A stretch of 64,000 nt of DNA, from the NCBI GenBank assembly GCA_963817955.1, contig CAWFQK010000002.1, positions 960,001 to 1,024,000 on the forward strand, read 5' to 3'. Each line of letters begins with the position of its first letter. Position 1 is the first letter of the stretch. The position numbers were made by a program, and so were the translations under genes. Below are positions 1-64,000 of this stretch, piece by piece. Source of the stretch: an uncultured Gemmatimonadaceae bacterium (lineage in GTDB: Bacteria > Gemmatimonadota > Gemmatimonadetes > Gemmatimonadales > Gemmatimonadaceae). A model generated the notes under the pieces. The model was given only the letters and a program-made list of their open reading frames with translations, was not told where the DNA came from and made no database searches.

Positions 1-48
1 GCCGCGTCCAGTGGAGGACCGGTGCGGCCGGTGCCGGTGGTCACGCGA

Positions 49-954
49 TCAGCCTCGCGCCGGCACGAGCAGATGCACGGCTAGCGGATCGACCACGACG
101 GTGAACGGCGTCGTGCCCATCAACTCTCCATCCGCCTGCCACGGCATTGGGGGGGTCGTCTCGACGTGCAAGCCCCTGCCCCGCGCGTACAGCATGCACG
201 GATCTGACTGAAAATCGTGCCGGAGCATACGCCACATGATGCGGATTGCGTCCCGCAGCGTGTGAGGCGAAAAGATACAGGCGTCGAGCAATCCATCATC
301 CGTGCGAATCTCCGGTCCCAGCGTGATTCGGTTGCCCAGCACGGCGCCGAAATTGGCGATCATCACCGCCGCGGCTTGCCGCTCGTATACAGTTCCATCG
401 ATCGTCACGCGTGCTCGGAAGAATTCACGACGGAGCACCGAGCGGATAGCGGCCCGGCTGCCCATGATCGTGTACGCCAGCACACCTAATCGACGCTTGA
501 GCCAGCCTGGCGTTTCTGCGACCATGGCCGCGTCGATACCGACGCCGGCGGCGATCGCAAAGCGCTTCCCCGACTCGAACCGGCCGAGGTCGGCGATGAG
601 GCGATCGCCATCGAGCAGTGCGGGTACCGCTCTGGCTATGGAAAAGGGAATGCCCAGGGCGCGCGCCAGCAGATTGCCCGTCCCCCCGGCAAGCACGCCG
701 ACGGGCGTATTGGTGGATGCCAGGGCGCCGGCAACCTCCATGACGGTTCCGTCGCCGCCAAGCACAAACACCGCATCGTATTGCGGTGCGTGATGCACGG
801 CGATCTCGGTTGCGTGGCCAGGCCGTTCGGTGAGGATGAGATCACAAGTCACTGCACGGCGTTCGAACGCACGACAGGCGTGCGCAGTGAGACGCCGTCC
901 GTGACGCGCCGCGGGGTTGGCGATCAGGAGCACCCGCTGGATCAGAAGTGCCAA
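49..954 (-). CDS. Diacylglycerol/lipid kinase family protein (YegS/DAGK-like)
   Basis: Motifs IANPAA, LGGDGT, GTGNLLARALG, WQADGE; overlaps the end of TamB; exact start uncertain (TTG). Confidence 0.88.
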   Translation of the reverse strand: MALLIQRVLLIANPAARHGRRLTAHACRAFERRAVTCDLILTERPGHATEIAVHHAPQYDAVFVLGGDGTVMEVAGALASTNTPVGVLAGGTGNLLARALGIPFSIARAVPALLDGDRLIADLGRFESGKRFAIAAGVGIDAAMVAETPGWLKRRLGVLAYTIMGSRAAIRSVLRREFFRARVTIDGTVYERQAAAVMIANFGAVLGNRITLGPEIRTDDGLLDACIFSPHTLRDAIRIMWRMLRHDFQSDPCMLYARGRGLHVETTPPMPWQADGELMGTTPFTVVVDPLAVHLLVPARG

Positions 955-3900
955 GTATGCGATAGCGAAAAGCTGAACTGCGACGGCGTATTCACGAGCC
1001 CTACCACGCTTTGCTGCTGTGAGCAGGTCCGATTCGCCGTCGGCGGATCGTATGCGACCTGCACCGACAACGTCGGATCGAACCGATACTCAGCCTTCGC
1101 GCCCAACCCCGTCAGCAAGTTCAGGCGCCCGCCGTTGAAGTCCGAATTGAACTGGCACAATCCGGTGTTGACGTTCAGGTAGACATTGTTGCCGAACTGT
1201 CTCTCCGCACCAATGGTGGCGCCATAGAGGTATTGCCGGAGGTTCTGGGCCGAGAAGAAGCCGCCGCTCGATGCATCCGACGCGCTACTCCCCGTCCCGA
1301 GTTCAAAGCGGAAGACGTCGAACACCGAGCCGAAGCTCTGGCGCAGGCGATCAGCGGCCATGGCGCTGATCGTCGGCGCGAGGAGCGATGCCACCTGGGC
1401 GACGGCGCCGCTCGACCCGAAGTCTAAGCCAGGCCGGCCGGTGAGCAGATAGCTGAGCAGGTCTGAAGTCGAGATGTCGTAATCGGCCGTGCTCTTGAAG
1501 TCGATCACCGGGTAGGGGAGCAGCCGACCATTGAGGTTCACGATCACGCCGATGTCGCGATCGCGATACAGCTTCACGTTGTACAGGGCCTTGATGTCGA
1601 GCGTCGGGTTGTCCGCCGACGTTCCATCGAAGGTGACCGTTCCATTCGGCTGTACCTGAAACTCGCGTTGGACGGGGCCGAGGTTCAGTTTGTAGGTGCC
1701 ACTGACAGTGGTGAGTGTGCCCTCGAGAGCGAGTCCAGGTACCAGTTTGCCACTCGACGCAACGGTGCGACTCGAACTTGCCGTGGAGGTGACGAGGCGC
1801 AGATCGCCACCTAGCTTGACGTTGGCCTCGGTGGAGCGGAGCCGCACGTCGTTGCCCAGGACAACGGTGACGTTCGGAACCTGCAAGTTCGTCATGATGG
1901 TCGACACGAGCGTCGAGCCACCAAGATTGAGCCCGCGCGCGACGTTGTCGGTCACGATCTCGACCGGTTGCTTTCGTGCGAGCTCCCGATCGGCGAGGTA
2001 GATCGCGCCCTGATCGACACGCAGGGCGCCGGTCAACGTCGGCGTGGTAACCGAGCCGCGCAGCTCGAGGCTGCTGGTCGTCGTGAGATACAGATCGGCA
2101 AGTGAGCGTCGATTGAAGGCATGGAAGTTCGACGCATCGATGGCCAACGAAAATGTCGGATTCTCCTGAGTCAGGTTCTTTGCCCATCCCTTGACCGCGA
2201 CGGAGCCAGGGATCTTCCCGACATTGGCCGCCCGCAGATCGACACTCACGCTATCCTGGCGCGCGGCGTTCATGCCACCGCTGATACCGCCGGTGATGGC
2301 AGTCAGCGTCACATTCAATGGCGGCACGAATGCGGTCCCATTACTGATCGTCACGTCACCCATGAAGACCGGCTTTCCCGGCGTACCGCTGGCGACGACG
2401 TGCGCGTCAAGCCGGCCAGTCAGCTTGGTTCCTGAAGGAAACAATGTTTGCACGAGAGCCATATCCGTCGTGTCGGCACGCACGAATCCACTGAGCGAGT
2501 CATCGCGCCAGGTGGTGCCGAACAGCGTCATGTTCAGTGGCAACGACGCGCCGGCAACGAACGCCGATCGGCCATCGCGCACAACGTCCATGTCGGCCAC
2601 CAATCGCGCGTCGCGGTACTGCGCGTTCGCCGAGACACGATCGATCGACACCCCCTTCCATTTGACGCCGGTCAGGAGACCCGTCGCCGAGAGCCGTGGG
2701 CTGAGGCGTGTGCCGCTGACTGATACATCGACGTCGCCGACACCGGTCAGCGTGTCGGTTACCTGCGCGAGCGCGCCGAAATCGCGCAACGGAACACGCG
2801 TTGCGCGGACTCGCGCGCGCACCGTTCCGGTGTCTGGGATGTCGCCGGTCAAGGCAATCACCGATGAGTCGGCGTTGCGAAACACGAGAGAATCGAGCCG
2901 GCGTCCCACGCTGTCGATCGTGAGGCGCGCCGGTGACGCGAGGCCCCAGTGCGCATCAGCGGTCGTGAACCCGAGTGAGTCGATCAGCACCGACTGCGCG
3001 CCAGCCGATGCACTCCACCGGCCAGTGGTCGATGCCGTGGGGCCACTGTGGCTCAATGCACTGGCGCTGAACCGCGCATGCGTCGCGTCGTCGATGCGCA
3101 GGTTGCCGCCAATGTTGTCCAGTGCCACGCCCATGAGTGTGACATTGTCGAGTCGCCCCGCGACCGCGCCCGAGGGCGCACGCAACACGTCGCGCAGATC
3201 GAACGTCAGGTTGAGCGTGTCGCCGCGATCCTTGTTGATGTAGAGGCTGCTGGCGTCCAACCGACCGACAACGTTGAGCGAATCGAATGTCCCGCTGACG
3301 ACGCCACTGAGCCTCGCCGTGCCCGACAGGGAATCGGGGAGCGTGGCCGCCGCACCGCGCATGCTCGTATCCGGATGCGACAGGTACCGGCGCAGCCCCC
3401 CGAGCGAATCGAGGCTGACGGTGAAACGCAGCGAATCGGTGCGCCCCTTCGGCAAGCCGACACCGCCTCGCTCCATCGTGAGCGTCGCCGCGGCGGTATG
3501 GATACGCAGCGAATCCACCAGAACGCGTCCGTCATCAAAGCGCAACCGAGCATACGATGGATAGACGCGCACGCTGTCGAACACCGTCCGCTCGAGATCC
3601 AGATTGGCGCCGCCGTGGAGCGCCGCCACGGTCTCGCCGGCGACGTCGATGTCGTAGTGTCCACTCAGCGGACCTGCCGGAATCGACGCACGCGCCAAGA
3701 CGCTCGCGAGATCGAGACTGCTGAACTGTCCGCCACCGTGCGCGCCGTATCCGCCAATCGAATCGAGATCCACGCGTCCGTCGAAGCTGAACGCCCCCGG
3801 CGGCCCCTGCAGCGACGTCGACAACTGGAGGTCGGGCGCCGTGCCGCGCGCGCGAACGGGTCCATTCATCAAACCATGGAGCTGAGAGAACGAGGGCAGC

Positions 3901-5531
3901 GAGCGACCGACCATGGCGAGATTGACTGGTTCCGCATCGAGCGCCACGTCGTAGATCATCAGAGCTCCGCCGTCCGTGATCCGTCCACTGCCACTGAACC
4001 GTGACGGATCGCCTGGCCCATCCTGGTGCGTGACGTTCGCATTGGAGAAGCGCACGTCGAGCCACGACGAATCCAGTGTCGCCGTACCCGCGACAAAGCC
4101 ACCGAGCCGTGGAAAGTTGGGAAAGAGATACTCGATCGTGCGTAGATCGAGTGATTGCGCGTTGACGTGGAAGTCGTGAAAGGCGGTGAACGCCGGGTTG
4201 AGGATGTCGAGCTCACCTTTGCCGCTGAACCGCGAGGTTGCGCCGCGTACATGCGCATCGACGAAAGCCCCGCGAGCGTCGTCGACGACGAAGTGCGTGA
4301 GCGGTCCACCGGGCCCTCTGGCCGTTCCAATGATCTGCCCCTGCCAATCCTCGGGGAACGGCTTGCCGTTCAGCGTGCGAATCAGGTCGAAGTCCAGTGG
4401 ATCGGCCCGCAGGTCCACGTTACGGACGAGCAGCACGGGTTGGCCCGTACCGAAAGTCATGTCGCCCGTCACATGGGATTTCGTGCTGCGCACGTCCATC
4501 TTGGCGAGCTTGAAGTCGATGACCTGCAGGTTTTTTGGATCGTTCTTGATGAGCAGGTCGAGCGTGCCACCTCCGGTGCGCGGCAGTCTGGGGTACACCC
4601 AATTCACGTCATCCAGCGATACGCTGTCGCCGCGAATGGCGACGTCGTAACGCATGGGCAGATCGCTTCCCCACCACACCTTGCCGTGACCATGTCCCGT
4701 GGACGCCGGCATGTCGAAGTGCGACACGTCGAATGTGACGGAATCGCCAAGATGACGAACGTCCGCGGTCAGATTGAGGAACTTGAAAGTTGGCTGGTAC
4801 TCGTCCACCGACAACGTGGCGACACGGAAGGACTGGCCGAATCTGTTACTGTCTGGATCGGCGAGCCGCGCATGACTGATCAATCCACGGCCATTCGTCC
4901 ACGCGTACGTGCGGCCGAAACCGTCCGATGTCCGTGAAACCGCCCGTTCCGGATGCGTCAGATGGAAGCGAATCACGCTGTCGCGCACCGTACCATGCAG
5001 CGCCGAATCAGGATGCCAGGGCAGCGTGAGCAGGAAGGTCGTGTTCCGCGCGGACGTGGAATCGACGACGACGTAATCGCCGAAACTCCGCGTATTGAGC
5101 TCCTTCGGCAGTTTCGGCTGCACGACGTCCGACGCGAAGATTTCCCTGAAGTTCCAATTCCCGTTCTCACGCTGAATCAGGTGGACATACGGATGCTCCA
5201 CCTGGGCACTGTGTACGTAGATGCGATCGTCGATCAGGTCCCGGGGATTGTACGACAGCGTGACGTGTCCGGTGCTGATGAACAGCTCGCCGTACTTGTC
5301 GCGAATGGCGATCGTGTCGATCGTCAGCCCGGAGATGAAGTTGCCACCGAGCTTGCCGATGTAGATCGAGCCGCCTTTGATCTTGCTCGAGACAAATGGC
5401 AGGATGATGCGACGCAACTGCTCGCGCCCCATGTCCGTGTTCGTCACGAAGAAGACCGCGGCGATGGCCACGAGTCCCAGCGTGAAGAGCACGGCGGCGC
5501 TGACGAGCGCCACGAGGCGGCGGCGTTTCAT
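942..5531 (-). CDS. tamB: Translocation and assembly module TamB-like protein
   Basis: 1529 aa, N-terminal membrane anchor, beta-rich body, C-terminal GTVTFDG..DNPTLDIKA segment, ends in aromatic WHF; directly downstream of an Omp85 gene. Confidence 0.82.
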   Translation of the reverse strand: MKRRRLVALVSAAVLFTLGLVAIAAVFFVTNTDMGREQLRRIILPFVSSKIKGGSIYIGKLGGNFISGLTIDTIAIRDKYGELFISTGHVTLSYNPRDLIDDRIYVHSAQVEHPYVHLIQRENGNWNFREIFASDVVQPKLPKELNTRSFGDYVVVDSTSARNTTFLLTLPWHPDSALHGTVRDSVIRFHLTHPERAVSRTSDGFGRTYAWTNGRGLISHARLADPDSNRFGQSFRVATLSVDEYQPTFKFLNLTADVRHLGDSVTFDVSHFDMPASTGHGHGKVWWGSDLPMRYDVAIRGDSVSLDDVNWVYPRLPRTGGGTLDLLIKNDPKNLQVIDFKLAKMDVRSTKSHVTGDMTFGTGQPVLLVRNVDLRADPLDFDLIRTLNGKPFPEDWQGQIIGTARGPGGPLTHFVVDDARGAFVDAHVRGATSRFSGKGELDILNPAFTAFHDFHVNAQSLDLRTIEYLFPNFPRLGGFVAGTATLDSSWLDVRFSNANVTHQDGPGDPSRFSGSGRITDGGALMIYDVALDAEPVNLAMVGRSLPSFSQLHGLMNGPVRARGTAPDLQLSTSLQGPPGAFSFDGRVDLDSIGGYGAHGGGQFSSLDLASVLARASIPAGPLSGHYDIDVAGETVAALHGGANLDLERTVFDSVRVYPSYARLRFDDGRVLVDSLRIHTAAATLTMERGGVGLPKGRTDSLRFTVSLDSLGGLRRYLSHPDTSMRGAAATLPDSLSGTARLSGVVSGTFDSLNVVGRLDASSLYINKDRGDTLNLTFDLRDVLRAPSGAVAGRLDNVTLMGVALDNIGGNLRIDDATHARFSASALSHSGPTASTTGRWSASAGAQSVLIDSLGFTTADAHWGLASPARLTIDSVGRRLDSLVFRNADSSVIALTGDIPDTGTVRARVRATRVPLRDFGALAQVTDTLTGVGDVDVSVSGTRLSPRLSATGLLTGVKWKGVSIDRVSANAQYRDARLVADMDVVRDGRSAFVAGASLPLNMTLFGTTWRDDSLSGFVRADTTDMALVQTLFPSGTKLTGRLDAHVVASGTPGKPVFMGDVTISNGTAFVPPLNVTLTAITGGISGGMNAARQDSVSVDLRAANVGKIPGSVAVKGWAKNLTQENPTFSLAIDASNFHAFNRRSLADLYLTTTSSLELRGSVTTPTLTGALRVDQGAIYLADRELARKQPVEIVTDNVARGLNLGGSTLVSTIMTNLQVPNVTVVLGNDVRLRSTEANVKLGGDLRLVTSTASSSRTVASSGKLVPGLALEGTLTTVSGTYKLNLGPVQREFQVQPNGTVTFDGTSADNPTLDIKALYNVKLYRDRDIGVIVNLNGRLLPYPVIDFKSTADYDISTSDLLSYLLTGRPGLDFGSSGAVAQVASLLAPTISAMAADRLRQSFGSVFDVFRFELGTGSSASDASSGGFFSAQNLRQYLYGATIGAERQFGNNVYLNVNTGLCQFNSDFNGGRLNLLTGLGAKAEYRFDPTLSVQVAYDPPTANRTCSQQQSVVGLVNTPSQFSFSLSHTWHF

Positions 5532-5533
5532 GC

Positions 5534-7825
5534 TTAGAAGTCAGTGCCGATCGACAGTGTGAGCGCGAATCGCTTGAAGAAGTTCGACGATTGGAAGGGC
5601 GCGAAGCTAGCGGGACATGCGGCGAGGTTCTGGTCGAGCTGACCGTTCGCCAGCCGATGGATGGGAACGAGAGCGGCCCCCGGACCGGTGACGCAGATGA
5701 GCGGCGCGCGATTGGTAGTCAGATCCACGGGTACAGCGTAGTACCCCTTCCCCAGCTGCGCCGGGTACGGGTTATACCCCGCATTCACCTGAATGGGCCC
5801 GATAGGCGAGAAGACGCGCAGCCCGAGACCTGGCGTCACGCGCAGCTTCGTCAATCCAAGATTCTGCTGCCCGTCGGCGCGCGTCCACACCTCACCGCCG
5901 TCGACGAACGGTACGTATTCGATGAGCTCGGGAAAGAACGGATCCCGCATGCGGAGCTCGGCATTGAACACGAACAGCGAGTTCCCGCCGACGGGAATTG
6001 TGCGCTGAGCGCGCGTACCGGGCTTTGTGACGTACGCGAAATCTCCACCCGGCAGCGAAACCGTATCCAACGATGACGGATCGATGAGATACACCAGAGA
6101 CCCGAGCTCGTTCTGCTGAAAGCCGCGCACGCTCGTTGCGCCGCCGGCGTACAACCGCTCCTGCGGCGGCGGGAGCTTCGCGCCACCCGCGTCGCTTCCT
6201 CCGACAATGAATCCCCCGCGCAGACGTGCGGCGAACACCATGCGCGACCGGAGCTGATGGTAGACGGAACCGTCGGCCGTCGTCTTGAAGAAGCTCAGCG
6301 ACGGGTCCGACAGAATGAATGGCGCCCCGCCGCGCGTTTCGGCGCCGATGATGTAGCCGCTCGTGGGCACTACCGCATTGTCGGTGCGAACGCGTTGAAT
6401 GCTCGCGCTCGCCACGGCAAAACGCAGTTTACGCTGCACATCAGCCATATCCGCTTGGTTGCAGCGAAGGAACACCGCGCACAGCACAGCAGGCTGCGCG
6501 GCGGTCTGCCCGTACTCCATGGTATAGCCGGCTCGGAACGGAATTCCGAGGCCCAGGCTCCTTGTCGCCGAGGCTTCGCCGCCGAGGTACGTGGTGCGCA
6601 GGTAAGCCTTGTATTCACCGCGGCGTTCCGTGTACGCCGAGTACGCTGGTACCCAATGCGTACCGAATAGTGTGGGGGCACGTACCGTTGCGCCGGCGTA
6701 GTAATTGAGCTGCGAGCTGGCAAGGCTGTCCGCTTCCAGATACGGCCGATAGCAGAGGTTCCTTGCCGCCGACCAGTTCGTCGGTGCTCCAAAACCGATC
6801 TTCGACAGACGCCCCGTCAGCTCCACGCGCCGCGCCGTGTTGAACGCGTTCTTGTCGGTGTATAGGGCGTTCACACGGAAGCAGTCGAGGGTTCCCCACC
6901 CTCCTTCGAGATCGACCTGCCGCAAGTAATCTTCGCGCAGATCGAGGGCGACATCGGCGGTCTGCGGGCCGTGCTGCCACGTCGTGTCCACCGCGATGCC
7001 CACGTGTCGATAGGCACCGAGGTTGTAGAGGTTGCGCTGCGCCTCGACCAGCGCGCGATCGCTGTACGTGTCTCCGGTTCTGAACCCGAGCAGACGGAGC
7101 ACCGTCGCACTGTCGATCTCGCCCTTTCCATTGTCCTCGCGCTCGCTGGCAATGGCGATCTCTCCAAAGCGCGCGCGTGGGCCGGTGTTCACCAGCAGTT
7201 CCACGCTGGCACGATGCTCGGGCTTATTCAGCGAATACGACGGCAGGATCATGACCCGCGGGTATCCGGCGTTGCGCAGCCGCGCGGTGATCGAGTCGAT
7301 GTCAGTGTACATGGGAACGCGACCGAACCGGCCGCCCACCCGCAATTGCAGATTCTTCAGGAGGTCGTCGCGGTGCGCCACCGAATCAAGCCCAAGGATC
7401 GACAGCGTGTCGAGCCGAATCGGTTCCCCCTCGTTGATGCGAAAAGTGACGTCTACGGCGTTCACCCCATCAGGCTTTATCATCGGCTCGATACGCGTAT
7501 CGTAGAAGCCGTTGTTCTCGTAGAACTGCATGAGCGCCGCCGAATCGGGGCCGAGGCCGACATCCGGAAAGCACCGGCGCGTCCCGACATTGAAGAACCA
7601 GCCAAACCAGCGATGCCATAACGACGATGGCGTCGTGGGCACACGCGCCGAGAGCTCCTCGGCGCTATAAGCCTGATTGCCGTTGAAGCGCACGGTCCGC
7701 ACTTCACGACGACTCTGATCGCAGTCCGCTTCCTGCGCGTGGACGGTGGCGACCCCGACACCGGCGTGCAGCGCGGCCGCGAGGACGATTGCACGTACGA
7801 CGATGCGCACGAGCGGTAGGCGCAT
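5534..7825 (-). CDS. Omp85 family outer-membrane protein (TamA/BamA-like) with POTRA domains
   Basis: Signal peptide, POTRA-like N-terminus, YAGGATSVRGF loop motif, GLRVFSPIGPIQ, terminal Phe; ATG at 7825 chosen over TTG at 7846. Confidence 0.88.
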   Translation of the reverse strand: MRLPLVRIVVRAIVLAAALHAGVGVATVHAQEADCDQSRREVRTVRFNGNQAYSAEELSARVPTTPSSLWHRWFGWFFNVGTRRCFPDVGLGPDSAALMQFYENNGFYDTRIEPMIKPDGVNAVDVTFRINEGEPIRLDTLSILGLDSVAHRDDLLKNLQLRVGGRFGRVPMYTDIDSITARLRNAGYPRVMILPSYSLNKPEHRASVELLVNTGPRARFGEIAIASEREDNGKGEIDSATVLRLLGFRTGDTYSDRALVEAQRNLYNLGAYRHVGIAVDTTWQHGPQTADVALDLREDYLRQVDLEGGWGTLDCFRVNALYTDKNAFNTARRVELTGRLSKIGFGAPTNWSAARNLCYRPYLEADSLASSQLNYYAGATVRAPTLFGTHWVPAYSAYTERRGEYKAYLRTTYLGGEASATRSLGLGIPFRAGYTMEYGQTAAQPAVLCAVFLRCNQADMADVQRKLRFAVASASIQRVRTDNAVVPTSGYIIGAETRGGAPFILSDPSLSFFKTTADGSVYHQLRSRMVFAARLRGGFIVGGSDAGGAKLPPPQERLYAGGATSVRGFQQNELGSLVYLIDPSSLDTVSLPGGDFAYVTKPGTRAQRTIPVGGNSLFVFNAELRMRDPFFPELIEYVPFVDGGEVWTRADGQQNLGLTKLRVTPGLGLRVFSPIGPIQVNAGYNPYPAQLGKGYYAVPVDLTTNRAPLICVTGPGAALVPIHRLANGQLDQNLAACPASFAPFQSSNFFKRFALTLSIGTDF

Positions 7826-8062
7826 CAACTCTCGATGCCTCGCCAATGGCGCCGCTCGCGCCGCTTCACGGCACGTCGGTAACAGAGCCGCAGACCCGCA
7901 GACTCATCGTGCGGATCGCTCTTTGCAAGCATGGCAACCTCGTGACTCCAAGCCACCCGTGGCCCGGAAAGCGCTGATCATTTGCACCGGCCGACGCATT
8001 CTCACCCGGCGGTGTCGACATACAATGCGCCCACGCGGGACAACTCCGGCGGGCGCTTCTGA

Positions 8063-8092
8063 TTGACGCTAGACGGCGTGATCGGGTAAGTT
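8063..8092 (+). promoter_or_regulatory. Possible sigma-70 promoter for the ABC operon
   Basis: TTGACG-N18-TAAGTT, 23 bp upstream of ATG 8116. Confidence 0.35.
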
Positions 8093-8115
8093 CTCGCGGC
8101 ACTTTATCAGTGTCA

Positions 8116-9693
8116 ATGGAAAGTAAAGCCATACCCCCGCTTATCGCTGTTTTTGCCGCGCTCGCCCTGGCCGCCTGCGGCTCCCCGGGGGCACCGTCCC
8201 GGCATGAGCTGATCGACTCGCGCGACCAATACGATCCACGGTCCCTGGATCCGGCGCTATCCACCGACGTGCCGACGGGTCGGGCTGTGGGCTATGTCTT
8301 CGATGGCCTCACGCGCTTCGACCCATCGGCCAAGGTCGAGCCGTCGTTGGCCGAGCGGTGGAACGTCACGCCCGACGGCCTCGTGTACACCTTTCACCTG
8401 CGCCGCGGCGTCACCTTTCATGACGGAGCAGTATTTACCGCTCGGAACGTCGCGAGCAGTTGGGAGCGGGCGCTCGATCCGACCACGAAGAGCGGCGCGG
8501 CGCAGTTTCTCTTCCCCATCAAAGGGGCTCGCGAATTCAACGCTGGAACGGCGAAGAGTGTTTCTGGCATCGTCGTGCGCGATGACAGCACGCTGGTCGT
8601 CACGCTCGCCGAGCCGTTGGCGATCTTCACGAAGATGCTCGCGATGCCGGTCGCCGCGGTCGTACCCGAGCACGTACCGGCGGACTTCGGTGAGCATCCC
8701 ATCGGCACGGGTCCCTGGAAGCTCGTGGAATGGAAGCACGACGACTACCTGCTGTTCGCGCGCAATCCATCGTACTTTGGTGGCGCGGCCAAGACGGACA
8801 CGCTCCGCGCACGCATCATCGCCGAGCCGAGCACCGCTGTCGCCGAATTCGAGAGCGGCAATGTCGACGTGCTGCAGATTCCCGCGGCCGAAGCAGCGGA
8901 TTGGGAGGAAGACGAAAGTCGCAGGCCACTGCTCATGTCCACGCCGGCGCTCGAGCTCGTCTACATCGGAATCAACACCACGCGGGGCCCGCTCGCCGAC
9001 GTCCGCGTGCGGCAGGCAATCAACTATGCGATCGATGTGAATCGCATCATCGAGCGATTGATCGGCGGACGCGGCACCCGCGCGGCCGGCGTCATTCCGC
9101 CGGCCCTCGCCGGGTACGACAGCGCGCGAAAGCCATATCCGTACGACACGCTCAAGGCGAGACAGCTCCTTGCCGCTGCCGGCCACCCGAACGGGATCGA
9201 CGTCGAGCTCTGGGCCCCGGCCGATCCGGTGTACCTGCGCATTGCCGAGACGGTTCAGGCCTACCTGAACAACGTCGGCATTCGGACGAAGATCGTTCAG
9301 CGCGAACCGGCCGCGTCACGCGCCGCCGCCCGCAAAGGCGAAACGGACATGATTCTCAAGGACTGGTACGCGGACTATCCGGATGCCGAGGACTTTCTCT
9401 ATCCACTGCTGCACAGTACGAACAAGGGCGCCGGTGGGAACGTATCCTTCTACGCCAATCCGGTGTTCGACAGTATCGTCACGACGGCACGCCACGAGCT
9501 CGACGAGTCGAAGCGCAATCAGCTGTACCGCGAGGCAGACTCGGTGGCATTCAAAGACGCGCCCATGGTGTTCCTGTACTTCTATGACGAGCTGTATGCC
9601 GTTCAGCCCTGGGTGAAGCACTTCGTACCACCCGTGATCTTCAACGGGCAGCGCTGGCTCAACGTGACGATCGACACCAGCAAGAAGAAATGA
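8116..9693 (+). CDS. Peptide/nickel ABC transporter substrate-binding lipoprotein (family 5)
   Basis: Lipobox LAAC; SLDPA, YTFHLRRGVTFHDG, PIGTGPWK and VRQAINYAID motifs. Confidence 0.93.
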   Translation: MESKAIPPLIAVFAALALAACGSPGAPSRHELIDSRDQYDPRSLDPALSTDVPTGRAVGYVFDGLTRFDPSAKVEPSLAERWNVTPDGLVYTFHLRRGVTFHDGAVFTARNVASSWERALDPTTKSGAAQFLFPIKGAREFNAGTAKSVSGIVVRDDSTLVVTLAEPLAIFTKMLAMPVAAVVPEHVPADFGEHPIGTGPWKLVEWKHDDYLLFARNPSYFGGAAKTDTLRARIIAEPSTAVAEFESGNVDVLQIPAAEAADWEEDESRRPLLMSTPALELVYIGINTTRGPLADVRVRQAINYAIDVNRIIERLIGGRGTRAAGVIPPALAGYDSARKPYPYDTLKARQLLAAAGHPNGIDVELWAPADPVYLRIAETVQAYLNNVGIRTKIVQREPAASRAAARKGETDMILKDWYADYPDAEDFLYPLLHSTNKGAGGNVSFYANPVFDSIVTTARHELDESKRNQLYREADSVAFKDAPMVFLYFYDELYAVQPWVKHFVPPVIFNGQRWLNVTIDTSKKK

Positions 9694-10610
9694 CGACGTT
9701 CATTCTACGCCGCATACTACTCTCCATCCCCACGCTGTTCGGCGTGCTCGTCGTGGCGTTCCTGCTGCTCTATGTTGCACCGGGCGATCCGGTCGAAGCA
9801 ATGATTGGCGAACGCGCCGACAGCGCGACGATCGCACGCCTCCGCACACAGCTTCACCTCGACGATCCGCTGCCCGTTCGGTTTGGCCACTACGTGGGCA
9901 GCGTCCTTACCGGTGATCTCGGGCGCTCCTACATCACGAACCGGCCGATCGCACAGGACATTCGCGAGCGGTTCCCAAAGACGCTGCAACTCGCCGGCTC
10001 GGCAATGGTCCTGGCAACGATCGTGGGCATCACCCTCGGCGTGCTGAGTGCGCGTCACCCCGGGGGTGTTGCGGACCGCCTCGCGCTGGGCATCGCCTAT
10101 CTCGGGATTTCGTTCCCCGTCTACTGGGTTGGACTGCTCCTGATCCTGTTGTTCGCCGTTACGCTGCGCGCGCTCCCGCCTTCCGGCTACGGCAGCCTGC
10201 GTTTCCTCGCGTTGCCGGCGCTCACGCTCGGCATGCGCTCAATCGCCTTCCTCGCCCGCATGACGCGATCGGCCATGCTCGAGGCCCTGAGCGCCGATTT
10301 CGTGCGCACGGCGCGCGCGAAGGGGTTGAGCGAGTGGCTCGTCACATTCAGGCACGCCCTGCGCAACGCACTCATTCCGGTGATCACCGTTCTTGGTCTC
10401 GACTTCGGCGCGTACCTCACCGGGAGCATTCTCACCGAGACGATCTTTTCCTGGCCCGGCATTGGTCGCTACGTGGTCAATGCGATCTCACGCCGCGATC
10501 TCCCCGCCATCCAGGGGGCAGTGCTGTTCCTCAGCACCGTGTTCGTGCTGGTCAACCTGATTACCGATCTGGCGTATGCGAAGGCCGATCCGCGGGTCAG
10601 GTACGATTGA
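9690..10610 (+). CDS. Peptide ABC transporter permease (DppB/OppB-like)
   Basis: APGDPV, GDLGRSY, EAA-like ARAKGLS..HALRNALIP, ETIFSWPGIG; ATGA overlap with the upstream gene. Confidence 0.93.
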   Translation: MTTFILRRILLSIPTLFGVLVVAFLLLYVAPGDPVEAMIGERADSATIARLRTQLHLDDPLPVRFGHYVGSVLTGDLGRSYITNRPIAQDIRERFPKTLQLAGSAMVLATIVGITLGVLSARHPGGVADRLALGIAYLGISFPVYWVGLLLILLFAVTLRALPPSGYGSLRFLALPALTLGMRSIAFLARMTRSAMLEALSADFVRTARAKGLSEWLVTFRHALRNALIPVITVLGLDFGAYLTGSILTETIFSWPGIGRYVVNAISRRDLPAIQGAVLFLSTVFVLVNLITDLAYAKADPRVRYD

Positions 10611-10618
10611 CGGGGTGT

Positions 10619-10968
10619 GAGACACGGGACACGAGACGCGAGAAACTCACAACGCGCAACTCACAACTGGACACTCGAAACTCGCCGACCGGCGATAGTG
10701 GCCTGCGAACCAGGTGCCCCGGTGCGCATGACCCGTATACTGACAACTGACAACTCACCACTGACAACTGATCACAGTACCCGCGATACCTGTCATCCTG
10801 ATCGAAGGCCTGTCATCCTGAGCGAAGGACCTGGGAGACGGATTGGCCTCCGGGTGTTGACCGGCCGGATGTCGCTGGCTGCTCCGTACCGGTCGGCCCG
10901 CCGGTCGGCGAGTTTCGAGTTGCCAGTTGTGAGTTGTGCGTTGTGAGTTTCTCGTGTCCCGTGTCCCG
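10619..10968. repeat. Mosaic intergenic repeat: long inverted arms made of 7-bp units, internal TGACAAC heptamers and two REP-like half-sites
   Basis: 10619-10694 is a near-perfect inverse of about 10899-10968; heptamers at about 10741-10775; TGTCATCCTGA(T/G)CGAAGG twice at 10791-10828. Confidence 0.85.
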
Positions 10969-10991
10969 GGCTCCCCCGTGTCCCCCGCCCG

Positions 10992-12014
10992 CTACTCGTC
11001 CGTCTGTCCGAAGATCGACATGTTCGACGAGTGTCCGGGCGTCACCTTTCGTTCCGGATACACCCAATGCACCGCTTGATTGACCGCCATCGCTGCCTCG
11101 GCGAAGCCGGTGACGATCAGCTTGAGCTTTCCAGGATAGGTGGTGATGTCGCCCGCCGCGTAGATGCCGGCACGACCGGTCTCCATCATACTATTCACCA
11201 CGATTTCGTCTTTCTCGAGCGTCAGTCCCCAGTCGGCGAGCGGACCGATATCGCTGACGAATCCGAGCATTGGCAGCACGGCGTCGGCGTCGATGTCGCA
11301 CGTGGTCTTCGCTTTCACGGCGCGCAGCGTGACGTGGGTGAATCTGTTCGGATCGTTCGAGCAGCGGATGTCGTTCAGTTCGTGAAAGGTGAACAGATCG
11401 GCGCGGCCCGATTGGACTGCCGCGTGGAACTGAGCAACAGTGGCGGCGTGTGCGCGGAACCGATCGCTGCGATGCACGATGGTGACCCGCGCCGCACGAT
11501 CCAGCAGTTGCGTGCCCCAGTCGAACGCCGTATCCCCACCTCCGATGATCACCACGCGCTGATCGCGGAATGCTTCGGGATCTGTGACGACATCGAAGAT
11601 GCCGCGGCCGTACCACGGCTCGGCACACTTCTGCGGCAGCCGGCGTGGCGAAAATGCGCCGATACCGGCCGCGATCACGATGGCACGGGACCGAAAGCGG
11701 TCCTTGTCGGTGACGAGCACGAAGTGTTCGTCCGCCTGCTCGAGTCCCACGACGCGGTGCCCCAGGTGGATCGGCTGGTCGAACTGGCGCGCCTGCTCGG
11801 AAAGTGATCGTACGAGATCTTTCGCCAGAATCTTGGGAAACCCGGCGACATCGAAGATGTCTTTCTCGGGATAGAGCGCCGTGAGCTGGCCGCCGAGATC
11901 GGGAAGCGCGTCGACGATCTGCGCCGTCGCGCGCCGCATGCCGGCGTAGAAGAGGCCGAAGATCCCGGTAGGACCGCCGCCAATGATCGTGATGTCGCGA
12001 ATGTCGTGAGGCAT
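10992..12014 (-). CDS. Thioredoxin-reductase-fold ferredoxin--NADP+ reductase (YumC-like)
   Basis: GGGPTG and GGGDTA dinucleotide motifs, GGQLTALYPEK, no redox CxxC, C-terminal PGHSS. Confidence 0.85.
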   Translation of the reverse strand: MPHDIRDITIIGGGPTGIFGLFYAGMRRATAQIVDALPDLGGQLTALYPEKDIFDVAGFPKILAKDLVRSLSEQARQFDQPIHLGHRVVGLEQADEHFVLVTDKDRFRSRAIVIAAGIGAFSPRRLPQKCAEPWYGRGIFDVVTDPEAFRDQRVVIIGGGDTAFDWGTQLLDRAARVTIVHRSDRFRAHAATVAQFHAAVQSGRADLFTFHELNDIRCSNDPNRFTHVTLRAVKAKTTCDIDADAVLPMLGFVSDIGPLADWGLTLEKDEIVVNSMMETGRAGIYAAGDITTYPGKLKLIVTGFAEAAMAVNQAVHWVYPERKVTPGHSSNMSIFGQTDE

Positions 12015-12073
12015 GGGGGAGAAACCTACTAAGAGGCGCGCGTCACGCGCACCCGTCTTACATTGTTTTGTCC

Positions 12074-12619
12074 ATGAAGATCTACACGAAGTCCGGCGAT
12101 GCCGGCGACACTGGGCTGTTTGGCGGCGGTCGTGTTCCCAAGAGCCACCCGCGCGTCGAAGCGTACGGCGACGTCGACGAGCTCAATGCGGCCCTCGGCG
12201 TCGCGCGCGCGGCAGAACCCATGCCGCGCATCGACGAGGTGGTCGTCTCCGTGCAACGCGACCTGTTCGCCATCGGCGCGCTGCTCGCCACGCCTGACCG
12301 CGACAAGATGCGTGAGCACATCGAGAAAGCACGCATCGACGATGCACGCATCGCGGAATTGGAGCGTGCGATCGATGCTGCCGACGCGGAGCTCGAACCA
12401 CTGCGCGCCTTCATCGTGCCTGGCGGATCGCCCAAGGCCGCAGCGCTCCACGTAGCGCGCACCGTGTGCCGGCGCGCCGAGCGGCGTGTCGTGGAGCTTG
12501 GACACAACACGGAGATCCCGCCGCTCGTCGTGATCTATCTCAACCGGTTGTCAGACCTTCTGTTCATGCTCGCGCGCGTGGCCAACAAACGGTCGGGCAC
12601 CGGTGAGGTAACGTGGTAA
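12074..12619 (+). CDS. pduO: PduO-type cob(I)alamin adenosyltransferase
   Basis: KIYTKSGDAGDTGL, AYGDVDELNA, ARTVCRRAERR, YLNRLSDLLF. Confidence 0.93.
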   Translation: MKIYTKSGDAGDTGLFGGGRVPKSHPRVEAYGDVDELNAALGVARAAEPMPRIDEVVVSVQRDLFAIGALLATPDRDKMREHIEKARIDDARIAELERAIDAADAELEPLRAFIVPGGSPKAAALHVARTVCRRAERRVVELGHNTEIPPLVVIYLNRLSDLLFMLARVANKRSGTGEVTW

Positions 12620-13701
12620 TGCGATCGCGTGAAGTGGCGTTACCCACCTATCGGGTCACGATCGCCCCCGGCGCGCTGAACCGCCTCGGCGAGATCGTGC
12701 GCGACGCAGCACCGGCGCACCGCTACGCCGTGATCACGGACAGCAACGTGGGGCCAGTGTACGCCGAGGCGGTGGGTTCCGCTCTCGGCAGCGAGCACAC
12801 GAGCACATTCACCATTCCCGCCGGCGAAGCGCACAAGACGCGAGACACATGGGCGTCGCTGAGCGACGCCATGCTGGCCGACGGATTCGGTCGCGACACG
12901 AGCATCGTCGCATTGGGCGGAGGAGTGGTCGGCGACCTCGCCGGATTCGTCGCGGCCACGTTCATGCGGGGGCTGCCGTTCGTTCAGGTGCCGACGAGTC
13001 TCCTCGCGATGATCGACGCGTCGGTCGGCGGAAAGACCGGCGTCGATACGGCGGCGGGGAAGAACCTTGTCGGCGCCTTTCATCAACCGGCGGCCGTGAT
13101 TGCCGACACGCGTGTGCTCGCGACGCTGCCGATCGAGCACCTGCGCGCCGGACTTGCCGAGGCGATCAAGCACGGCGTGATCGCCGACGATCGCTACTTC
13201 GATTCCGTGGCGACCGTCGCGTCGGATCTCACCGGTGTCGACGTCGCCGGCGACGCGATGCTCGATCTCGTGGCGCGAAGCGTGGAGATCAAGGCCGACA
13301 TCGTCCGCCGCGATGAACGCGAGGGCGGTGTGCGCAAGACACTGAACTTTGGCCATACCATTGGGCATGCCGTGGAGCTGTGCAGCGAGTATCGGGTGTT
13401 GCACGGCAGCGCGGTCGCGATCGGGATGGTGTACGAGAGCATGATCGCCGAACGCCTCGGCGTAGCCGAAACCGGAACCGCCGCGCGCGTGGAAAGTGTC
13501 GTGCGCGCGGCGGGTCTTCCGGTGGCGCGGCCGAGCACGATGTCCGTGGACGCCATCATCGCAGCCACACGCGGCGACAAGAAGGCGCGCGCCGGGCGAG
13601 CAGAGTACGCGCTTCCGACGCGCATCGGCGCCATGACCGCAGCGGATCGCGGGTGGTCGGTGCCCGTGAGCGATGATCTCGTGCGGGAGGTGCTCGCGTG
13701 A
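12619..13701 (+). CDS. aroB: 3-dehydroquinate synthase
   Basis: ALGGGVVGDLAGF, PTSLLAMIDASVGGKTG, KNLVGAFHQP, LNFGHTIGHA. Confidence 0.96.
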   Translation: MRSREVALPTYRVTIAPGALNRLGEIVRDAAPAHRYAVITDSNVGPVYAEAVGSALGSEHTSTFTIPAGEAHKTRDTWASLSDAMLADGFGRDTSIVALGGGVVGDLAGFVAATFMRGLPFVQVPTSLLAMIDASVGGKTGVDTAAGKNLVGAFHQPAAVIADTRVLATLPIEHLRAGLAEAIKHGVIADDRYFDSVATVASDLTGVDVAGDAMLDLVARSVEIKADIVRRDEREGGVRKTLNFGHTIGHAVELCSEYRVLHGSAVAIGMVYESMIAERLGVAETGTAARVESVVRAAGLPVARPSTMSVDAIIAATRGDKKARAGRAEYALPTRIGAMTAADRGWSVPVSDDLVREVLA

Positions 13702-14198
13702 AACGCGCCCTCGCGGCGCTCGTGGTCATGTGGTTGTGCGCCTGCGCGCGAGGGCAAGACGGGCCGCTGCGGCACGCGCCTGTTGTCGTGATGAGCGACC
13801 TGCGACTGCCTGGCGCTCTCGTTGAAGGAGCAGCGCGGGGATGGTGGAAGCTGCCGGCGCGCCAGGCGCGTTACGGCGACCCGCTGCCAGTTGGTGTCAC
13901 GATGTACTGTCTGCAGGGCACCACGCGGCGCGGACGGTACGTGCGGAGCGGAATCGTCGCGGCCGATCCAAGATACTTTCCGCTCGCGAAATACATCGAA
14001 CTGTACATCGGGCGGCGCTATCTCGGCCGGTTTCTGGTCGACGATACTGGCAGGCGCATTCGCGGCGCGCGGATCGACGTGTGGACGAACAGCTGCCGCG
14101 ACGCGCGTCGGTTCGGGATTCAGCGCGGCACGGCCGTGGTGGTGCAGACGCCACGCTTTGCGATACGACAGGCAGGCACATCGGAGCCTCGCGAGTAA
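13698..14198 (+). CDS. 3D-domain (MltA/Sps-like) exported protein
   Basis: Signal-like N-terminus; three-Asp pattern AADPR..DDTG..RIDVW. Confidence 0.82.
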   Translation: MKRALAALVVMWLCACARGQDGPLRHAPVVVMSDLRLPGALVEGAARGWWKLPARQARYGDPLPVGVTMYCLQGTTRRGRYVRSGIVAADPRYFPLAKYIELYIGRRYLGRFLVDDTGRRIRGARIDVWTNSCRDARRFGIQRGTAVVVQTPRFAIRQAGTSEPRE

Positions 14199-14253
14199 CG
14201 CGGGCTCGCCCCTTGCTTAGTTGAGCCCGCGCCCTCTCCAACAGGCTTGAGCC

Positions 14254-14466
14254 ATGTCCTCGTTCACGACGTATCTCATCGGGTTCATCATTCTCATCGT
14301 CGGGCTCGCTCTGGGGGCGCACCTGCTCAACGTTCCCCATACATGGATCGCAGTGGGCGTGGTGGTGCTGCTCGGGATTGGCGTGCTCAGCGCCACGAGC
14401 CGTACGAAGATGCGCGATCCGTCCAAGCCAGGGGAGAACCGTCCGCCTTCGGGGCCGACGGATTAG
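14254..14466 (+). CDS. Small membrane protein with two TM helices
   Basis: 70 aa, two hydrophobic helices and a polar tail. Confidence 0.7.
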   Translation: MSSFTTYLIGFIILIVGLALGAHLLNVPHTWIAVGVVVLLGIGVLSATSRTKMRDPSKPGENRPPSGPTD

Positions 14467-14690
14467 GCGCGCGGTGACGAGTTGGTGGCTGGCGGTGATG
14501 AACCGGCCGACCGAACGGCTGAAACCGCCAGCAAACCGAAGCCAGACCGAAGCAAAGGCGCAATTCGGTCATAACGACGGAATACTTTATACCTTCCAAA
14601 CACCTTGAGAAGTAACCTGCAAGCACCTGTCAAATCAACAACATGGGATCATTCCAACGCGAACTTCCGCCATAGTGGCGTAATTTTCTG

Positions 14691-14719
14691 TTGACGCCTC
14701 TACAGCCCAACATTATCCT
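14691..14719 (+). promoter_or_regulatory. Sigma-70-type promoter for the sigma factor gene
   Basis: TTGACG-N17-TATCCT in an AT-richer intergenic stretch about 95 bp upstream of the start. Confidence 0.5.
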
Positions 14720-14813
14720 GCCCGTCCCTGCCACGGGATAGCCGTAGGCTCTGGATCGCGCGAGCGGACGTACGCTCGCTCCACTAACCGGCGTTTATCG
14801 GGAAGGAGCGTGT

Positions 14814-15707
14814 ATGGAGCAAGTGACCGAGACCAGATCGTCGAAGGGATACTTCCGATCGTCTCCGTCCAGCGCGTTCGATCAGTATCTGCATGATATC
14901 CAGAAGCTCCCGCTGATCCAGGATCCAGAAGAGGAGCGCCGGCTCGCACGGCGTGCACAAAAGGGAGATGAAAAGGCGGCCGAACGGCTCGTCACGGCGA
15001 ACCTCCGATTCGTCATCTCCTACGTCAAGAAGTATCAAGGCCATGGGCTCGATCTGAGCGAGCTCGTCGCGATCGGAAATGAAGGTCTCCTGAAGGCTGT
15101 CCGGAAATTCGACCCGGACCAGGGAGTCAAGTTCATTTCGTACGCCGTCTGGTGGGTGCGTCAGGCCGTGCTCAAGGCGCTCGCCGAGCAGACTCGTTCG
15201 GTGCGCATTCCGCTCAATCAGAATTCGCAGCTCATCCGCCTCGCGCGCGCCGAGACAATTCTCGCGCAAGTGCTCAAGCGCGACCCCACCGAAGACGAAG
15301 TCAGCCGGCTGCTCGAGGAGACGCCGGAAGTCGTGCGCGCGGCAAAGCAGATGTCGGCGACGGAAATCTCGCTCGATGCTCCCATCGACCGGTCCGACCG
15401 GGAGGCATCGACCCTCGGCGAGCGCTTTGCCGGTGTCGACGGGACTGAGATCGAGGAAGTAACCGACTACAAGCTGATGCGCGAGTTTATCGACCGCGTG
15501 TTCAAGAAGTATCTCACGCCGCGCGAGCGGAAGATCCTTCATCTGTACTATGGATTGGAGGAAGGCTCGGAGGCGATGACACTGGAGAGGATTGGCGAGC
15601 TGATGGGGGTCACCCGGGAGCGGATTCGCCAGATCCGCGAGCGTGCCTTCGAGAAGCTGCGCGATTCGCCGGACGGAAAGGCGCTCTGCGGGTTCTGGGC
15701 AGCCTGA
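14814..15707 (+). CDS. RNA polymerase sigma-70 factor, RpoD/SigA family (lacking region 1.1)
   Basis: Region 1.2 FDQYLHDI, region 2 ANLRFV..KFISYAVWWVRQA, region 4 TLERIGELMGVTRERIRQI; RBS GAAGGAG. Confidence 0.94.
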   Translation: MEQVTETRSSKGYFRSSPSSAFDQYLHDIQKLPLIQDPEEERRLARRAQKGDEKAAERLVTANLRFVISYVKKYQGHGLDLSELVAIGNEGLLKAVRKFDPDQGVKFISYAVWWVRQAVLKALAEQTRSVRIPLNQNSQLIRLARAETILAQVLKRDPTEDEVSRLLEETPEVVRAAKQMSATEISLDAPIDRSDREASTLGERFAGVDGTEIEEVTDYKLMREFIDRVFKKYLTPRERKILHLYYGLEEGSEAMTLERIGELMGVTRERIRQIRERAFEKLRDSPDGKALCGFWAA

Positions 15708-15736
15708 ACCACGGACGCATCAAAATTCTTCCAAGC

Positions 15737-15770
15737 AAAGAGGCCGGGACCTGTCCCGGCCTCTTTATTG
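15737..15770. terminator. Intrinsic terminator after the sigma factor
   Basis: AAAGAGGCCGGGAC-CT-GTCCCGGCCTCTTT perfect inverted repeat, then ATT. Confidence 0.85.
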
Positions 15771-15771
15771 T

Positions 15772-15850
15772 CTGCCAATGAGCGTCAGGTCATATGGCCG
15801 ACTCATGAGCGTCATACCATATGATCTGCCAATGAGCGTCATGTCATTGA
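15772..15850. repeat. Three 27-bp-spaced direct repeats with core ATGAGCGTCA
   Basis: ATGAGCGTCA at 15778, 15805 and 15832; CATATG between the cores. Confidence 0.85.
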
Positions 15851-15904
15851 CGTGATATGCGTTGTCGAGGTCGAAACGCTCTAGCTCGCTGATCGTCCAT
15901 TGAC

Positions 15905-18900
15905 GTGTTCAACCGAGATGAAAGCAAACGGGGCCGCGGCGTTGCGGTAGCCGGTGCGTTCGCGGCAACGGTGCTGCTGACGTTGGGCGGCGCATGGCAT
16001 GTCGCGGATCTGCGCGCCACAAGGCGCGACGCGGTGGACCGCCGAATGACGGCAGCAGCAGACCATGCGGCGAAGCAGGTGGACGCCTGGATTGCGGAGC
16101 GCGCGGATGATGCATCTGCGCTGGTCGAGATCGCCGGAATCCGTGGTAGCGATTCGGCACAGCTCTCTCCGCGAATCGTGGGACGCATTCTCCGCCTTGA
16201 GATGGAGGCGACCAGGCACCACGGCAACTACGCGGCGGTGTGGCTCGTGGATCGCGGCGGCAAGGTACTTGGCTCCGCGGGGCAACAGACCCTGAGCGCC
16301 CTCGAGGACAGCGCAGTCCAGCGATCGTTGGAGACGCGGCACTCGCAGGTGAGCCGGCCCGAGCGGCGCGATGGCACCATTACGGTCGGCGTCTCGACCC
16401 CTGTTATCGTCACGGACAACGGACGGCACACGGCGGAAGCGGCGGTCGTCTTTCGCGCCAACCTGAATTCAGTCTTCACACGGAACGCTCTTGCGATGGT
16501 GGGGCCGACGCTGACGACGCCGGTTCTCGTCATTCCGGTCGACGGGAGCCTGATGAGCATCATGCCCTGTCCCCCGCCGTCGGCCACGGTGTGTCTCGCG
16601 ACCGGCGACACGCTCGCCAAGGTCGCCCAAGCGCCCGGCCAGGGGATCAGAGATGTCACCGCGGCGAACGGCCGCTCGGTGATTCTGGCGACGCGACACA
16701 TCGGGGCGCTTCCCTGGAGTGTCTACGATGCAATCGATGCGAGCAGCATCTTCGCCACTATGCGCGACCGCTTGCGCTTCGAGGCGCTGTTCCTGACGGG
16801 TCTGCTCCTCATGGGCGGCCTTGGTCTGTACGCCCACGAGCAGTCGGGCAACCTGCGCCGGCTCACCGAACGCGCGCAGACCGACGCACGATTCTCCGCC
16901 ATCGTCAACACGGCGATGGATGCGATCATCATCGTGAATGCCAGATACGAGATCGCCGTCATGAACAGCGCGGCGGAGATCATGTTCGGCTACTCCGCGT
17001 ACGACACGATCCGGCGCTCGGTACTCGAGCTCGTTCCGGCCGCGTCCACCGAAGAGCTACATCGCGCGTTGGTGCAGACGCTGCGCGCCGGCGAACAGCC
17101 GCGGCTCTTTTCCGCGGAGCGATACGCCGCCGGCCGACGAAGCGATGGATCGATGTTCCCGATCGATCTCAGCGTTTCGCGAACACAGCTCGACGGCCAA
17201 GTCCATCTCGCAATCGTCATCCGCGACATCACCGTTTGGAAACACGCCGAGGAGAGTTCGGAATGGCAACGTCGGGTGCTCGAGGCAATCGCCACCGGCA
17301 CCGACTTGCGCGACGTGCTCACCACGATCGTACGCTTTCACGAAACGCAGACCACCGGCGTCGATTGCGCCATTCACTTGATCGACGATGACGGCGTCAT
17401 GCTGAACATCGCGTCGGCGCCGTCGATGCACCCCGCGTTCATCGAAGCGATGGACGAGATCGTCATCGGACCTCATGCGGCGACCTGTGGAACGGCGGTC
17501 TATCGCCGAGAACAAGTGGTCACGCCGGACATCGCGACGGACCGGCTGTGGAACGAGTACCGGGCCCTGGCAAGCGAGCAGGGATATCGCTCCTGTTGGG
17601 CGTTGCCAATCCGCTCCCCGCAGGGACGCATGCTCGGCGCGATCGCGATGTATACCCGCGAGGAGCACACGCCGACCGCGATGGAGCTGCGCGTGAGCGC
17701 GGCGGCGACACAGCTCGCGGGCGTCGCCGTGGACCGCGCGCACGCAGCCGAATCCCTGCGGCAATCGGAGGCCAGCTTCCGGTCGTTCGTCGAGAACTCG
17801 CCAATCGGCATCTACCGCGCGACGGGCTCGGGGCGGCTCCTTGCTGTGAACGCCTCGCTGGTCGAGTTGCTTGGCTATTCGTCGGCGCTCGAACTGCTTC
17901 AGCTCGACATGGGGCGCGACTTGTTCGTCTCGGTGGCCGATCGGGAGCGGCTGGCGCAAGAGCTCAAGGCGCAGGGCGAGCTGCGCAGTGCCGAGGCAGA
18001 ATGGCGCCGTAAGGACGGAGCAACGGTTACGGTTCGCGTCAGCGCGCGCGCGTATCGCGACGAGCGCGGGTCGGTCTGGTTCACTGAAGGATTCGTGGAA
18101 AACGTGACGCCGCTGCGCGTCATCGAGCACGCGCTGCGCCAGTCAGAGAAGCTCGCCGCGCTGGGGCAACTGCTGTCCGGTGTGGCGCATGAACTGAACA
18201 ATCCCTTGGCGGCGATCCTGCATTTTACCGAGGATCTGCTCGACGACGAGCGGACGAGCGCCGACGTCGAGGCGCTCGGAATGATCCGCGATCAGGCGCG
18301 GAGGTCACGCACGATCGTTCGCGACTTGTTGTCCTTCGCACGCGCTCGCGATGCGTCGCGCACGCGCGTGCAGCTCACCGAAGCGCTTGCAGCGAGCGCC
18401 AAGGCACTCCAGCCGGCGGTGGAAGCGCTTGGCGCGCGCTTGGCGATCGACCTCCCGCTGAACGCAGTCTATGGCAACACAGACCGCGCCGGGCTGCAGC
18501 AGATCGTGACCAATCTCGTGATGAACGCAGCGCAGGCGTCAGGACCTGGCGGCATAGTGAGACTTCGCGGCAGCATTTCCGACCAGGAGATGTCGATCGT
18601 CGTCGAAGACAGTGGGCCGGGCATTCCGCCGACGCTCCAGAATCGGATCTTCGAGCCGTTCTTCACCACGAAACCGGTTGGCGAAGGGACGGGGCTTGGC
18701 TTGTCCGTCACACTCGGCATTGTCCAGCAACTCGGCGGTCATATCGCCGTCGAGAATCGGCAACCCGGGGACGGCACCGGCGCGTGCTTTACTGTCACGC
18801 TACCGATCGACGGGGACATGGCCGATGCGGGGAACGAGGCGATGCGCACGCCGTCCTTGCTCAAGCCAAACGACGTTGCCGGGCCCAGGCCGCGCGCGCT

Positions 18901-19267
18901 GATCATCGACGACGAGCCGTCGATCCGAGCGGCGCTGCGCCGCTTTTTCTGTCGTCGCGGATGGGACGTCGAGGAAGCCACTAACGGCGCGCAGGGCCTG
19001 TCATCACTACTTTCGGCAGAGCTGCAGTTCGCCGTCGTGATCTCCGATCTCAGGATGCCCGGATGCACGGGCGTAGAATTGCACGATCGTGTGGCGAGCG
19101 TAGCACCTGAGATTCTGAACCGCATCATCTTCTCTACAGGCGATGTCGCGTCGACGGAAGTCGCCGAGTTCGTCCAGCGGACACAATGCACCGTGCTCGA
19201 GAAGCCGTTCGAGCTGCGGGCATTGGAGAACATCGTCACGCACATACGAAAAGCGTCGTCGGTGTAA
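15905..19267 (+). CDS. Membrane hybrid sensor histidine kinase (Cache-like, PAS, GAF, PAS, HisKA, HATPase, receiver)
   Basis: GVAHELNNPL H-box, NLVMNA, DSGPGI, FFTTKPVGEGTGLGL; receiver IIDDE..SDLRMP..EKPF. Confidence 0.93.
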   Translation: MFNRDESKRGRGVAVAGAFAATVLLTLGGAWHVADLRATRRDAVDRRMTAAADHAAKQVDAWIAERADDASALVEIAGIRGSDSAQLSPRIVGRILRLEMEATRHHGNYAAVWLVDRGGKVLGSAGQQTLSALEDSAVQRSLETRHSQVSRPERRDGTITVGVSTPVIVTDNGRHTAEAAVVFRANLNSVFTRNALAMVGPTLTTPVLVIPVDGSLMSIMPCPPPSATVCLATGDTLAKVAQAPGQGIRDVTAANGRSVILATRHIGALPWSVYDAIDASSIFATMRDRLRFEALFLTGLLLMGGLGLYAHEQSGNLRRLTERAQTDARFSAIVNTAMDAIIIVNARYEIAVMNSAAEIMFGYSAYDTIRRSVLELVPAASTEELHRALVQTLRAGEQPRLFSAERYAAGRRSDGSMFPIDLSVSRTQLDGQVHLAIVIRDITVWKHAEESSEWQRRVLEAIATGTDLRDVLTTIVRFHETQTTGVDCAIHLIDDDGVMLNIASAPSMHPAFIEAMDEIVIGPHAATCGTAVYRREQVVTPDIATDRLWNEYRALASEQGYRSCWALPIRSPQGRMLGAIAMYTREEHTPTAMELRVSAAATQLAGVAVDRAHAAESLRQSEASFRSFVENSPIGIYRATGSGRLLAVNASLVELLGYSSALELLQLDMGRDLFVSVADRERLAQELKAQGELRSAEAEWRRKDGATVTVRVSARAYRDERGSVWFTEGFVENVTPLRVIEHALRQSEKLAALGQLLSGVAHELNNPLAAILHFTEDLLDDERTSADVEALGMIRDQARRSRTIVRDLLSFARARDASRTRVQLTEALAASAKALQPAVEALGARLAIDLPLNAVYGNTDRAGLQQIVTNLVMNAAQASGPGGIVRLRGSISDQEMSIVVEDSGPGIPPTLQNRIFEPFFTTKPVGEGTGLGLSVTLGIVQQLGGHIAVENRQPGDGTGACFTVTLPIDGDMADAGNEAMRTPSLLKPNDVAGPRPRALIIDDEPSIRAALRRFFCRRGWDVEEATNGAQGLSSLLSAELQFAVVISDLRMPGCTGVELHDRVASVAPEILNRIIFSTGDVASTEVAEFVQRTQCTVLEKPFELRALENIVTHIRKASSV

Positions 19268-19330
19268 CCCTCACAACGGGAAGAGGGTCGTGGCAAGGTG
19301 GGTATACTTCTTGTCCACTTCGCCTGCGAC

Positions 19331-22300
19331 ATGACCGAACGCTTTCCCGTCTTCATCGACGCTTCCGGCCGCCGCTGGCGCCGCGTCCGTCGTGCCATGC
19401 TCGTCACCGGCGTGATCAGCACCATTCTGGGACTCGGTGCGGCGCTGAGCCTCTTTCACGAGCCTCTGGGGCCCGAACTACACCCGATATCGCTCGTCCC
19501 GAGCACCCATCCGATGACGCGGCGGGAAGAGCGCGAGCGCACGACGCTGCGCCGTCTTCTCGATCGCGCCATCGCGCGCACCGGCATCGTACCGTACGGA
19601 CGACATCCCTCCTCGAAACCAGCTTCGCCCGTCAGCGGCACGAAGCCGACCGTGCCAGGCAAGCCGATCGTCGCGGGCTTCTACGTCAGCTGGGACGAGA
19701 GCTCGCTGGCGTCACTCGATACGAACATCAAACATCTCGACTGGATCGTGGGCGAGTGGGCATTCGTCGATCCATCGGGCGACTCGTTGGACATCCACGT
19801 GGACGCCCGCGTGATCGCGCGCGATACGCTCGAGGCTGTGGGACACCGGCCGCAACTCATCATCATGGTGAGCAACTATGACCAGTCGGCACGCGATTTC
19901 AGACCGGGTGCACTGAACAAGCTGCTGACACGGCCGGCCGCGCGCGCGCGCGCCATCGAGCAATTGCGGCAGACCGCCATTGCATATGGATTGAGCGGCG
20001 TGCTGATCGATTTCGAGGTGGGACCGGGTGCCGTCGGCATACACGGGACGTCGCTCGCGTTCACGCGCGAGCTACGCGCGGTGCTCGCTCCAATGAGCAA
20101 AGTCACCACCTATGCCGTGCCGTCGTACGCCACCAACGCCGAGCTGAAGGACGCGGCGAGCACGGCCGACATGCTCTTCGCGATGTTGTTCGACGAACAC
20201 TACGGTGCGGGCGATCCCGGCCCGGTCGCAAGCCAGGGCTTTTACGAAACCACGGCGCGCCGCATGGCGAGCGTCGTGCCTCCGAGTCAGCTCATTCTGA
20301 TGATCGGCGCGTACGGCTACGACTGGAACGACATACCTCCCGAGAAGGGAAAGCCACGCATTGCCGAGGCAACGACATTCCAGGACGTGGTGGCGACGCT
20401 GCGCGACAGCGGCGGCGTGCTGCACTTTGATGCGGCATCGCTGAATCCGTACGTGCGCTATACCAGTCCGGACTCCACGGACCACCTCATCTGGTTTCTC
20501 GACGGCACTACGGCGTTCAATCAGATCCGGTTGGCGCGGCAGCTCCATGTGGCGGGGAGCGCCCTCTGGCGATTGGGCGACGAGGATCCGGCGATCTGGC
20601 ACGCGCTGTCGCCGAACGGCAACCTGACATCCGCCGACAGTCTTCGCGACGTGCCACCAGGATACTATCCCGAGACAGAGCAGGTCGGCGAGATCATCCG
20701 CATCCGCGCGCGTCCCCACAACGGATCGCGCACCGTGCGCGTCGACTCGGCGTCCGGCTACATCGTGGATGAAGCCTTCGTGACGTATCCCACCCCGTTC
20801 ATCGTGCAGCGCTACGGGATGCAGCGCGAGCATCCGCATTGGGTGGCGCTCACGTTCGATGATGGTCCAGACGCCAACTGGACGCCGACCATTCTCGACA
20901 CACTGAAGTCGCGTAATGCGAAAGCGACGTTCTTCGTCATCGGCGAGAACGCCGACGCGCACCCAGGACTGCTCCAACGCATGTACGCGGAGGGACACGA
21001 GATCGGCAATCATACGTACTCGCACCCGAATCTCGGCCTCACGCAGGACTTCCGCACACGTCAGGAGATCGATCTCAACGAGGCGCTCATAGAGTCGGTG
21101 ATCAATCGCCGCACGGCGCTATTCCGTCCTCCCTATTTTGGCGACGCCGAACCGACGACGGCTGACGAGCTCGTTCCCGTGGCGGTGGCCTCCGACCGGC
21201 GGTATCTGACAGTCGGGTTGCACGTGGACTCGGAGGACTGGCAGAATCCCCCGGTGAACTCGATCATCGCGCGCGTACTCGACGCGCGCGATGAAATGCT
21301 CGACAGCCTGTCCGCATTCGCCAAGTCCGTTCCGCCGCGCGACACCGACATCGCAGCCAACGTCATTCTCCTGCACGATGGCGGTGGACGGCGCGCCAAT
21401 ACGGTTGCCGCACTCGGCCCACTGATCGATTCGCTGCGCGCGCGGGGCGACACGATCGTACTCGTGTCGACGCTCGCCGGCCTCACGCGGGACCAGGCGA
21501 TGCCGCCGCTGGAACACATCAGCGCGCTCCGCCGCACCTTCCGGTTGTTCGGCTTTCAAGTCCTTGGCACGTCCGAGTGGGTGATCTTCTGGTTATTCAC
21601 GATCGCCGTCGTCCTCGGGATGGCTCGGCTGTTGATCATTGGCGCACTCGCCATCGTGCAGCGCGTGAAAGGACACCAGGACCGTTCTCTGACGACCACC
21701 TTCGCGCCAAACGTGAGTGTGATCGTTCCGGCGTACAACGAAGCGCGCGTGATCGGCCATACCATTGCCAGTCTGCTGATGCAGGAATACGCTGGCGAGA
21801 TCGAGATCGTCGTCGTGGACGACGGATCGTCGGACGGCACGTACGCGGCGGCGTTCGCGGCACACGGCAATCATTCGCAGGTGTCGGTGTTCACGAAGCC
21901 GAATGGCGGAAAGGCCAGCGCGCTCAACTTCGGCCTGGAACGCGCGCGCTACGACGTCGTCGTGTGTCTCGATGCCGACACGATATTCGCGCCGGATACC
22001 ATCGCCGAATTGGTACAGCCGCTGCAGAATCCGCGCGTGGGCGCCGTCGCGGGAAACGCCAAGGTCGGCAACCGTATCAATCTGATCACGCGGTGGCAGG
22101 CCGTGGAATACGTGACGAGCCAGAATCTGGACCGGCGGGCCTTCTCGCTTCTCGACTGCATCACCGTGGTTCCTGGCGCCGTGGGCGCATGGCGCCGCTC
22201 GGCAGTACTCGAAATCGGCGGCTTCCGCGAAGACACCCTGGCCGAGGACCAGGACCTGACACTCCAGCTGCGACGTGTTGGCTATTCGGTGGCCTACGCC

Positions 22301-22834
22301 GATGGCGCCGTGGCGTACACCGAGGCGCCGGATACACTGCGGACCCTCGCGCGCCAGCGCTTCCGGTGGTCGTTCGGTACGCTGCAATGCGCATGGAAAC
22401 ATCGCGACACGTTGTTCCGCCGCCGCTATGGATCCCTTGGCTGGGTCGCATTGCCTAACGTCTGGCTCTTTCAACTCCTGCTGCCGGCAATTTCACCGCT
22501 TGCGGACCTGATGTTCGTGTGGAGCCTGGTGTCAGTATGGATGACGTGGAACACCCATGGCGGCACGTATGCGCTGTCGAATCTGGAGCAAGTGCTGGTC
22601 TACTACGGCGTATTCCTCGTGGTGGACTGGTTGGCAGGCATGCTCGCATTTCTCATGGAATCGGGCGAAGACCTGTCGTTGACCTGGTTGATCCTGCTCC
22701 AGCGTTTTGTGTATCGGCAACTCATGTACTGGGTGGTGGTGAAGGCGTTCACGGCGGCGATCACTGGACGCCTCGTCGGGTGGGGAAAGCTCGAGCGGAA
22801 GGCGACCGTCACGATGGCGCGACTGGAGACATGA
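19331..22834 (+). CDS. Fusion of GH18-like domain, polysaccharide deacetylase and GT2 glycosyltransferase
   Basis: GVLIDFE (GH18-like); LTFDDGP, GNHTYSH, RPPY, LLHDGG (NodB); DDGS, DAD, EDQD, QRFRW (processive GT2) with C-terminal TM helices. Confidence 0.92.
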   Translation: MTERFPVFIDASGRRWRRVRRAMLVTGVISTILGLGAALSLFHEPLGPELHPISLVPSTHPMTRREERERTTLRRLLDRAIARTGIVPYGRHPSSKPASPVSGTKPTVPGKPIVAGFYVSWDESSLASLDTNIKHLDWIVGEWAFVDPSGDSLDIHVDARVIARDTLEAVGHRPQLIIMVSNYDQSARDFRPGALNKLLTRPAARARAIEQLRQTAIAYGLSGVLIDFEVGPGAVGIHGTSLAFTRELRAVLAPMSKVTTYAVPSYATNAELKDAASTADMLFAMLFDEHYGAGDPGPVASQGFYETTARRMASVVPPSQLILMIGAYGYDWNDIPPEKGKPRIAEATTFQDVVATLRDSGGVLHFDAASLNPYVRYTSPDSTDHLIWFLDGTTAFNQIRLARQLHVAGSALWRLGDEDPAIWHALSPNGNLTSADSLRDVPPGYYPETEQVGEIIRIRARPHNGSRTVRVDSASGYIVDEAFVTYPTPFIVQRYGMQREHPHWVALTFDDGPDANWTPTILDTLKSRNAKATFFVIGENADAHPGLLQRMYAEGHEIGNHTYSHPNLGLTQDFRTRQEIDLNEALIESVINRRTALFRPPYFGDAEPTTADELVPVAVASDRRYLTVGLHVDSEDWQNPPVNSIIARVLDARDEMLDSLSAFAKSVPPRDTDIAANVILLHDGGGRRANTVAALGPLIDSLRARGDTIVLVSTLAGLTRDQAMPPLEHISALRRTFRLFGFQVLGTSEWVIFWLFTIAVVLGMARLLIIGALAIVQRVKGHQDRSLTTTFAPNVSVIVPAYNEARVIGHTIASLLMQEYAGEIEIVVVDDGSSDGTYAAAFAAHGNHSQVSVFTKPNGGKASALNFGLERARYDVVVCLDADTIFAPDTIAELVQPLQNPRVGAVAGNAKVGNRINLITRWQAVEYVTSQNLDRRAFSLLDCITVVPGAVGAWRRSAVLEIGGFREDTLAEDQDLTLQLRRVGYSVAYADGAVAYTEAPDTLRTLARQRFRWSFGTLQCAWKHRDTLFRRRYGSLGWVALPNVWLFQLLLPAISPLADLMFVWSLVSVWMTWNTHGGTYALSNLEQVLVYYGVFLVVDWLAGMLAFLMESGEDLSLTWLILLQRFVYRQLMYWVVVKAFTAAITGRLVGWGKLERKATVTMARLET

Positions 22835-23706
22835 TTCCGGCGTTCGTGAACCCTCTGGTGGGCAACGCCGAGGCCGCACGCGCTGCGCTCCGGGCCGTGG
22901 GTGGCTTTGATGTTTTCGACGTGCCACCATCGACATTGGCCGATCGAGTGCACTCGGCAATCGGGCGTGGTGCGACCCGCATCCTCGTGGCGGGCGGTGA
23001 TGGTTCCATTGGTAGTGCCGCGGGTGCACTTGCCGGCACAGGCGTGGAGCTCGCCATTCTGCCCTGCGGCACGCTGAACCACCTCGCCAAAGACCTCTCG
23101 CTGCCACTGGAACTGGAAGCGGCCGCGCGCGTGGCAGTGGAAGGCCGCTCGGTGCTGGTGGATGCGGCGGTGGTGAACGATCGCATCTTTCTCAACACGA
23201 GCTCCGTGGGCGCATATGTGCGCTTCGTTCGCGCGCGTGAGCGACTGGAAAAGCGCATGGGTTACTACGTCGCGTCACTCCTCGCCGGCGCGCAGTTATT
23301 GCTGCGTATGCCAAGCTTCAGGGTGACGCTGAACGTGAGAGGCGTGACGCGCGAATACCTGACGCCGCTCGTCTTCATCGGCGTCGGCGAACGCGAGCTC
23401 CGGCTCCCGGCACTCGGCGCGCGCGTGCCAGCGGGAAAACCCGGACTGCACGTGATGGTGGTGCGGCGGCGCTCCGCCGCGCGAGCCCTCGCTCTTGGAT
23501 TGGCCGCCGCAGCGCGCGGCGTGGACGCAGTATCGCACACGCCGGCACTGGACGCATTCATCGTGGAGTCTTGTAAGATAGAGCCCCACATGCGAACGAT
23601 CGCCGTCGATGGAGAGCTCGTGCGTGCCACCCCCCCGCTGCTTTATCGCCACGTGCCCGGACAGTTGCGCGCGGTTGTCGCGAACACCGCGGAACGTGCC
23701 GCCTGA
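22831..23706 (+). CDS. Diacylglycerol/lipid kinase family protein
   Basis: VNP, AGGDGS, GTLNHLAKDL, AVDGE; ATGA overlap fixes the start at 22831. Confidence 0.85.
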   Translation: MIPAFVNPLVGNAEAARAALRAVGGFDVFDVPPSTLADRVHSAIGRGATRILVAGGDGSIGSAAGALAGTGVELAILPCGTLNHLAKDLSLPLELEAAARVAVEGRSVLVDAAVVNDRIFLNTSSVGAYVRFVRARERLEKRMGYYVASLLAGAQLLLRMPSFRVTLNVRGVTREYLTPLVFIGVGERELRLPALGARVPAGKPGLHVMVVRRRSAARALALGLAAAARGVDAVSHTPALDAFIVESCKIEPHMRTIAVDGELVRATPPLLYRHVPGQLRAVVANTAERAA

Positions 23707-23744
23707 CTTCCCGCAGCCTCGCGTAGGGCCGTAGTTTCCAACGA

Positions 23745-25199
23745 ATGACGACGAGCGTCTTCTCCGCCATCGATCAGGAACTTGCCGCGCAGCTCGCCGC
23801 GATCGTCGGCGAACGACGCGTTTTGTTCCGTCCATCCGAGCTGCTCACGTACAGTTCGGATGGCCTGCCGTCTCATCACAAGCAACCTGGTCTGGCCGTC
23901 TTCCCGGGCACGCGTGACGAAGTCGTAGCCGTCGTTCGCGCGCTCGCGCAGCGCGGCGTTCCTTTCGTGCCGCGGGGCGCGGGCACGGGACTCTCTGGAG
24001 GGGCGCTTGCTGATGGCATCGTGCTCGTCGGCCTCAATCGCCTGACACGCATTCTGTCGATCGACGCGGAGAACTGTCGCGCGGTCGTCGAGCCTGGCGT
24101 GGTGAACACGACACTCAGTCGCGCAGTCGCACAGCACGGCCTGCACTACGCGCCAGATCCGTCGAGCCAGACGGTGTGCACCATCGGCGGCAACGTTGCC
24201 GAGAATGCCGGCGGGCCGCACTGCCTGAAGTACGGTGTGACGACCAATCACATCGTCGCACTGACGGTGCTGCTGCCGGATGGCGAGATCGTCGAATTCG
24301 GCAACGCACGGTTCGGAGGGGAGCACGATGGCTACGATCTCGTCGGCGCGTTCGTCGGCTCAGAAGGCTGCTTCGGGATCGCACTGGACATCACGGTGCG
24401 GCTGACGCGAAATCCCGAGGCCGTGCGCACTTTGCTCGCCGACTTCATGTCGCTGGACGCGGCCGCACGCGCCGTGTCGGCCGTCGTGGCCGCTGGCATC
24501 GTACCGGCCGCGCTGGAGATGATCGACCAGGCGACGATCCGCGCCGTAGAGTCCTCGATCTACGCGGCAGGTTATCCGACCGACGCGGCCGCCGCGCTGC
24601 TCATCGAGCTGGATGGCGCGTTGGCGGGGCTCGAACGCGACGTGGCGACGGTGGAGGCATTGTGCACCGCGAACGGCGCGCGAACGGTGCGCATCGCGCG
24701 AGATGAAGCGGAGCGTACGCGCCTCTGGCTGGGACGCAAGAAGGCATTTGGAGCGATGGGACGCGTGTCGTCGCATCTCGTCGTGCAGGACGCCGTGGTG
24801 CCGCGGACGCGTCTTCCAGACGTACTGTCGGAGATTCACCGCATCGGACAGCTGCATCGCGTCCGCGTGTGCAACGTGTTCCACGCTGGCGACGGGAATC
24901 TCCACCCAAACATCGCGTACAATGCGTCGGATCCCGACGAGTCTCAGCGCGTGCACGCGGCGATGCGCGAGATCATGACTGCCTGCGTAAAAGCCGGCGG
25001 AACGATCACTGGCGAACATGGCGTGGGATTGGACAAGCTGCCGTACATGGAGCTGATCTTCTCGCCGGATTCACTCGCCGTGATGTGTGCGCTACGCGCA
25101 GTGTTCGACCCCGACGGGCGTTCGAACCCTGGCAAGGCCGTTCCCATGCACGCCTGCCGCGAATGGCACGGGGTTCCGTCGACGCGAGGCGCGCGATGA
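23745..25199 (+). CDS. glcD: Glycolate oxidase subunit GlcD-like FAD-linked oxidase
   Basis: PRGAGTGLSGG, PDPSS..TIGGNVAENAGGPHCLKYG, HAGDGNLHP, GEHGVG. Confidence 0.9.
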   Translation: MTTSVFSAIDQELAAQLAAIVGERRVLFRPSELLTYSSDGLPSHHKQPGLAVFPGTRDEVVAVVRALAQRGVPFVPRGAGTGLSGGALADGIVLVGLNRLTRILSIDAENCRAVVEPGVVNTTLSRAVAQHGLHYAPDPSSQTVCTIGGNVAENAGGPHCLKYGVTTNHIVALTVLLPDGEIVEFGNARFGGEHDGYDLVGAFVGSEGCFGIALDITVRLTRNPEAVRTLLADFMSLDAAARAVSAVVAAGIVPAALEMIDQATIRAVESSIYAAGYPTDAAAALLIELDGALAGLERDVATVEALCTANGARTVRIARDEAERTRLWLGRKKAFGAMGRVSSHLVVQDAVVPRTRLPDVLSEIHRIGQLHRVRVCNVFHAGDGNLHPNIAYNASDPDESQRVHAAMREIMTACVKAGGTITGEHGVGLDKLPYMELIFSPDSLAVMCALRAVFDPDGRSNPGKAVPMHACREWHGVPSTRGAR

Positions 25200-26329
25200 C
25201 AGCAACTGCCACCGGTTCCGTGCAGGCTCTGTCCGATCGCATAGTGGACGCTGCAGAGCACGGAACGTCGCTGCGCATCGTCGGCCGCGGCATGTGGCTC
25301 GACGCCGGACGTCCGGTGACTTCGACGGCTACAATTTCAACGCGTGAGCTCAAAGGCATTACCGAGTACGTGCCCGGAGATCTCACCCTCACGGCGCACG
25401 CGGGAACGACGCTGGCCGAGATTCGCGACGCGACCGCCGCCCACGGGCAGTGGCTCGCGCTGGACCCGAACGGCAGCGACGAAGGAAGCATCGGCGCCAC
25501 GATCGCGACCGCATCCTGCGGACCGTTGAGCGCGTTTTTCGGCACGCCGCGTGACCTGGTGCTCGGCGTTGAATTCGTGACCGGGTCAGGCACCATCGCC
25601 CGTGGCGGTGGCCGCGTGGTCAAGAACGTCGCGGGGTTCGACCTCTCGCGGCTCATGACCGGCGCGTGGGGTACGCTCGGCGTTCTCACCGAGGTGACGG
25701 TACGGCTGCACGCACGTCCCGAGGTGGATCATTCGTTATCGCTGCCGGTCGATCCATCCGCCGAGAGCGTAGCAACGGTACGTCGTCTGTTGCGACGTCT
25801 GCCGTTCTCGCCCCTCGCTTGCGAGGTGGTGAACGCGCCGCTCGCTCGACTCCTGACCGGCGAGGCACGAGCCGTCGCCCTGTTCCGGCTGGGCGGCAAC
25901 GAAGAGTCTGTACGCGCACAACGCGCCGCGCTCGCCGAGTTGGGAGACGCGACCGACGTGCCTGAGGAAATCTGGCAGCGTCTGCGGGCTATCGCGCCGG
26001 CAGACGCATCGGTCCTTCGTGTGTCACAGTTGGCCGACGTGGCGAGCACCTGGCACATTGCACGCGCGCTGGGTGAGGACGTGTTATTGCACGCATCGCC
26101 GACGCGCGGCATCGTGCGGTGCATAGTGCCGGAGACCGTTTCGCGCGACACCCTCGAGAGGTGGTTCAGAGAATCGTCTACCGTAACGCGAATCGGTGAA
26201 CGGTTGCCGGCTGACTTATGGCCGCTCTGTGGGCCATCGCCCGTTGGCGACCGGATATCGCGCGGCATCAAGCGTACCTTCGATCCCGCCAATGTGCTGA
26301 ACCCAGGCATTCTCGGAGAGTTGGCGTGA
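25196..26329 (+). CDS. glcE: Glycolate oxidase FAD-binding subunit GlcE-like
   Basis: EYVPGDLT, GGRVVKNVAGFDL, FDPANVLNPG; ATGA overlap with glcD. Confidence 0.87.
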   Translation: MTATATGSVQALSDRIVDAAEHGTSLRIVGRGMWLDAGRPVTSTATISTRELKGITEYVPGDLTLTAHAGTTLAEIRDATAAHGQWLALDPNGSDEGSIGATIATASCGPLSAFFGTPRDLVLGVEFVTGSGTIARGGGRVVKNVAGFDLSRLMTGAWGTLGVLTEVTVRLHARPEVDHSLSLPVDPSAESVATVRRLLRRLPFSPLACEVVNAPLARLLTGEARAVALFRLGGNEESVRAQRAALAELGDATDVPEEIWQRLRAIAPADASVLRVSQLADVASTWHIARALGEDVLLHASPTRGIVRCIVPETVSRDTLERWFRESSTVTRIGERLPADLWPLCGPSPVGDRISRGIKRTFDPANVLNPGILGELA

Positions 26330-27612
26330 GCGCTCCCGTCATCGTCCCTCCGGAATGCGCGCTGCCTGACAGCCCGCTCGCGAAGGAGCGATCGGGAGTC
26401 GATGCCTGCGTGCACTGCGGATTCTGCCTCCAGGCCTGTCCCACCTATCTCACGCTCGAAGACGAGAACGACAGCCCGCGCGGACGCATCCTGTTCATGC
26501 GTTCGCTGCTCGAAGGCACGCTGCCGCCCGAGAACGAGAGCGTGCATACGCACATCGCGCAGTGCCTCGGCTGTCGCGCCTGCGAAACAGTATGCCCATC
26601 CGGCGTTCCCTACGGACATCTGCTCGAGGCAACTCGGGCAACGCTTGCCGAGCACCGTCCGATATCCGCTGTGGCACGGGTCGTACTTTCGGTGTTCGAA
26701 CGTCCGTGGTTGCTGGCGTTGGCACTCGCGGGGGGTCGAATCGCGCGCGCCACAGGAGTATCGCGACTGCTCGCACGGCTGCCGGGACGTCTGGGATTCG
26801 CCATGGCGATGCTCAGCTCTACCCGGCGCACGAACACCAGCAGGCGGCCGCTGCCGTCCTCGACCGGCGCGCGCGGGCGCGTGGCGCTGCTCACCGGCTG
26901 CGTCATGGAGGGCCTGTTCGCCGACACGAACCGCGCCACCGAGCGCGTGATAGCCGCAAACGATTACGCGGTGGAGCAGGCGCCGGAACAGCGTTGTTGC
27001 GGCGCACTGCACGCGCACGCCGGTGACCTGGAGGCTGCGCGGCGATTGGCGAGGGCCAACATCGCTGCATTCGAGCGCGCAGATGTGGATTTCATTTGTG
27101 TCAACGCCGCGGGATGCGGCGCCATGATGAAGGAGTACGATCATCTGCTACGCGACGACACCGCGTGGCGAGAACGGGCGACCCGGTTCGTGGCGAAGGT
27201 CCGTGACGTGAGCGAATTATTGGCCGTCGCCGGTCCGGCACGTGGGGGCGCCTTGCGTCTGCGCGTCGCGTACGACGCACCCTGTCACCTGGTGCATGCA
27301 CAACGCGTTGCCACTCCGCCGCTGGACGTTCTGCGCGCCATTCCAGAGCTCGAGCTCGTTCCGCTGAACGGAAGCGACGTGTGCTGCGGGAGCGCCGGCA
27401 TCTACAATCTCATTGAACCGGAGATCTCTGACGCGGTGCTCGACCGGAAACTCGCCAACATCGCCGCGTCGGGCGCTGACGTCATCGCGACGGGAAATCC
27501 AGGCTGTCTGATGCAGATCGGGGCCGGGCTGTTGCGCGCCGGCTCGAGCGCGCACGCCGTACATCCGGTGGAACTGCTCGACGCATCCTACGCGAAACAG
27601 GCGCCGCGCTGA
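26326..27612 (+). CDS. glcF: Glycolate oxidase iron-sulfur subunit GlcF-like
   Basis: CVHCGFCLQACP and CLGCRACETVCP ferredoxin motifs, two CCG domains; GTGA overlap. Confidence 0.9.
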   Translation: MSAPVIVPPECALPDSPLAKERSGVDACVHCGFCLQACPTYLTLEDENDSPRGRILFMRSLLEGTLPPENESVHTHIAQCLGCRACETVCPSGVPYGHLLEATRATLAEHRPISAVARVVLSVFERPWLLALALAGGRIARATGVSRLLARLPGRLGFAMAMLSSTRRTNTSRRPLPSSTGARGRVALLTGCVMEGLFADTNRATERVIAANDYAVEQAPEQRCCGALHAHAGDLEAARRLARANIAAFERADVDFICVNAAGCGAMMKEYDHLLRDDTAWRERATRFVAKVRDVSELLAVAGPARGGALRLRVAYDAPCHLVHAQRVATPPLDVLRAIPELELVPLNGSDVCCGSAGIYNLIEPEISDAVLDRKLANIAASGADVIATGNPGCLMQIGAGLLRAGSSAHAVHPVELLDASYAKQAPR

Positions 27613-27662
27613 GCAGCGTATGGGCGTGGCGCGGTCCCGCCGTTCCCGTTTACTTACGCCAT

Positions 27663-28346
27663 ATGGTGGACGTCGCACTGTTCGAGTTGGAAGGGGTGCT
27701 GTTCGACACCCGCGAACTACGCCGGGATAGCCTCCACGACGCGCTACAGGCGCACGGCATCGACCCCTCCGATCTCTGGACTACCGACGCCCTCCCACCA
27801 CGTGCCGCGGCAGCAGACCTCTTTCGCAACAGCGCACTCGCGGCCGATGACGTCCTGCTGGACTTGATTGCCCGACGCGCGGAGCACGGGTTCTCCTTTC
27901 GCCTTGCCACGCACGGCGCGGCGCTGCAGGCTGGAAGCGGCGAGTTCATTGATGGCGCCGTCACGCATGCGCGGCTCGCAGCAGTGACGCGTGCGTCGCG
28001 TAGCGACGCCAATACCATGCTGCGATTGTCGGGATTGGAAAACGCGTTCACGATGGTGGTCACGGCTGATGACGTGCTCGACGTCAAGCCGGCTGCCGCC
28101 GCATATCACGTTGCCCTCGAGCGACTGGCAAGCCAGCGAGCGGTGTCACTCGAGAGCGTGTTGGCTTTGGAAGATGGAATGGCCGGCATTCGTGCCGCGC
28201 GCGCTGCCGGTGTTCGATGCGCGGCGGTAGGTGCGATGCCTGTTCACGTCGCAATGGAAGCGGACGCCTACGTGGACGGGTTGCAAGGGCAATCGCTGCG
28301 GACGCTCGACAGGTTGTCGAGCCAAAGGCAGGAGCGCGAACGATGA
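27663..28346 (+). CDS. HAD-superfamily protein (beta-PGM-like) with degenerate motif I
   Basis: FELEGVLFDT (motif I with ExE), DVKP, LEDG..GIRAARAAG. Confidence 0.8.
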   Translation: MVDVALFELEGVLFDTRELRRDSLHDALQAHGIDPSDLWTTDALPPRAAAADLFRNSALAADDVLLDLIARRAEHGFSFRLATHGAALQAGSGEFIDGAVTHARLAAVTRASRSDANTMLRLSGLENAFTMVVTADDVLDVKPAAAAYHVALERLASQRAVSLESVLALEDGMAGIRAARAAGVRCAAVGAMPVHVAMEADAYVDGLQGQSLRTLDRLSSQRQERER

Positions 28347-29413
28347 CGGATCCCTCCATCGCGGCGGCACCTCACGGGTCGATAATGGAAATTGCTGGCC
28401 AGGAGATCGTTCGGACGTATGGCAACGTCCATGGCGAATACGAGGCATTGCATCGCGATGCGATCGTCATCGATCGCAGTCATCGCGGACGGCTGCGCTT
28501 CTTCGGGAAGACGTCGGGCGAAGCGCTCACCGGCCTCGTGACGAACGACGTGCTGGCCATGCAGCCCGGACACGGGCAGTACGGCGTGGCACTCTCCCCT
28601 AAGGGACGCATCACGGCGGATCTGCGCATCTTCGCCGGCGCTGAGTCGTATCTCGTCGACACGTCGCCGCGCGCATGGCCAGGCTGGTTGGCCATGGTGA
28701 AGAAGTACGTCAACCCTCGCATGTCGAGCTATCGTGACGAATCGCATACGCTGCGCGACATTGGCGTCTTTGGTGTGCAGGCGCAGCGCATCGTGGCGGA
28801 GATGACCGGGCTGAACCCCGATGCACTCGCGGCGCTCGTGCCATACGCCCACGTGGACACAACAATCGACGGTGTGCCGGTGACGATCGCCCGTTCTCCG
28901 GACATCGCGATAGGCGGATACGATCTGTTCGTCCCGTTCGACGCGTTCGACGCATTGTGGGATCGTGCGACGGCAGCCGGCGCCGCGCCCGCTGGGCTCG
29001 ACGTATGGGAGATCGCTCGCGTCGAGGCGGGACGTCCCGAATGGGGACTCGACATCGACGCAAACACGATTCCGCAGGAAGCAAACCTCGACGATCTCAA
29101 TGCGATCTCGTACACCAAGGGCTGCTACATCGGCCAGGAGGTCGTGGCGCGCGTGCACTTCCGCGGGCATGTCAATCGTCACTTGCGAGGCATTCGCGCC
29201 GCGAGTGTGGACGGTCCCCCCATGGACGCGCAGCTCATCGACGATTCCGGCAATCACGTGGGCGACGTGCGTAGTTCGGTGCAGTCACCCCGACTCGGCG
29301 GAATTGCGCTCGCCATGGTGAGGCGGGAAATCACGCCGGGAATGAGCCTCAACGCAAAGTGGGAGCAGGGCGAGCGCCGAGTGGACGTCGTCACGCTGCC
29401 CTTCCCCGCATAG
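28343..29413 (+). CDS. ygfZ: Folate-binding YgfZ/GcvT-family protein
   Basis: Signature KGCYIGQEVVAR; GcvT-like fold; ATGA overlap. Confidence 0.88.
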   Translation: MTDPSIAAAPHGSIMEIAGQEIVRTYGNVHGEYEALHRDAIVIDRSHRGRLRFFGKTSGEALTGLVTNDVLAMQPGHGQYGVALSPKGRITADLRIFAGAESYLVDTSPRAWPGWLAMVKKYVNPRMSSYRDESHTLRDIGVFGVQAQRIVAEMTGLNPDALAALVPYAHVDTTIDGVPVTIARSPDIAIGGYDLFVPFDAFDALWDRATAAGAAPAGLDVWEIARVEAGRPEWGLDIDANTIPQEANLDDLNAISYTKGCYIGQEVVARVHFRGHVNRHLRGIRAASVDGPPMDAQLIDDSGNHVGDVRSSVQSPRLGGIALAMVRREITPGMSLNAKWEQGERRVDVVTLPFPA

Positions 29414-29414
29414 A

Positions 29415-30425
29415 GTGCCGCGCGCCCTCGTCACTGGCGCCACCGGGCTCGTTGGATCCCACGTCTGTGACCGTCTGCGGCGAGACGGATGGGCAGTTCG
29501 CGCGCTCGTCCGCGGCCCGTCGCCGTACCTGGAGTCTCTCGGTGTGGAGCTCACGCGCGGCGACGTACTGGATGCGGAAGGGTTTGCACGAGTAGCGTCA
29601 GGTGTAGACGTCATCTTCCACAATGCGGCGGCTGTAACGCCACGCGGCGGCTGGGAGGCATATCGGCGGCTCAACGTGGACGGCACGCGCAATGCCGTCG
29701 AGGCCGCGGCACAATCCTCGGCGCGCCTGGTCCAGTTGAGCAGTGTCGCGGTGTACGGACCCACGGGCCGATATCGCGCGCCGGGCGAGAAGACCGGGGA
29801 AGACACGCCACTCGGTCCTCTGCCCGAGACGGCCTATTACGCACGGTCGAAGCGCGAGTCGGAGCAGGTTGTGCTCGACGCGCACCGTGCGGGACGGATC
29901 TGGGCCACCGCGCTACGCCCCGATGTCATCTATGGTCCGCGCGATCGTCAGTTCATTCCGCGCATCGCGCGCTTTCTCGAGCTCGGATTTGCGCCCTTGA
30001 TCGCCGGAGGCCAATCGACGCTGGCGATCGTCCACGCCGCGAACGTGGCCGACGCTGTGGTTCGCGCCGCCACGCATGACGGCGCCGGCGGACGCGTATA
30101 CAACGTGGCCAACGACTTCGACCTCACGGTGCGGCAATTCCTGACGTTGGCCGCCGAGGGGCTCGACCGACGCGTACGGCTGGTGGGCATTCCGTATTCC
30201 GTGGCGAAGGTCGCCTTCGCGATCGTGATGGGGGCGAGCAAGTATCTCACCGGTGGTCGCCTGAGCGTGGTGACCAACGTGTCGCTCGACATTCTGACCC
30301 AAGACAATCCCTTCACGTCGGACCGCGCGCGCCGGGAGCTGGGCTGGAATCCTCCGATGCGGCCGGAGCAGGGCGTGCCCGAGGCCTTCCGTTGGTGGCT
30401 GACGCATCACCGGGTACGCTCATGA
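29415..30425 (+). CDS. NAD-dependent epimerase/dehydratase (extended SDR)
   Basis: TGATGLVG, SSVAVYG, YARSK. Confidence 0.9.
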   Translation: MPRALVTGATGLVGSHVCDRLRRDGWAVRALVRGPSPYLESLGVELTRGDVLDAEGFARVASGVDVIFHNAAAVTPRGGWEAYRRLNVDGTRNAVEAAAQSSARLVQLSSVAVYGPTGRYRAPGEKTGEDTPLGPLPETAYYARSKRESEQVVLDAHRAGRIWATALRPDVIYGPRDRQFIPRIARFLELGFAPLIAGGQSTLAIVHAANVADAVVRAATHDGAGGRVYNVANDFDLTVRQFLTLAAEGLDRRVRLVGIPYSVAKVAFAIVMGASKYLTGGRLSVVTNVSLDILTQDNPFTSDRARRELGWNPPMRPEQGVPEAFRWWLTHHRVRS

Positions 30426-30464
30426 GAGTTGCTTTATTAGCGAACGAGCTGACTTGCGGGTAGC

Positions 30465-30498
30465 AAAAAGAGGGCGCGACAACAGTCGCGCCCTCTTT
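30465..30498. terminator. Bidirectional intrinsic terminator between convergent genes
   Basis: AAAAAGAGGGCGCGAC-AACA-GTCGCGCCCTCTTT. Confidence 0.88.
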
Positions 30499-30517
30499 CA
30501 AACCGGAGAAACCGTGA

Positions 30518-30754
30518 TTACGGCTTCTTTGCGGCGGGCTTCTTCGCGCCCTTTTCGGCAGCCTTGGTCGTGTCAACCTTGGCGGTCGTGTCCATCTTCT
30601 TGGTGGTGTCCATCTTCATACCGGTATCCATCGCGGCCGGGGCCGGAGCGGGCGACGGAGCCATCGCCGGGGCGGCGGTGTCCTTCGCTGCGTTTTCCGA
30701 CTTCGAGCAAGCGGTGAGCGCGAGAATAGCGGCAACGTAAGCCAGGCGCTTCAT
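30518..30754 (-). CDS. Small low-complexity lipoprotein (78 aa)
   Basis: MKRLAYVAAILALTAC lipobox, RBS AGGAGA, Ala/Pro linker, MDTxxK repeats, Lys-rich tail. Confidence 0.8.
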   Translation of the reverse strand: MKRLAYVAAILALTACSKSENAAKDTAAPAMAPSPAPAPAAMDTGMKMDTTKKMDTTAKVDTTKAAEKGAKKPAAKKP

Positions 30755-30838
30755 GACATTCTCCTGAAGAGTAGGTCGAGTGGATCTTCCGCGTGGTTCG
30801 TGCACGCGATTCTAGGCGCTCGGGAGGGAGCGGCGTGT

Positions 30839-30866
30839 AAATTACGGAACTCAGGGAGCGTGTCAA
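30839..30866 (-). promoter_or_regulatory. Possible sigma-70 promoter for the small lipoprotein
   Basis: TTGACA-N16-TAATTT on the minus strand. Confidence 0.45.
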
Positions 30867-30907
30867 GGCCAAGCACGCTTCGCAACCCGCGCGACGGAGT
30901 CTGCTCC

Positions 30908-33013
30908 ATGGCCGATACCGCGGCCCACTTCCCAGAAAACATCGGCCCGCATGTGGTGCGCGGCGCCTGCCCGCACGACTGCCCCGACACGTGCGCCATG
31001 CTTGTCACGGTGGAATCGGGTCGGGCTCTGCGCGTCGCGGGCGACCCGAATCATCCGTTCACGCGCGGATTCCTCTGCGCCAAGGTCAATCGGTACGTCG
31101 AGCGCACCTATCACCCCGATCGGCTGCTCTACCCACAACGCCGCATTGGTCCCAAAGGCGCCGGACGCTTCGAGCGTATTACGTGGGCCGAGGCTCTCGA
31201 CGAGATCGCGCTGCGGCTCAACGACATACGCCAGTCACCGGAAGGCCCGCAAGCCATTCTCCCATATTCGTATGCGGGTACGGCGGGAATGATTCAGGGC
31301 TCGTCAATGGACCGTAGGTTTTTTCACCACATCGGCGCATCGCTCCTCGATCGTACCATCTGCGCAATGGCAGGCACAGTCGGCATGCGGATGACAGTGG
31401 GGGCCAACGCCGGGGCCGATCCTGAAGGGATTCCGGCGAGCGATCTTGTGCTCCTGTGGGGCACGAACACGCTCACCGCCAATCCCCACCTCTGGCCGTT
31501 CGTCCTCGAGGCACGCGAGCGGGGCGCGCGCATCATCGCCATCGATCCCATTCGAACACGGACCGCGGCGCAGTGCGACGACTGGATTGGCATCCGCCCG
31601 GGCACCGATGCTGCCCTGGCGCTCGGCATGATGCACGTCATGCTGGAGCGCGGCCTCCAGGACGACGAATACATCGCGGCGCATACGATCGGCATGGAAC
31701 AGCTTCGCGGACGGGTGGCAGAGTATCCGCCTGATCGGGTGAGCCAGATCTGCGGGATCCCGATCGAGAAGATCGTGGAGCTTGGAGAGCGGTATGGCCA
31801 TGCGCAGGCCGCATTCATTCGCGTGAACTATGGGCTGCAGCGCCATGCCGGCGGCGGCATGGCCGTACGTACGATCGCCACCCTACCCGCCCTCGCGGGA
31901 CATTGGCGACGCGTGGGCGGCGGCATCCAACTGTCGTCGAGCGCAAACTTCCAGTTCGACAAACGCGCGCTCGAGCGTCCCGACCTGTCGCCGCCCGCAC
32001 GCACGATCAACATGATCCGGCTGGGCGAGGCGCTCGCCGCGACGGATGCCGGCGTAGGCGGCCCGCCAGTGCGTGCGCTGGTGGTTTACAACTCCAACCC
32101 TGCCGCGGTGGCGCCGGACCGCAACATGGTCCTACGCGGCATGGCGCGGGACGACCTCTTCACGGTCGTGCTCGAGCATTTTCAGACCGATACGGCCGAT
32201 TACGCCGACATCCTCCTTCCGGCCACGACGCAACTCGAGCACTGGGACCTGCATCTCTCATACGGCCACCATTACGTCACGCTCAATCGCCCGTCCATCG
32301 ACCCGCTCGGCGAGGCCTTGCCGAACAGCGAGATCTTTCGACGTCTAGCGACATGTATGGGACTCGATCATCCGGCGCTGCGCGACGACGACCTGACGAT
32401 GATCAGCCAGGCACTCCCCTCCCCCAGCGAGATGCTCCAGGGCGTGACGTTGGACGTATTGCTCGAAAAGGGATGGACACGCCTGAACGTGCCGACACCC
32501 TACCTCCCGTACGCCGACGGAGGCTTTCCGACGCCTTCCGGAAAGTGTGAGTTCTACTCGGCACGCATGGCCGAGATGGGGCTCGATCCGCTGCCGTCGT
32601 TCACGCCGCCCTACGAATTTCCGGACACCGCGCCGGCACTCGCCGCGCGGTACCCGCTGACGCTCATTTCGTCGCCGGCCCACCAGTTTCTCAACTCCAC
32701 CTTTGTGAACGTCGACTCCCTGCGCCGCGACGCGCGCGAACCGGAGTGCTTACTGCACCCGGCGGACGCAGTCGCGCGTCGTATTGTTTCGGGCGCACGC
32801 GTCATCGTACACAACGACCGTGGAGCGTTTACCGCCGTGGCGCGCGTCGAAGACTCGATTCGCGCGGGCGTGGTGTGGGCGCCGTCCATCTGGTGGGGCA
32901 AGTTCGCTGCTGACGGCGCAAACGCGAACCAGACGACGTCGCAGCGCGAAACCGACCTGGGACATGGGCCGGTGTTCTACGACAACCTCGTGGAGGTTGG
33001 GCTGGCCAACTGA
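30908..33013 (+). CDS. Molybdopterin-dependent oxidoreductase with N-terminal 4Fe-4S cluster
   Basis: CPHDCPDTC..C, RFERITWAEALD, TDTADYADILLPA, C-terminal dinucleotide-binding domain (FLNST, LHPADA). Confidence 0.9.
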   Translation: MADTAAHFPENIGPHVVRGACPHDCPDTCAMLVTVESGRALRVAGDPNHPFTRGFLCAKVNRYVERTYHPDRLLYPQRRIGPKGAGRFERITWAEALDEIALRLNDIRQSPEGPQAILPYSYAGTAGMIQGSSMDRRFFHHIGASLLDRTICAMAGTVGMRMTVGANAGADPEGIPASDLVLLWGTNTLTANPHLWPFVLEARERGARIIAIDPIRTRTAAQCDDWIGIRPGTDAALALGMMHVMLERGLQDDEYIAAHTIGMEQLRGRVAEYPPDRVSQICGIPIEKIVELGERYGHAQAAFIRVNYGLQRHAGGGMAVRTIATLPALAGHWRRVGGGIQLSSSANFQFDKRALERPDLSPPARTINMIRLGEALAATDAGVGGPPVRALVVYNSNPAAVAPDRNMVLRGMARDDLFTVVLEHFQTDTADYADILLPATTQLEHWDLHLSYGHHYVTLNRPSIDPLGEALPNSEIFRRLATCMGLDHPALRDDDLTMISQALPSPSEMLQGVTLDVLLEKGWTRLNVPTPYLPYADGGFPTPSGKCEFYSARMAEMGLDPLPSFTPPYEFPDTAPALAARYPLTLISSPAHQFLNSTFVNVDSLRRDAREPECLLHPADAVARRIVSGARVIVHNDRGAFTAVARVEDSIRAGVVWAPSIWWGKFAADGANANQTTSQRETDLGHGPVFYDNLVEVGLAN

Positions 33014-33142
33014 CTCGGCAATGCCACTGGCAGGTTGCCGCCGGGGCCGCCGGCCCAAAGAACGGGATTCCCTGGCTTGCGTCCGCGCTGCTTCGGCGCC
33101 TTCATTGCATAAGGTCGACCCCGTACGCGGACCGGAGACAAC

Positions 33143-34609
33143 GTGGAGTCGCACCCTGAAACACTAGGCGCTCTCAAGCGCTCGCCGCATGGCGTTCCCG
33201 AGCGCGCATTTCGTAAGGTCAAAGACGAGATGCGCCAGAATCTTCTCGCACGGCTCTGCCGGGGCGGGCCGCTGTTCGCTGGCGTGCTCGGCTACGAAGA
33301 GACCGTCATGCCACAGATCGTCAACGCGCTCCTGTCGCGGCACAACTTCATTCTCCTCGGGTTGCGGGGACAGGCGAAGTCGCGGATCCTGCGCGCCCTG
33401 GTGACGCTGCTCGACGACACGATGCCAATCGTTGCCGGTAGCGAGATCAACGACAACCCGTTCGCGCCAATCTCGAAATACGCGCGCAATCTCATCACAG
33501 AAGCCGGCGACGACACGCCGATTGCCTGGGTGGGACGAGACAACCGATACGTCGAGAAGCTCGCCACGCCCGATGTCACCATTGCCGATCTGATCGGCGA
33601 CCTCGATCCGATTCGCGCGGCGCGCGGCGGGCATCTGCTCTCCGATGAGCTGACCATCCATTACGGCATGCTCCCGCGCGCGAACCGCGGAATCTTCGCC
33701 CTGAACGAACTGCCAGACCTCGCCGGCAAAGTGCAGGTCGGTCTGTTCAACGTCATGCAGGAAGGCGACGTGCAGATCAAGGGCTATCCGGTGCGCCTGC
33801 CGCTCGACGTGCAACTCTGCTTCACGGCGAATCCCGAGGACTATACGGCGCGCGGCAAAATCATCACGCCGCTCAAGGACCGCATCGGCAGTGAGATCGT
33901 GACGCACTATCCGGCAACCATCGATCTCGGCATGGACATCACGAAGCAGGAAGCGTGGACCGCGCGCGAGAGCCGTCCGGTGCGCGTGCCGGATTTCGTC
34001 GCCGAGGTGATCGAGCGGATCGCATTCGAGGCGCGCAACGACCGCCGCATCGACAAGCGATCTGGCGTGTCGCAGCGCATGCCGATCGCGGTCATGGAGA
34101 ACGTGGTGTCGAATGCCGAGCGTCGCGCAATCGTGACGGACGACGGCGAGATCGTGCCGCGGATCTCCGACATCTATGCCGCACTGCCGGCGATCACGGG
34201 CAAGATCGAGCTCGAGTACGAGGGGGAGCTCGTGGGCGGCCCGACGATCGCGCGCGAGCTGATTCGACGCGCCTCGGACGCGACCTTTCAAGATCACGCC
34301 GGCGGCGTGAACGTCGACGATGTGATCATGTGGTTCGACGAGGGCGGCGCGCTGCAGGTGGCGGACGAAGCGCGCGGCGACATGGCGCTCAAGGGATTCG
34401 AGATCGTTCCCGACCTGCTGCGCATCGTGCACCACACGGGGCTATCGCCGGAGCACGATGCCGGGACCTCGGTGGCGGCGTGCGAGCTCGTGCTCGAGGC
34501 ACTGGTGGCGCGCAAGAAGATTTCGCGTTCCGACAACGGCCAATACGGACGGGCCAGCCCCGAGCCACGGCGGCGGCCGAATCAGGATCTGTTCGGCGGG
34601 GGGGCGTGA
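33143..34609 (+). CDS. AAA+ ATPase, magnesium-chelatase-like family
   Basis: Variant Walker A GLRGQAKS, RANRGIFALNELPDL, TANPEDYT.RG.IITPLKDR. Confidence 0.85.
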   Translation: MESHPETLGALKRSPHGVPERAFRKVKDEMRQNLLARLCRGGPLFAGVLGYEETVMPQIVNALLSRHNFILLGLRGQAKSRILRALVTLLDDTMPIVAGSEINDNPFAPISKYARNLITEAGDDTPIAWVGRDNRYVEKLATPDVTIADLIGDLDPIRAARGGHLLSDELTIHYGMLPRANRGIFALNELPDLAGKVQVGLFNVMQEGDVQIKGYPVRLPLDVQLCFTANPEDYTARGKIITPLKDRIGSEIVTHYPATIDLGMDITKQEAWTARESRPVRVPDFVAEVIERIAFEARNDRRIDKRSGVSQRMPIAVMENVVSNAERRAIVTDDGEIVPRISDIYAALPAITGKIELEYEGELVGGPTIARELIRRASDATFQDHAGGVNVDDVIMWFDEGGALQVADEARGDMALKGFEIVPDLLRIVHHTGLSPEHDAGTSVAACELVLEALVARKKISRSDNGQYGRASPEPRRRPNQDLFGGGA

Positions 34610-35133
34610 ACCGCGCACTCTCGGTTCGGCCGGCGCAGCTCGATGATCTCGACTCGATCGTCGAGTTGCGCCTGTCGCTGCTCCTGGAATATCGCGACAA
34701 CCCGCTGTACGCCGGCCTGCGCCCGGATGCGAACGCCCGGGCCCACGATCTCTTTCGCGCTCAGATCCTGTCGCACGACGAGACGATCTTCGTGGCCGAA
34801 CGACGCCACGACATCGTCGGGGTCCTGCGCTGCGTCGACACGCCGAGCTCTCCACTGTTGCTTCCGGCGCGGTACTGCTACGTCTCGTCGGTCTACGTGC
34901 GACCGGCGGAAAGACGAAAGGGGGTACTCCATGCGCTGCTCGCTGCCGCCGAGCGCTGGTGCGAGGAGCGCGGCATCACCGAGATGCGTCTCCACAATTC
35001 CTCGACGTCGGACACGGCCGAACGTGCCTGGAGCGCGCTCGGATTCGACGTCGTCGAACACGTGCGCCGGCGCGAGTTGCCGGCGCATCGAACGACACCG
35101 CAGGTTCACGAGCACGTGGAGACACACCGATAA
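34606..35133 (+). CDS. GNAT family N-acetyltransferase
   Basis: VYVRPAERRKG motif A and W..LGF; GTGA overlap with the ATPase gives the start. Confidence 0.85.
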   Translation: MNRALSVRPAQLDDLDSIVELRLSLLLEYRDNPLYAGLRPDANARAHDLFRAQILSHDETIFVAERRHDIVGVLRCVDTPSSPLLLPARYCYVSSVYVRPAERRKGVLHALLAAAERWCEERGITEMRLHNSSTSDTAERAWSALGFDVVEHVRRRELPAHRTTPQVHEHVETHR

Positions 35134-35771
35134 TGCCGGTCATCACCATTTCGCGCATGTACGGGTCCGGCGGTTCGGAAGTGGCCGCGCGCATCGCGGC
35201 GGCACTCGGATGGTCGCTGTTCGACAACGCGATCATCGACGCCGTTGCCGAACGCTCAGGCCTGACACGCGCCGAAGTCAGCGAACAGGAAGAGCGCGTG
35301 CCGTCAATGGTTGAACGACTCGCTACGGCGTTGTCGCTTGGTTCACCGGAGATCATGCCGCCCGTTCCCAGCGGACCGCTCGAGACGACGGAAGAGCGCA
35401 TCGTCGCGATTACCAGCCGGGTGATCGACGAAGCGGTGCAAACCGGGCCTGCGGTATTCGTTGGCCGCGGCGCGCAGTGCCTGCTCGCGGAGCGAACCGA
35501 CGCCCTGCACGTGTTCTGTTACGCAGCCAAAGAGGCGCTCCAACGCTACACGATGGAGCACTTCAACCTATCCGCAGCGGAAGCGGAGCGGATGGTGCAC
35601 GACCAGAACCGGCAGCGCGAGCAATATGTGAAGCGTCACTGGAATCGGAATTGGCTTGCGTACGAGAACTACCATCTGTGTCTCAATACCGCGTGGCTCG
35701 GCATCGAGCGCTCCGCAGAGCTCGTGACGCTCGCGGCGCGGGAGCAGTTCGATCTGGCGGGAGTCCGGTGA
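35133..35771 (+). CDS. Cytidylate kinase-like family protein
   Basis: ITISRMYGSGGSEVA P-loop variant, VFVGRGA, YHLCLNT; TAATG coupling. Confidence 0.87.
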   Translation: MPVITISRMYGSGGSEVAARIAAALGWSLFDNAIIDAVAERSGLTRAEVSEQEERVPSMVERLATALSLGSPEIMPPVPSGPLETTEERIVAITSRVIDEAVQTGPAVFVGRGAQCLLAERTDALHVFCYAAKEALQRYTMEHFNLSAAEAERMVHDQNRQREQYVKRHWNRNWLAYENYHLCLNTAWLGIERSAELVTLAAREQFDLAGVR

Positions 35772-35777
35772 TTACTC

Positions 35778-35809
35778 GGGACACGAGACACGAGACACGG
35801 GACACGAGA
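35778..35809 (+). repeat. G(G/A)GACAC heptamer run
   Basis: Four units starting 7 bp after the stop codon. Confidence 0.85.
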
Positions 35810-35811
35810 TG

Positions 35812-36924
35812 CTAGTCCGCGCGTTTGAGCGCGTGGAAGCGGTGAAGCACATCGTCGGGCAGCACGAGGTTGTCTGCGATTGCGGCGACCTCGTCAGCAT
35901 CTCGCCACGCCGCCTCGAGCGTGGCCAGCTCGCCCTCGAGCGCCCGGCGCTCGCTGTCTTCATGCGTCGCCATCTCCAAGGCGAGGCGGACATCCTGCGG
36001 AAGGTTGACCACCGCGCCTTCTGGTGTAGACTTGCCGAACCGTTGGATGCGGGATGGTGAGTGATCTGCGAAGTATTTGAACAAAGCCGAAGGGTCCGGA
36101 GTTTCGCCAAGCAGGTTGACGGCGGATGACAGTTGTTCGCGCTTGGCGCCACTCGCGTTGAGCACGGGAAGCAGCTTTGCCGCCGCCCGCAGCGCTACAT
36201 CGCCGGTGAGGGTCGTGGAGATCCACTGGGGACCATTCCAGCGCGATGCCTGCAGCATCCTGCCATTCTTCAGATGCACCGGCTCCGAACGCGGCCCCTG
36301 GATCGGCACGTTCAAGGCCCAGCCGTCACTCGCCGGAACGAGCGTGACACGGTAGAGCTGGTCGAGGCGCACCGACACCGGAACGGTGAATTCCGGCACG
36401 GTGAGCGTTCGGACCCTGCGCTGCCGAAACACATTGGCCGTGGTGTTGACGACACTCGAAATTGCCGTCACACCGCTGGCGATGGTGGTGATGAGCGCAC
36501 CGCCGGCTATGAGGTGAGTAACCGGCCCGAGTACGGCGGCACCCGTGGTAGCGGCGAGTCCGAGGCCGGTATAGAGCAAGTGCTTCCGACGCCGCCGGCC
36601 GAATTGATCGCCATAGCGCCACGCTGCCATTTCAGGACGTTGCGGCGATCCGATCCGCACGAGCGTGAGCCCGTCTCCCGCACGCGCGAGCCCGATGTTC
36701 TCGGTGGACATGCGCAAGCGCGTGCTCCGAAACAACCGCTCGCACTCCTCGATTGCCTCCCAGCGCTCCTCGAGCGGCGACAGGTTCCAACGCTCGCACG
36801 TACGGCATACCACCCACAGTCGCCCATGTGCCGAATCGAACGCCAGTCGACGGCCGACTGGAAAATGTTCGACCGCCTCGTTGGCCCCGAGCGGTGAATT
36901 GCAGAAGATGCAAGTGGAGAACAT
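35812..36924 (-). CDS. Hypothetical protein with N-terminal CxxC..CxxC (zinc-ribbon-like) and a hydrophobic segment
   Basis: MFSTCIFC..VVCRTCERWNLSP; C-terminal LALEMATHEDSERRALEGEL helix; ATG 36924. Confidence 0.75.
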   Translation of the reverse strand: MFSTCIFCNSPLGANEAVEHFPVGRRLAFDSAHGRLWVVCRTCERWNLSPLEERWEAIEECERLFRSTRLRMSTENIGLARAGDGLTLVRIGSPQRPEMAAWRYGDQFGRRRRKHLLYTGLGLAATTGAAVLGPVTHLIAGGALITTIASGVTAISSVVNTTANVFRQRRVRTLTVPEFTVPVSVRLDQLYRVTLVPASDGWALNVPIQGPRSEPVHLKNGRMLQASRWNGPQWISTTLTGDVALRAAAKLLPVLNASGAKREQLSSAVNLLGETPDPSALFKYFADHSPSRIQRFGKSTPEGAVVNLPQDVRLALEMATHEDSERRALEGELATLEAAWRDADEVAAIADNLVLPDDVLHRFHALKRAD

Positions 36925-36972
36925 GGCGCGCTGAAGATAGTGCATCGGGTTGTCGAGCACGCGTGCCTTCTC

Positions 36973-37149
36973 GCACCGGTCGGCGAGGTTCGGGTGTCGA
37001 GCGGTGAGTTGTGTGCTGTGAGTATCTAAAAACGCACCACGCACAACGCACAACTGGAAACTCGAACCTCGCCGACCGGTGGGCCGACCGCTACGGAGCA
37101 GCCAGCGACATCCAGCCGGTCAACACCCCGGAGCCCCGTCCACGCTGCA
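36973..37149. repeat. Back-to-back copies of the dispersed ~110-bp element (partial on -, full on +)
   Basis: Heptamer arm plus CTCGCCGACCGG core; the full copy matches 39841-39950 and the reverse of 10840-10950. Confidence 0.85.
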
Positions 37150-37333
37150 CGGTCGCCGCTCTACCGGCTTACGAGCCAGACACCCTGGTGCTGGTGACCT
37201 TCGCAGTTCTTGCGTAGGCGCTCTAATGACCTTCTCGCGGGTTCGGGGACACGGGTCTGACGTACCTCTCTACTATCTACTAACGCCGAAACGCTCAAAA
37301 CATGTCGGTTTTGGTCAATCGGTCACATTGGCC

Positions 37334-37371
37334 CTTGCGCTGACCCCCCAATTTCGGAACTAATATATAGG
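37334..37371 (+). promoter_or_regulatory. Promoter-like motif upstream of 21-bp array 1
   Basis: CTTGCGCTG-N18-TAATATATAGG; same layout at 60151-60114 (-). Confidence 0.45.
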
Positions 37372-37400
37372 ACTACGATCATCGCGGGACGAACGGGCGG

Positions 37401-38449
37401 CGAGACGGGATCGCTCGTGCCACGCATCGAATGCGAATAGGTCGAGACGGGATCGATCCTGGCACGCTTCAAATGCGAACGGGTCGAGACGGGATCGATC
37501 GTGGTGAGATCGGATTCGAACGGGTCGAGACGGGATTCGAGCGTGTCGAGATGGGATTCGAGCGTGTCGAGCAGGGATCCTAACGCGGCGAGATGGCATT
37601 CGATCGTGCCGAGCAAGGATCGCAACGCGGCGAGATGGCATCGCAACGCCGCGAGATGGAATGCGATCGTGCCGAGCGAGCATTGCAACGCCGCGAGGTG
37701 GCATTGCAACACGCCAAGCAGGGATCCTCGCCTGCCCAGATCGGATCGCAACGGATCAAGCAGGGATCGCCGCGCGTCGAGACCGAATCGCAACGGGGCG
37801 AGCGAGGATCGCAGCGCGTCGAGACGGAATCGCAACGCCGCGAGCAAGGATCCCAGCGGGGTGAGGCAGGATCCTCGCGTGCCGAGCAGGCATTGCAACC
37901 GGCCGAGAAGGGATGCGATCGCGTCGAGATCGCATCGCCTCGCTGCGAGACGACACCCGAACGCGTCGAGACGGCACTCCAACTCGCCGAGACGTAATCG
38001 GAGCGCGTCGAGCTGAGATTCCAACGCGTCGAGACAACACTCGAGCGCGTCGAGATGGCACCCCAACTCTGCGAGACACAATCGGAGCGCGTCGAGGCGG
38101 CACCCGAGCGCGCCGAGATGGGATTCTAACTCGTCGACCGGGCACCCCATCGGGTCGAGCTGGAATCCGAACTCGTCGAGACGCAATCGGAGCACGTCGA
38201 GAGAGCACTCCAACGCGGCGAGACGGCAGTCGAGCTCATCGAGATGGAACCCTCGCGCGTCGAGATGCCACTGCAACGCGTCGAGACGCCACGCCACCTC
38301 GCTGAGGCGGCACCCCAACTCTGCGAGACGACACCCCAACGCTCCGAGACGACAGCGCAACTCTGCGAGACCACATCGCAAATCCCCGAGACGACATCGC
38401 AACTCCCCAAGACGACATCGCAACTCCCCAAGACCACACCGCAACCGCT
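37401..38449. repeat. Degenerate tandem array, 21-bp period, about 50 units
   Basis: Approximate consensus CGAGACGGCATCGCAACGCGT; 37505-38449 is exactly 45x21 bp with no indel, preceded by five units with 42-bp dimer structure. Confidence 0.95.
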
Positions 38450-38540
38450 CGAGGCGGTTGCTCCCGTTTTTCGACCCCGGCGCGTCGGGCGCCCGTCGGG
38501 GGGCAGCTCTCTTTCGGCGCCCCGTTGGCCGGGAGGCCAC

Positions 38541-39300
38541 ATGAAATACCACGAAGGCAGTATGCTCGAAGCGCTCCGCCGCATCGACACCTTTCTCGAT
38601 GCCCAACCCACGGCGTTCGCCCCGCTCCTGGGTTCTGCCGCTCGGCAGGAGCTCACCGACACCATCACCCAACTCAGCGCGTCCGCCACTGCTCAGGAGG
38701 TCGGTGGCCGCGCGAGCCGAGGAGGGACGTCGAAGCTGCGCGCGCTGCGCCTTGCGCTACGGATCCACCATATGGATCCCATCGCGGCGATCGCGAAGCT
38801 TCGGTTGCCGGCTGTTCCCGATTTTAGCTCCCTCACCACGCCGCGCTCGACCGTGCCGACGGAGCGACTGCTCGCTGCGGCGGCCGCAATGGGCGAGGCC
38901 GCGGCTCGGCACGTGGCGGTGTTCACGGCTAACGGGCTTCCGGCGGATTTCCTCGCGCGGTTGCAGGCGTCCGCGCAGGCGCTGCAGGACGCCATTGATG
39001 GGCGATCAGGGCAAACCGTGGTCCGAAGCGGGGCGACGGCCATCCCTGGCGGCTGAGGAGCGGCGTGGTCGCACCATCATCACGGTGCTCAACGGCTTGC
39101 TGCTGCCGTTGATCGGCGCCGATGCCGGCCTGCAGGCGGCATGGACCACGGCGAAGCGCGTCGCGCGCAAGCCGGGCGTCAAGATCGGCGCTCGCGCGAG
39201 CGCGGCACAAGCGGACGCCACCACGCAGGGCAGTACGGCGGCGCCAGCAACGCCGCCGGCAGCATCCACACCTCCGGCATCGCAGTTGCCGGCGGTGTAA
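38541..39300 (+). pseudogene. Array-associated helical hypothetical protein (about 252 aa if repaired), one frameshift near 39040
   Basis: RBS GGAGG before ATG 38541; the first frame stops at 39056, while similarity to the 59130-59590 paralog continues in the +1 frame to TAA 39300. Confidence 0.75.
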
Positions 39301-39333
39301 CACGCCGCACCAGTAGGTCACACCCCGCAGTAC

Positions 39334-39367
39334 ACGCGAACGGCCGCCCTCGGGCGGCCGTTCGCGT
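39334..39367 (+). terminator. Strong hairpin, probable terminator of the array-associated gene
   Basis: ACGCGAACGGCCGCCC-TC-GGGCGGCCGTTCGCGT, 16-bp perfect inverted repeat; weak U-tract. Confidence 0.7.
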
Positions 39368-39457
39368 TCCTCCCCTCTCAAATACTGCTTTGTCCGACGT
39401 TCAGCGCTGGCGGCGGTAACGGCGCGAACGACTGCGATTGGGTTCGGCGCGCTTGGG

Positions 39458-39713
39458 GCAGGATCAAGCGATCGGGACGACGGGTGACTGTCTTCAGTGA
39501 TCAGTGCGTGAGTCATCAGTCATCAGTCGCGCGGCAAGGCGACGGGTTCTCGCTCGGGCTGGCCTCCGTGGCCGCGCGTTTTATTTGGTGGTGGGTGGTT
39601 GCGGGTCGCTTCGCCCGGTCGAGGGCTGTCGGGGTCCTCAGTCACTGACGACTGATCACCTACGCACTGATGACTGACCACTGTCACCCGCCGTCCCGAT
39701 CGCTTGATCCTGC
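39458..39713. repeat. MITE-like segment with ~70-bp imperfect inverted arms
   Basis: GCAGGATCAAGCGATCGGGACG(A/G)CGGGTGAC... at 39458 and its inverse ending at 39713; inner arm ends are CAGTCAT-type heptamers. Confidence 0.8.
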
Positions 39714-39751
39714 CTGGCCACGACAAGCCATCTCGTCGGCTCGCCCATCGC

Positions 39752-39950
39752 AGAGATCCTTCGCTTCGCTCAGGATGACCGGCTTCGCTCAGGATGCCAG
39801 GCTGTGCTCAGGATGCCAGGCTGTGCTCAGGATAACAGGCAACGCACAACTCACAACTGGCAACTCGCACCTCGCCGACCGGCGGGCCGACCGCTACGGA
39901 GCAGCCAGCGGCATCCAGTCCGTCAACACCCGGAGCCCAATCCACGCTGC
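39752..39950 (+). repeat. REP-like half-site, four 19-bp GCTCAGGAT units, then a full copy of the dispersed element
   Basis: AGAGATCCTTCGCTTCGCTCAGGATGAC; GCTCAGGAT at 39768, 39787, 39806 and 39825; element at 39841-39950. Confidence 0.85.
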
Positions 39951-40013
39951 AGCGGCCGGCGGGAGCCGCTGGCGAGCCAGGGACCCCGATGCGAACGACT
40001 CCGGTGCGAAAGA

Positions 40014-41243
40014 CTAGACCACCTCCGCCAGCTCGGTCCGCCGAATGAACACCCAATAGGAGTAGATCAGCATGATCGCGGCACCGCCGCCGATCGCCCA
40101 TGACACTCCAATCACGTGCGCCACGCTGCCGGCGACGAACGAGCCGAGCACCGACGACAGGCCCACGACGACGAACGAATAGGCGGCCATCATGCGGCCG
40201 CGCAGCTCGTTGGGCGCGAGGTGCTGCAACGTCGAGTTGGACGACGCGTTGTTGACGATCATCGTAAAGCCCACCGCGAGCAATACGGGATATGCGATCG
40301 CGGCCGTGCGGACGAGCGAGAACAGGATCAGCAGCGCGGCAAATGCCAACGACCCGATGCGAAGCACCTGCCCGCGCGGCAGTCGATCGCCGATTGCCGC
40401 GAGGCATAGCGCACCGGCCAGGCCGCCGATTCCGACGCACGCCAGGAGCGCGCCATACCCGCCAGCGTTCAACCCAAGCCGGTCGCGAGCCACGACGGGC
40501 ATGAGCGTGAGGTAGGGAACGCCGAGTACGGAATACACGGTGACGAGGCGCAGCAGCGCGGCAACGGCCGGTGTGTCGCGCATGAACCGCATGCCTTCGC
40601 GAATGCCCTCGAGGGGCGACGCGAGATGCGTCGGCGGGAACCAGGCCGGCAACCGGACGAGAAACAGCCCAGCGAGAACCGTGATGTAGCTCGCGGCGTT
40701 CACACCGAAGCACCACGGCATCCCGAGTTTGGCGATGATGATCGCGCCGACGCTGGGTCCGACGACCCGCGCCAGATTGAACCCACTGGAGTTCACCGCG
40801 ATTGCGCCCGGCAGGTCTTCGCGACCGACGAGCTCGACGACGAGGGATTGTCGAGCCGGGATCTCGAACGCGCTGATCATCCCGTTGGCGGTCGCCAACA
40901 CGAGCAGCCAACCGATCGTGACGTGTCCCGACCAGGTCACCCACCAGAGCGTCGCCGCCTGAATGCCAAGCAGCATCTGCGCTATGCGGACGATCCGAAG
41001 CTTGTCGCTCCGATCCACCAGCACGCCCGCCGGCAGCGAGAACAGCAGAATGGGCAATGACTGCGCTGCCGCGACGAGACCGACGACGAAGGCGCTATTC
41101 GATATCTGTAACGCCAGCCACCCCTCGGCCATCGTCTGCATCCACGTGCCGATGAGCGACAGCGTCTGTCCGAACCAGAAGAGACGAAAATTCCGATGGC
41201 GGACGAGTGTGTCGAAGGGGTTGAGCGTGGGCACGCTGGACAA
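40014..41243 (-). CDS. MFS transporter (DHA3-like)
   Basis: RHRNFRLFWFGQTLSLIGTWMQ, GVLVDRSDK, about 12 TM helices. Confidence 0.92.
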   Translation of the reverse strand: MSSVPTLNPFDTLVRHRNFRLFWFGQTLSLIGTWMQTMAEGWLALQISNSAFVVGLVAAAQSLPILLFSLPAGVLVDRSDKLRIVRIAQMLLGIQAATLWWVTWSGHVTIGWLLVLATANGMISAFEIPARQSLVVELVGREDLPGAIAVNSSGFNLARVVGPSVGAIIIAKLGMPWCFGVNAASYITVLAGLFLVRLPAWFPPTHLASPLEGIREGMRFMRDTPAVAALLRLVTVYSVLGVPYLTLMPVVARDRLGLNAGGYGALLACVGIGGLAGALCLAAIGDRLPRGQVLRIGSLAFAALLILFSLVRTAAIAYPVLLAVGFTMIVNNASSNSTLQHLAPNELRGRMMAAYSFVVVGLSSVLGSFVAGSVAHVIGVSWAIGGGAAIMLIYSYWVFIRRTELAEVV

Positions 41244-41311
41244 TGTAAGATGGCCTGGCGCGGCATGGCCCCATCCATGCCCCCGGCATATAGTTCCGAG
41301 AGGAGGTCCCC

Positions 41312-42592
41312 ATGCGCTACCACACCTATGGCAAGTACAACGCCGAGCTCGCCGACGCCATCGACTTGCAGTCGTTGCTCGACAAGCTAGCCGACTTCCT
41401 CCTGCAGTCCGGCTTCGCCGGCGGCGAGAATCAGTCCAACTACGGGTGGGATCCGGCAGATGAGCGCAACCGATCGCTCGATTCGCTCAAACAGGCGATT
41501 CTCGACGCGCTCACGGAGGGCGGCCAGTTCACCCCGGAAATGCTCGAAGCACTCCGCGGCGGCGACGACGAGGAAGGACAGTCCAAGCTGGCTCAGCTTC
41601 TCGATCAGCTCGTCCAGCGTTTGATCGAGGAAGGATACCTCAACGTCGAGGCACCGCCCCAGATGCCCGCCGGACATCAGCCTGTCACCGGGCCCGGCAG
41701 TCTCTCCAAGGCCGCGGCGCGCGACGTCCAGTTCAATCTCACCGAAAAGGGCATCGACTTTCTCGGCTACAAGACACTGCGCAATCTCCTTGGCTCGCTC
41801 GGCAAGTCGAGCTTCGGGAGTCACGACACCGCGTATCTTGCCACTGGTATCGAGTCAGATGGGTGGAGCAAGCCGTACGAGTTCGGCGACGTGCTGAACA
41901 TCGACGTCAACGAAACGTTGAAGAATTCACTTGCCCGCACCGGCAAGCTCGACGTGCCCATGGATCTCGATTACTGCGATCTGATGGTGCGACAGGCCGA
42001 GTACCGGTCGTCGTGCGCCACGGTCCTGATGCTCGACTGCTCCCATTCAATGATCCTGTACGGTGAGGATCGCTTCACACCGGCGAAAAAAGTCGCGCTG
42101 GCACTGACGCACCTCATTCGCACACAGTTCCCGGGCGACACACTCAAAGTCGTGTTGTTTCACGACTCGGCTGAGGAGATTCCGCTCGCCACGCTGGCGA
42201 CCGCGCAGGTGGGGCCGTACCACACCAATACCGCCGAAGGGTTGAAGCTCGCGCGTCGGTTGTTGCTGGGGCAGAAGAAAGACATGCGCCAGATCATCAT
42301 GATCACAGACGGCAAGCCGAGCGCGCTGACCATGCCGAACGGACAGATCTACAAGAATTCGTTCGGCCTCGATGCCACGGTGATTGCCCAGACGATACAC
42401 GAAGTCGCAAGCTGCCGGCGTGCGGGCATCATGATCAACACGTTCATGCTGGCGCGCGACCGCACGCTCGTGGAATTCGTCAAACGCGTGTCCGAGATCA
42501 GCCGAGGCAAGGCGTATTTCACGTCGACCATGACGCTGGGACAGTTCATACTCATGGACTTCCTCAAGCGGAAGACACGAAAGGTCAGTTAG
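41312..42592 (+). CDS. VWA domain-containing protein (chelatase-like AAA partner)
   Basis: [33 protein letters not shown]. Confidence 0.88.
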
Positions 42593-42605
42593 CCACTCTG
42601 ATCGT

Positions 42606-43607
42606 TCAGATCTCGCCGAGCAAGACGCGGCGCAGCGTCGCAACATCGATGTTGCCGCCACAGAAGATGACGCCGACGCGTTTGCCGGCGAGCCGGTCGC
42701 GCAGTTTCTGCACACCGGCAAATCCCATGGCGCCGGCGCCTTCCACGAGGTTGTGCGTAATCGACAGAACGGTGCGCAGACCCTCCGCGATTTCCGCATC
42801 GGTTACCGTGACGAATCCGGCCAGCCCCGCCCGCAACGCCGGGAACGTGAGATCATAGGTGGAACGCGTCGCCACGCCCTCGGCAAAGGTGTCGACACGG
42901 GTGGTCGTGATGCGCTCACCGCGATGCCAGGAGTCGTGAATCGCCGCGGCGCCGGCGGCTTGCACGCCGTACACCTCGACCCGCGGCGCAAAGGCACGCG
43001 CCACTGTCATGGCGCCGACGGCCTGTGATCCTCCGCCAATGGCGATCACTAGTGCATCGATCGACGGATCCTGCTCGAGTATCTCGAGCGTCATGGTGCC
43101 GGCACCAGCGATGATGCGCGGGTCGTTGGTGGAGTGCGCCACAACGCGTCCGTGCTCGACGGCAAGTGCCTGCATCACGCCAACCGCTTCATCGTAGTCG
43201 CGTCCCTGCTCGACGACCGTCGCGCCAAGGGCGCGCATTGCGGCGTTCTTGTCCGGGTTGTTGCCCGCCGGAACGCAGATGGTTGTGGCGACATCCAGCA
43301 GGCGCCCGCCGAATGCAATGCCCTGACCATGATTGCCGGTCGACGCAGCAACAACGCCGCGTACCCGCTCGTGAGCGGTGAGCGCGGTCATGAAAGACAG
43401 CCCGTTCCGGATCTTGAAAGAATTTGTCGGCTGGTGATTCTCGTGTTTAGCGAGAATACAAATGCCGGCGCCGGCAACAGCGCTCAGTTGCGGGTATGCG
43501 CGGAACGGTGTGGGCGTGAGATATGGCGCGAGCCGTTCGCGCGCAGCAAGAACGTCATCGATCGTGATCGGCCAATCCGCGACCGGTTGGGTTGGAATCG
43601 CTGGCAT
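42606..43607 (-). CDS. PLP-dependent threonine/serine dehydratase family protein
   Basis: NSFKIRNG PLP lysine, ASTGNHGQG, AIGGGS, CGGNID. Confidence 0.9.
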   Translation of the reverse strand: MPAIPTQPVADWPITIDDVLAARERLAPYLTPTPFRAYPQLSAVAGAGICILAKHENHQPTNSFKIRNGLSFMTALTAHERVRGVVAASTGNHGQGIAFGGRLLDVATTICVPAGNNPDKNAAMRALGATVVEQGRDYDEAVGVMQALAVEHGRVVAHSTNDPRIIAGAGTMTLEILEQDPSIDALVIAIGGGSQAVGAMTVARAFAPRVEVYGVQAAGAAAIHDSWHRGERITTTRVDTFAEGVATRSTYDLTFPALRAGLAGFVTVTDAEIAEGLRTVLSITHNLVEGAGAMGFAGVQKLRDRLAGKRVGVIFCGGNIDVATLRRVLLGEI

Positions 43608-43611
43608 GGGT

Positions 43612-44646
43612 CTAGTATAGAGGAGGCGCCGTGGAAATGAGCACGGCGGTGAGGGCCACGACGAGCGCGCCGACGAGAAGCTCCGCGGTTACGGCACGCT
43701 GAAAACGTGGCTTCGTTTGCGCACCCCAGTCGGTAACCACGACTGAGCGCGCGTGGAACCCTCCAAAGCCGAGCATGACCAGCACGCCCGCCAGCTTCAG
43801 CAACAGTATCCGACCGTATCCGGTCAACCAGAGGTCGCTCAACGCCGGTAGCCTCAGCCACATCGCGATGGCACCGGAGACGAAAACCAACGCCACGCAT
43901 TCCAGTGCCGCGGAGTGAAAGGCGCGTACGAGCCGCGCCCCGGCAGCAGCGCGCTCGGCGACCTCCAGCGGGCGAAGCGCCGGCAGTCCGCAGAGCAGAA
44001 CGGCCACGAGACCGCCCAGCCAACCACCCGCGCCCAGGATGTGCCCGACGTCGTCGGCCACGGCGAGCGAGAAATGCCGGGACATGACCCCCGCATGGCC
44101 AGTGAGCGTTTCGCCAAGACAGACGCCCACTACACCGATCCCGGCAGCGAACCAGCCGACGCGCCCGCGACGCGCGGCGAACAATCCGACGGCTGCAATC
44201 CCCGCCCCGGCAATTCCGACGAGCCATCCATGTCCCCACGACGTGTCATGCACGACCGTTACGACGGCAGTCGTACGTTGCACTACCGCATTCACGGCAG
44301 GTGTCGTCCGCGCCATGAGGCGCAGGACCGACGTTATGAGGAAGAGCACGATTGCGGCCTGCCCCATTCGCCTCGCGCGCTCGGTGCTGTCCTCGGCGAT
44401 CTCGGCTGTCCACTTCGCCTCGGCGAGCACGAATAGTCTGTACATCACGACACCGACCAGCGTGAGCACAGCCATCCACTCGGCCCACCGCCCCGCTGTG
44501 CTCACACCCACCACAGCGAACGGCTGCACCACGGAATTCGGTAGAGATGCTTGTGCGCCTGCCTCCGGAGCCGGGGTAGCCATCACCGCCAGGGCCGCGA
44601 AAACGACACGCACAACTCGAGTAAGAATAGGAGTAGGCACGGACAT
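43612..44646 (-). CDS. CopD-family copper resistance membrane protein
   Basis: LTGHAG, GHILGAGGWLGGL, TGYGRILLLKL; the predicted upstream extension runs into a repeat, so the start is uncertain. Confidence 0.8.
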   Translation of the reverse strand: MSVPTPILTRVVRVVFAALAVMATPAPEAGAQASLPNSVVQPFAVVGVSTAGRWAEWMAVLTLVGVVMYRLFVLAEAKWTAEIAEDSTERARRMGQAAIVLFLITSVLRLMARTTPAVNAVVQRTTAVVTVVHDTSWGHGWLVGIAGAGIAAVGLFAARRGRVGWFAAGIGVVGVCLGETLTGHAGVMSRHFSLAVADDVGHILGAGGWLGGLVAVLLCGLPALRPLEVAERAAAGARLVRAFHSAALECVALVFVSGAIAMWLRLPALSDLWLTGYGRILLLKLAGVLVMLGFGGFHARSVVVTDWGAQTKPRFQRAVTAELLVGALVVALTAVLISTAPPLY

Positions 44647-44696
44647 AGATTGGTCGGTACGGGGCCACCACGCAAACCGGCCGGCCCGCCGGTCAC

Positions 44697-44788
44697 AGAG
44701 ATCCTTCGCTTTGCTCAGGATGACAGGCATCTCTCGTCCCGTGTCCCGTGTCCCGTGTCCCGTGTCCCGTGTCCCGTGTCCCGTGTCT
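44697..44788. repeat. REP-like half-site plus (GTCCCGT)7 microsatellite
   Basis: AGAGATCCTTCGCTTTGCTCAGGATGACAGGC; seven perfect heptamers at 44736-44784. Confidence 0.92.
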
Positions 44789-44802
44789 CAAGCCCGTCCC
44801 CC

Positions 44803-45489
44803 ATGCCCCCTCAGATCGACCCGACTATCCGATCTGACTTCGGACGGCGGCTCAGGGCCTGGTACCGCCGCAACGGACGCGATCTCCCCTGGCGTCGAAC
44901 GCGCGATGCATACGAAGTCCTCGTCTCTGAGCTCATGCTGCAGCAGACGCAGGTTTCGCGCGTCGTGTCGTACTATGGCGAGTTTCTCGAGCGTTTCCCG
45001 ACGTTGGCAGATGTAGCGCGCGCTCGACCGGCAGCCGTCATGGAAGCCTGGGAGGGCCTGGGCTACTACGCGCGGGCGCGGAATCTTCATCGCCTGGCGC
45101 GCGAGGTCACCGACGACGGCCGGAAACCGAACGGCACGCTTCCGGCCGAGCCAATGGCCCTGCGGGCGTTGCCAGGCATCGGAGCATACACGGCGGGAGC
45201 GGTAGCGTCGTTCGCATATGAGCGTCGGGCGGCGCTCGTCGACACGAACGTCGCACGGGTGCTCAGGCGCGTGTTCGCGCCGTCAGCCAAGGTGGCGACG
45301 ACGAAAGGTCGCCGCGTTCTATGGGAGATCGCCGAATCCATCCTCCCGCGGACGGGCCGAGCGACGTGGACGCACAACCAGGCGCTCATGGAGCTGGGCG
45401 CTCTGGTTTGCACGGCGAGGGTGGCGCATTGCGGCCGGTGTCCAGTCCGGTCGGTGTGCCGTTCGGCACCGAAACTCTCGAAGGTCTAA
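44803..45489 (+). CDS. mutY: A/G-specific adenine DNA glycosylase (catalytic domain only)
   Basis: RDLPWR, VSELMLQQTQV, WEGLGYYARARNL, HhH LPGIGAYTA, DTNVARV, 4Fe-4S C-X6-C-X2-C-X5-C. Confidence 0.9.
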   Translation: MPPQIDPTIRSDFGRRLRAWYRRNGRDLPWRRTRDAYEVLVSELMLQQTQVSRVVSYYGEFLERFPTLADVARARPAAVMEAWEGLGYYARARNLHRLAREVTDDGRKPNGTLPAEPMALRALPGIGAYTAGAVASFAYERRAALVDTNVARVLRRVFAPSAKVATTKGRRVLWEIAESILPRTGRATWTHNQALMELGALVCTARVAHCGRCPVRSVCRSAPKLSKV

Positions 45490-45552
45490 AACTCGTAGGT
45501 TTGTTCTGGAGTGCATGGCTAGAGCCACCGAGTGCAATAGAGGGGAGAGATT

Positions 45553-45873
45553 ATGGTGGATCCGAGGTCGGTTCAAGCGATGGAAGAGATGATGGTCTTC
45601 TTCGGCTGCATGGGGGGCCTGACCTCGCTCACAGTGCTCGGCGCCATGTGGATACGGCGCCGCGACCGTGCCGGTGTCGGCACCTCGGCGGTCGTTCAGC
45701 GCCTGGACGAAGTCGTAGAACGGTTGGCTCGACTGGAGAACTCGGTGGATTCCAGCGCGCTGGAGATAGAGCGGATTTCGGAGGGACAGCGCTTTACCAC
45801 CAAGCTGCTGGCCGAGCGATCCGAGGCTGGGCCATTGGACCGTCCGAAGGCTGGAGGAATCGCGCCGCGGTAG
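45553..45873 (+). CDS. Hypothetical protein with one TM helix and a coiled coil
   Basis: RBS AGGGGAG; RLARLENSVDSSALEIERISEGQRFTTKLL. Confidence 0.72.
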   Translation: MVDPRSVQAMEEMMVFFGCMGGLTSLTVLGAMWIRRRDRAGVGTSAVVQRLDEVVERLARLENSVDSSALEIERISEGQRFTTKLLAERSEAGPLDRPKAGGIAPR

Positions 45874-46120
45874 ACTTGGAGCGCGGCCGTTTTTCGTAGG
45901 GGGATCTTGCGCCGAAAAGCCAGTATTCGCCGTACGCAGGCGCCTGGGTTTGCAGAATGTCGCGGGAGACCCTATCGGGCTAGATTCCCCGCACGCTCCC
46001 GACCGGGCGATGTTGCGCCTTTCTATATCCACGGGCGCGACTCATCTACTCGCATACCGCGACGTCGGGAGGTGCAGGCCAATGGCGACCATCGTTACGC
46101 AGGTCTACGGAGACAGCAGC

Positions 46121-47515
46121 ATGAGCAAGACCCAACCTGAGCAGACGTCCACAGCGCCGTCAGGCGATCTTACGAACACTGGCACGCTCGAGATTACCGA
46201 TTCTCGTACGAAGAAAGCCTACTCCATCCAGATCGTGCAGGGCGGCGTCGAAGGCGACACCGTAACGCGCGCCATGGACCTTCGGCAGATCAAGACGTCG
46301 CCAAACGAATTTGGCTTGATGACGTACGACCCCGCCTTCATGAACACCGCCTCGTGCAAGAGCGCGATCACGTTCATCGACGGCGACAAGGGCATTCTGC
46401 GCTATCGCGGATATCCGATCGAGCAACTCGCGGAGAAGTCCACGTTTCTCGAAGTCGCGTGGCTCCTGCGTAATGGCGAGCTGCCGACGCAGCCCGAATA
46501 CAACTCGTGGGTGAACGACATCACGTACCACACGTACGTGCACGAGAACATCAAGAGCTTTCTGCAGGGATTCCGGTACGATGCGCATCCGATGTCGATG
46601 CTCTGCTCCGCCGTCGCGGCGCTGTCATCGTTCTACCCGGAAGCAAAGAACATCCAGGATCCCGATCAGCGAAACATCTCGATCATTCGTCTCCTGGCCA
46701 AAATGCCGACCCTCGCGGCGTTCTGTTACCGCCACATCAAGGGTCTGCCGTTCATCTACCCCGACAACAGCCTGAGCTACACCGAGAACTTCCTCTCGAT
46801 GGTGGCGCGGATGTCGGAGTCGAAGTACGAGGGCAACCCGGTATTCGTGAAGGCGTTGGAGATCCTGTTCATCCTGCACGCCGACCACGAACAGAACTGC
46901 TCGACGAACGCAGTGCGCGCCGTCGGATCGTCGCATGTCGATCCGTTCTCGGCCGTGGCTGCCGGCGTGGCAGCGCTGTACGGTCCGTTGCACGGCGGTG
47001 CGAACGAGCAGGTGCTCCGCATGATCAGCGAGATCGGACACCCGAAGAACGTTCCCGCCTTCATCGACGAAGTGAAGGGTGGAAAGGGCAGCCGGCTCAT
47101 GGGCTTCGGCCACCGCGTGTACAAGAGCTACGACCCTCGCGCCAAGATCGTGAAGAAGCTCGCCGACGAAGTCTTCAAGGTAGTCGGCTTGGATAAGGAT
47201 CTCGAGATCGCGCTCGAGCTGGAGCGGATCGCGCTGTCCGACGACTACTTCGTGTCGCGCAAGCTCTATCCGAACGTGGACTTCTATACGGGCCTCATCT
47301 ACCGGTCCATGGCCTTCCCGACCGACTTCTTCACCGTGCTGTTCGCGGTGGCGCGCACGTCGGGCTGGCTCGCGCAATGGGAAGAGCTGCTCAACGACAA
47401 GGAGCAGAAGATCGCTCGTCCGCGGCAGATCTACGTCGGGTATGGCGAGCGCCCGTACGAAACCAAGCTCAACGAGCGTTTTCCGCGGGCAAACAAGGAC
47501 GCGATCCGGAAATAG
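46121..47515 (+). CDS. gltA: Citrate synthase
   Basis: IDGDKGILRYRGY, ILHADHEQNCST, GPLHGGANE, MGFGHRVYK, YPNVDFY; RBS GGAGA. Confidence 0.97.
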   Translation: MSKTQPEQTSTAPSGDLTNTGTLEITDSRTKKAYSIQIVQGGVEGDTVTRAMDLRQIKTSPNEFGLMTYDPAFMNTASCKSAITFIDGDKGILRYRGYPIEQLAEKSTFLEVAWLLRNGELPTQPEYNSWVNDITYHTYVHENIKSFLQGFRYDAHPMSMLCSAVAALSSFYPEAKNIQDPDQRNISIIRLLAKMPTLAAFCYRHIKGLPFIYPDNSLSYTENFLSMVARMSESKYEGNPVFVKALEILFILHADHEQNCSTNAVRAVGSSHVDPFSAVAAGVAALYGPLHGGANEQVLRMISEIGHPKNVPAFIDEVKGGKGSRLMGFGHRVYKSYDPRAKIVKKLADEVFKVVGLDKDLEIALELERIALSDDYFVSRKLYPNVDFYTGLIYRSMAFPTDFFTVLFAVARTSGWLAQWEELLNDKEQKIARPRQIYVGYGERPYETKLNERFPRANKDAIRK

Positions 47516-47556
47516 TCACGGGACACGCAGAACGGAACACGGGACGCGGGAAGAGT

Positions 47557-47593
47557 GAAAACCGGGGCGACCGCGTCGCCCCGGTTTTCGTTT
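47557..47593 (+). terminator. Intrinsic terminator after gltA, preceded by heptamers at 47520-47547
   Basis: GAAAACCGGGGCGAC-CGC-GTCGCCCCGGTTTTC then GTTT. Confidence 0.85.
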
Positions 47594-47624
47594 GCTGTAT
47601 GCGTACGCGATATTGATCCCTGTG

Positions 47625-49781
47625 ATGAAGACACTCACAGCGCTGATCGCTCTCGTCCTATGCGCCGCTCGACTCGGCGCGCAGGCGTCGCTGCCGAAGT
47701 ACCCACCGGCCGTCCGCGGCGCGCAGAGCGACGATCTGAACGGCGTTCGTGTCGCCGATCCATACCGCTGGCTCGAGAACCTATCGTCGCCGGAAGTGCG
47801 CACGTGGATTACCGCGGAGAATGCCGCGACGGAGGCGTTCATCGCCCAGACGCCTCGGCGGAAGGAGATCCGAGATCTCGTACGTCGTGCGTGGGACACT
47901 CCTCGAACTGGCGTGCCATTCGCCGGCGGAGACCGCCTGTTCTACTATCAGAGCGACGGTCTGGAAAACCAGCCCGTGCTCTACGTTCAGGACCGCACCG
48001 AACTGTCGCCGCGCGTTCTGATCGATCCGAACACGTTCTCGCCGGAGGGCCTGATAGCAATCGTCGACCAGTCGCCGGCGCCGGACGGCAAGTATCTCGC
48101 CTACGCCGTATCCAAGCAGGGGTCCGCGTGGCGAACGGTACGAATCCGCGACGTGCGCACGACCCAGGATCTCACGGACGAGTTGCAAGGCATCAAAGAT
48201 TCTCCGCTTGCGTGGACGCGCGACACCCGTGGCTTCTTCTACATCCGTTCTGATGCGGGGCGCGCGGCACTCACGACGAATCCGCTGGCGCCGGACGGCC
48301 GCCAGCAGGTGTTCTATCACCGGCTCGGGCGCCCGCAGACCGACGATCGGTTGATGTATGAGAATGCCGCACACCCCGAGTGGCGGCTCCACGTGGATGT
48401 GAGTGACGACGGCCAGTATCTGGTGATCGCGGCGCGTGTCGGCACCGATGCGAACAACCGGCTGTACCTGATCGATCTGGACAATCCAGGGCACCCCAAC
48501 CTCGCCGCCCCACTCGTCACCCTGTTCGATGGAGCCGATGCGCTCTACGAGTTCGCGGGCAGCGCCGACCAGCTGTTCTTCATTCGCACGACGCGTCACG
48601 CCCCACGCGGCCGGCTGGTCGCCGTCGACATCAACATGCCCGATGAGGACCATTGGACGACCGTGGTGCGCGAGACCTACGATCCGCTCATTGCCGCTCA
48701 CCGCGCGGATGATCGCATTGTGGCGCACCGGCTGCACGACGCACGATCGGTGCTCGAGCTCTATGGCTTCGACGGCGGACTGCGCGGCATCGTTCCACTA
48801 CCGGGGCTCGGAACCGTCACTGAAATATCCGGCCGTGAGAGCGACCGCGAGTTCTACTTCGGCTACACATCGTTTCTTCAGCCGATGACAATCTTCCGCT
48901 ACAGCAGCGACGCACGCGCCGCTGCGCCATTCCGGAACGTCCGTCCCGACACCGCGCTCGCCGACTTCGAAACCACGCAGCTTTTTTTCACCGCCAAGGA
49001 TGGGACGCGCGTGCCCATGTTCATCACGGCACGCCGCGGACTGCCGCTCGACGGTAGCCATCCGGCAATCTTGGCGGCGAGCGGTGTCGATGACGGTGGC
49101 GTCGGATTCAACGCCGTGGCGACTCCTGAGTTCTCGCCAAGGGTGGCGGCATGGCTCCAGCTTGGAGGCATCTACGCCGTGGCCAACGTGCGCGGTGGAT
49201 GGGAGTATGGCCGCGCGTGGCAGGAGAGCGGTATCGGGCATCACACACAGGTTAGCATCGATGATTTCCTGAGCGCCGCCGAGTTCCTCGTCGACCGGCG
49301 GTACACGAAGACAGCCTTCTTGTCGATTGCCGGCCGTGGCACCGGTGGGGTGCTGGTTGGAGCGGCGCTCACGCAGCGCCCAGAGCTGTTCGCCGCGGCA
49401 TGGATCGACGCCGGGGTATTCGACATGACGCGGTTCAATCGATTCACGGTGGGAGCGTCGTGGATTCCGGAGTTCGGGTCGCCCGACCGTCCCGATGACC
49501 TCCGCGTTCTACTCGCCTACTCCCCACTCCAGAACGTCCGAGCGGGGACGCGGTTTCCCGCCACACTCCTGACCGTCGGGGATCACGATGAAGTCGTGAC
49601 ACCGGCGCACAGCCTCAAATTCGCGGCGGCGCTCCAATGGGCGCAGGCGGCACCAGCGCCAGTGCTCCTGCACGTCGTCTTCGACGCCGGGTTCGGCCCA
49701 GGCACTCCCACGGCGATGCAGATCGCGCGCGACACGGACGTCTTGTCGTTCCTCTCGAGCGCCTTACACCTCTCGCGATGA
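47625..49781 (+). CDS. Secreted prolyl oligopeptidase (S9A) homolog lacking catalytic Ser and His
   Basis: Signal peptide, ADPYRWLE, KDGTRVPMFI, ANVRGGWEYG, QRPELF; GRGTGG in place of GGSNGG and AGFG in place of AGHG. Confidence 0.88.
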   Translation: MKTLTALIALVLCAARLGAQASLPKYPPAVRGAQSDDLNGVRVADPYRWLENLSSPEVRTWITAENAATEAFIAQTPRRKEIRDLVRRAWDTPRTGVPFAGGDRLFYYQSDGLENQPVLYVQDRTELSPRVLIDPNTFSPEGLIAIVDQSPAPDGKYLAYAVSKQGSAWRTVRIRDVRTTQDLTDELQGIKDSPLAWTRDTRGFFYIRSDAGRAALTTNPLAPDGRQQVFYHRLGRPQTDDRLMYENAAHPEWRLHVDVSDDGQYLVIAARVGTDANNRLYLIDLDNPGHPNLAAPLVTLFDGADALYEFAGSADQLFFIRTTRHAPRGRLVAVDINMPDEDHWTTVVRETYDPLIAAHRADDRIVAHRLHDARSVLELYGFDGGLRGIVPLPGLGTVTEISGRESDREFYFGYTSFLQPMTIFRYSSDARAAAPFRNVRPDTALADFETTQLFFTAKDGTRVPMFITARRGLPLDGSHPAILAASGVDDGGVGFNAVATPEFSPRVAAWLQLGGIYAVANVRGGWEYGRAWQESGIGHHTQVSIDDFLSAAEFLVDRRYTKTAFLSIAGRGTGGVLVGAALTQRPELFAAAWIDAGVFDMTRFNRFTVGASWIPEFGSPDRPDDLRVLLAYSPLQNVRAGTRFPATLLTVGDHDEVVTPAHSLKFAAALQWAQAAPAPVLLHVVFDAGFGPGTPTAMQIARDTDVLSFLSSALHLSR

Positions 49782-49839
49782 CGCAACGGTTCCGGCCTAC
49801 AGCCTTGCTGCGCGTTGAACGCCCGGTCACCTTTCGCGC

Positions 49840-50421
49840 ATGAGCATGCTCGCGGGCTATGCGGCGTTCGTCGCCGGCGCGAAAATAGTGTTGTTCTACG
49901 TCGGGATCGCGATGTTCCTCATCAGCGCTTTCGACTGGGCGGTGCGGACGCGGCGGATCAATCCGTTCAGTCGTTCGGCGCGTTTCTTTCGCGGGAACAT
50001 CGACCCGCTCTTGCAGCCGATAGAGCGCGTGGTCGTCCGGGCGGGCGGCGTGCCGTCGTCTGCCGCGTGGTGGGCATTCGTGGCATACATCATCGGCGCG
50101 ATCCTGCTCATTTCGCTGATGCAGTTCGCCGGGCGCATCCTGTCGCAGGTCATGTTCGGGATCAGCGCGCCATCCACCATCCCGATGCTGCTGGTCTCCT
50201 GGGGCTTTGCGTTGCTCCGCTTGGCGCTGCTGGTCCGCGTGCTGTCTTCCTGGCTTCCGATCTCGCCGTACTCGGCATGGATCCGGTGGTCATACTGGCT
50301 CACGGAGTGGATGATCGCGCCACTGCGCCGAGTCATCCCACTCATCGGCGCCATCGACATCACGCCAATCGTCGCGTGGTTTCTCTTGAGCATCATCCAG
50401 AGCGCACTCGGCGTTCCGTGA
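49840..50421 (+). CDS. yggT: YggT family membrane protein
   Basis: [28 protein letters not shown]. Confidence 0.85.
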
Positions 50422-50720
50422 GCGGGCTCCGAGTAACGCAATCCGGCAGTCGAGTTCGCTTCTCTGTACGTGTGCAGCCACGGGCTTCAAAGAGCGAAGT
50501 AGTGGGCCTGTACGGCGACGCGTTGAAGATCCGCCTGGCCGCGCCACCAGTGGATGGCGCCGCCAACAAAGAGTTGATCGAATTTCTCGCCGACGTCTTT
50601 GCCGTGGGCCGGCGTCAAGTTACCATTGTCGCCGGAGAGAGTTCGCGATCGAAAATCGTCGAGATCGACGGAATCGCCGAACGCTCCGTCCACGACGTCG
50701 CCGCTGGGGTCGTACGATGA
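50418..50720 (+). CDS. yggU: DUF167/YggU family protein
   Basis: [35 protein letters not shown] overlap. Confidence 0.88.
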
Positions 50721-51148
50721 TGCAGGAACCGATGACACGCATTCTGTTGATCGGCACCGAGTTGCCGCTGCTCGAAGGCTTGGCGCAAAGCTTCGCCGCA
50801 CTCGGGTTCACGCCAATCACCGCGCAGTCGCTCGTCGAAGGACGGGAGCTCGCGGCGCAAGCGCCACCGCTCATTGCGGTGATCAATCGCGGGTTGGCGG
50901 CGTCGGCCACGGCAGATGCGCTGAGTATTCCTCTCGCACCCGGCGGCGCGCTGGTCCTGTATCGAGGCGCGGGCAGCACGCTCGACGCATTACCGACATC
51001 GCTGCATCGTACGGTGCTGGCCGACCTCACCCTTCCGCTGGAACGGAACCGTCTCATGGCGCTGGTGCACCATGTCGGCGAGCGGGCGGGGGCGACGGGC
51101 CGCGGGCGTCCCGACGACACTCCCGACGAAGTGGTGCCGCCCACCTGA
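50717..51148 (+). CDS. Hypothetical protein, possibly a degenerate receiver-like fold
   Basis: ATGA overlap; ILLIG..LLEGLAQSFAALGF alpha/beta pattern without the acidic pocket. Confidence 0.65.
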   Translation: MMQEPMTRILLIGTELPLLEGLAQSFAALGFTPITAQSLVEGRELAAQAPPLIAVINRGLAASATADALSIPLAPGGALVLYRGAGSTLDALPTSLHRTVLADLTLPLERNRLMALVHHVGERAGATGRGRPDDTPDEVVPPT

Positions 51149-51211
51149 CCGGGCGCCCCTCGCACATTGCCTCGTCCTTCGCGGGGTGCTAGACTGTAAT
51201 GACAACTGACA

Positions 51212-51261
51212 TCGTGGCGATTTTAGGCAAATTGCGGCCACGTAAAACATTCCGCTAAAGC
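51212..51261 (+). ncRNA. SAM-II (SAM-alpha)-class riboswitch aptamer upstream of metH
   Basis: P1 CGTGGC/GCCACG, loop GATTT, TTGCG pairing with 3' CGCTAAA (H-type pseudoknot); directly 5' of methionine synthase. Confidence 0.82.
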
Positions 51262-51265
51262 GCCC

Positions 51266-51300
51266 GCCCGAGCGCTTGCGTTCGGGCATTTTTCTTTTTT
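51266..51300 (+). terminator. Intrinsic terminator in the metH leader
   Basis: GCCCGAGCGC-TT-GCGTTCGGGC followed by ATTTTTCTTTTTT. Confidence 0.82.
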
Positions 51301-51316
51301 ACGGATACGGATTGCG

Positions 51317-54300
51317 ATGGCCGATCTGACGTCTTCTTCCCCTTCGTCGTATACGCCGTCCGCCGGGGCAGCATCCGCGCCGGCGACGACAAGCGCGTAT
51401 CTCGCGGCCATTGCCCAGCGGGTTCTCGTCTTCGACGGCGCGATGGGTACGAACCTTCAGCGTCATCACCCGACGCCAGAAGATTTCGGAGGGAAATCGC
51501 TCGAGGGCTGCAACGATCACCTGGTGCTGACGCGCCCCGACATCATTCAGTCAATCCACGAATCGTTCCTTGCCGTGGGATGCGATGTCGTCGAGACCTG
51601 CACGTTCCAGTCGACGCCGCATCGCTTGCGCGAATGGGGAATCGAAGAGAAGACGCATGACGTGAATGTTGCCGCCGCGCGCCTGGCGCGCGCCGCCTGC
51701 GACAAGTTCTCCACGCCGGAGCAGCCGCGCTTCGTCGCCGGCTCGATCGGGCCCACGGGACTGCTGCTGTCGAGCAGCGATCCCGTGCTCTCGAATACGA
51801 CGTTCGCCGAACTGGAGACGAACTATTACACGCAGGCCAAGTATCTCGTGGAAGGCGGGGTGGACGTCCTGCTCATCGAGACGGCGCAGGATATTCTCGA
51901 GATGAAAGCGGCGATCGCCGGTTTCGAGCGGCTGTTCGCCGAGATCGGTCGGCGCGTGGCCATCCAGGCGCAGATCACGCTCGACACGAGCGGCCGCATG
52001 CTACTCGGCACGGACATCGCCAGCGCGATGACGACGCTCGAAGCGCTGCCGATCGACGTCATTGGGCTGAACTGCTCGACTGGCCCCGAGCACATGCGCG
52101 AGCCAATCCGCTTTCTGGCGGAGAATGCGTCGCGCCCCGTGTCGTGCATTCCGAACGCCGGACTTCCACTCAACACCGGGACTGGCGACGCCATCTATCC
52201 GCTGGAGCCCGCGTCGATGGCCCAGATGCTCGGCGAGTTCGTCGAAGAGTTCGGCGTGCGCGTCGTAGGCGGATGCTGCGGCACGACGCCGGAGCATCTG
52301 GAGGCGATCGTACGGCGGGTGTCGCGACCGGCGGCGCACAGAGATCCTTCGGTCGCTACGCTCCCTCAGGACAGCAAAGCCGGCGGCAAGCGCGGCTCCA
52401 GGGTGCCGCGGGCGAGCAGCGCCATGCGCGCCATGGACTTCGACCAGAACCCCAAGCCGTTGCTCATCGGCGAGCGCGTGAACGCCCAGGGCTCACGCAA
52501 AGTGAAGCGGCTGCTGCTCGCTGACGACTACGAGGGCATCTCCGATGTGGCGCGCGAGCAGGTGGAGTCTGGCGCGCACGTGCTCGATGTCTGTGTCGCC
52601 GTGACCGAGCGCGGCGACGAAGTGGAACAGATGGCGAAAGTAGTGAAGCTGCTCTCCATGACGGTGGATACCCCGATCATGGTCGACTCCACGGAGCCGG
52701 CAGTGATCGAGCGCGCGCTGGAAGCGATTCCGGGACGCGCCATCATCAACTCGATCAACATGGAGAACGGACGCGAGCGCATCGATCGCGTCGTGCCGAT
52801 CGCCAAGAAGCATGGCGCCGCCTTGGTCGCCCTGACGATTGATCCGATCGGCATGGCCAAGACACGCGACCGGAAGCTCGAGGTGGCAAAGAAGATTTAC
52901 GATATCGTCGTTGGAGAATATGGTCTGAAGCCCCAGGACCTGATCTACGACGATCTGACGTTCACCCTCGCGACGGGCGACGCCGAGTGGATCGACTCCG
53001 CCGTCGAAACACTCGAAGGCATTCGTCTCATCAAGCGCGAGTTGCCCGGGGTGTTCACGAGCCTCGGCGTATCCAACGTGAGCTTCGGACTCGCGCCGGA
53101 CGCGCGGGCGGTTCTGAATTCAGTATTCCTGCATCACTGTGTCGAAGCCGGGCTCGACATGGCCATCGTGAACCCGGCGCACGTGCAGCCGTACGCCGAG
53201 ATTCCCGGCGAGGAGCGGACGCTGGCGGACGATCTCGTCTTCAATCGCCGACCGGATGCGCTGCAGCGGTTCATCGAGCACTTCGACACAGGGAAGCAGG
53301 ACCGCGGGCCCCAGACGGAGAAGGCAGATCCGACCGCCGACATGACGGCCGAGCAGCGCGTGCACTATATGGTGGTGCACCGGAAGAAGGACGGCATCGA
53401 GGCGGCACTCGACGCCGCCAGCGTACGCGAGCATCCGGTCCGCGTGCTCAACGAAGTGCTGCTGCCGGCCATGAAGGAAGTCGGCGACAAGTTTGGCGCC
53501 GGCGAGCTCATTCTGCCGTTCGTACTCCAGTCGGCAGAGGTGATGAAGAAGGCCGTGAAGCACCTCGAGCAATTCCTCGAACGCGCCGAAGGCTACACCA
53601 AGGGCCGCGTGGTGCTGGCGACGGTGTACGGCGATGTGCATGACATCGGCAAGTCGCTCGTCAACACGATCCTGTCGAACAACGGCTATACGGTCTTCGA
53701 CCTGGGCAAGCAGGTGCCGGTGAACACGATCATCGAGAAGGCGATAGAGGTGAACGCCGATGCGATCGGTCTGTCGGCGCTGCTCGTGTCGACATCGAAG
53801 CAGATGCCGATGTGCGTGCAGGAGCTCGATCGGCGAGGACTGAAGATTCCGGTGCTGATCGGCGGCGCGGCGATCAACCGCCGGTTTGGGCGGCGTGCAT
53901 TGTATGTCGAAGGCGAGCGTCCATACGATTCCGGCGTGTTCTACTGCAAGGACGCGTTCGAGGGACTGGACACGATGGACCGCTTGCAGAACACGGAGGG
54001 CCGCGAGGCCTTCATCACGCACCTCCTCGACGAAGCACGCAACGACAAGTTCCTGCACACCAACGTCGGCAAGGATACGTCGGCGGGGACGGCTGGTGGC
54101 GAGCGCAGCGATGTGAGCGCCGACAACCCGGTACCGGCCGCGCCGTTCTTCGGCACGCGCACGTTGACGGACATTCCGATTAACGAAGTCTTCGATCTCC
54201 TCGACCTCGACGAGCTCTATCGTCTGCAGTGGGGTGGCCGCGGCTCGGGCCCGGAATTCGACAAGATGGTGCGCGACGTCTTCGAGCCGACGCTCGCGCG

Positions 54301-54913
54301 GCTCAAGGAATGGGCACTAAAGGATGGATGGCTCGTTCCGAGCGCAGTCTACGGACTGTTTCCGGTGCAGGCAGACGGAAACAACCTGGTCGTTTACAAT
54401 CCGGAGAAGTACACCGCTGATGGAACGACCACGGAGATCGCCCGCTTTCATTTTCCGCGACAGGAAGGCCGCGAACGACTCTGCCTTGCGGACTATTTCC
54501 GCGCCGTGGGTTCCACCGACGTGGATGTCGCCGGATTGCAGATCGTGACCGTCGGCAATGCGGCGAGCGCGTTGTTCGACCAGTTACAGGCGGCAAACGA
54601 GTTCACCGAAGCATTCTACGTCCACGGGATCTCCGTCGAGATGGCGGAGGCGATGGCGGAATGGATGCACCGGAAGATTCGCCACGACCTCGGCTTGCCG
54701 GCTGGTCAGGGCAAACGGTATTCATGGGGCTACGGCGCGTGTCCCGATCTCGAGGACCACGAGCAGGTGTTCACGCTCCTGCCCGCCGAGCGCGAGCTCG
54801 GCATGCAACTCACCAGCGCATTCCAACTGCTGCCCGAACAGAGCACGGCAGCAATCATCGTCCATCACCCGCAGGCGAAATACTACGCCGTCCGCGGCGA
54901 GGGCAATCGATGA
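51317..54913 (+). CDS. metH: Cobalamin-dependent methionine synthase
   Basis: DGAMGT, GLNC, GGCCGTTP, IGERVN, GDVHDIGK, SALL, RYSWGYGACPD, PEQST. Confidence 0.97.
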   Translation: MADLTSSSPSSYTPSAGAASAPATTSAYLAAIAQRVLVFDGAMGTNLQRHHPTPEDFGGKSLEGCNDHLVLTRPDIIQSIHESFLAVGCDVVETCTFQSTPHRLREWGIEEKTHDVNVAAARLARAACDKFSTPEQPRFVAGSIGPTGLLLSSSDPVLSNTTFAELETNYYTQAKYLVEGGVDVLLIETAQDILEMKAAIAGFERLFAEIGRRVAIQAQITLDTSGRMLLGTDIASAMTTLEALPIDVIGLNCSTGPEHMREPIRFLAENASRPVSCIPNAGLPLNTGTGDAIYPLEPASMAQMLGEFVEEFGVRVVGGCCGTTPEHLEAIVRRVSRPAAHRDPSVATLPQDSKAGGKRGSRVPRASSAMRAMDFDQNPKPLLIGERVNAQGSRKVKRLLLADDYEGISDVAREQVESGAHVLDVCVAVTERGDEVEQMAKVVKLLSMTVDTPIMVDSTEPAVIERALEAIPGRAIINSINMENGRERIDRVVPIAKKHGAALVALTIDPIGMAKTRDRKLEVAKKIYDIVVGEYGLKPQDLIYDDLTFTLATGDAEWIDSAVETLEGIRLIKRELPGVFTSLGVSNVSFGLAPDARAVLNSVFLHHCVEAGLDMAIVNPAHVQPYAEIPGEERTLADDLVFNRRPDALQRFIEHFDTGKQDRGPQTEKADPTADMTAEQRVHYMVVHRKKDGIEAALDAASVREHPVRVLNEVLLPAMKEVGDKFGAGELILPFVLQSAEVMKKAVKHLEQFLERAEGYTKGRVVLATVYGDVHDIGKSLVNTILSNNGYTVFDLGKQVPVNTIIEKAIEVNADAIGLSALLVSTSKQMPMCVQELDRRGLKIPVLIGGAAINRRFGRRALYVEGERPYDSGVFYCKDAFEGLDTMDRLQNTEGREAFITHLLDEARNDKFLHTNVGKDTSAGTAGGERSDVSADNPVPAAPFFGTRTLTDIPINEVFDLLDLDELYRLQWGGRGSGPEFDKMVRDVFEPTLARLKEWALKDGWLVPSAVYGLFPVQADGNNLVVYNPEKYTADGTTTEIARFHFPRQEGRERLCLADYFRAVGSTDVDVAGLQIVTVGNAASALFDQLQAANEFTEAFYVHGISVEMAEAMAEWMHRKIRHDLGLPAGQGKRYSWGYGACPDLEDHEQVFTLLPAERELGMQLTSAFQLLPEQSTAAIIVHHPQAKYYAVRGEGNR

Positions 54914-56781
54914 ACCCCAAGCTCGAGCGTCTTCTCGATCCGAACGCCATCGTCGTATTCGACGGTGCGATGGGCACCATGCTGTACAGCAAAGGAGTGT
55001 TCATCAATCAGTGCTACGACGAGCTCAACCTGCGGGCGCCCGATCTCGTACGCGACGTCCACAAGCAGTACGTGGACGCGGGCGCGGAAGTGATCGAGAC
55101 GAACAGCTTCGGCGCGAACCGCGTGAAGCTCACGCAGCATGGCTTGCAGGAGCAGGTCCACGAGTTGAATCGCGCCGCGGCCACGGTGGCGCGCGAAGCG
55201 GCAGGCGATCGCGCGCTCGTTGCCGGCGCGGTGGGCCCGCTCGGCGTGCGGCTCGAGCCGTACGGCCCCACGAGCAAGGATGAAGCGTGCACGATCTTCC
55301 GCGAACAGATCGAAGGTCTGGTCGCAGGCGGCGTGGACCTGTTCATCGTCGAGACCTTCAGCGATCTCGAAGAGATCGAGCAGGCCATTCGTGCCGCACG
55401 CATTGTAGCGCCAGACAAGCCGGTGATCGCGCAGATGACGATCGGAGTGGACGGTCGCACACCGTACGGCGCATCGCCCGAGTACGTGGTTCGCGCGCTC
55501 GAGACGTGGGGCGCCGACGTGATCGGCCTCAACTGCTCGGTTGGTCCGCAGACCATTCTCGACTGCATCGAGAAGATGGTGCCGCAGACACGCAAGAAGC
55601 TCAGCGCCCAGCCAAATGCCGGGATGCCGCGCGACGTCGGCGGCCGCAGCATGTACATGGCCAGTCCCGAGTACATGGGCACCTACGCCCGTCATCTCGT
55701 ACAGGCGGGCGCCAAGATCGTGGGCGGCTGCTGCGGCACGACTCCGGATCACATCCGTGCAATGGTGGAGGGTGTTCGCCCGCTCACGCCGCGCATGGCG
55801 CAGACCCGCGCGGTGAGTGGTGACGGACAAGCGGCGCGCGCCGCGACGTTGGAGACCCCGCACGGAGTGGAATCGGTGCCATTCGCCGAGCGGTCACGCT
55901 TTGCGGCGAAGATGTGTCGCGGCGAGTTCGTGACGTCGGTGGAGATCGTACCGCCACGCGGCGTGGATGCGTCGCGCATGTTGAGCGACACGGCGCGTCT
56001 GAAGACGGCCGGCGTCGACGCCGTGAACGTGCCCGACGGTCCGCGCGCGCAGAGCCGCATGGGCGCGCTGATGACCAGCGTGTTGATCGAGCAGCAGGTG
56101 GGCATGGAAACCGTGACGCACTACGCCTGTCGCGACCGCAACCTGCTCGGCATGCTCAGCGACTTGTTGGGTGCATCGGCCGTTGGCCTTCGCAACCTGC
56201 TCATCATCACCGGCGATCCGCCAAAGATGGGGCCCTACCCCGACGCCACGGCCGTCTTCGACGTTGATTCGATCGGGCTGACGAATCTGGTCAGCCACCT
56301 CAATCGCGGCCTGGATCCTGGCGGAAACGCCATCGGCCAGCCGACGCGCTTTGCCATTGGCGTCGGCGTGAATCCGGTCGCCATCGATCTGGAACACGAG
56401 ATCAAGCGTTTCGACTGGAAGGTAGACGCCGGCGCAGAGTACGCCATCACGCAGCCCGTATTTGACGCGGAGCAACTCGAGCGGTTCTTCCGCCGCATTG
56501 GGACGTCGCACATTCCGGTCCTTGCCGGCATCTGGCCGCTGGTGTCGGTACGCAACGCGGAATTCCTTGCCAACGAGGTACCGGGTGTGTCGGTGCCGGA
56601 CGCAGTGATCGCGCGCATGCGCAGGGCAAATGAGCGTTCGAAGGAGCACGCGGTGGCGGAAGGCATCGCGATCGCGCGTGAGATGCTCGACCGCATCAGG
56701 CCGCTCGTGCAGGGCGTCCAGGTGTCGGCGCCGTTCGGGAAAGTGGAATTGGCACTCCAGGTCTTCGCCGATACATTGTAG
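54910..56781 (+). CDS. yitJ: Bifunctional homocysteine S-methyltransferase / methylenetetrahydrofolate reductase
   Basis: HMT domain (DGAMGT, GLNC, GGCCGTTP) fused to MTHFR (CRDRN, ITGDP, ITQP); ATGA overlap with metH. Confidence 0.92.
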   Translation: MNPKLERLLDPNAIVVFDGAMGTMLYSKGVFINQCYDELNLRAPDLVRDVHKQYVDAGAEVIETNSFGANRVKLTQHGLQEQVHELNRAAATVAREAAGDRALVAGAVGPLGVRLEPYGPTSKDEACTIFREQIEGLVAGGVDLFIVETFSDLEEIEQAIRAARIVAPDKPVIAQMTIGVDGRTPYGASPEYVVRALETWGADVIGLNCSVGPQTILDCIEKMVPQTRKKLSAQPNAGMPRDVGGRSMYMASPEYMGTYARHLVQAGAKIVGGCCGTTPDHIRAMVEGVRPLTPRMAQTRAVSGDGQAARAATLETPHGVESVPFAERSRFAAKMCRGEFVTSVEIVPPRGVDASRMLSDTARLKTAGVDAVNVPDGPRAQSRMGALMTSVLIEQQVGMETVTHYACRDRNLLGMLSDLLGASAVGLRNLLIITGDPPKMGPYPDATAVFDVDSIGLTNLVSHLNRGLDPGGNAIGQPTRFAIGVGVNPVAIDLEHEIKRFDWKVDAGAEYAITQPVFDAEQLERFFRRIGTSHIPVLAGIWPLVSVRNAEFLANEVPGVSVPDAVIARMRRANERSKEHAVAEGIAIAREMLDRIRPLVQGVQVSAPFGKVELALQVFADTL

Positions 56782-56838
56782 GCCCGACCGCATGGCGTCG
56801 GCTCAACAACCGTTCTTCCACGCCTCACGACCCAACCC

Positions 56839-58005
56839 ATGTCAAACGACCTATCGCTCGCCAACCCACCGCTGACCATGCTGTCGGAGGACGAGGAGTT
56901 GTTTCGCGATGCCGTCGCCGGATTCGCCGAAGAAGATGTTCGCCCGCGTGTGCAACAGATGGAGCGTGACGGCAAACTCGATCCTGCCCTGGTGAAGAAG
57001 TTCTTCGAGATGGGATTGATGGGCATCGAAGTCGCCGACGAATACGGCGGCGCTGGCGGCTCGCTCTTCATGGTCGCGCTCGGCGTGGAAGAGATCAGCA
57101 AAGTCGATCCCGCCGCAGCCATCCTGATGGACGTGCAGAATACGCTGGTCAACTATCCAGTCCGCACGTACGGCAGCGACTACATCAAGTCCACGTACCT
57201 CCCGCAGTTGACGGGCGAGAAGGTGGGCGCGTACGCGTTGTCGGAATCGAACTCCGGGTCGGACGCCTTCGCCATGCAGACGCGCGCCGAGCAGCGCGGC
57301 GACCGGTGGATTCTGAACGGCCGGAAGATGTGGATCACGAACGGCGCCGAAGCACAGATCTACGTCGTTTTTGCCAACGCGAATCCGCAAGCCGGGTACA
57401 AGGGAATCACTGCTTTCGTGGTCGAGCGCGGGTTCAAGGGCTTCAGCGTCGGCAAGAAGGAAGACAAGCTTGGCATCAGAGCCTCGAGCACCACGGAGCT
57501 CATTCTCGACGACGTCGAGGTGCCGGCCGAAAACGTGCTCGGTCCTGTCGGCCAGGGATACAAGATCGCGATCGAGACACTGAACGAAGGCCGGATTGGC
57601 ATTGGCGCCCAGATGATCGGCGTCGCGTCCGGCGCGTTGCGCGCCGCGACGGAATACGTGAAGGAGCGTACACAGTTCGGCAAGAAGCTGGGCGATTTTC
57701 AAGGGATTCAATTCCAGCTTGCTCAAGCACGCACCGAGCTGGAGGCCGCACGGCTCATGGTCTACAACGCCGCGCGTCTCAAAGACGCCGGCCGCGATAT
57801 CGCGATGGAAGGCGCAATGGCCAAGCTCTTCTCGTCCCAGGTGGCCGAACGCGTAACCTCCATCTCGCTCGAGCTGTTCGGCGGATATGGCTACACGAAG
57901 GATTATCCCGCCGAGAAGTTCTACCGCGACGCCAAGATCGGCGCGATTTATGAAGGCACGAGCAACATGCAGTTGCAGACGATCGCCAAGGGGATGCTGA
58001 AGTAG
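56839..58005 (+). CDS. Acyl-CoA dehydrogenase (short/branched chain-like)
   Basis: ALSESNSGSD, KMWITNG, KLGIRASST, GGYGY, IYEGTSNMQ. Confidence 0.94.
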   Translation: MSNDLSLANPPLTMLSEDEELFRDAVAGFAEEDVRPRVQQMERDGKLDPALVKKFFEMGLMGIEVADEYGGAGGSLFMVALGVEEISKVDPAAAILMDVQNTLVNYPVRTYGSDYIKSTYLPQLTGEKVGAYALSESNSGSDAFAMQTRAEQRGDRWILNGRKMWITNGAEAQIYVVFANANPQAGYKGITAFVVERGFKGFSVGKKEDKLGIRASSTTELILDDVEVPAENVLGPVGQGYKIAIETLNEGRIGIGAQMIGVASGALRAATEYVKERTQFGKKLGDFQGIQFQLAQARTELEAARLMVYNAARLKDAGRDIAMEGAMAKLFSSQVAERVTSISLELFGGYGYTKDYPAEKFYRDAKIGAIYEGTSNMQLQTIAKGMLK

Positions 58006-58026
58006 GGGACACGGGACACGGGACAA
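58006..58026 (+). repeat. GGGACAC heptamer run
   Basis: Three units starting immediately after the TAG. Confidence 0.8.
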
Positions 58027-58034
58027 CGGCGCAC

Positions 58035-59003
58035 GTGAAAGCCATTCGGGTACACGAGACGGGCGGGCCGGAGGTGCTGCGGTTCGAGGATATTGCCGAG
58101 CCGCGGCCCGCTGCTGGTGAACTGCTGATCGACGTCGAAGCGATCGGCGTCAACTTCATAGAGATCTATCAGCGCGAAGGCCTCTATCCTGGGGCTCGGC
58201 CATTCACGCTCGGCTCCGAAGCGTGCGGGGTGGTGCGCGAGTGTGGTGCAGGGGTCAGTGGATTCGTCACCGGCGACCGCGTCGTCTCGCAGAGCGTGAA
58301 AGGTGCGTACGCCGAGCGCGCCGTGGTGCCCGCCGAACGAACGGTGCTCGTTCCGGGCGGCGTGTCGTCGAAGTCTGCCGCGGCCGTGTGGTTACAGGGG
58401 CTGACCGCACACTATCTGTCGCATTCCACCGTCCCGCTCAAGAATGGCGATCGCGCGTTGATTCACGCTGCGGCGGGCGGCGTCGGTCTCCTGCTCTGCC
58501 AGATGGCAAAGAAGCGTGGCGCGTTCGTGATCGGCACGGCGTCTACAGAGGAGAAACGGCTGCTCGCGCATCAGGCAGGTGCCGATGAGGTCATCGACTA
58601 TACCTCAAAGGATTTTGCTGCTGAAACCCGCCATATCACGAACAATGCGGGCGTTCACGTGGTATATGATTCGGTGGGCAAGACCACCTTTGACAAGTCG
58701 CTCGATTCGCTTGCGCCGCGCGGCCTGCTCGCGCTGTTCGGCCAATCGAGTGGCCCCGTACCACCATTCGATCCACAGATACTCAATCGCAAGGGCTCGT
58801 TGTTCCTGACACGGCCGACATTGAATCATCATGTGGCAACCCGCGAAGAGTTGCTGTCGCGTGCCAATGCGCTGCTCGGCTGGGTGGTGCGCGGCGAGCT
58901 GTCGGTTCGCATTGGGTGCGAGTTCCCGTTGGCGCATGCTGCGGATGCGCAGCGCGCGTTGGCAGGACGGCAGACCACAGGCAAGGTTCTGCTCGTTCCG
59001 TAA
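58035..59003 (+). CDS. qor: NADPH:quinone oxidoreductase (zeta-crystallin family)
   Basis: GGPEVL, HAAAGGVG, VYDSVG, GSLFLTRP, TTGKVLL. Confidence 0.92.
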   Translation: MKAIRVHETGGPEVLRFEDIAEPRPAAGELLIDVEAIGVNFIEIYQREGLYPGARPFTLGSEACGVVRECGAGVSGFVTGDRVVSQSVKGAYAERAVVPAERTVLVPGGVSSKSAAAVWLQGLTAHYLSHSTVPLKNGDRALIHAAAGGVGLLLCQMAKKRGAFVIGTASTEEKRLLAHQAGADEVIDYTSKDFAAETRHITNNAGVHVVYDSVGKTTFDKSLDSLAPRGLLALFGQSSGPVPPFDPQILNRKGSLFLTRPTLNHHVATREELLSRANALLGWVVRGELSVRIGCEFPLAHAADAQRALAGRQTTGKVLLVP

Positions 59004-59050
59004 TACGGAAAACCCGTCGAGCCGGTGAAGGTCACGCGCCCGCGCAGTGC

Positions 59051-59090
59051 CAGTCGTGTGGCCACCGCCGGAGCTGTAGCCACACGACTG
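59051..59090. terminator. Hairpin between qor and the truncated array-associated gene
   Basis: CAGTCGTGTGGC...GCCACACGACTG 12-bp stem, extendable; no clear U-tract. Confidence 0.5.
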
Positions 59091-59129
59091 CCTCGAGACT
59101 ACGCAACATCAACCTGCTTACGTCACCGC

Positions 59130-59591
59130 TTACGTCACCGCGGGCGCCGTCGCGACCTGCGGCGCCGACCCCCCAGCGGTTGCTGCCACCGGCGGCGCGC
59201 CGGCGCCGCTGACGGCGGCCGGCACCTGCACTGATCCCTTCAGCACGACCCGTCTCGCCACACGCCAGCCGGCGAGGAAAGCCGGATCACCAGCAAATTG
59301 CTTGCTGATGACCGCGTTCAGCATGTTCACCGCCTCCCGCGCCCGGGCCAGCTCCTGCGTCATCGCCTGCGTTGCCCCGGCCCGACGGACCTTGGTGTTG
59401 CCACGCTCGGCGACCACCGCCTCCACCGCGGCGGCAGCGGCACCAAGTTGCTGCAGGGTGTCCGTGGGAAACCCACCCTGCACGAGCGTATCGGCATGCG
59501 GGGAGGCCGCCGTGGCCATCGCGCGTGCCGCGTGCACGAGCTGCTTGGGACGCAGCGACGACACGGGCGTGGTGAGGGCGGACAGAATGTC
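59130..59591 (-). pseudogene. 5'-truncated paralog of the 38541-39300 protein
   Basis: Ungapped similarity (LTTP, AAxAM, GxPxDxL, RxGAT, LN, WxxAxRV) starting at about residue 95 of the paralog; the missing 5' part is replaced by repeats. Confidence 0.75.
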
Positions 59592-59599
59592 CGCTCGCC

Positions 59600-59990
59600 C
59601 ACGCTGACAGCGCGCACGGGTCGCCGAAAGGCGCGAGCAGGTCGCTGAATCACGCGAGCAGGTCAGCGAAAACCGCGACCGGGTCGCCGAAACACGTGAC
59701 GGGTCAACGAAACGCGCGAGCGGGTCAACGAAAGGCCCGAGCGGGTCAGTGAATCACGCCGAGGGTCGGCCGTACAGCGCTTGCATTGCGTATTTCAGCG
59801 CTTGCATCGCGTATTTCAGCGCTTGCATCGCGGTATTTCAGAGCTTGTATCGCGTATTTCAGCGCTTCCATCGCGTATTTCAGCGCTTCCATCGCGTATT
59901 TCAGCGCTTCCATCGCGATATTTCAGTGCTTGTATCGCGATTTTCACCGCTTCTATCGCGTCGTACAGCGCTGATGGGGCGAAATCACCG
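59600..59990. repeat. Second 21-bp-period tandem array with two sub-blocks
   Basis: Block A about 7 units like GTCGCTGAATCACGCGAGCAG (59620-59765); block B about 9 units like CAGCGCTTCCATCGCGTATTT (59775-59965); a few 20/22-bp units. Confidence 0.92.
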
Positions 59991-60001
59991 ATGTGAACAC
60001 G

Positions 60002-60047
60002 AATGCCACGAATGCGTGCGACGGTTGTCGCGCCCATTCGTGGCATT
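60002..60047. repeat. Long palindrome/hairpin
   Basis: AATGCCACGAATG-CGTGCGAC-GGTT-GTCGCGCC-CATTCGTGGCATT; 21-bp arms with one mismatch and one G-T pair. Confidence 0.8.
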
Positions 60048-60300
60048 ATTGGCGTTCGCGCTCCGGGTTCAGCGATCGCTCATCGGCGAATCAGAGCTGG
60101 AGTCGCACTGCCCCCTACTATCTAGTCTCCGCTGGCGCACGCCAGCGCAAGAGTAAACTATCGTTTTCGCCAACTTTCTTTTGACAACAACCAAATAGTT
60201 GTGTTTTCGAGACTGAGGTGTTTGTAAGGTGAATGGCCAAAGTCTCGAGCCCACCTTCGCGCCGAGTGCCGACATAGGCGACACTCGACGCGGAACGTAG

Positions 60301-63162
60301 CTACTGGATCGGTCCGCCCTTCTTCGTCTGGGGTACGCCGTCCGTCATCCACTTCGGCGCCGGCGTGCCCTTGAGGTAGTGATCGAAGAACTGTTTCATC
60401 CGCTCCTGGAAATCCTTCTGGTTCTCCTTCTTGGCAAGATGGTGCGGTTCGCCTGGATATGAGAGCAGAATCACCTGCTTGCCCCAGCGCCGCGCCGCGC
60501 CGTACAGCTCGAGGCCCTGATGCCAATCCACGGCGTTGTCCGCCGTGCCGTGCAGGATCAGGAACGGCGTCTTGATGTTGCGAACATTGTAGACCGCCGA
60601 CTGCTCTTCGAATAGTTGGTGGTTGTCCCACGGGTTGGTGCCCATGCGCACCTGACCCACTTCCACAATGCCCTGCTGGAGCGTGCCCGTTCCCGGATAC
60701 GTCTCGTCGTAGAAGCTCACGAGATCGGTTGGCGGTGCGCCCGTCACGACGGCAGCGAACATGTTCGTCTGCGTCAGGATGAACGACGTCTGGTATCCGC
60801 CCCAGCTATGGCCCTGGATGCCGATGTGCTTTGGATCGGCGTAGCCCATCTCGATGACCTTCTTCACGCCACTCGTGACGCAATCGAGGGCCGAGGTGCC
60901 CGGCTTGCCGATTTCGTAGACGATGTCGGGCTCGAACACCAGGTAGCCATCGCTCGCGTACTCGGCAAAGTGCGGGCGGTCGTCGAACGCCGGCATGGGG
61001 AATTGGTGATGCGTGTTCGACAACAGCTCGTAGAAGTACACGAGCATGGGGTACTGCTTTCCGGGCTGGTAGTTCGCCGGTAATGTGAGCGTGCCTTGCA
61101 GACGCTGGCCCTTGCTGTTCTTGAAATCGACGAGCACACGCGTGCCCCAGGCGTATTCGTCAATGATGGGATTGGCATTCGTCAACTTGGTGGGCGACGC
61201 GAACGCCGTGTTCGACAACCAGTAATCGGGTGACTGGGTGAAGCTCTGCCGGGTGAAGATCACGCGATCGGCGTTCTCCGCTTTCACCGCCTGGCCCACT
61301 GATGCGTCCTCGTAGATCAGCGGCACCGGCTTGGCGCCAGGCGCCAGCGTGTAATAGCCGGACTTCTTCGTCCACTCGCCGTACGCCGAGAGGAGCAGTG
61401 GCTTCGAGAGATCGACGCCCTCGTCTTCCTCGCCCTGCGCGGCGCCAAACGCGCCGCCGCCGCGACCACCACGACCACCACCTTGCCGGTCGAGACGCAG
61501 GAGCCGGAACTGAATCTGCTGCGCGTCGCCCACTCCCCCCGTGAGATTCACTGCCTTGCCGCCATCGAGCGGCAGCAGGTAGAGGTCGAAACGATGATTG
61601 ACGATGACCGATTTGCCGTCCTTCGACCAGCCCGCGACGCCGTACGTTGGCTTCTCGTATGGATGGTCGTCCGTCGCATCGATAAAGCTCACGTTGCCGC
61701 CGAGTGTGACGTTGCGTCCCGTTTCGGTGTTGTAGACAACGATCTTCTTGTCCTTCAGATAGAGAAACCACTTGCCGTTGGGCGAACTGCCCATGGTGCG
61801 CATGAGACCATTGGCGATCGGCGAGCGTTCACCCGTCTCGGTGTTCACGCGGAAGTAGTCTGCGCGATTGCCGCCCCACTGCACTTCGGTGCGATACGTG
61901 GTATCGATGCGGCCAATCGCCCATTTCGGATCGGGAGTCGCCGTCACGTTGCGCATGACCTCATCGGACACGCGCACCAGCGTTCCGCTCGACACATTGA
62001 ACACGGCAGGCAACGTGGTGCGACGCTCGGCGGCGAGCCGGATCATCTGCACCGACTGCACTTCGGCATCCTTCCAGTGCCAGACGTCGACGTTGGCCTG
62101 CGGCTCCGTGCTGGGCGTGGCGGGCGTCTTGTCCGGCTCCTGATCCTTGAGGCCGACGTATATACGCGATCCGTCGCGTGTCCACCGCAGCGCTCCGAGC
62201 TCGCTGAGCACGTACTGCTTGGGGAAGCCAGCGTCCTTCGCGGGATCGTATTCAGTGAGACGCGGCTTGATGCTCCCGACGTCCTGCCACACCATGAGGA
62301 CGTTGTCCTTCTGCACATTCTCTTTCTTCTTGTCGCCCTTCAGCACGGCCAGCGAGGAGCCCTTGTCGCTCCACGTGAGCTGGTCGAAGTCGGCGGCAGC
62401 AGAGCTCAGCACCTTGGACTGACTGGTGGCGAGATCCACGACGTAGACGCCATTGCCCATGCGATCGGCGGCGTCCACGGTGTAGGCGAGCAAGTGTCCG
62501 GCGTCGTCGAAGTCGTACAGATTCACGTTGCCGATGTTCTGGACGAGACCCGTTGTCAGTTCGCGCAGGACCAGATCGGCTCCGTTCTGCTTGGCAGACT
62601 GATTGGCCTTGTTCGTCCGCACCGCCAGAAAATGCGAGCCCTTGGCGAATTTGAATGTCATCCCGTCAGGCACCGAGTACTTGTCGCCGGTTGCCAGGTC
62701 GAGCAGCTCGAAGCGGCGCTGAGGTGCAGCGGCCGGAGCGGCGTCACCTGCCTGGCCACGCCCGCCTCCACGTCCACCACGTCCGCCACGTCCACCGGCG
62801 GGAGTTGGGGGGGCCACGAAGTAGCCAACGAAGCGCGAGTCGTCGGAGAATACCGGCGCTGACCCAACTGGAATGGAGTACGTCTTGGTGCCATCGAGCT
62901 GGCGAACGAACAACGTTCCGTCGCCCTCGTTCGGCGTTTGGACGTACGTCATCCACTTGCCGTCGGCCGACAGCGCGGCGTTGCCAATACGGTTCCAGCG
63001 GCCAATGTCGGCGAGACCAAGAACCTTTTTGGCGCCGGGTTCGGCCTTCGACGCGGCAGCCGGCGGCGCGGCGGTCGCCGCGTTCTGGGCGTGCGCCGGA
63101 AGCGCGATAGCGGCCGTCGCCATGAAGGCGAGGATGTAGCGAATGGGGGTGTTGCGAGACAT
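60301..63162 (-). CDS. Secreted S9 family serine peptidase (beta-propeller plus alpha/beta hydrolase)
   Basis: Signal peptide, GHSWGG nucleophile, HGTADNAV, GEPHH; ATG 63162 with GGAG RBS. Confidence 0.92.
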   Translation of the reverse strand: MSRNTPIRYILAFMATAAIALPAHAQNAATAAPPAAASKAEPGAKKVLGLADIGRWNRIGNAALSADGKWMTYVQTPNEGDGTLFVRQLDGTKTYSIPVGSAPVFSDDSRFVGYFVAPPTPAGGRGGRGGRGGGRGQAGDAAPAAAPQRRFELLDLATGDKYSVPDGMTFKFAKGSHFLAVRTNKANQSAKQNGADLVLRELTTGLVQNIGNVNLYDFDDAGHLLAYTVDAADRMGNGVYVVDLATSQSKVLSSAAADFDQLTWSDKGSSLAVLKGDKKKENVQKDNVLMVWQDVGSIKPRLTEYDPAKDAGFPKQYVLSELGALRWTRDGSRIYVGLKDQEPDKTPATPSTEPQANVDVWHWKDAEVQSVQMIRLAAERRTTLPAVFNVSSGTLVRVSDEVMRNVTATPDPKWAIGRIDTTYRTEVQWGGNRADYFRVNTETGERSPIANGLMRTMGSSPNGKWFLYLKDKKIVVYNTETGRNVTLGGNVSFIDATDDHPYEKPTYGVAGWSKDGKSVIVNHRFDLYLLPLDGGKAVNLTGGVGDAQQIQFRLLRLDRQGGGRGGRGGGAFGAAQGEEDEGVDLSKPLLLSAYGEWTKKSGYYTLAPGAKPVPLIYEDASVGQAVKAENADRVIFTRQSFTQSPDYWLSNTAFASPTKLTNANPIIDEYAWGTRVLVDFKNSKGQRLQGTLTLPANYQPGKQYPMLVYFYELLSNTHHQFPMPAFDDRPHFAEYASDGYLVFEPDIVYEIGKPGTSALDCVTSGVKKVIEMGYADPKHIGIQGHSWGGYQTSFILTQTNMFAAVVTGAPPTDLVSFYDETYPGTGTLQQGIVEVGQVRMGTNPWDNHQLFEEQSAVYNVRNIKTPFLILHGTADNAVDWHQGLELYGAARRWGKQVILLSYPGEPHHLAKKENQKDFQERMKQFFDHYLKGTPAPKWMTDGVPQTKKGGPIQ

Positions 63163-63304
63163 GAGATCTCCAGCAGTCCAGAGAAGACCGCAGGCGCTGC
63201 AGCGCGGAGCGGTCGTGCGGGTTGCCGAATATACGCGCCGGGGTGGGAGTCCGCTCGCTCGCGCCGGTGCTTGACGCACCCACGAGGGAGACGATGTTTC
63301 GCCG

Positions 63305-64000
63305 ATGCGAATCCGGATCATCGCCCTGGCGCTCATCGCCACGGCCTGCGCCACGTTTCCGCTCCCGTTCCGGCGAACGGCGCCAACGCCGACGCCAGCG
63401 CCAACGCCGGTGCCGGCAGTCGCCTCCAAACCGGCCGACCGGCCTGTTCCCTACCCCGTATTCGAGACGCACGCGTTCGCGCATGCGGTAGAGCGGGGAA
63501 CCCGCACCAGGACGGGCGCGCCTGGCCCCAAATACTGGCAGCAGTTTGCCCGGTATAGCATAGACGCCGAGCTCGTGCCGACGACAAGCCAGATCAACGG
63601 CCGGGAGTCGGTACGCTACTTCAATCGGTCGCCAGACACGCTACGAACGATCTGGATGTTCGTGAATCAGAATGTGTTCAAGCCAGGCGCCGCTCGCTCG
63701 GTTCCGATGCCGGTCACCACCGGCATGGAGATCTTGCGACTGGCGATAGCCGGTCAGACTCTGGAAAAGCACGACATCGGCACCGGGTATTCCATCGATG
63801 GGACCGTGATGTCGATTCGACCGCCGCGCGCATTGGCACCGCACGATTCGATCGACATCGACGTCGCGTGGGCCTTTCAGGTCCCGTCCGACGGCGCCCC
63901 GCGTGAGGGAACGACCGGCGACGTGTTCATGGTGGCATACTGGTACCCGCAGTTCGCCGTCTATGACGACGTGAACGGCTGGCAGCTCGACCCGTACCTC
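63305..64000 (+). CDS. M1-family metallopeptidase-like lipoprotein, partial (runs off the window)
   Basis: MRIRIIALALIATAC lipobox; GAPGPKYWQQ..Y.IDAEL, Y.NRSPDTL, WYPQFAVYDDVNGW; the HExxH motif is not within the window. Confidence 0.8.
   Translation, partial: MRIRIIALALIATACATFPLPFRRTAPTPTPAPTPVPAVASKPADRPVPYPVFETHAFAHAVERGTRTRTGAPGPKYWQQFARYSIDAELVPTTSQINGRESVRYFNRSPDTLRTIWMFVNQNVFKPGAARSVPMPVTTGMEILRLAIAGQTLEKHDIGTGYSIDGTVMSIRPPRALAPHDSIDIDVAWAFQVPSDGAPREGTTGDVFMVAYWYPQFAVYDDVNGWQLDPYL

Follow-up and report, generated by a model that had tools for sequence, protein, structure and literature searches.

A 21-bp periodic array upstream of an orphan gene in a soil Gemmatimonadaceae genome: constraint on nucleotides and a possible role as a plus-strand leader

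What keeps a handful of bases fixed in nearly a kilobase of tandem units that are otherwise all different? The window analysed here, a 64,000-nucleotide stretch from the genome of an uncultured soil Gemmatimonadaceae bacterium, raises this question at positions 37505–38449 of the plus strand. An earlier note, made from the letters alone, had described 45 indel-free 21-bp units there, with invariant adenines at unit positions 3 and 10, and had proposed a constraint on the nucleotides that protein selection alone would not explain.

Units, fixed columns and period

Slicing 37505–38449 every 21 bp gives 45 units without any indel, and every unit is distinct (nearly all had been thought unique). 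The consensus of this main array is CGAGAyGGcATCGCAACGCGT. The anchor columns are A3, G4 and A10, plus C17 and A15: A3 and A10 are each present in 45/45 units, as described before, G4 and C17 in 44/45, and A15 in 40/45, the last two agreeing with the earlier statement that they occur in most units. C1 (42/45) and G2 (40/45) are also well kept, and conservation is lowest at c6, c21, c16 and c9. Each unit can be read as an 11-bp conserved core, CGAGAyGGnAT, followed by a loose spacer of 9–10 bp. Base composition in the array is three-phase and codon-like (e.g., GC 0.77/0.45/0.73), and A exceeds T on the plus strand of the main array, with an AT skew of +0.22 to +0.35.

The true start of the array lies about five units 5′ of 37505, near 37400. 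This 5′ part (37400–37504, plus strand) has a 42-bp period with two alternating unit types; counting its rows too, A3 is found in 45/50 and A10 in 47/50 units. Tandem Repeats Finder reported periods of 21, 42, 63, 84 and 105 bp for the array stretch. The 21-bp periodicity is far above chance expectation: the lag-21 identity of the window array is 0.62, with a range of 0.45–0.62 among the arrays of this genome, and when 20000 windows of 231 nt were drawn at random from the same genome, only 0.49% reached 0.50.

The anchors also persist in paralogous arrays, a finding that bears out the earlier view. In seven paralogous arrays, A3 is kept in 248/250 and A10 in 240/250 units, and in a second class of much more diverged arrays (class 2, the window array being of class 1) A3 and A10 are still the top two columns (e.g., 44/50 and 46/50). 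Between close paralogues, columns c3, c4 and c10 show 0, 0 and 1 changes versus a column mean of 7.8. For most columns the pace of change is close to the synonymous rate of the gene dn, described below; for example, array copies E (C4:1541811–1542837) and F (C4:245156–246180) are 91.4% identical, with a dn pS of 0.105. The array is under a nucleotide-level constraint, and in this part the earlier interpretation is supported. Copy number shifts between arrays in steps of 21/42/63/84 bp. In the corresponding 5′ part of paralogue G (C4:1120399–1121841), the period is 41/83 bp (16.1 and 8.0 copies), and in other class-1 arrays some units are spaced by distances that do not follow a multiple of 3 (41, 20, 61, 38, 39 and 43).

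In related Gemmatimonadaceae, a lag-21 identity of at least 0.5 was found within 900 nt upstream of dn in 22/29 loci, compared with 0/27 control regions further upstream and 0/29 downstream. The 21-bp period is kept even where dn shares only 35–43% protein identity, the unit sequences themselves differing from those of the window, and in the relatives' arrays the strand asymmetry takes the form of C exceeding G. Array DNA searched in 40 relatives gave no match beyond its own genome. Moreover, no unit motif is common across species (the enriched words of the relatives are TTCAC/TCACT, not CGAGA), so that one conserved binding factor is not implied.

The open minus-strand frame

The minus strand is open for 449 codons (37323–38672) and reads in heptads such as LRCRLGE. 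It could therefore be proposed that this strand codes for a fast-evolving heptad-repeat protein, transcribed divergently from dn, in which A3 and A15 would supply the middle T of Leu codons at a/d-like positions and the remaining positions would be free or diversifying. The frame is indeed open over the entire array, has 0–1 stops in several paralogues versus 4–16 in the other frames, and shows a coding-like GC content by codon phase; the Leu codon at c4–c2 varies at its third base alone (CTC 39, CTT 4, CTG 1). The L-x-x-x-L-x-x heptads, like those of coiled-coil proteins that arise from 21-bp tandem repeats, give weak matches to coiled-coil families.

Unlike such genes, however, the array does not evolve as a protein would, and codon usage, frame conservation and the related genomes also argue against translation. 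The dN/dS of the frame is 1.03–1.15 in the two most informative pairs and 0.89 and 1.11 in two others, i.e., about 1 instead of the purifying selection of a heptad-repeat gene, whereas dn gives 0.16–0.41. Changes at codon positions 1/2/3 (e.g., 43/66/47, 65/78/58 and 24/41/33) show that second positions change no more slowly than third positions. The codon adaptation index (CAI) of the frame, 0.48, coincides with the median for antisense frames of real genes (0.48), as against 0.63–0.74 for 148 long ORFs. C17 occupies the wobble position of a codon that varies, and the Ala/Pro/Thr/Val codons found there end in G in 31/31 cases, the genome-wide share being only 51–61%. Rare codons dominate and are fixed: at one heptad position CGA makes up 14/16 Arg codons versus 6% genome-wide, CGT accounts for 12/14 versus 11% and TTG for 20/32 Leu codons versus 10%. 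A10 is the first base of codons for dissimilar residues, Ser, Cys, Phe, Leu and Trp, as pointed out before (TCC 13, TGC 13, TGT 8, TTC 5, TTG 2, TGG 2, TTA 1, TCT 1). With a wobble base, a shared first base and rare codons all held fixed, the earlier argument that protein selection alone is insufficient for the fixed columns stands. On the plus strand, the ETASQRV-like frame was correctly described as interrupted, and contains 3 stops.

Openness is itself weak evidence in class 1, since all six frames are stop-poor there (0–3 stops per frame over 1131 nt). For the window array, a column-independent model expects about 2 stops, with P(0) = 0.13, and the open frame was rejected as proof of coding in the class-1 arrays; summed over 8 arrays, which are not independent of one another, the frame does have fewer stops than this model predicts (3 observed versus about 33 expected), a point in favour of coding. 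The frame is broken in about half of the copies, and the conserved element that precedes the array falls in one frame in class 1 and in another in class 2. In class 2 the a/d pattern is lost and the frame reads F-x-L, while the 41/83-bp period of paralogue G would take the 'protein' through all three frames. Among the six most periodic related arrays, no minus frame is open throughout, each containing stops, and no plus frame is consistently open; as we read it, the homologous minus frame of the commonest related unit would hold a TGA in every unit.

No homologue of the translated frame emerged. Matches were found in only 3 of 30 same-genus genomes, all of them weak, and none fell below 1e-30 among 1.84 billion representatives. 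Of six protein matches inspected, five were translated unrelated tandem repeats and one was a long repeat protein. In addition, no Shine–Dalgarno sequence was seen by eye before the sole start codon not overlapping dn, and a terminator-like hairpin of the plus strand would fall inside the N-terminal coding part. We consider a minus-strand protein unlikely, and the frame is most likely not a functional gene. For annotation this is a caution: a 449-codon open frame with neat heptads is probably no gene.

The cassette, its hairpins and the dn gene

The array is part of a cassette. About 20 cassettes of this kind are present in this genome, all within one draft assembly of 9 contigs, and each has the same order and orientation: an element with an AT-rich box, the 21-nt units, plus-strand hairpins with a T-run, a Shine–Dalgarno sequence and dn. 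The 21-bp-periodic stretch is 1.0–1.4 kb long per cassette in this genome, and 0.3–1.4 kb when the cassettes of related genomes are included. This context, i.e., the multi-copy cassette, the terminator-like hairpin on the plus strand and the downstream gene, goes beyond what the earlier note had described.

The element that borders the array on its 5′ side, here called 'up' (37247–37399, plus strand), is conserved over about 150 bp and occurs in 21 genomic copies with 85–97% identity by BLAST. Its core is an AT-rich box at about 37352–37380, TTTCGGAACTAATATATAGGACTACGATC, which the alignment shows to be nearly invariant in 20/21 copies. A 21-bp-periodic stretch follows 20/21 copies, and 15 of them have a homologue or remnant of dn downstream. 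A similar box (..ATATAAGTAGAGAGG..) was found 540–890 bp upstream of dn in 13/29 related loci. The box is promoter-like, and because the 'up' element has no sigma-70 consensus, a promoter role is only a guess; a sigma-70 promoter scan returned no sites, either for the window cassette or for one related locus. The genes flanking the cassettes vary from locus to locus: the 24 ORFs scanned on their flanks come from unrelated families, with no conserved neighbour among them.

Three plus-strand hairpins separate the array from dn. H1 (38441–38471) has a 9-bp stem, whose 5′ arm is the last array unit, followed by TCCCGTTTTT; it is terminator-like and is kept in the 8 class-1 paralogues but not in class 2. 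H2 (38473–38515), also terminator-like, combines a 10-pair stem (38473–38503) with a T-rich run at 38507–38515. Across 15 paralogues 83.9% of its cells are paired, one pair being compensatory (C-G/G-C/U-G = 6/4/3) and another being G-U in 8 and G-C in 6 copies. In total, 14 G-U/U-G cells were counted, and as G-U pairs form solely in plus-strand RNA, H2 speaks for reading on this strand. In the class to which the window array belongs, H2 is followed by a weak T-run (CTCTCTTTC); in class 2 the scan does call H2 a terminator, with 2 sites versus 0.1 expected in shuffled sequences. H3 (38525–38540) is small, directly precedes the start codon of dn and carries the Shine–Dalgarno sequence GGGAGG (38531–38536) in its loop and 3′ arm; 85.4% of its cells are paired. 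In one relative, folding of the hairpins before dn gives z = -4.2 for the plus strand versus -1.8 for the minus strand; after the second hairpin comes UUUUUU, about 10 nt ahead of AAGGAG.

The gene dn (38541–39300, plus strand) belongs to a Gemmatimonadota-restricted family of all-helical proteins of about 250 aa. The copy in the window carries a frameshift near residue 167: its first frame ends at 39056, and the remainder continues in another frame to 39300. A full-length copy is located at C4:1540985–1541740. Between paralogues, its dN/dS is 0.16–0.41. A dn of 247–276 aa is kept at 5/21 loci; at most others the dn-start search pattern was unmatched, which a diverged ribosome-binding site could also cause. 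The AF2 model (pLDDT 85) predicts long helices and no recognisable nucleic-acid-binding fold. Searches of Pfam, NCBIfam, PADLOC and PHROGs gave no match to dn, and Foldseek returned nothing from the PDB at E <= 0.001, only long helical bundles. Its Atlas neighbours are hypothetical proteins in unnamed Gemmatimonadota clusters. A contig search with dn as single query gave no match, and a narrower dn alignment did give matches. Finally, a 34-bp palindrome (39334–39367) lies just past the dn stop codon, is kept in the paralogous cassettes and gives many self-inverted BLAST matches at 94–100% identity; it is probably the 3′ hairpin of the cassette.

A possible leader and its alternatives

Our preferred explanation, put forward tentatively and at somewhat less than an even chance, is that the array is a transcribed but untranslated plus-strand leader whose anchors are bound by a multimeric factor controlling read-through into dn. 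Transcription would begin at the AT-rich box and proceed along the plus strand through the array. Each 21-nt unit would then present identical anchors, A3-G4 and A10, seven bases apart, with the remaining bases drifting almost neutrally. A multimeric nucleic-acid-binding factor, possibly dn itself, might load on this multivalent track in a 21-nt register, and the extent of loading would determine the level of read-through past the terminator-like hairpins into dn. The strand asymmetry, A over T here and C over G in the relatives, counts for a plus-strand RNA. The array RNA has no special predicted structure on the plus strand (fold z = -0.67 and -0.23; minus strand, -0.69 and -2.35). A search of sequencing runs returned two soil-metagenome DNA runs (shares 0.08 and 0.05) and no RNA run.

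Two known RNA systems offer partial parallels. The trp leader of Bacillus carries 11 (G/U)AG triplets, separated by 2–3 nt and bound by TRAP. Like TRAP leaders, the array shows an evenly spaced short motif (here GAG at c2–c4 plus A10) in a variable leader and ends in a terminator-like hairpin right before a candidate regulated gene. Unlike them, it has a spacing of 21 nt instead of 5–6 and 45–60 units over about 1 kb instead of 11, and its binding factor is hypothetical. A TRAP-type triplet attenuator was rejected on this spacing of GAG, the terminator-like hairpins being present. Sponge RNAs of the CsrB/RsmZ type consist of imperfect repeats of about 20 nt with repeated GGA motifs. The array resembles these in repeat length, in its one short candidate motif per unit and in being read as a non-coding RNA; it differs in that the fixed motif is not GGA, no hairpin loops present it (z = -0.2 to -0.7), and the array is joined to a downstream gene. 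The covariance models of Rfam 15, CsrB/Rsm included, gave no match in the array and two chance-level matches outside it (E = 0.0076 and 0.15), far below gathering scores.

The array could instead be a lattice in double-stranded DNA, with protein sites two helical turns apart, serving as a roadblock, silencer or architectural element. The period stays constant while the sequence differs between paralogues and species, and the tolerated spacings of 20+21 = 41 bp and 83 bp correspond to 10.25–10.4 bp per turn without being multiples of 3; the 11-bp core with its loose spacer fits such sites as well. We nevertheless judge a lattice to be quite unlikely. A3, A10 and C17 are spaced by 7 bp rather than about 10.5 bp and so do not lie on one helix face, and the strand asymmetry, the fixed orientation to dn and the G-U pairs of the plus-strand hairpins favour reading at the RNA level. 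Moreover, no candidate DNA-binding protein was found, dn having no match to such a fold. A related arrangement, the iterons of plasmid origins, comprises 3–10 near-identical direct repeats of 17–22 bp beside a rep gene. The array shares with iterons repeats about two helical turns apart beside one gene and paralogues with repeat sequences of their own. Plasmid iterons were rejected all the same, as the array has 45–60 diverged units and dn matches no Rep or other family in Pfam or NCBIfam.

A bolder proposal, for which we see only a slim chance, is that dn or a partner polymerises along the private 21-nt track of its cassette, using the two adenines as register, and that track and protein co-diversify. 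If true, dn and its track would form a nucleoprotein switch or filament of a new kind, self-contained, present in multiple copies and found only in Gemmatimonadota.

The array might also be a functionless minisatellite, formed by slippage in a tolerant leader, with the fixed columns a by-product of recombination ability or recent descent. The near-synonymous rate of most columns and the stepwise changes in copy number are what it would predict, many cassettes are decayed, and a 247–276-aa dn survives at few loci. Even so, A3 and A10 persist in both classes although the units are all distinct, and between close paralogues they change far less than the average column. The 21-bp period outlasts the divergence of dn between genomes, which is not expected of neutral minisatellites, and we find this origin improbable. 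Least credible of all is the idea that the plus-strand transcript is cut into small RNAs of 21 nt or a multiple, with fixed bases as processing or loading anchors and variable ones as guides: the architecture (unique units, fixed anchors and a probable plus-strand transcript ending at a terminator) would allow it, but the neighbours of the cassettes vary and include neither a linked processing enzyme nor a gene of the Argonaute/Cas type, there is no repeat–spacer organisation, and Rfam gave no match.

If the leader reading is right, the array would be a cis-element of about a kilobase whose period and two anchor adenines are maintained by selection as nearly all else drifts. It would be repeated about 20 times in this genome and retained, with different units, before the same orphan family in related soil Gemmatimonadaceae. 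It would offer a way into a protein family that is still uncharacterised, in a phylum that is abundant in soil but poorly studied, and would be a naturally occurring case of a multivalent binding track with a regular period. A full-text literature search returned nothing resembling such an array; the portion of PMC3974934 that was seen concerns an unrelated 53-kb repeat.

Two further repeat classes were considered and rejected. A CRISPR array would alternate repeats and spacers, and the 45 units here are contiguous and all distinct. Intergenic heptamer tandem repeats are known as STRR in cyanobacteria and in similar forms elsewhere, and the unit start had been likened to a local 7-bp heptamer. 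This resemblance is not supported, as a lag-7 signal is absent: within the array, identity at lag 7 (0.25) and lag 14 (0.26) is at background level, compared with 0.62 at lag 21. Genuine 7-bp runs do occur in repeat elements flanking the cassette.

The array and its cassette

Slicing 37505-38449 into 21-bp rows gave 45 units without any indel, all 45 of them distinct. Adenine occupied columns 3 and 10 in every unit (A3 and A10, 45/45 each), followed by G4 and C17 (44/45), C1 (42/45), and A15 and G2 (40/45), and columns c6, c21, c16, and c9 were almost unconstrained. These counts bear out the earlier note, which had described 45 indel-free units with invariant A3 and A10, with A15 and C17 in most of them, and with nearly every unit unique. 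The array is a real and strongly non-random feature: its identity at lag 21 is 0.62, and 0.50 is reached by only 0.49% of random genome windows (n = 20,000, 231 nt each). Tandem Repeats Finder reported periods of 21, 42, 63, 84, and 105. The true start lies near 37400, about five units before 37505, with two unit types alternating (42 bp), and the plus strand has a strong A-over-T skew (+0.22 to +0.35). No 7- or 14-bp sub-period was detected in the array (lag-7 identity 0.25, lag-14 0.26), so the proposed kinship of the unit with local heptamers is unsupported and a heptamer repeat was ruled out. A CRISPR array was excluded as there is no repeat/spacer alternation, and an iteron set as there is no Rep and the units are far too many and too diverged. 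A full-text literature search returned nothing similar, although the element could still have been published.

The surrounding genome (G000; the window is C2:960001-1024000, C2 and C4 being contigs) is a 4.53-Mb draft of ~64% GC. The up element, a conserved ~150-bp sequence at the 5′ edge of the array (37247-37399) whose 3′ end is the AT-rich box TTTCGGAACTAATATATAGGACTACGATC (~37352-37380), is present 21 times, and 20 of these 21 loci continue into 1.0-1.4 kb of 21-bp-periodic DNA. Seven further ~1-kb arrays align to the window array at 72-79% identity and form class 1 with it (eight arrays); about eleven others, much more diverged, make up class 2. The architecture and orientation of the array are clear: it is followed by a conserved ~90-bp segment, a good RBS (GGGAGG), and the ATG (38541) of dn, a plus-strand gene for a ~250-aa protein, of which a homologue or remnant lies downstream at 15/21 up-element loci. 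The neighbouring genes of related cassettes are mutually unrelated, and the inverted elements of ~110-160 bp on either side (36976-37136, 215 BLAST hits; 39839-39947, 154 BLAST hits) are genome-wide repeats and thus not cassette parts; the cassette is therefore self-contained.

Several other repeats were noted in the vicinity. The flanking elements contain 7-bp runs (AACGCAC x3.4 at 37031-37054 and GCAACTC x5.3 at 39839-39875), and a weak Rfam miRNA match at 36973-37082 probably reflects mere hairpin shape. Perfect or near-perfect heptamer tandem runs (e.g., GTCCCGT x7.4, 100% identity) are found at 44736-44787, 35780-35809, 39490-39528, and 39643-39683; those of the window resemble intergenic heptamer repeats of other phyla, and in other copies of the cassette GGGACAC runs lie upstream of the up element. 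Immediately 3′ of the cassette, the 19-bp tandem repeat GCTCAGGATGACAGGCTGT is present in 3.8 copies (39768-39840, 88% matches).

Judged from a dN/dS of 0.16-0.41 between paralogues, dn is a real gene. The window copy (38541-39300), set against full-length copies of 252 aa, shifts frame past about residue 167: the first frame stops at 39056 and the rest continues in another frame to 39300, which makes it either a pseudogene or an assembly error; continuous copies are found at C4:1540985-1541740 and C4:244382-245083. The dn start pattern was matched at 8/21 cassette loci, five of which read 247-276 aa, the remaining three being shortened to 39-171 aa, including the window's 171-aa copy. Loci without a match may reflect decay or just a diverged start region; several have a mutated start (ACG), and dn is wholly absent at C4:1120399 and C4:766. 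Within the genus 12/24 genomes carry the gene in multiple copies, as do 2/16 of the order (23-43% identity). An all-helical structure with two helices of ~55 residues is predicted for its product (pLDDT 85). Searches of Pfam, NCBIfam, PADLOC, and PHROGs placed it in no family, no solved fold matched it at E ≤ 0.001, and its Atlas neighbours are unnamed Gemmatimonadota clusters. A truncated copy without an array (residues 1-107, 83% identical) lies at C2:888485-888805, inside a called 301-aa protein with Pfam hits to N-6 DNA methylase, HsdM N-terminal, and RhuM.

Constraint on the unit columns

The array carries anchors at the nucleotide level. Across 166 unit comparisons per column, drawn from four pairs of close paralogues, the changes at c1 to c21 numbered 9, 9, 0, 0, 3, 16, 7, 3, 11, 1, 5, 11, 7, 7, 6, 13, 5, 8, 13, 15, and 14; with 0, 0, and 1 changes, c3, c4, and c10 are frozen. 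For most non-anchor columns the rate of change is close to the synonymous rate of dn, as in copies E (C4:1541811-1542837) and F (C4:245156-246180), with an array identity of 91.4% and a dn pS of 0.105. Paralogous arrays also have fixed columns. Seven paralogous arrays, sliced without dropping any unit, gave A3 in 248/250, G4 in 242/250, A10 in 240/250, and C17 in 235/250. The class-2 consensus is reduced to ccAGatGGaAtt......GT, and its two best columns are again A3 and A10 (44/50 and 46/50 in one array, with the phase set from the printed rows and not by maximising A3/A10). The repeat element consists of a core of ~11 nt, in which the two invariant adenines stand seven bases from each other, and a loose 9-10-nt spacer after it, since a 20-nt unit variant (41-bp period) keeps the core CGAGATGGnAT intact and lacks a base between c10 and c15.

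The array DNA itself had no match among 40 relatives. Of 29 related dn loci whose upstream sequence was long enough, 22 had a lag-21 identity of at least 0.5 within 900 nt upstream of dn, versus 0/27 in the next 900 nt upstream and 0/29 downstream. The units differ (e.g., TCCGAGATTCACTCAGCTCCG, CGTTCACTCGACGGTGTTCAC), a single leader often holding several blocks of different units; thus the period is conserved and the sequence is not. The association of array and dn is conserved at the genus level.

Coding potential of the minus strand

An open minus-strand frame (37323-38672, 449 aa) spans the array and contains heptads such as LRCRLGE, and a fast-evolving heptad protein encoded there is an unlikely alternative that must be weighed. 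In this frame A3 and A15 supply the middle T of Leu codons and C17 the wobble position of a variable codon, and the codons that begin at A10 are TCC/TGC/TGT/TTC/TTG/TGG. The frame is open in the window and in several paralogues, with 0-1 stops per array against 1.7-7.5 expected under a column-independent model; GC by phase is codon-like (e.g., 0.77/0.45/0.73), and the Leu codon at c4-c2 varies at the third base only. The open frame carries little weight, since stops are scarce in every one of the six frames of class-1 arrays (the window copy has 0-3 per frame over 1131 nt).

The array does not evolve like a protein. The minus-frame dN/dS was 0.89-1.15, and paralogue differences at codon positions 1/2/3 (43/66/47, 65/78/58, 24/41/33, and 29/43/37) have position 2 changing at least as fast as position 3. 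The CAI of 0.48 equals the median of the antisense frames of 148 long ORFs, which themselves reach 0.63-0.74. Fixed codons are rare ones (CGA 14/16 Arg, CGT 12/14 Arg, TTG 20/32 Leu), and G is the final base of 31/31 Ala/Pro/Thr/Val codons at the C17 position, compared with 51-61% genome-wide. With the C17 wobble fixed and A10 common to unlike codons, protein selection alone fails to explain the fixed columns, as the earlier note had maintained, and we conclude that a codon model does not reproduce them.

Spacing also argues against coding: intervals of 41, 20, 61, 38, 39, and 43 bp occur in other class-1 arrays. At C4:1120399-1121841 (L009 1473-2138), a stretch of 666 bp repeats at 41/83 bp (16.1 and 8.0 copies; 81-89% matches), not 42/84, with 20- and 21-nt units alternating, and the minus-frame "protein" passes through all three frames of the repeat unit. 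Class-2 arrays lack the a/d pattern, their translation reading F-x-L, and the two classes read the conserved up element in different frames. Every minus frame is interrupted in the six related arrays that are most strongly periodic, and none of their plus frames is consistently open; the commonest related unit, as read by eye, would place a TGA in every unit of the homologous minus frame. Searches for minus-frame homologues gave only three matches in 30 genomes of the genus, all weak, and 507 hits at E ≤ 1e-3 among 1.84 billion representatives, none below 1e-30; five of six inspected were translations of unrelated tandem repeats and one was a long repeat protein. The frame has no true homologues. 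The array is most probably not a functional gene, and we leave that possibility a small residual probability.

A putative plus-strand leader

The array is probably a non-coding regulatory track with a putative regulatory function. Our preferred reading, held tentatively and at somewhat less than even chance, is that the array serves the dn cassette as an untranslated leader on the plus strand. A multimeric binding factor, which may be dn itself, would be offered the fixed anchor bases of the units in a 21-nt register, and its loading would decide read-through of the terminator-like hairpins. We infer the promoter, the factor, and the attenuation.

The AT-rich box, related to one in 13/29 related loci, is the obvious promoter candidate, and a promoter scan found no match to the sigma-70 consensus in it. 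Three plus-strand hairpins precede dn: H1 (38441-38461), terminator-like by scan, with the final array unit as its 5′ arm and followed by TCCCGTTTTT; H2 (38473-38503), ahead of a T-rich run; and H3 (38525-38540), which holds the Shine-Dalgarno sequence. Across 15 aligned paralogous junctions between array and dn, 80.3% of cells pair, versus 36-46% with partners slid. One H2 pair is C-G in six, G-C in four, and U-G in three sequences, and another is G-U in eight and G-C in six; as G-U pairs exist only in plus-strand RNA, these point to the plus strand. The pairing is supporting evidence, short of proof because the sequences are related and the structure was derived from them. The class-2 H2 (a GC-rich stem with AGTTTTCTTT) was called as a terminator (2 sites versus 0.1 expected in shuffles). 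The ~95 nt preceding dn in a related genome fold as two hairpins (z = -4.2 for the plus strand versus -1.8 for the minus strand), the second followed by UUUUUU ~10 nt before AAGGAG. There is no space for a separate promoter, so dn would have to be transcribed from upstream through the hairpins. The array RNA had no special fold (z = -0.67, -0.23) and no match in Rfam, which fits a single-stranded binding track and proves nothing.

A lattice on double-stranded DNA would suit the 41/83-bp variants (~10.3 bp per turn) and is quite unlikely, the spacing of the anchors at 7 bp and the signals specific to one strand speaking against it. We give little credence to a functionless minisatellite, and phased small RNAs are very improbable.

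The TRAP/trp leader and CsrB are RNAs with many copies of a tiny motif for a multimeric protein. By analogy, the array would work most like such leaders or sponge RNAs; however, it differs from them in spacing, size, and motif and Rfam gives no match, so it is a member of neither type. In class-2 leaders (C2:300180-300400 and others), a second, distinct 21-bp block resembling GACGACCATTCCGTCATTCCC lies between the main array and the terminator, and this block is T-rich, not A-rich.
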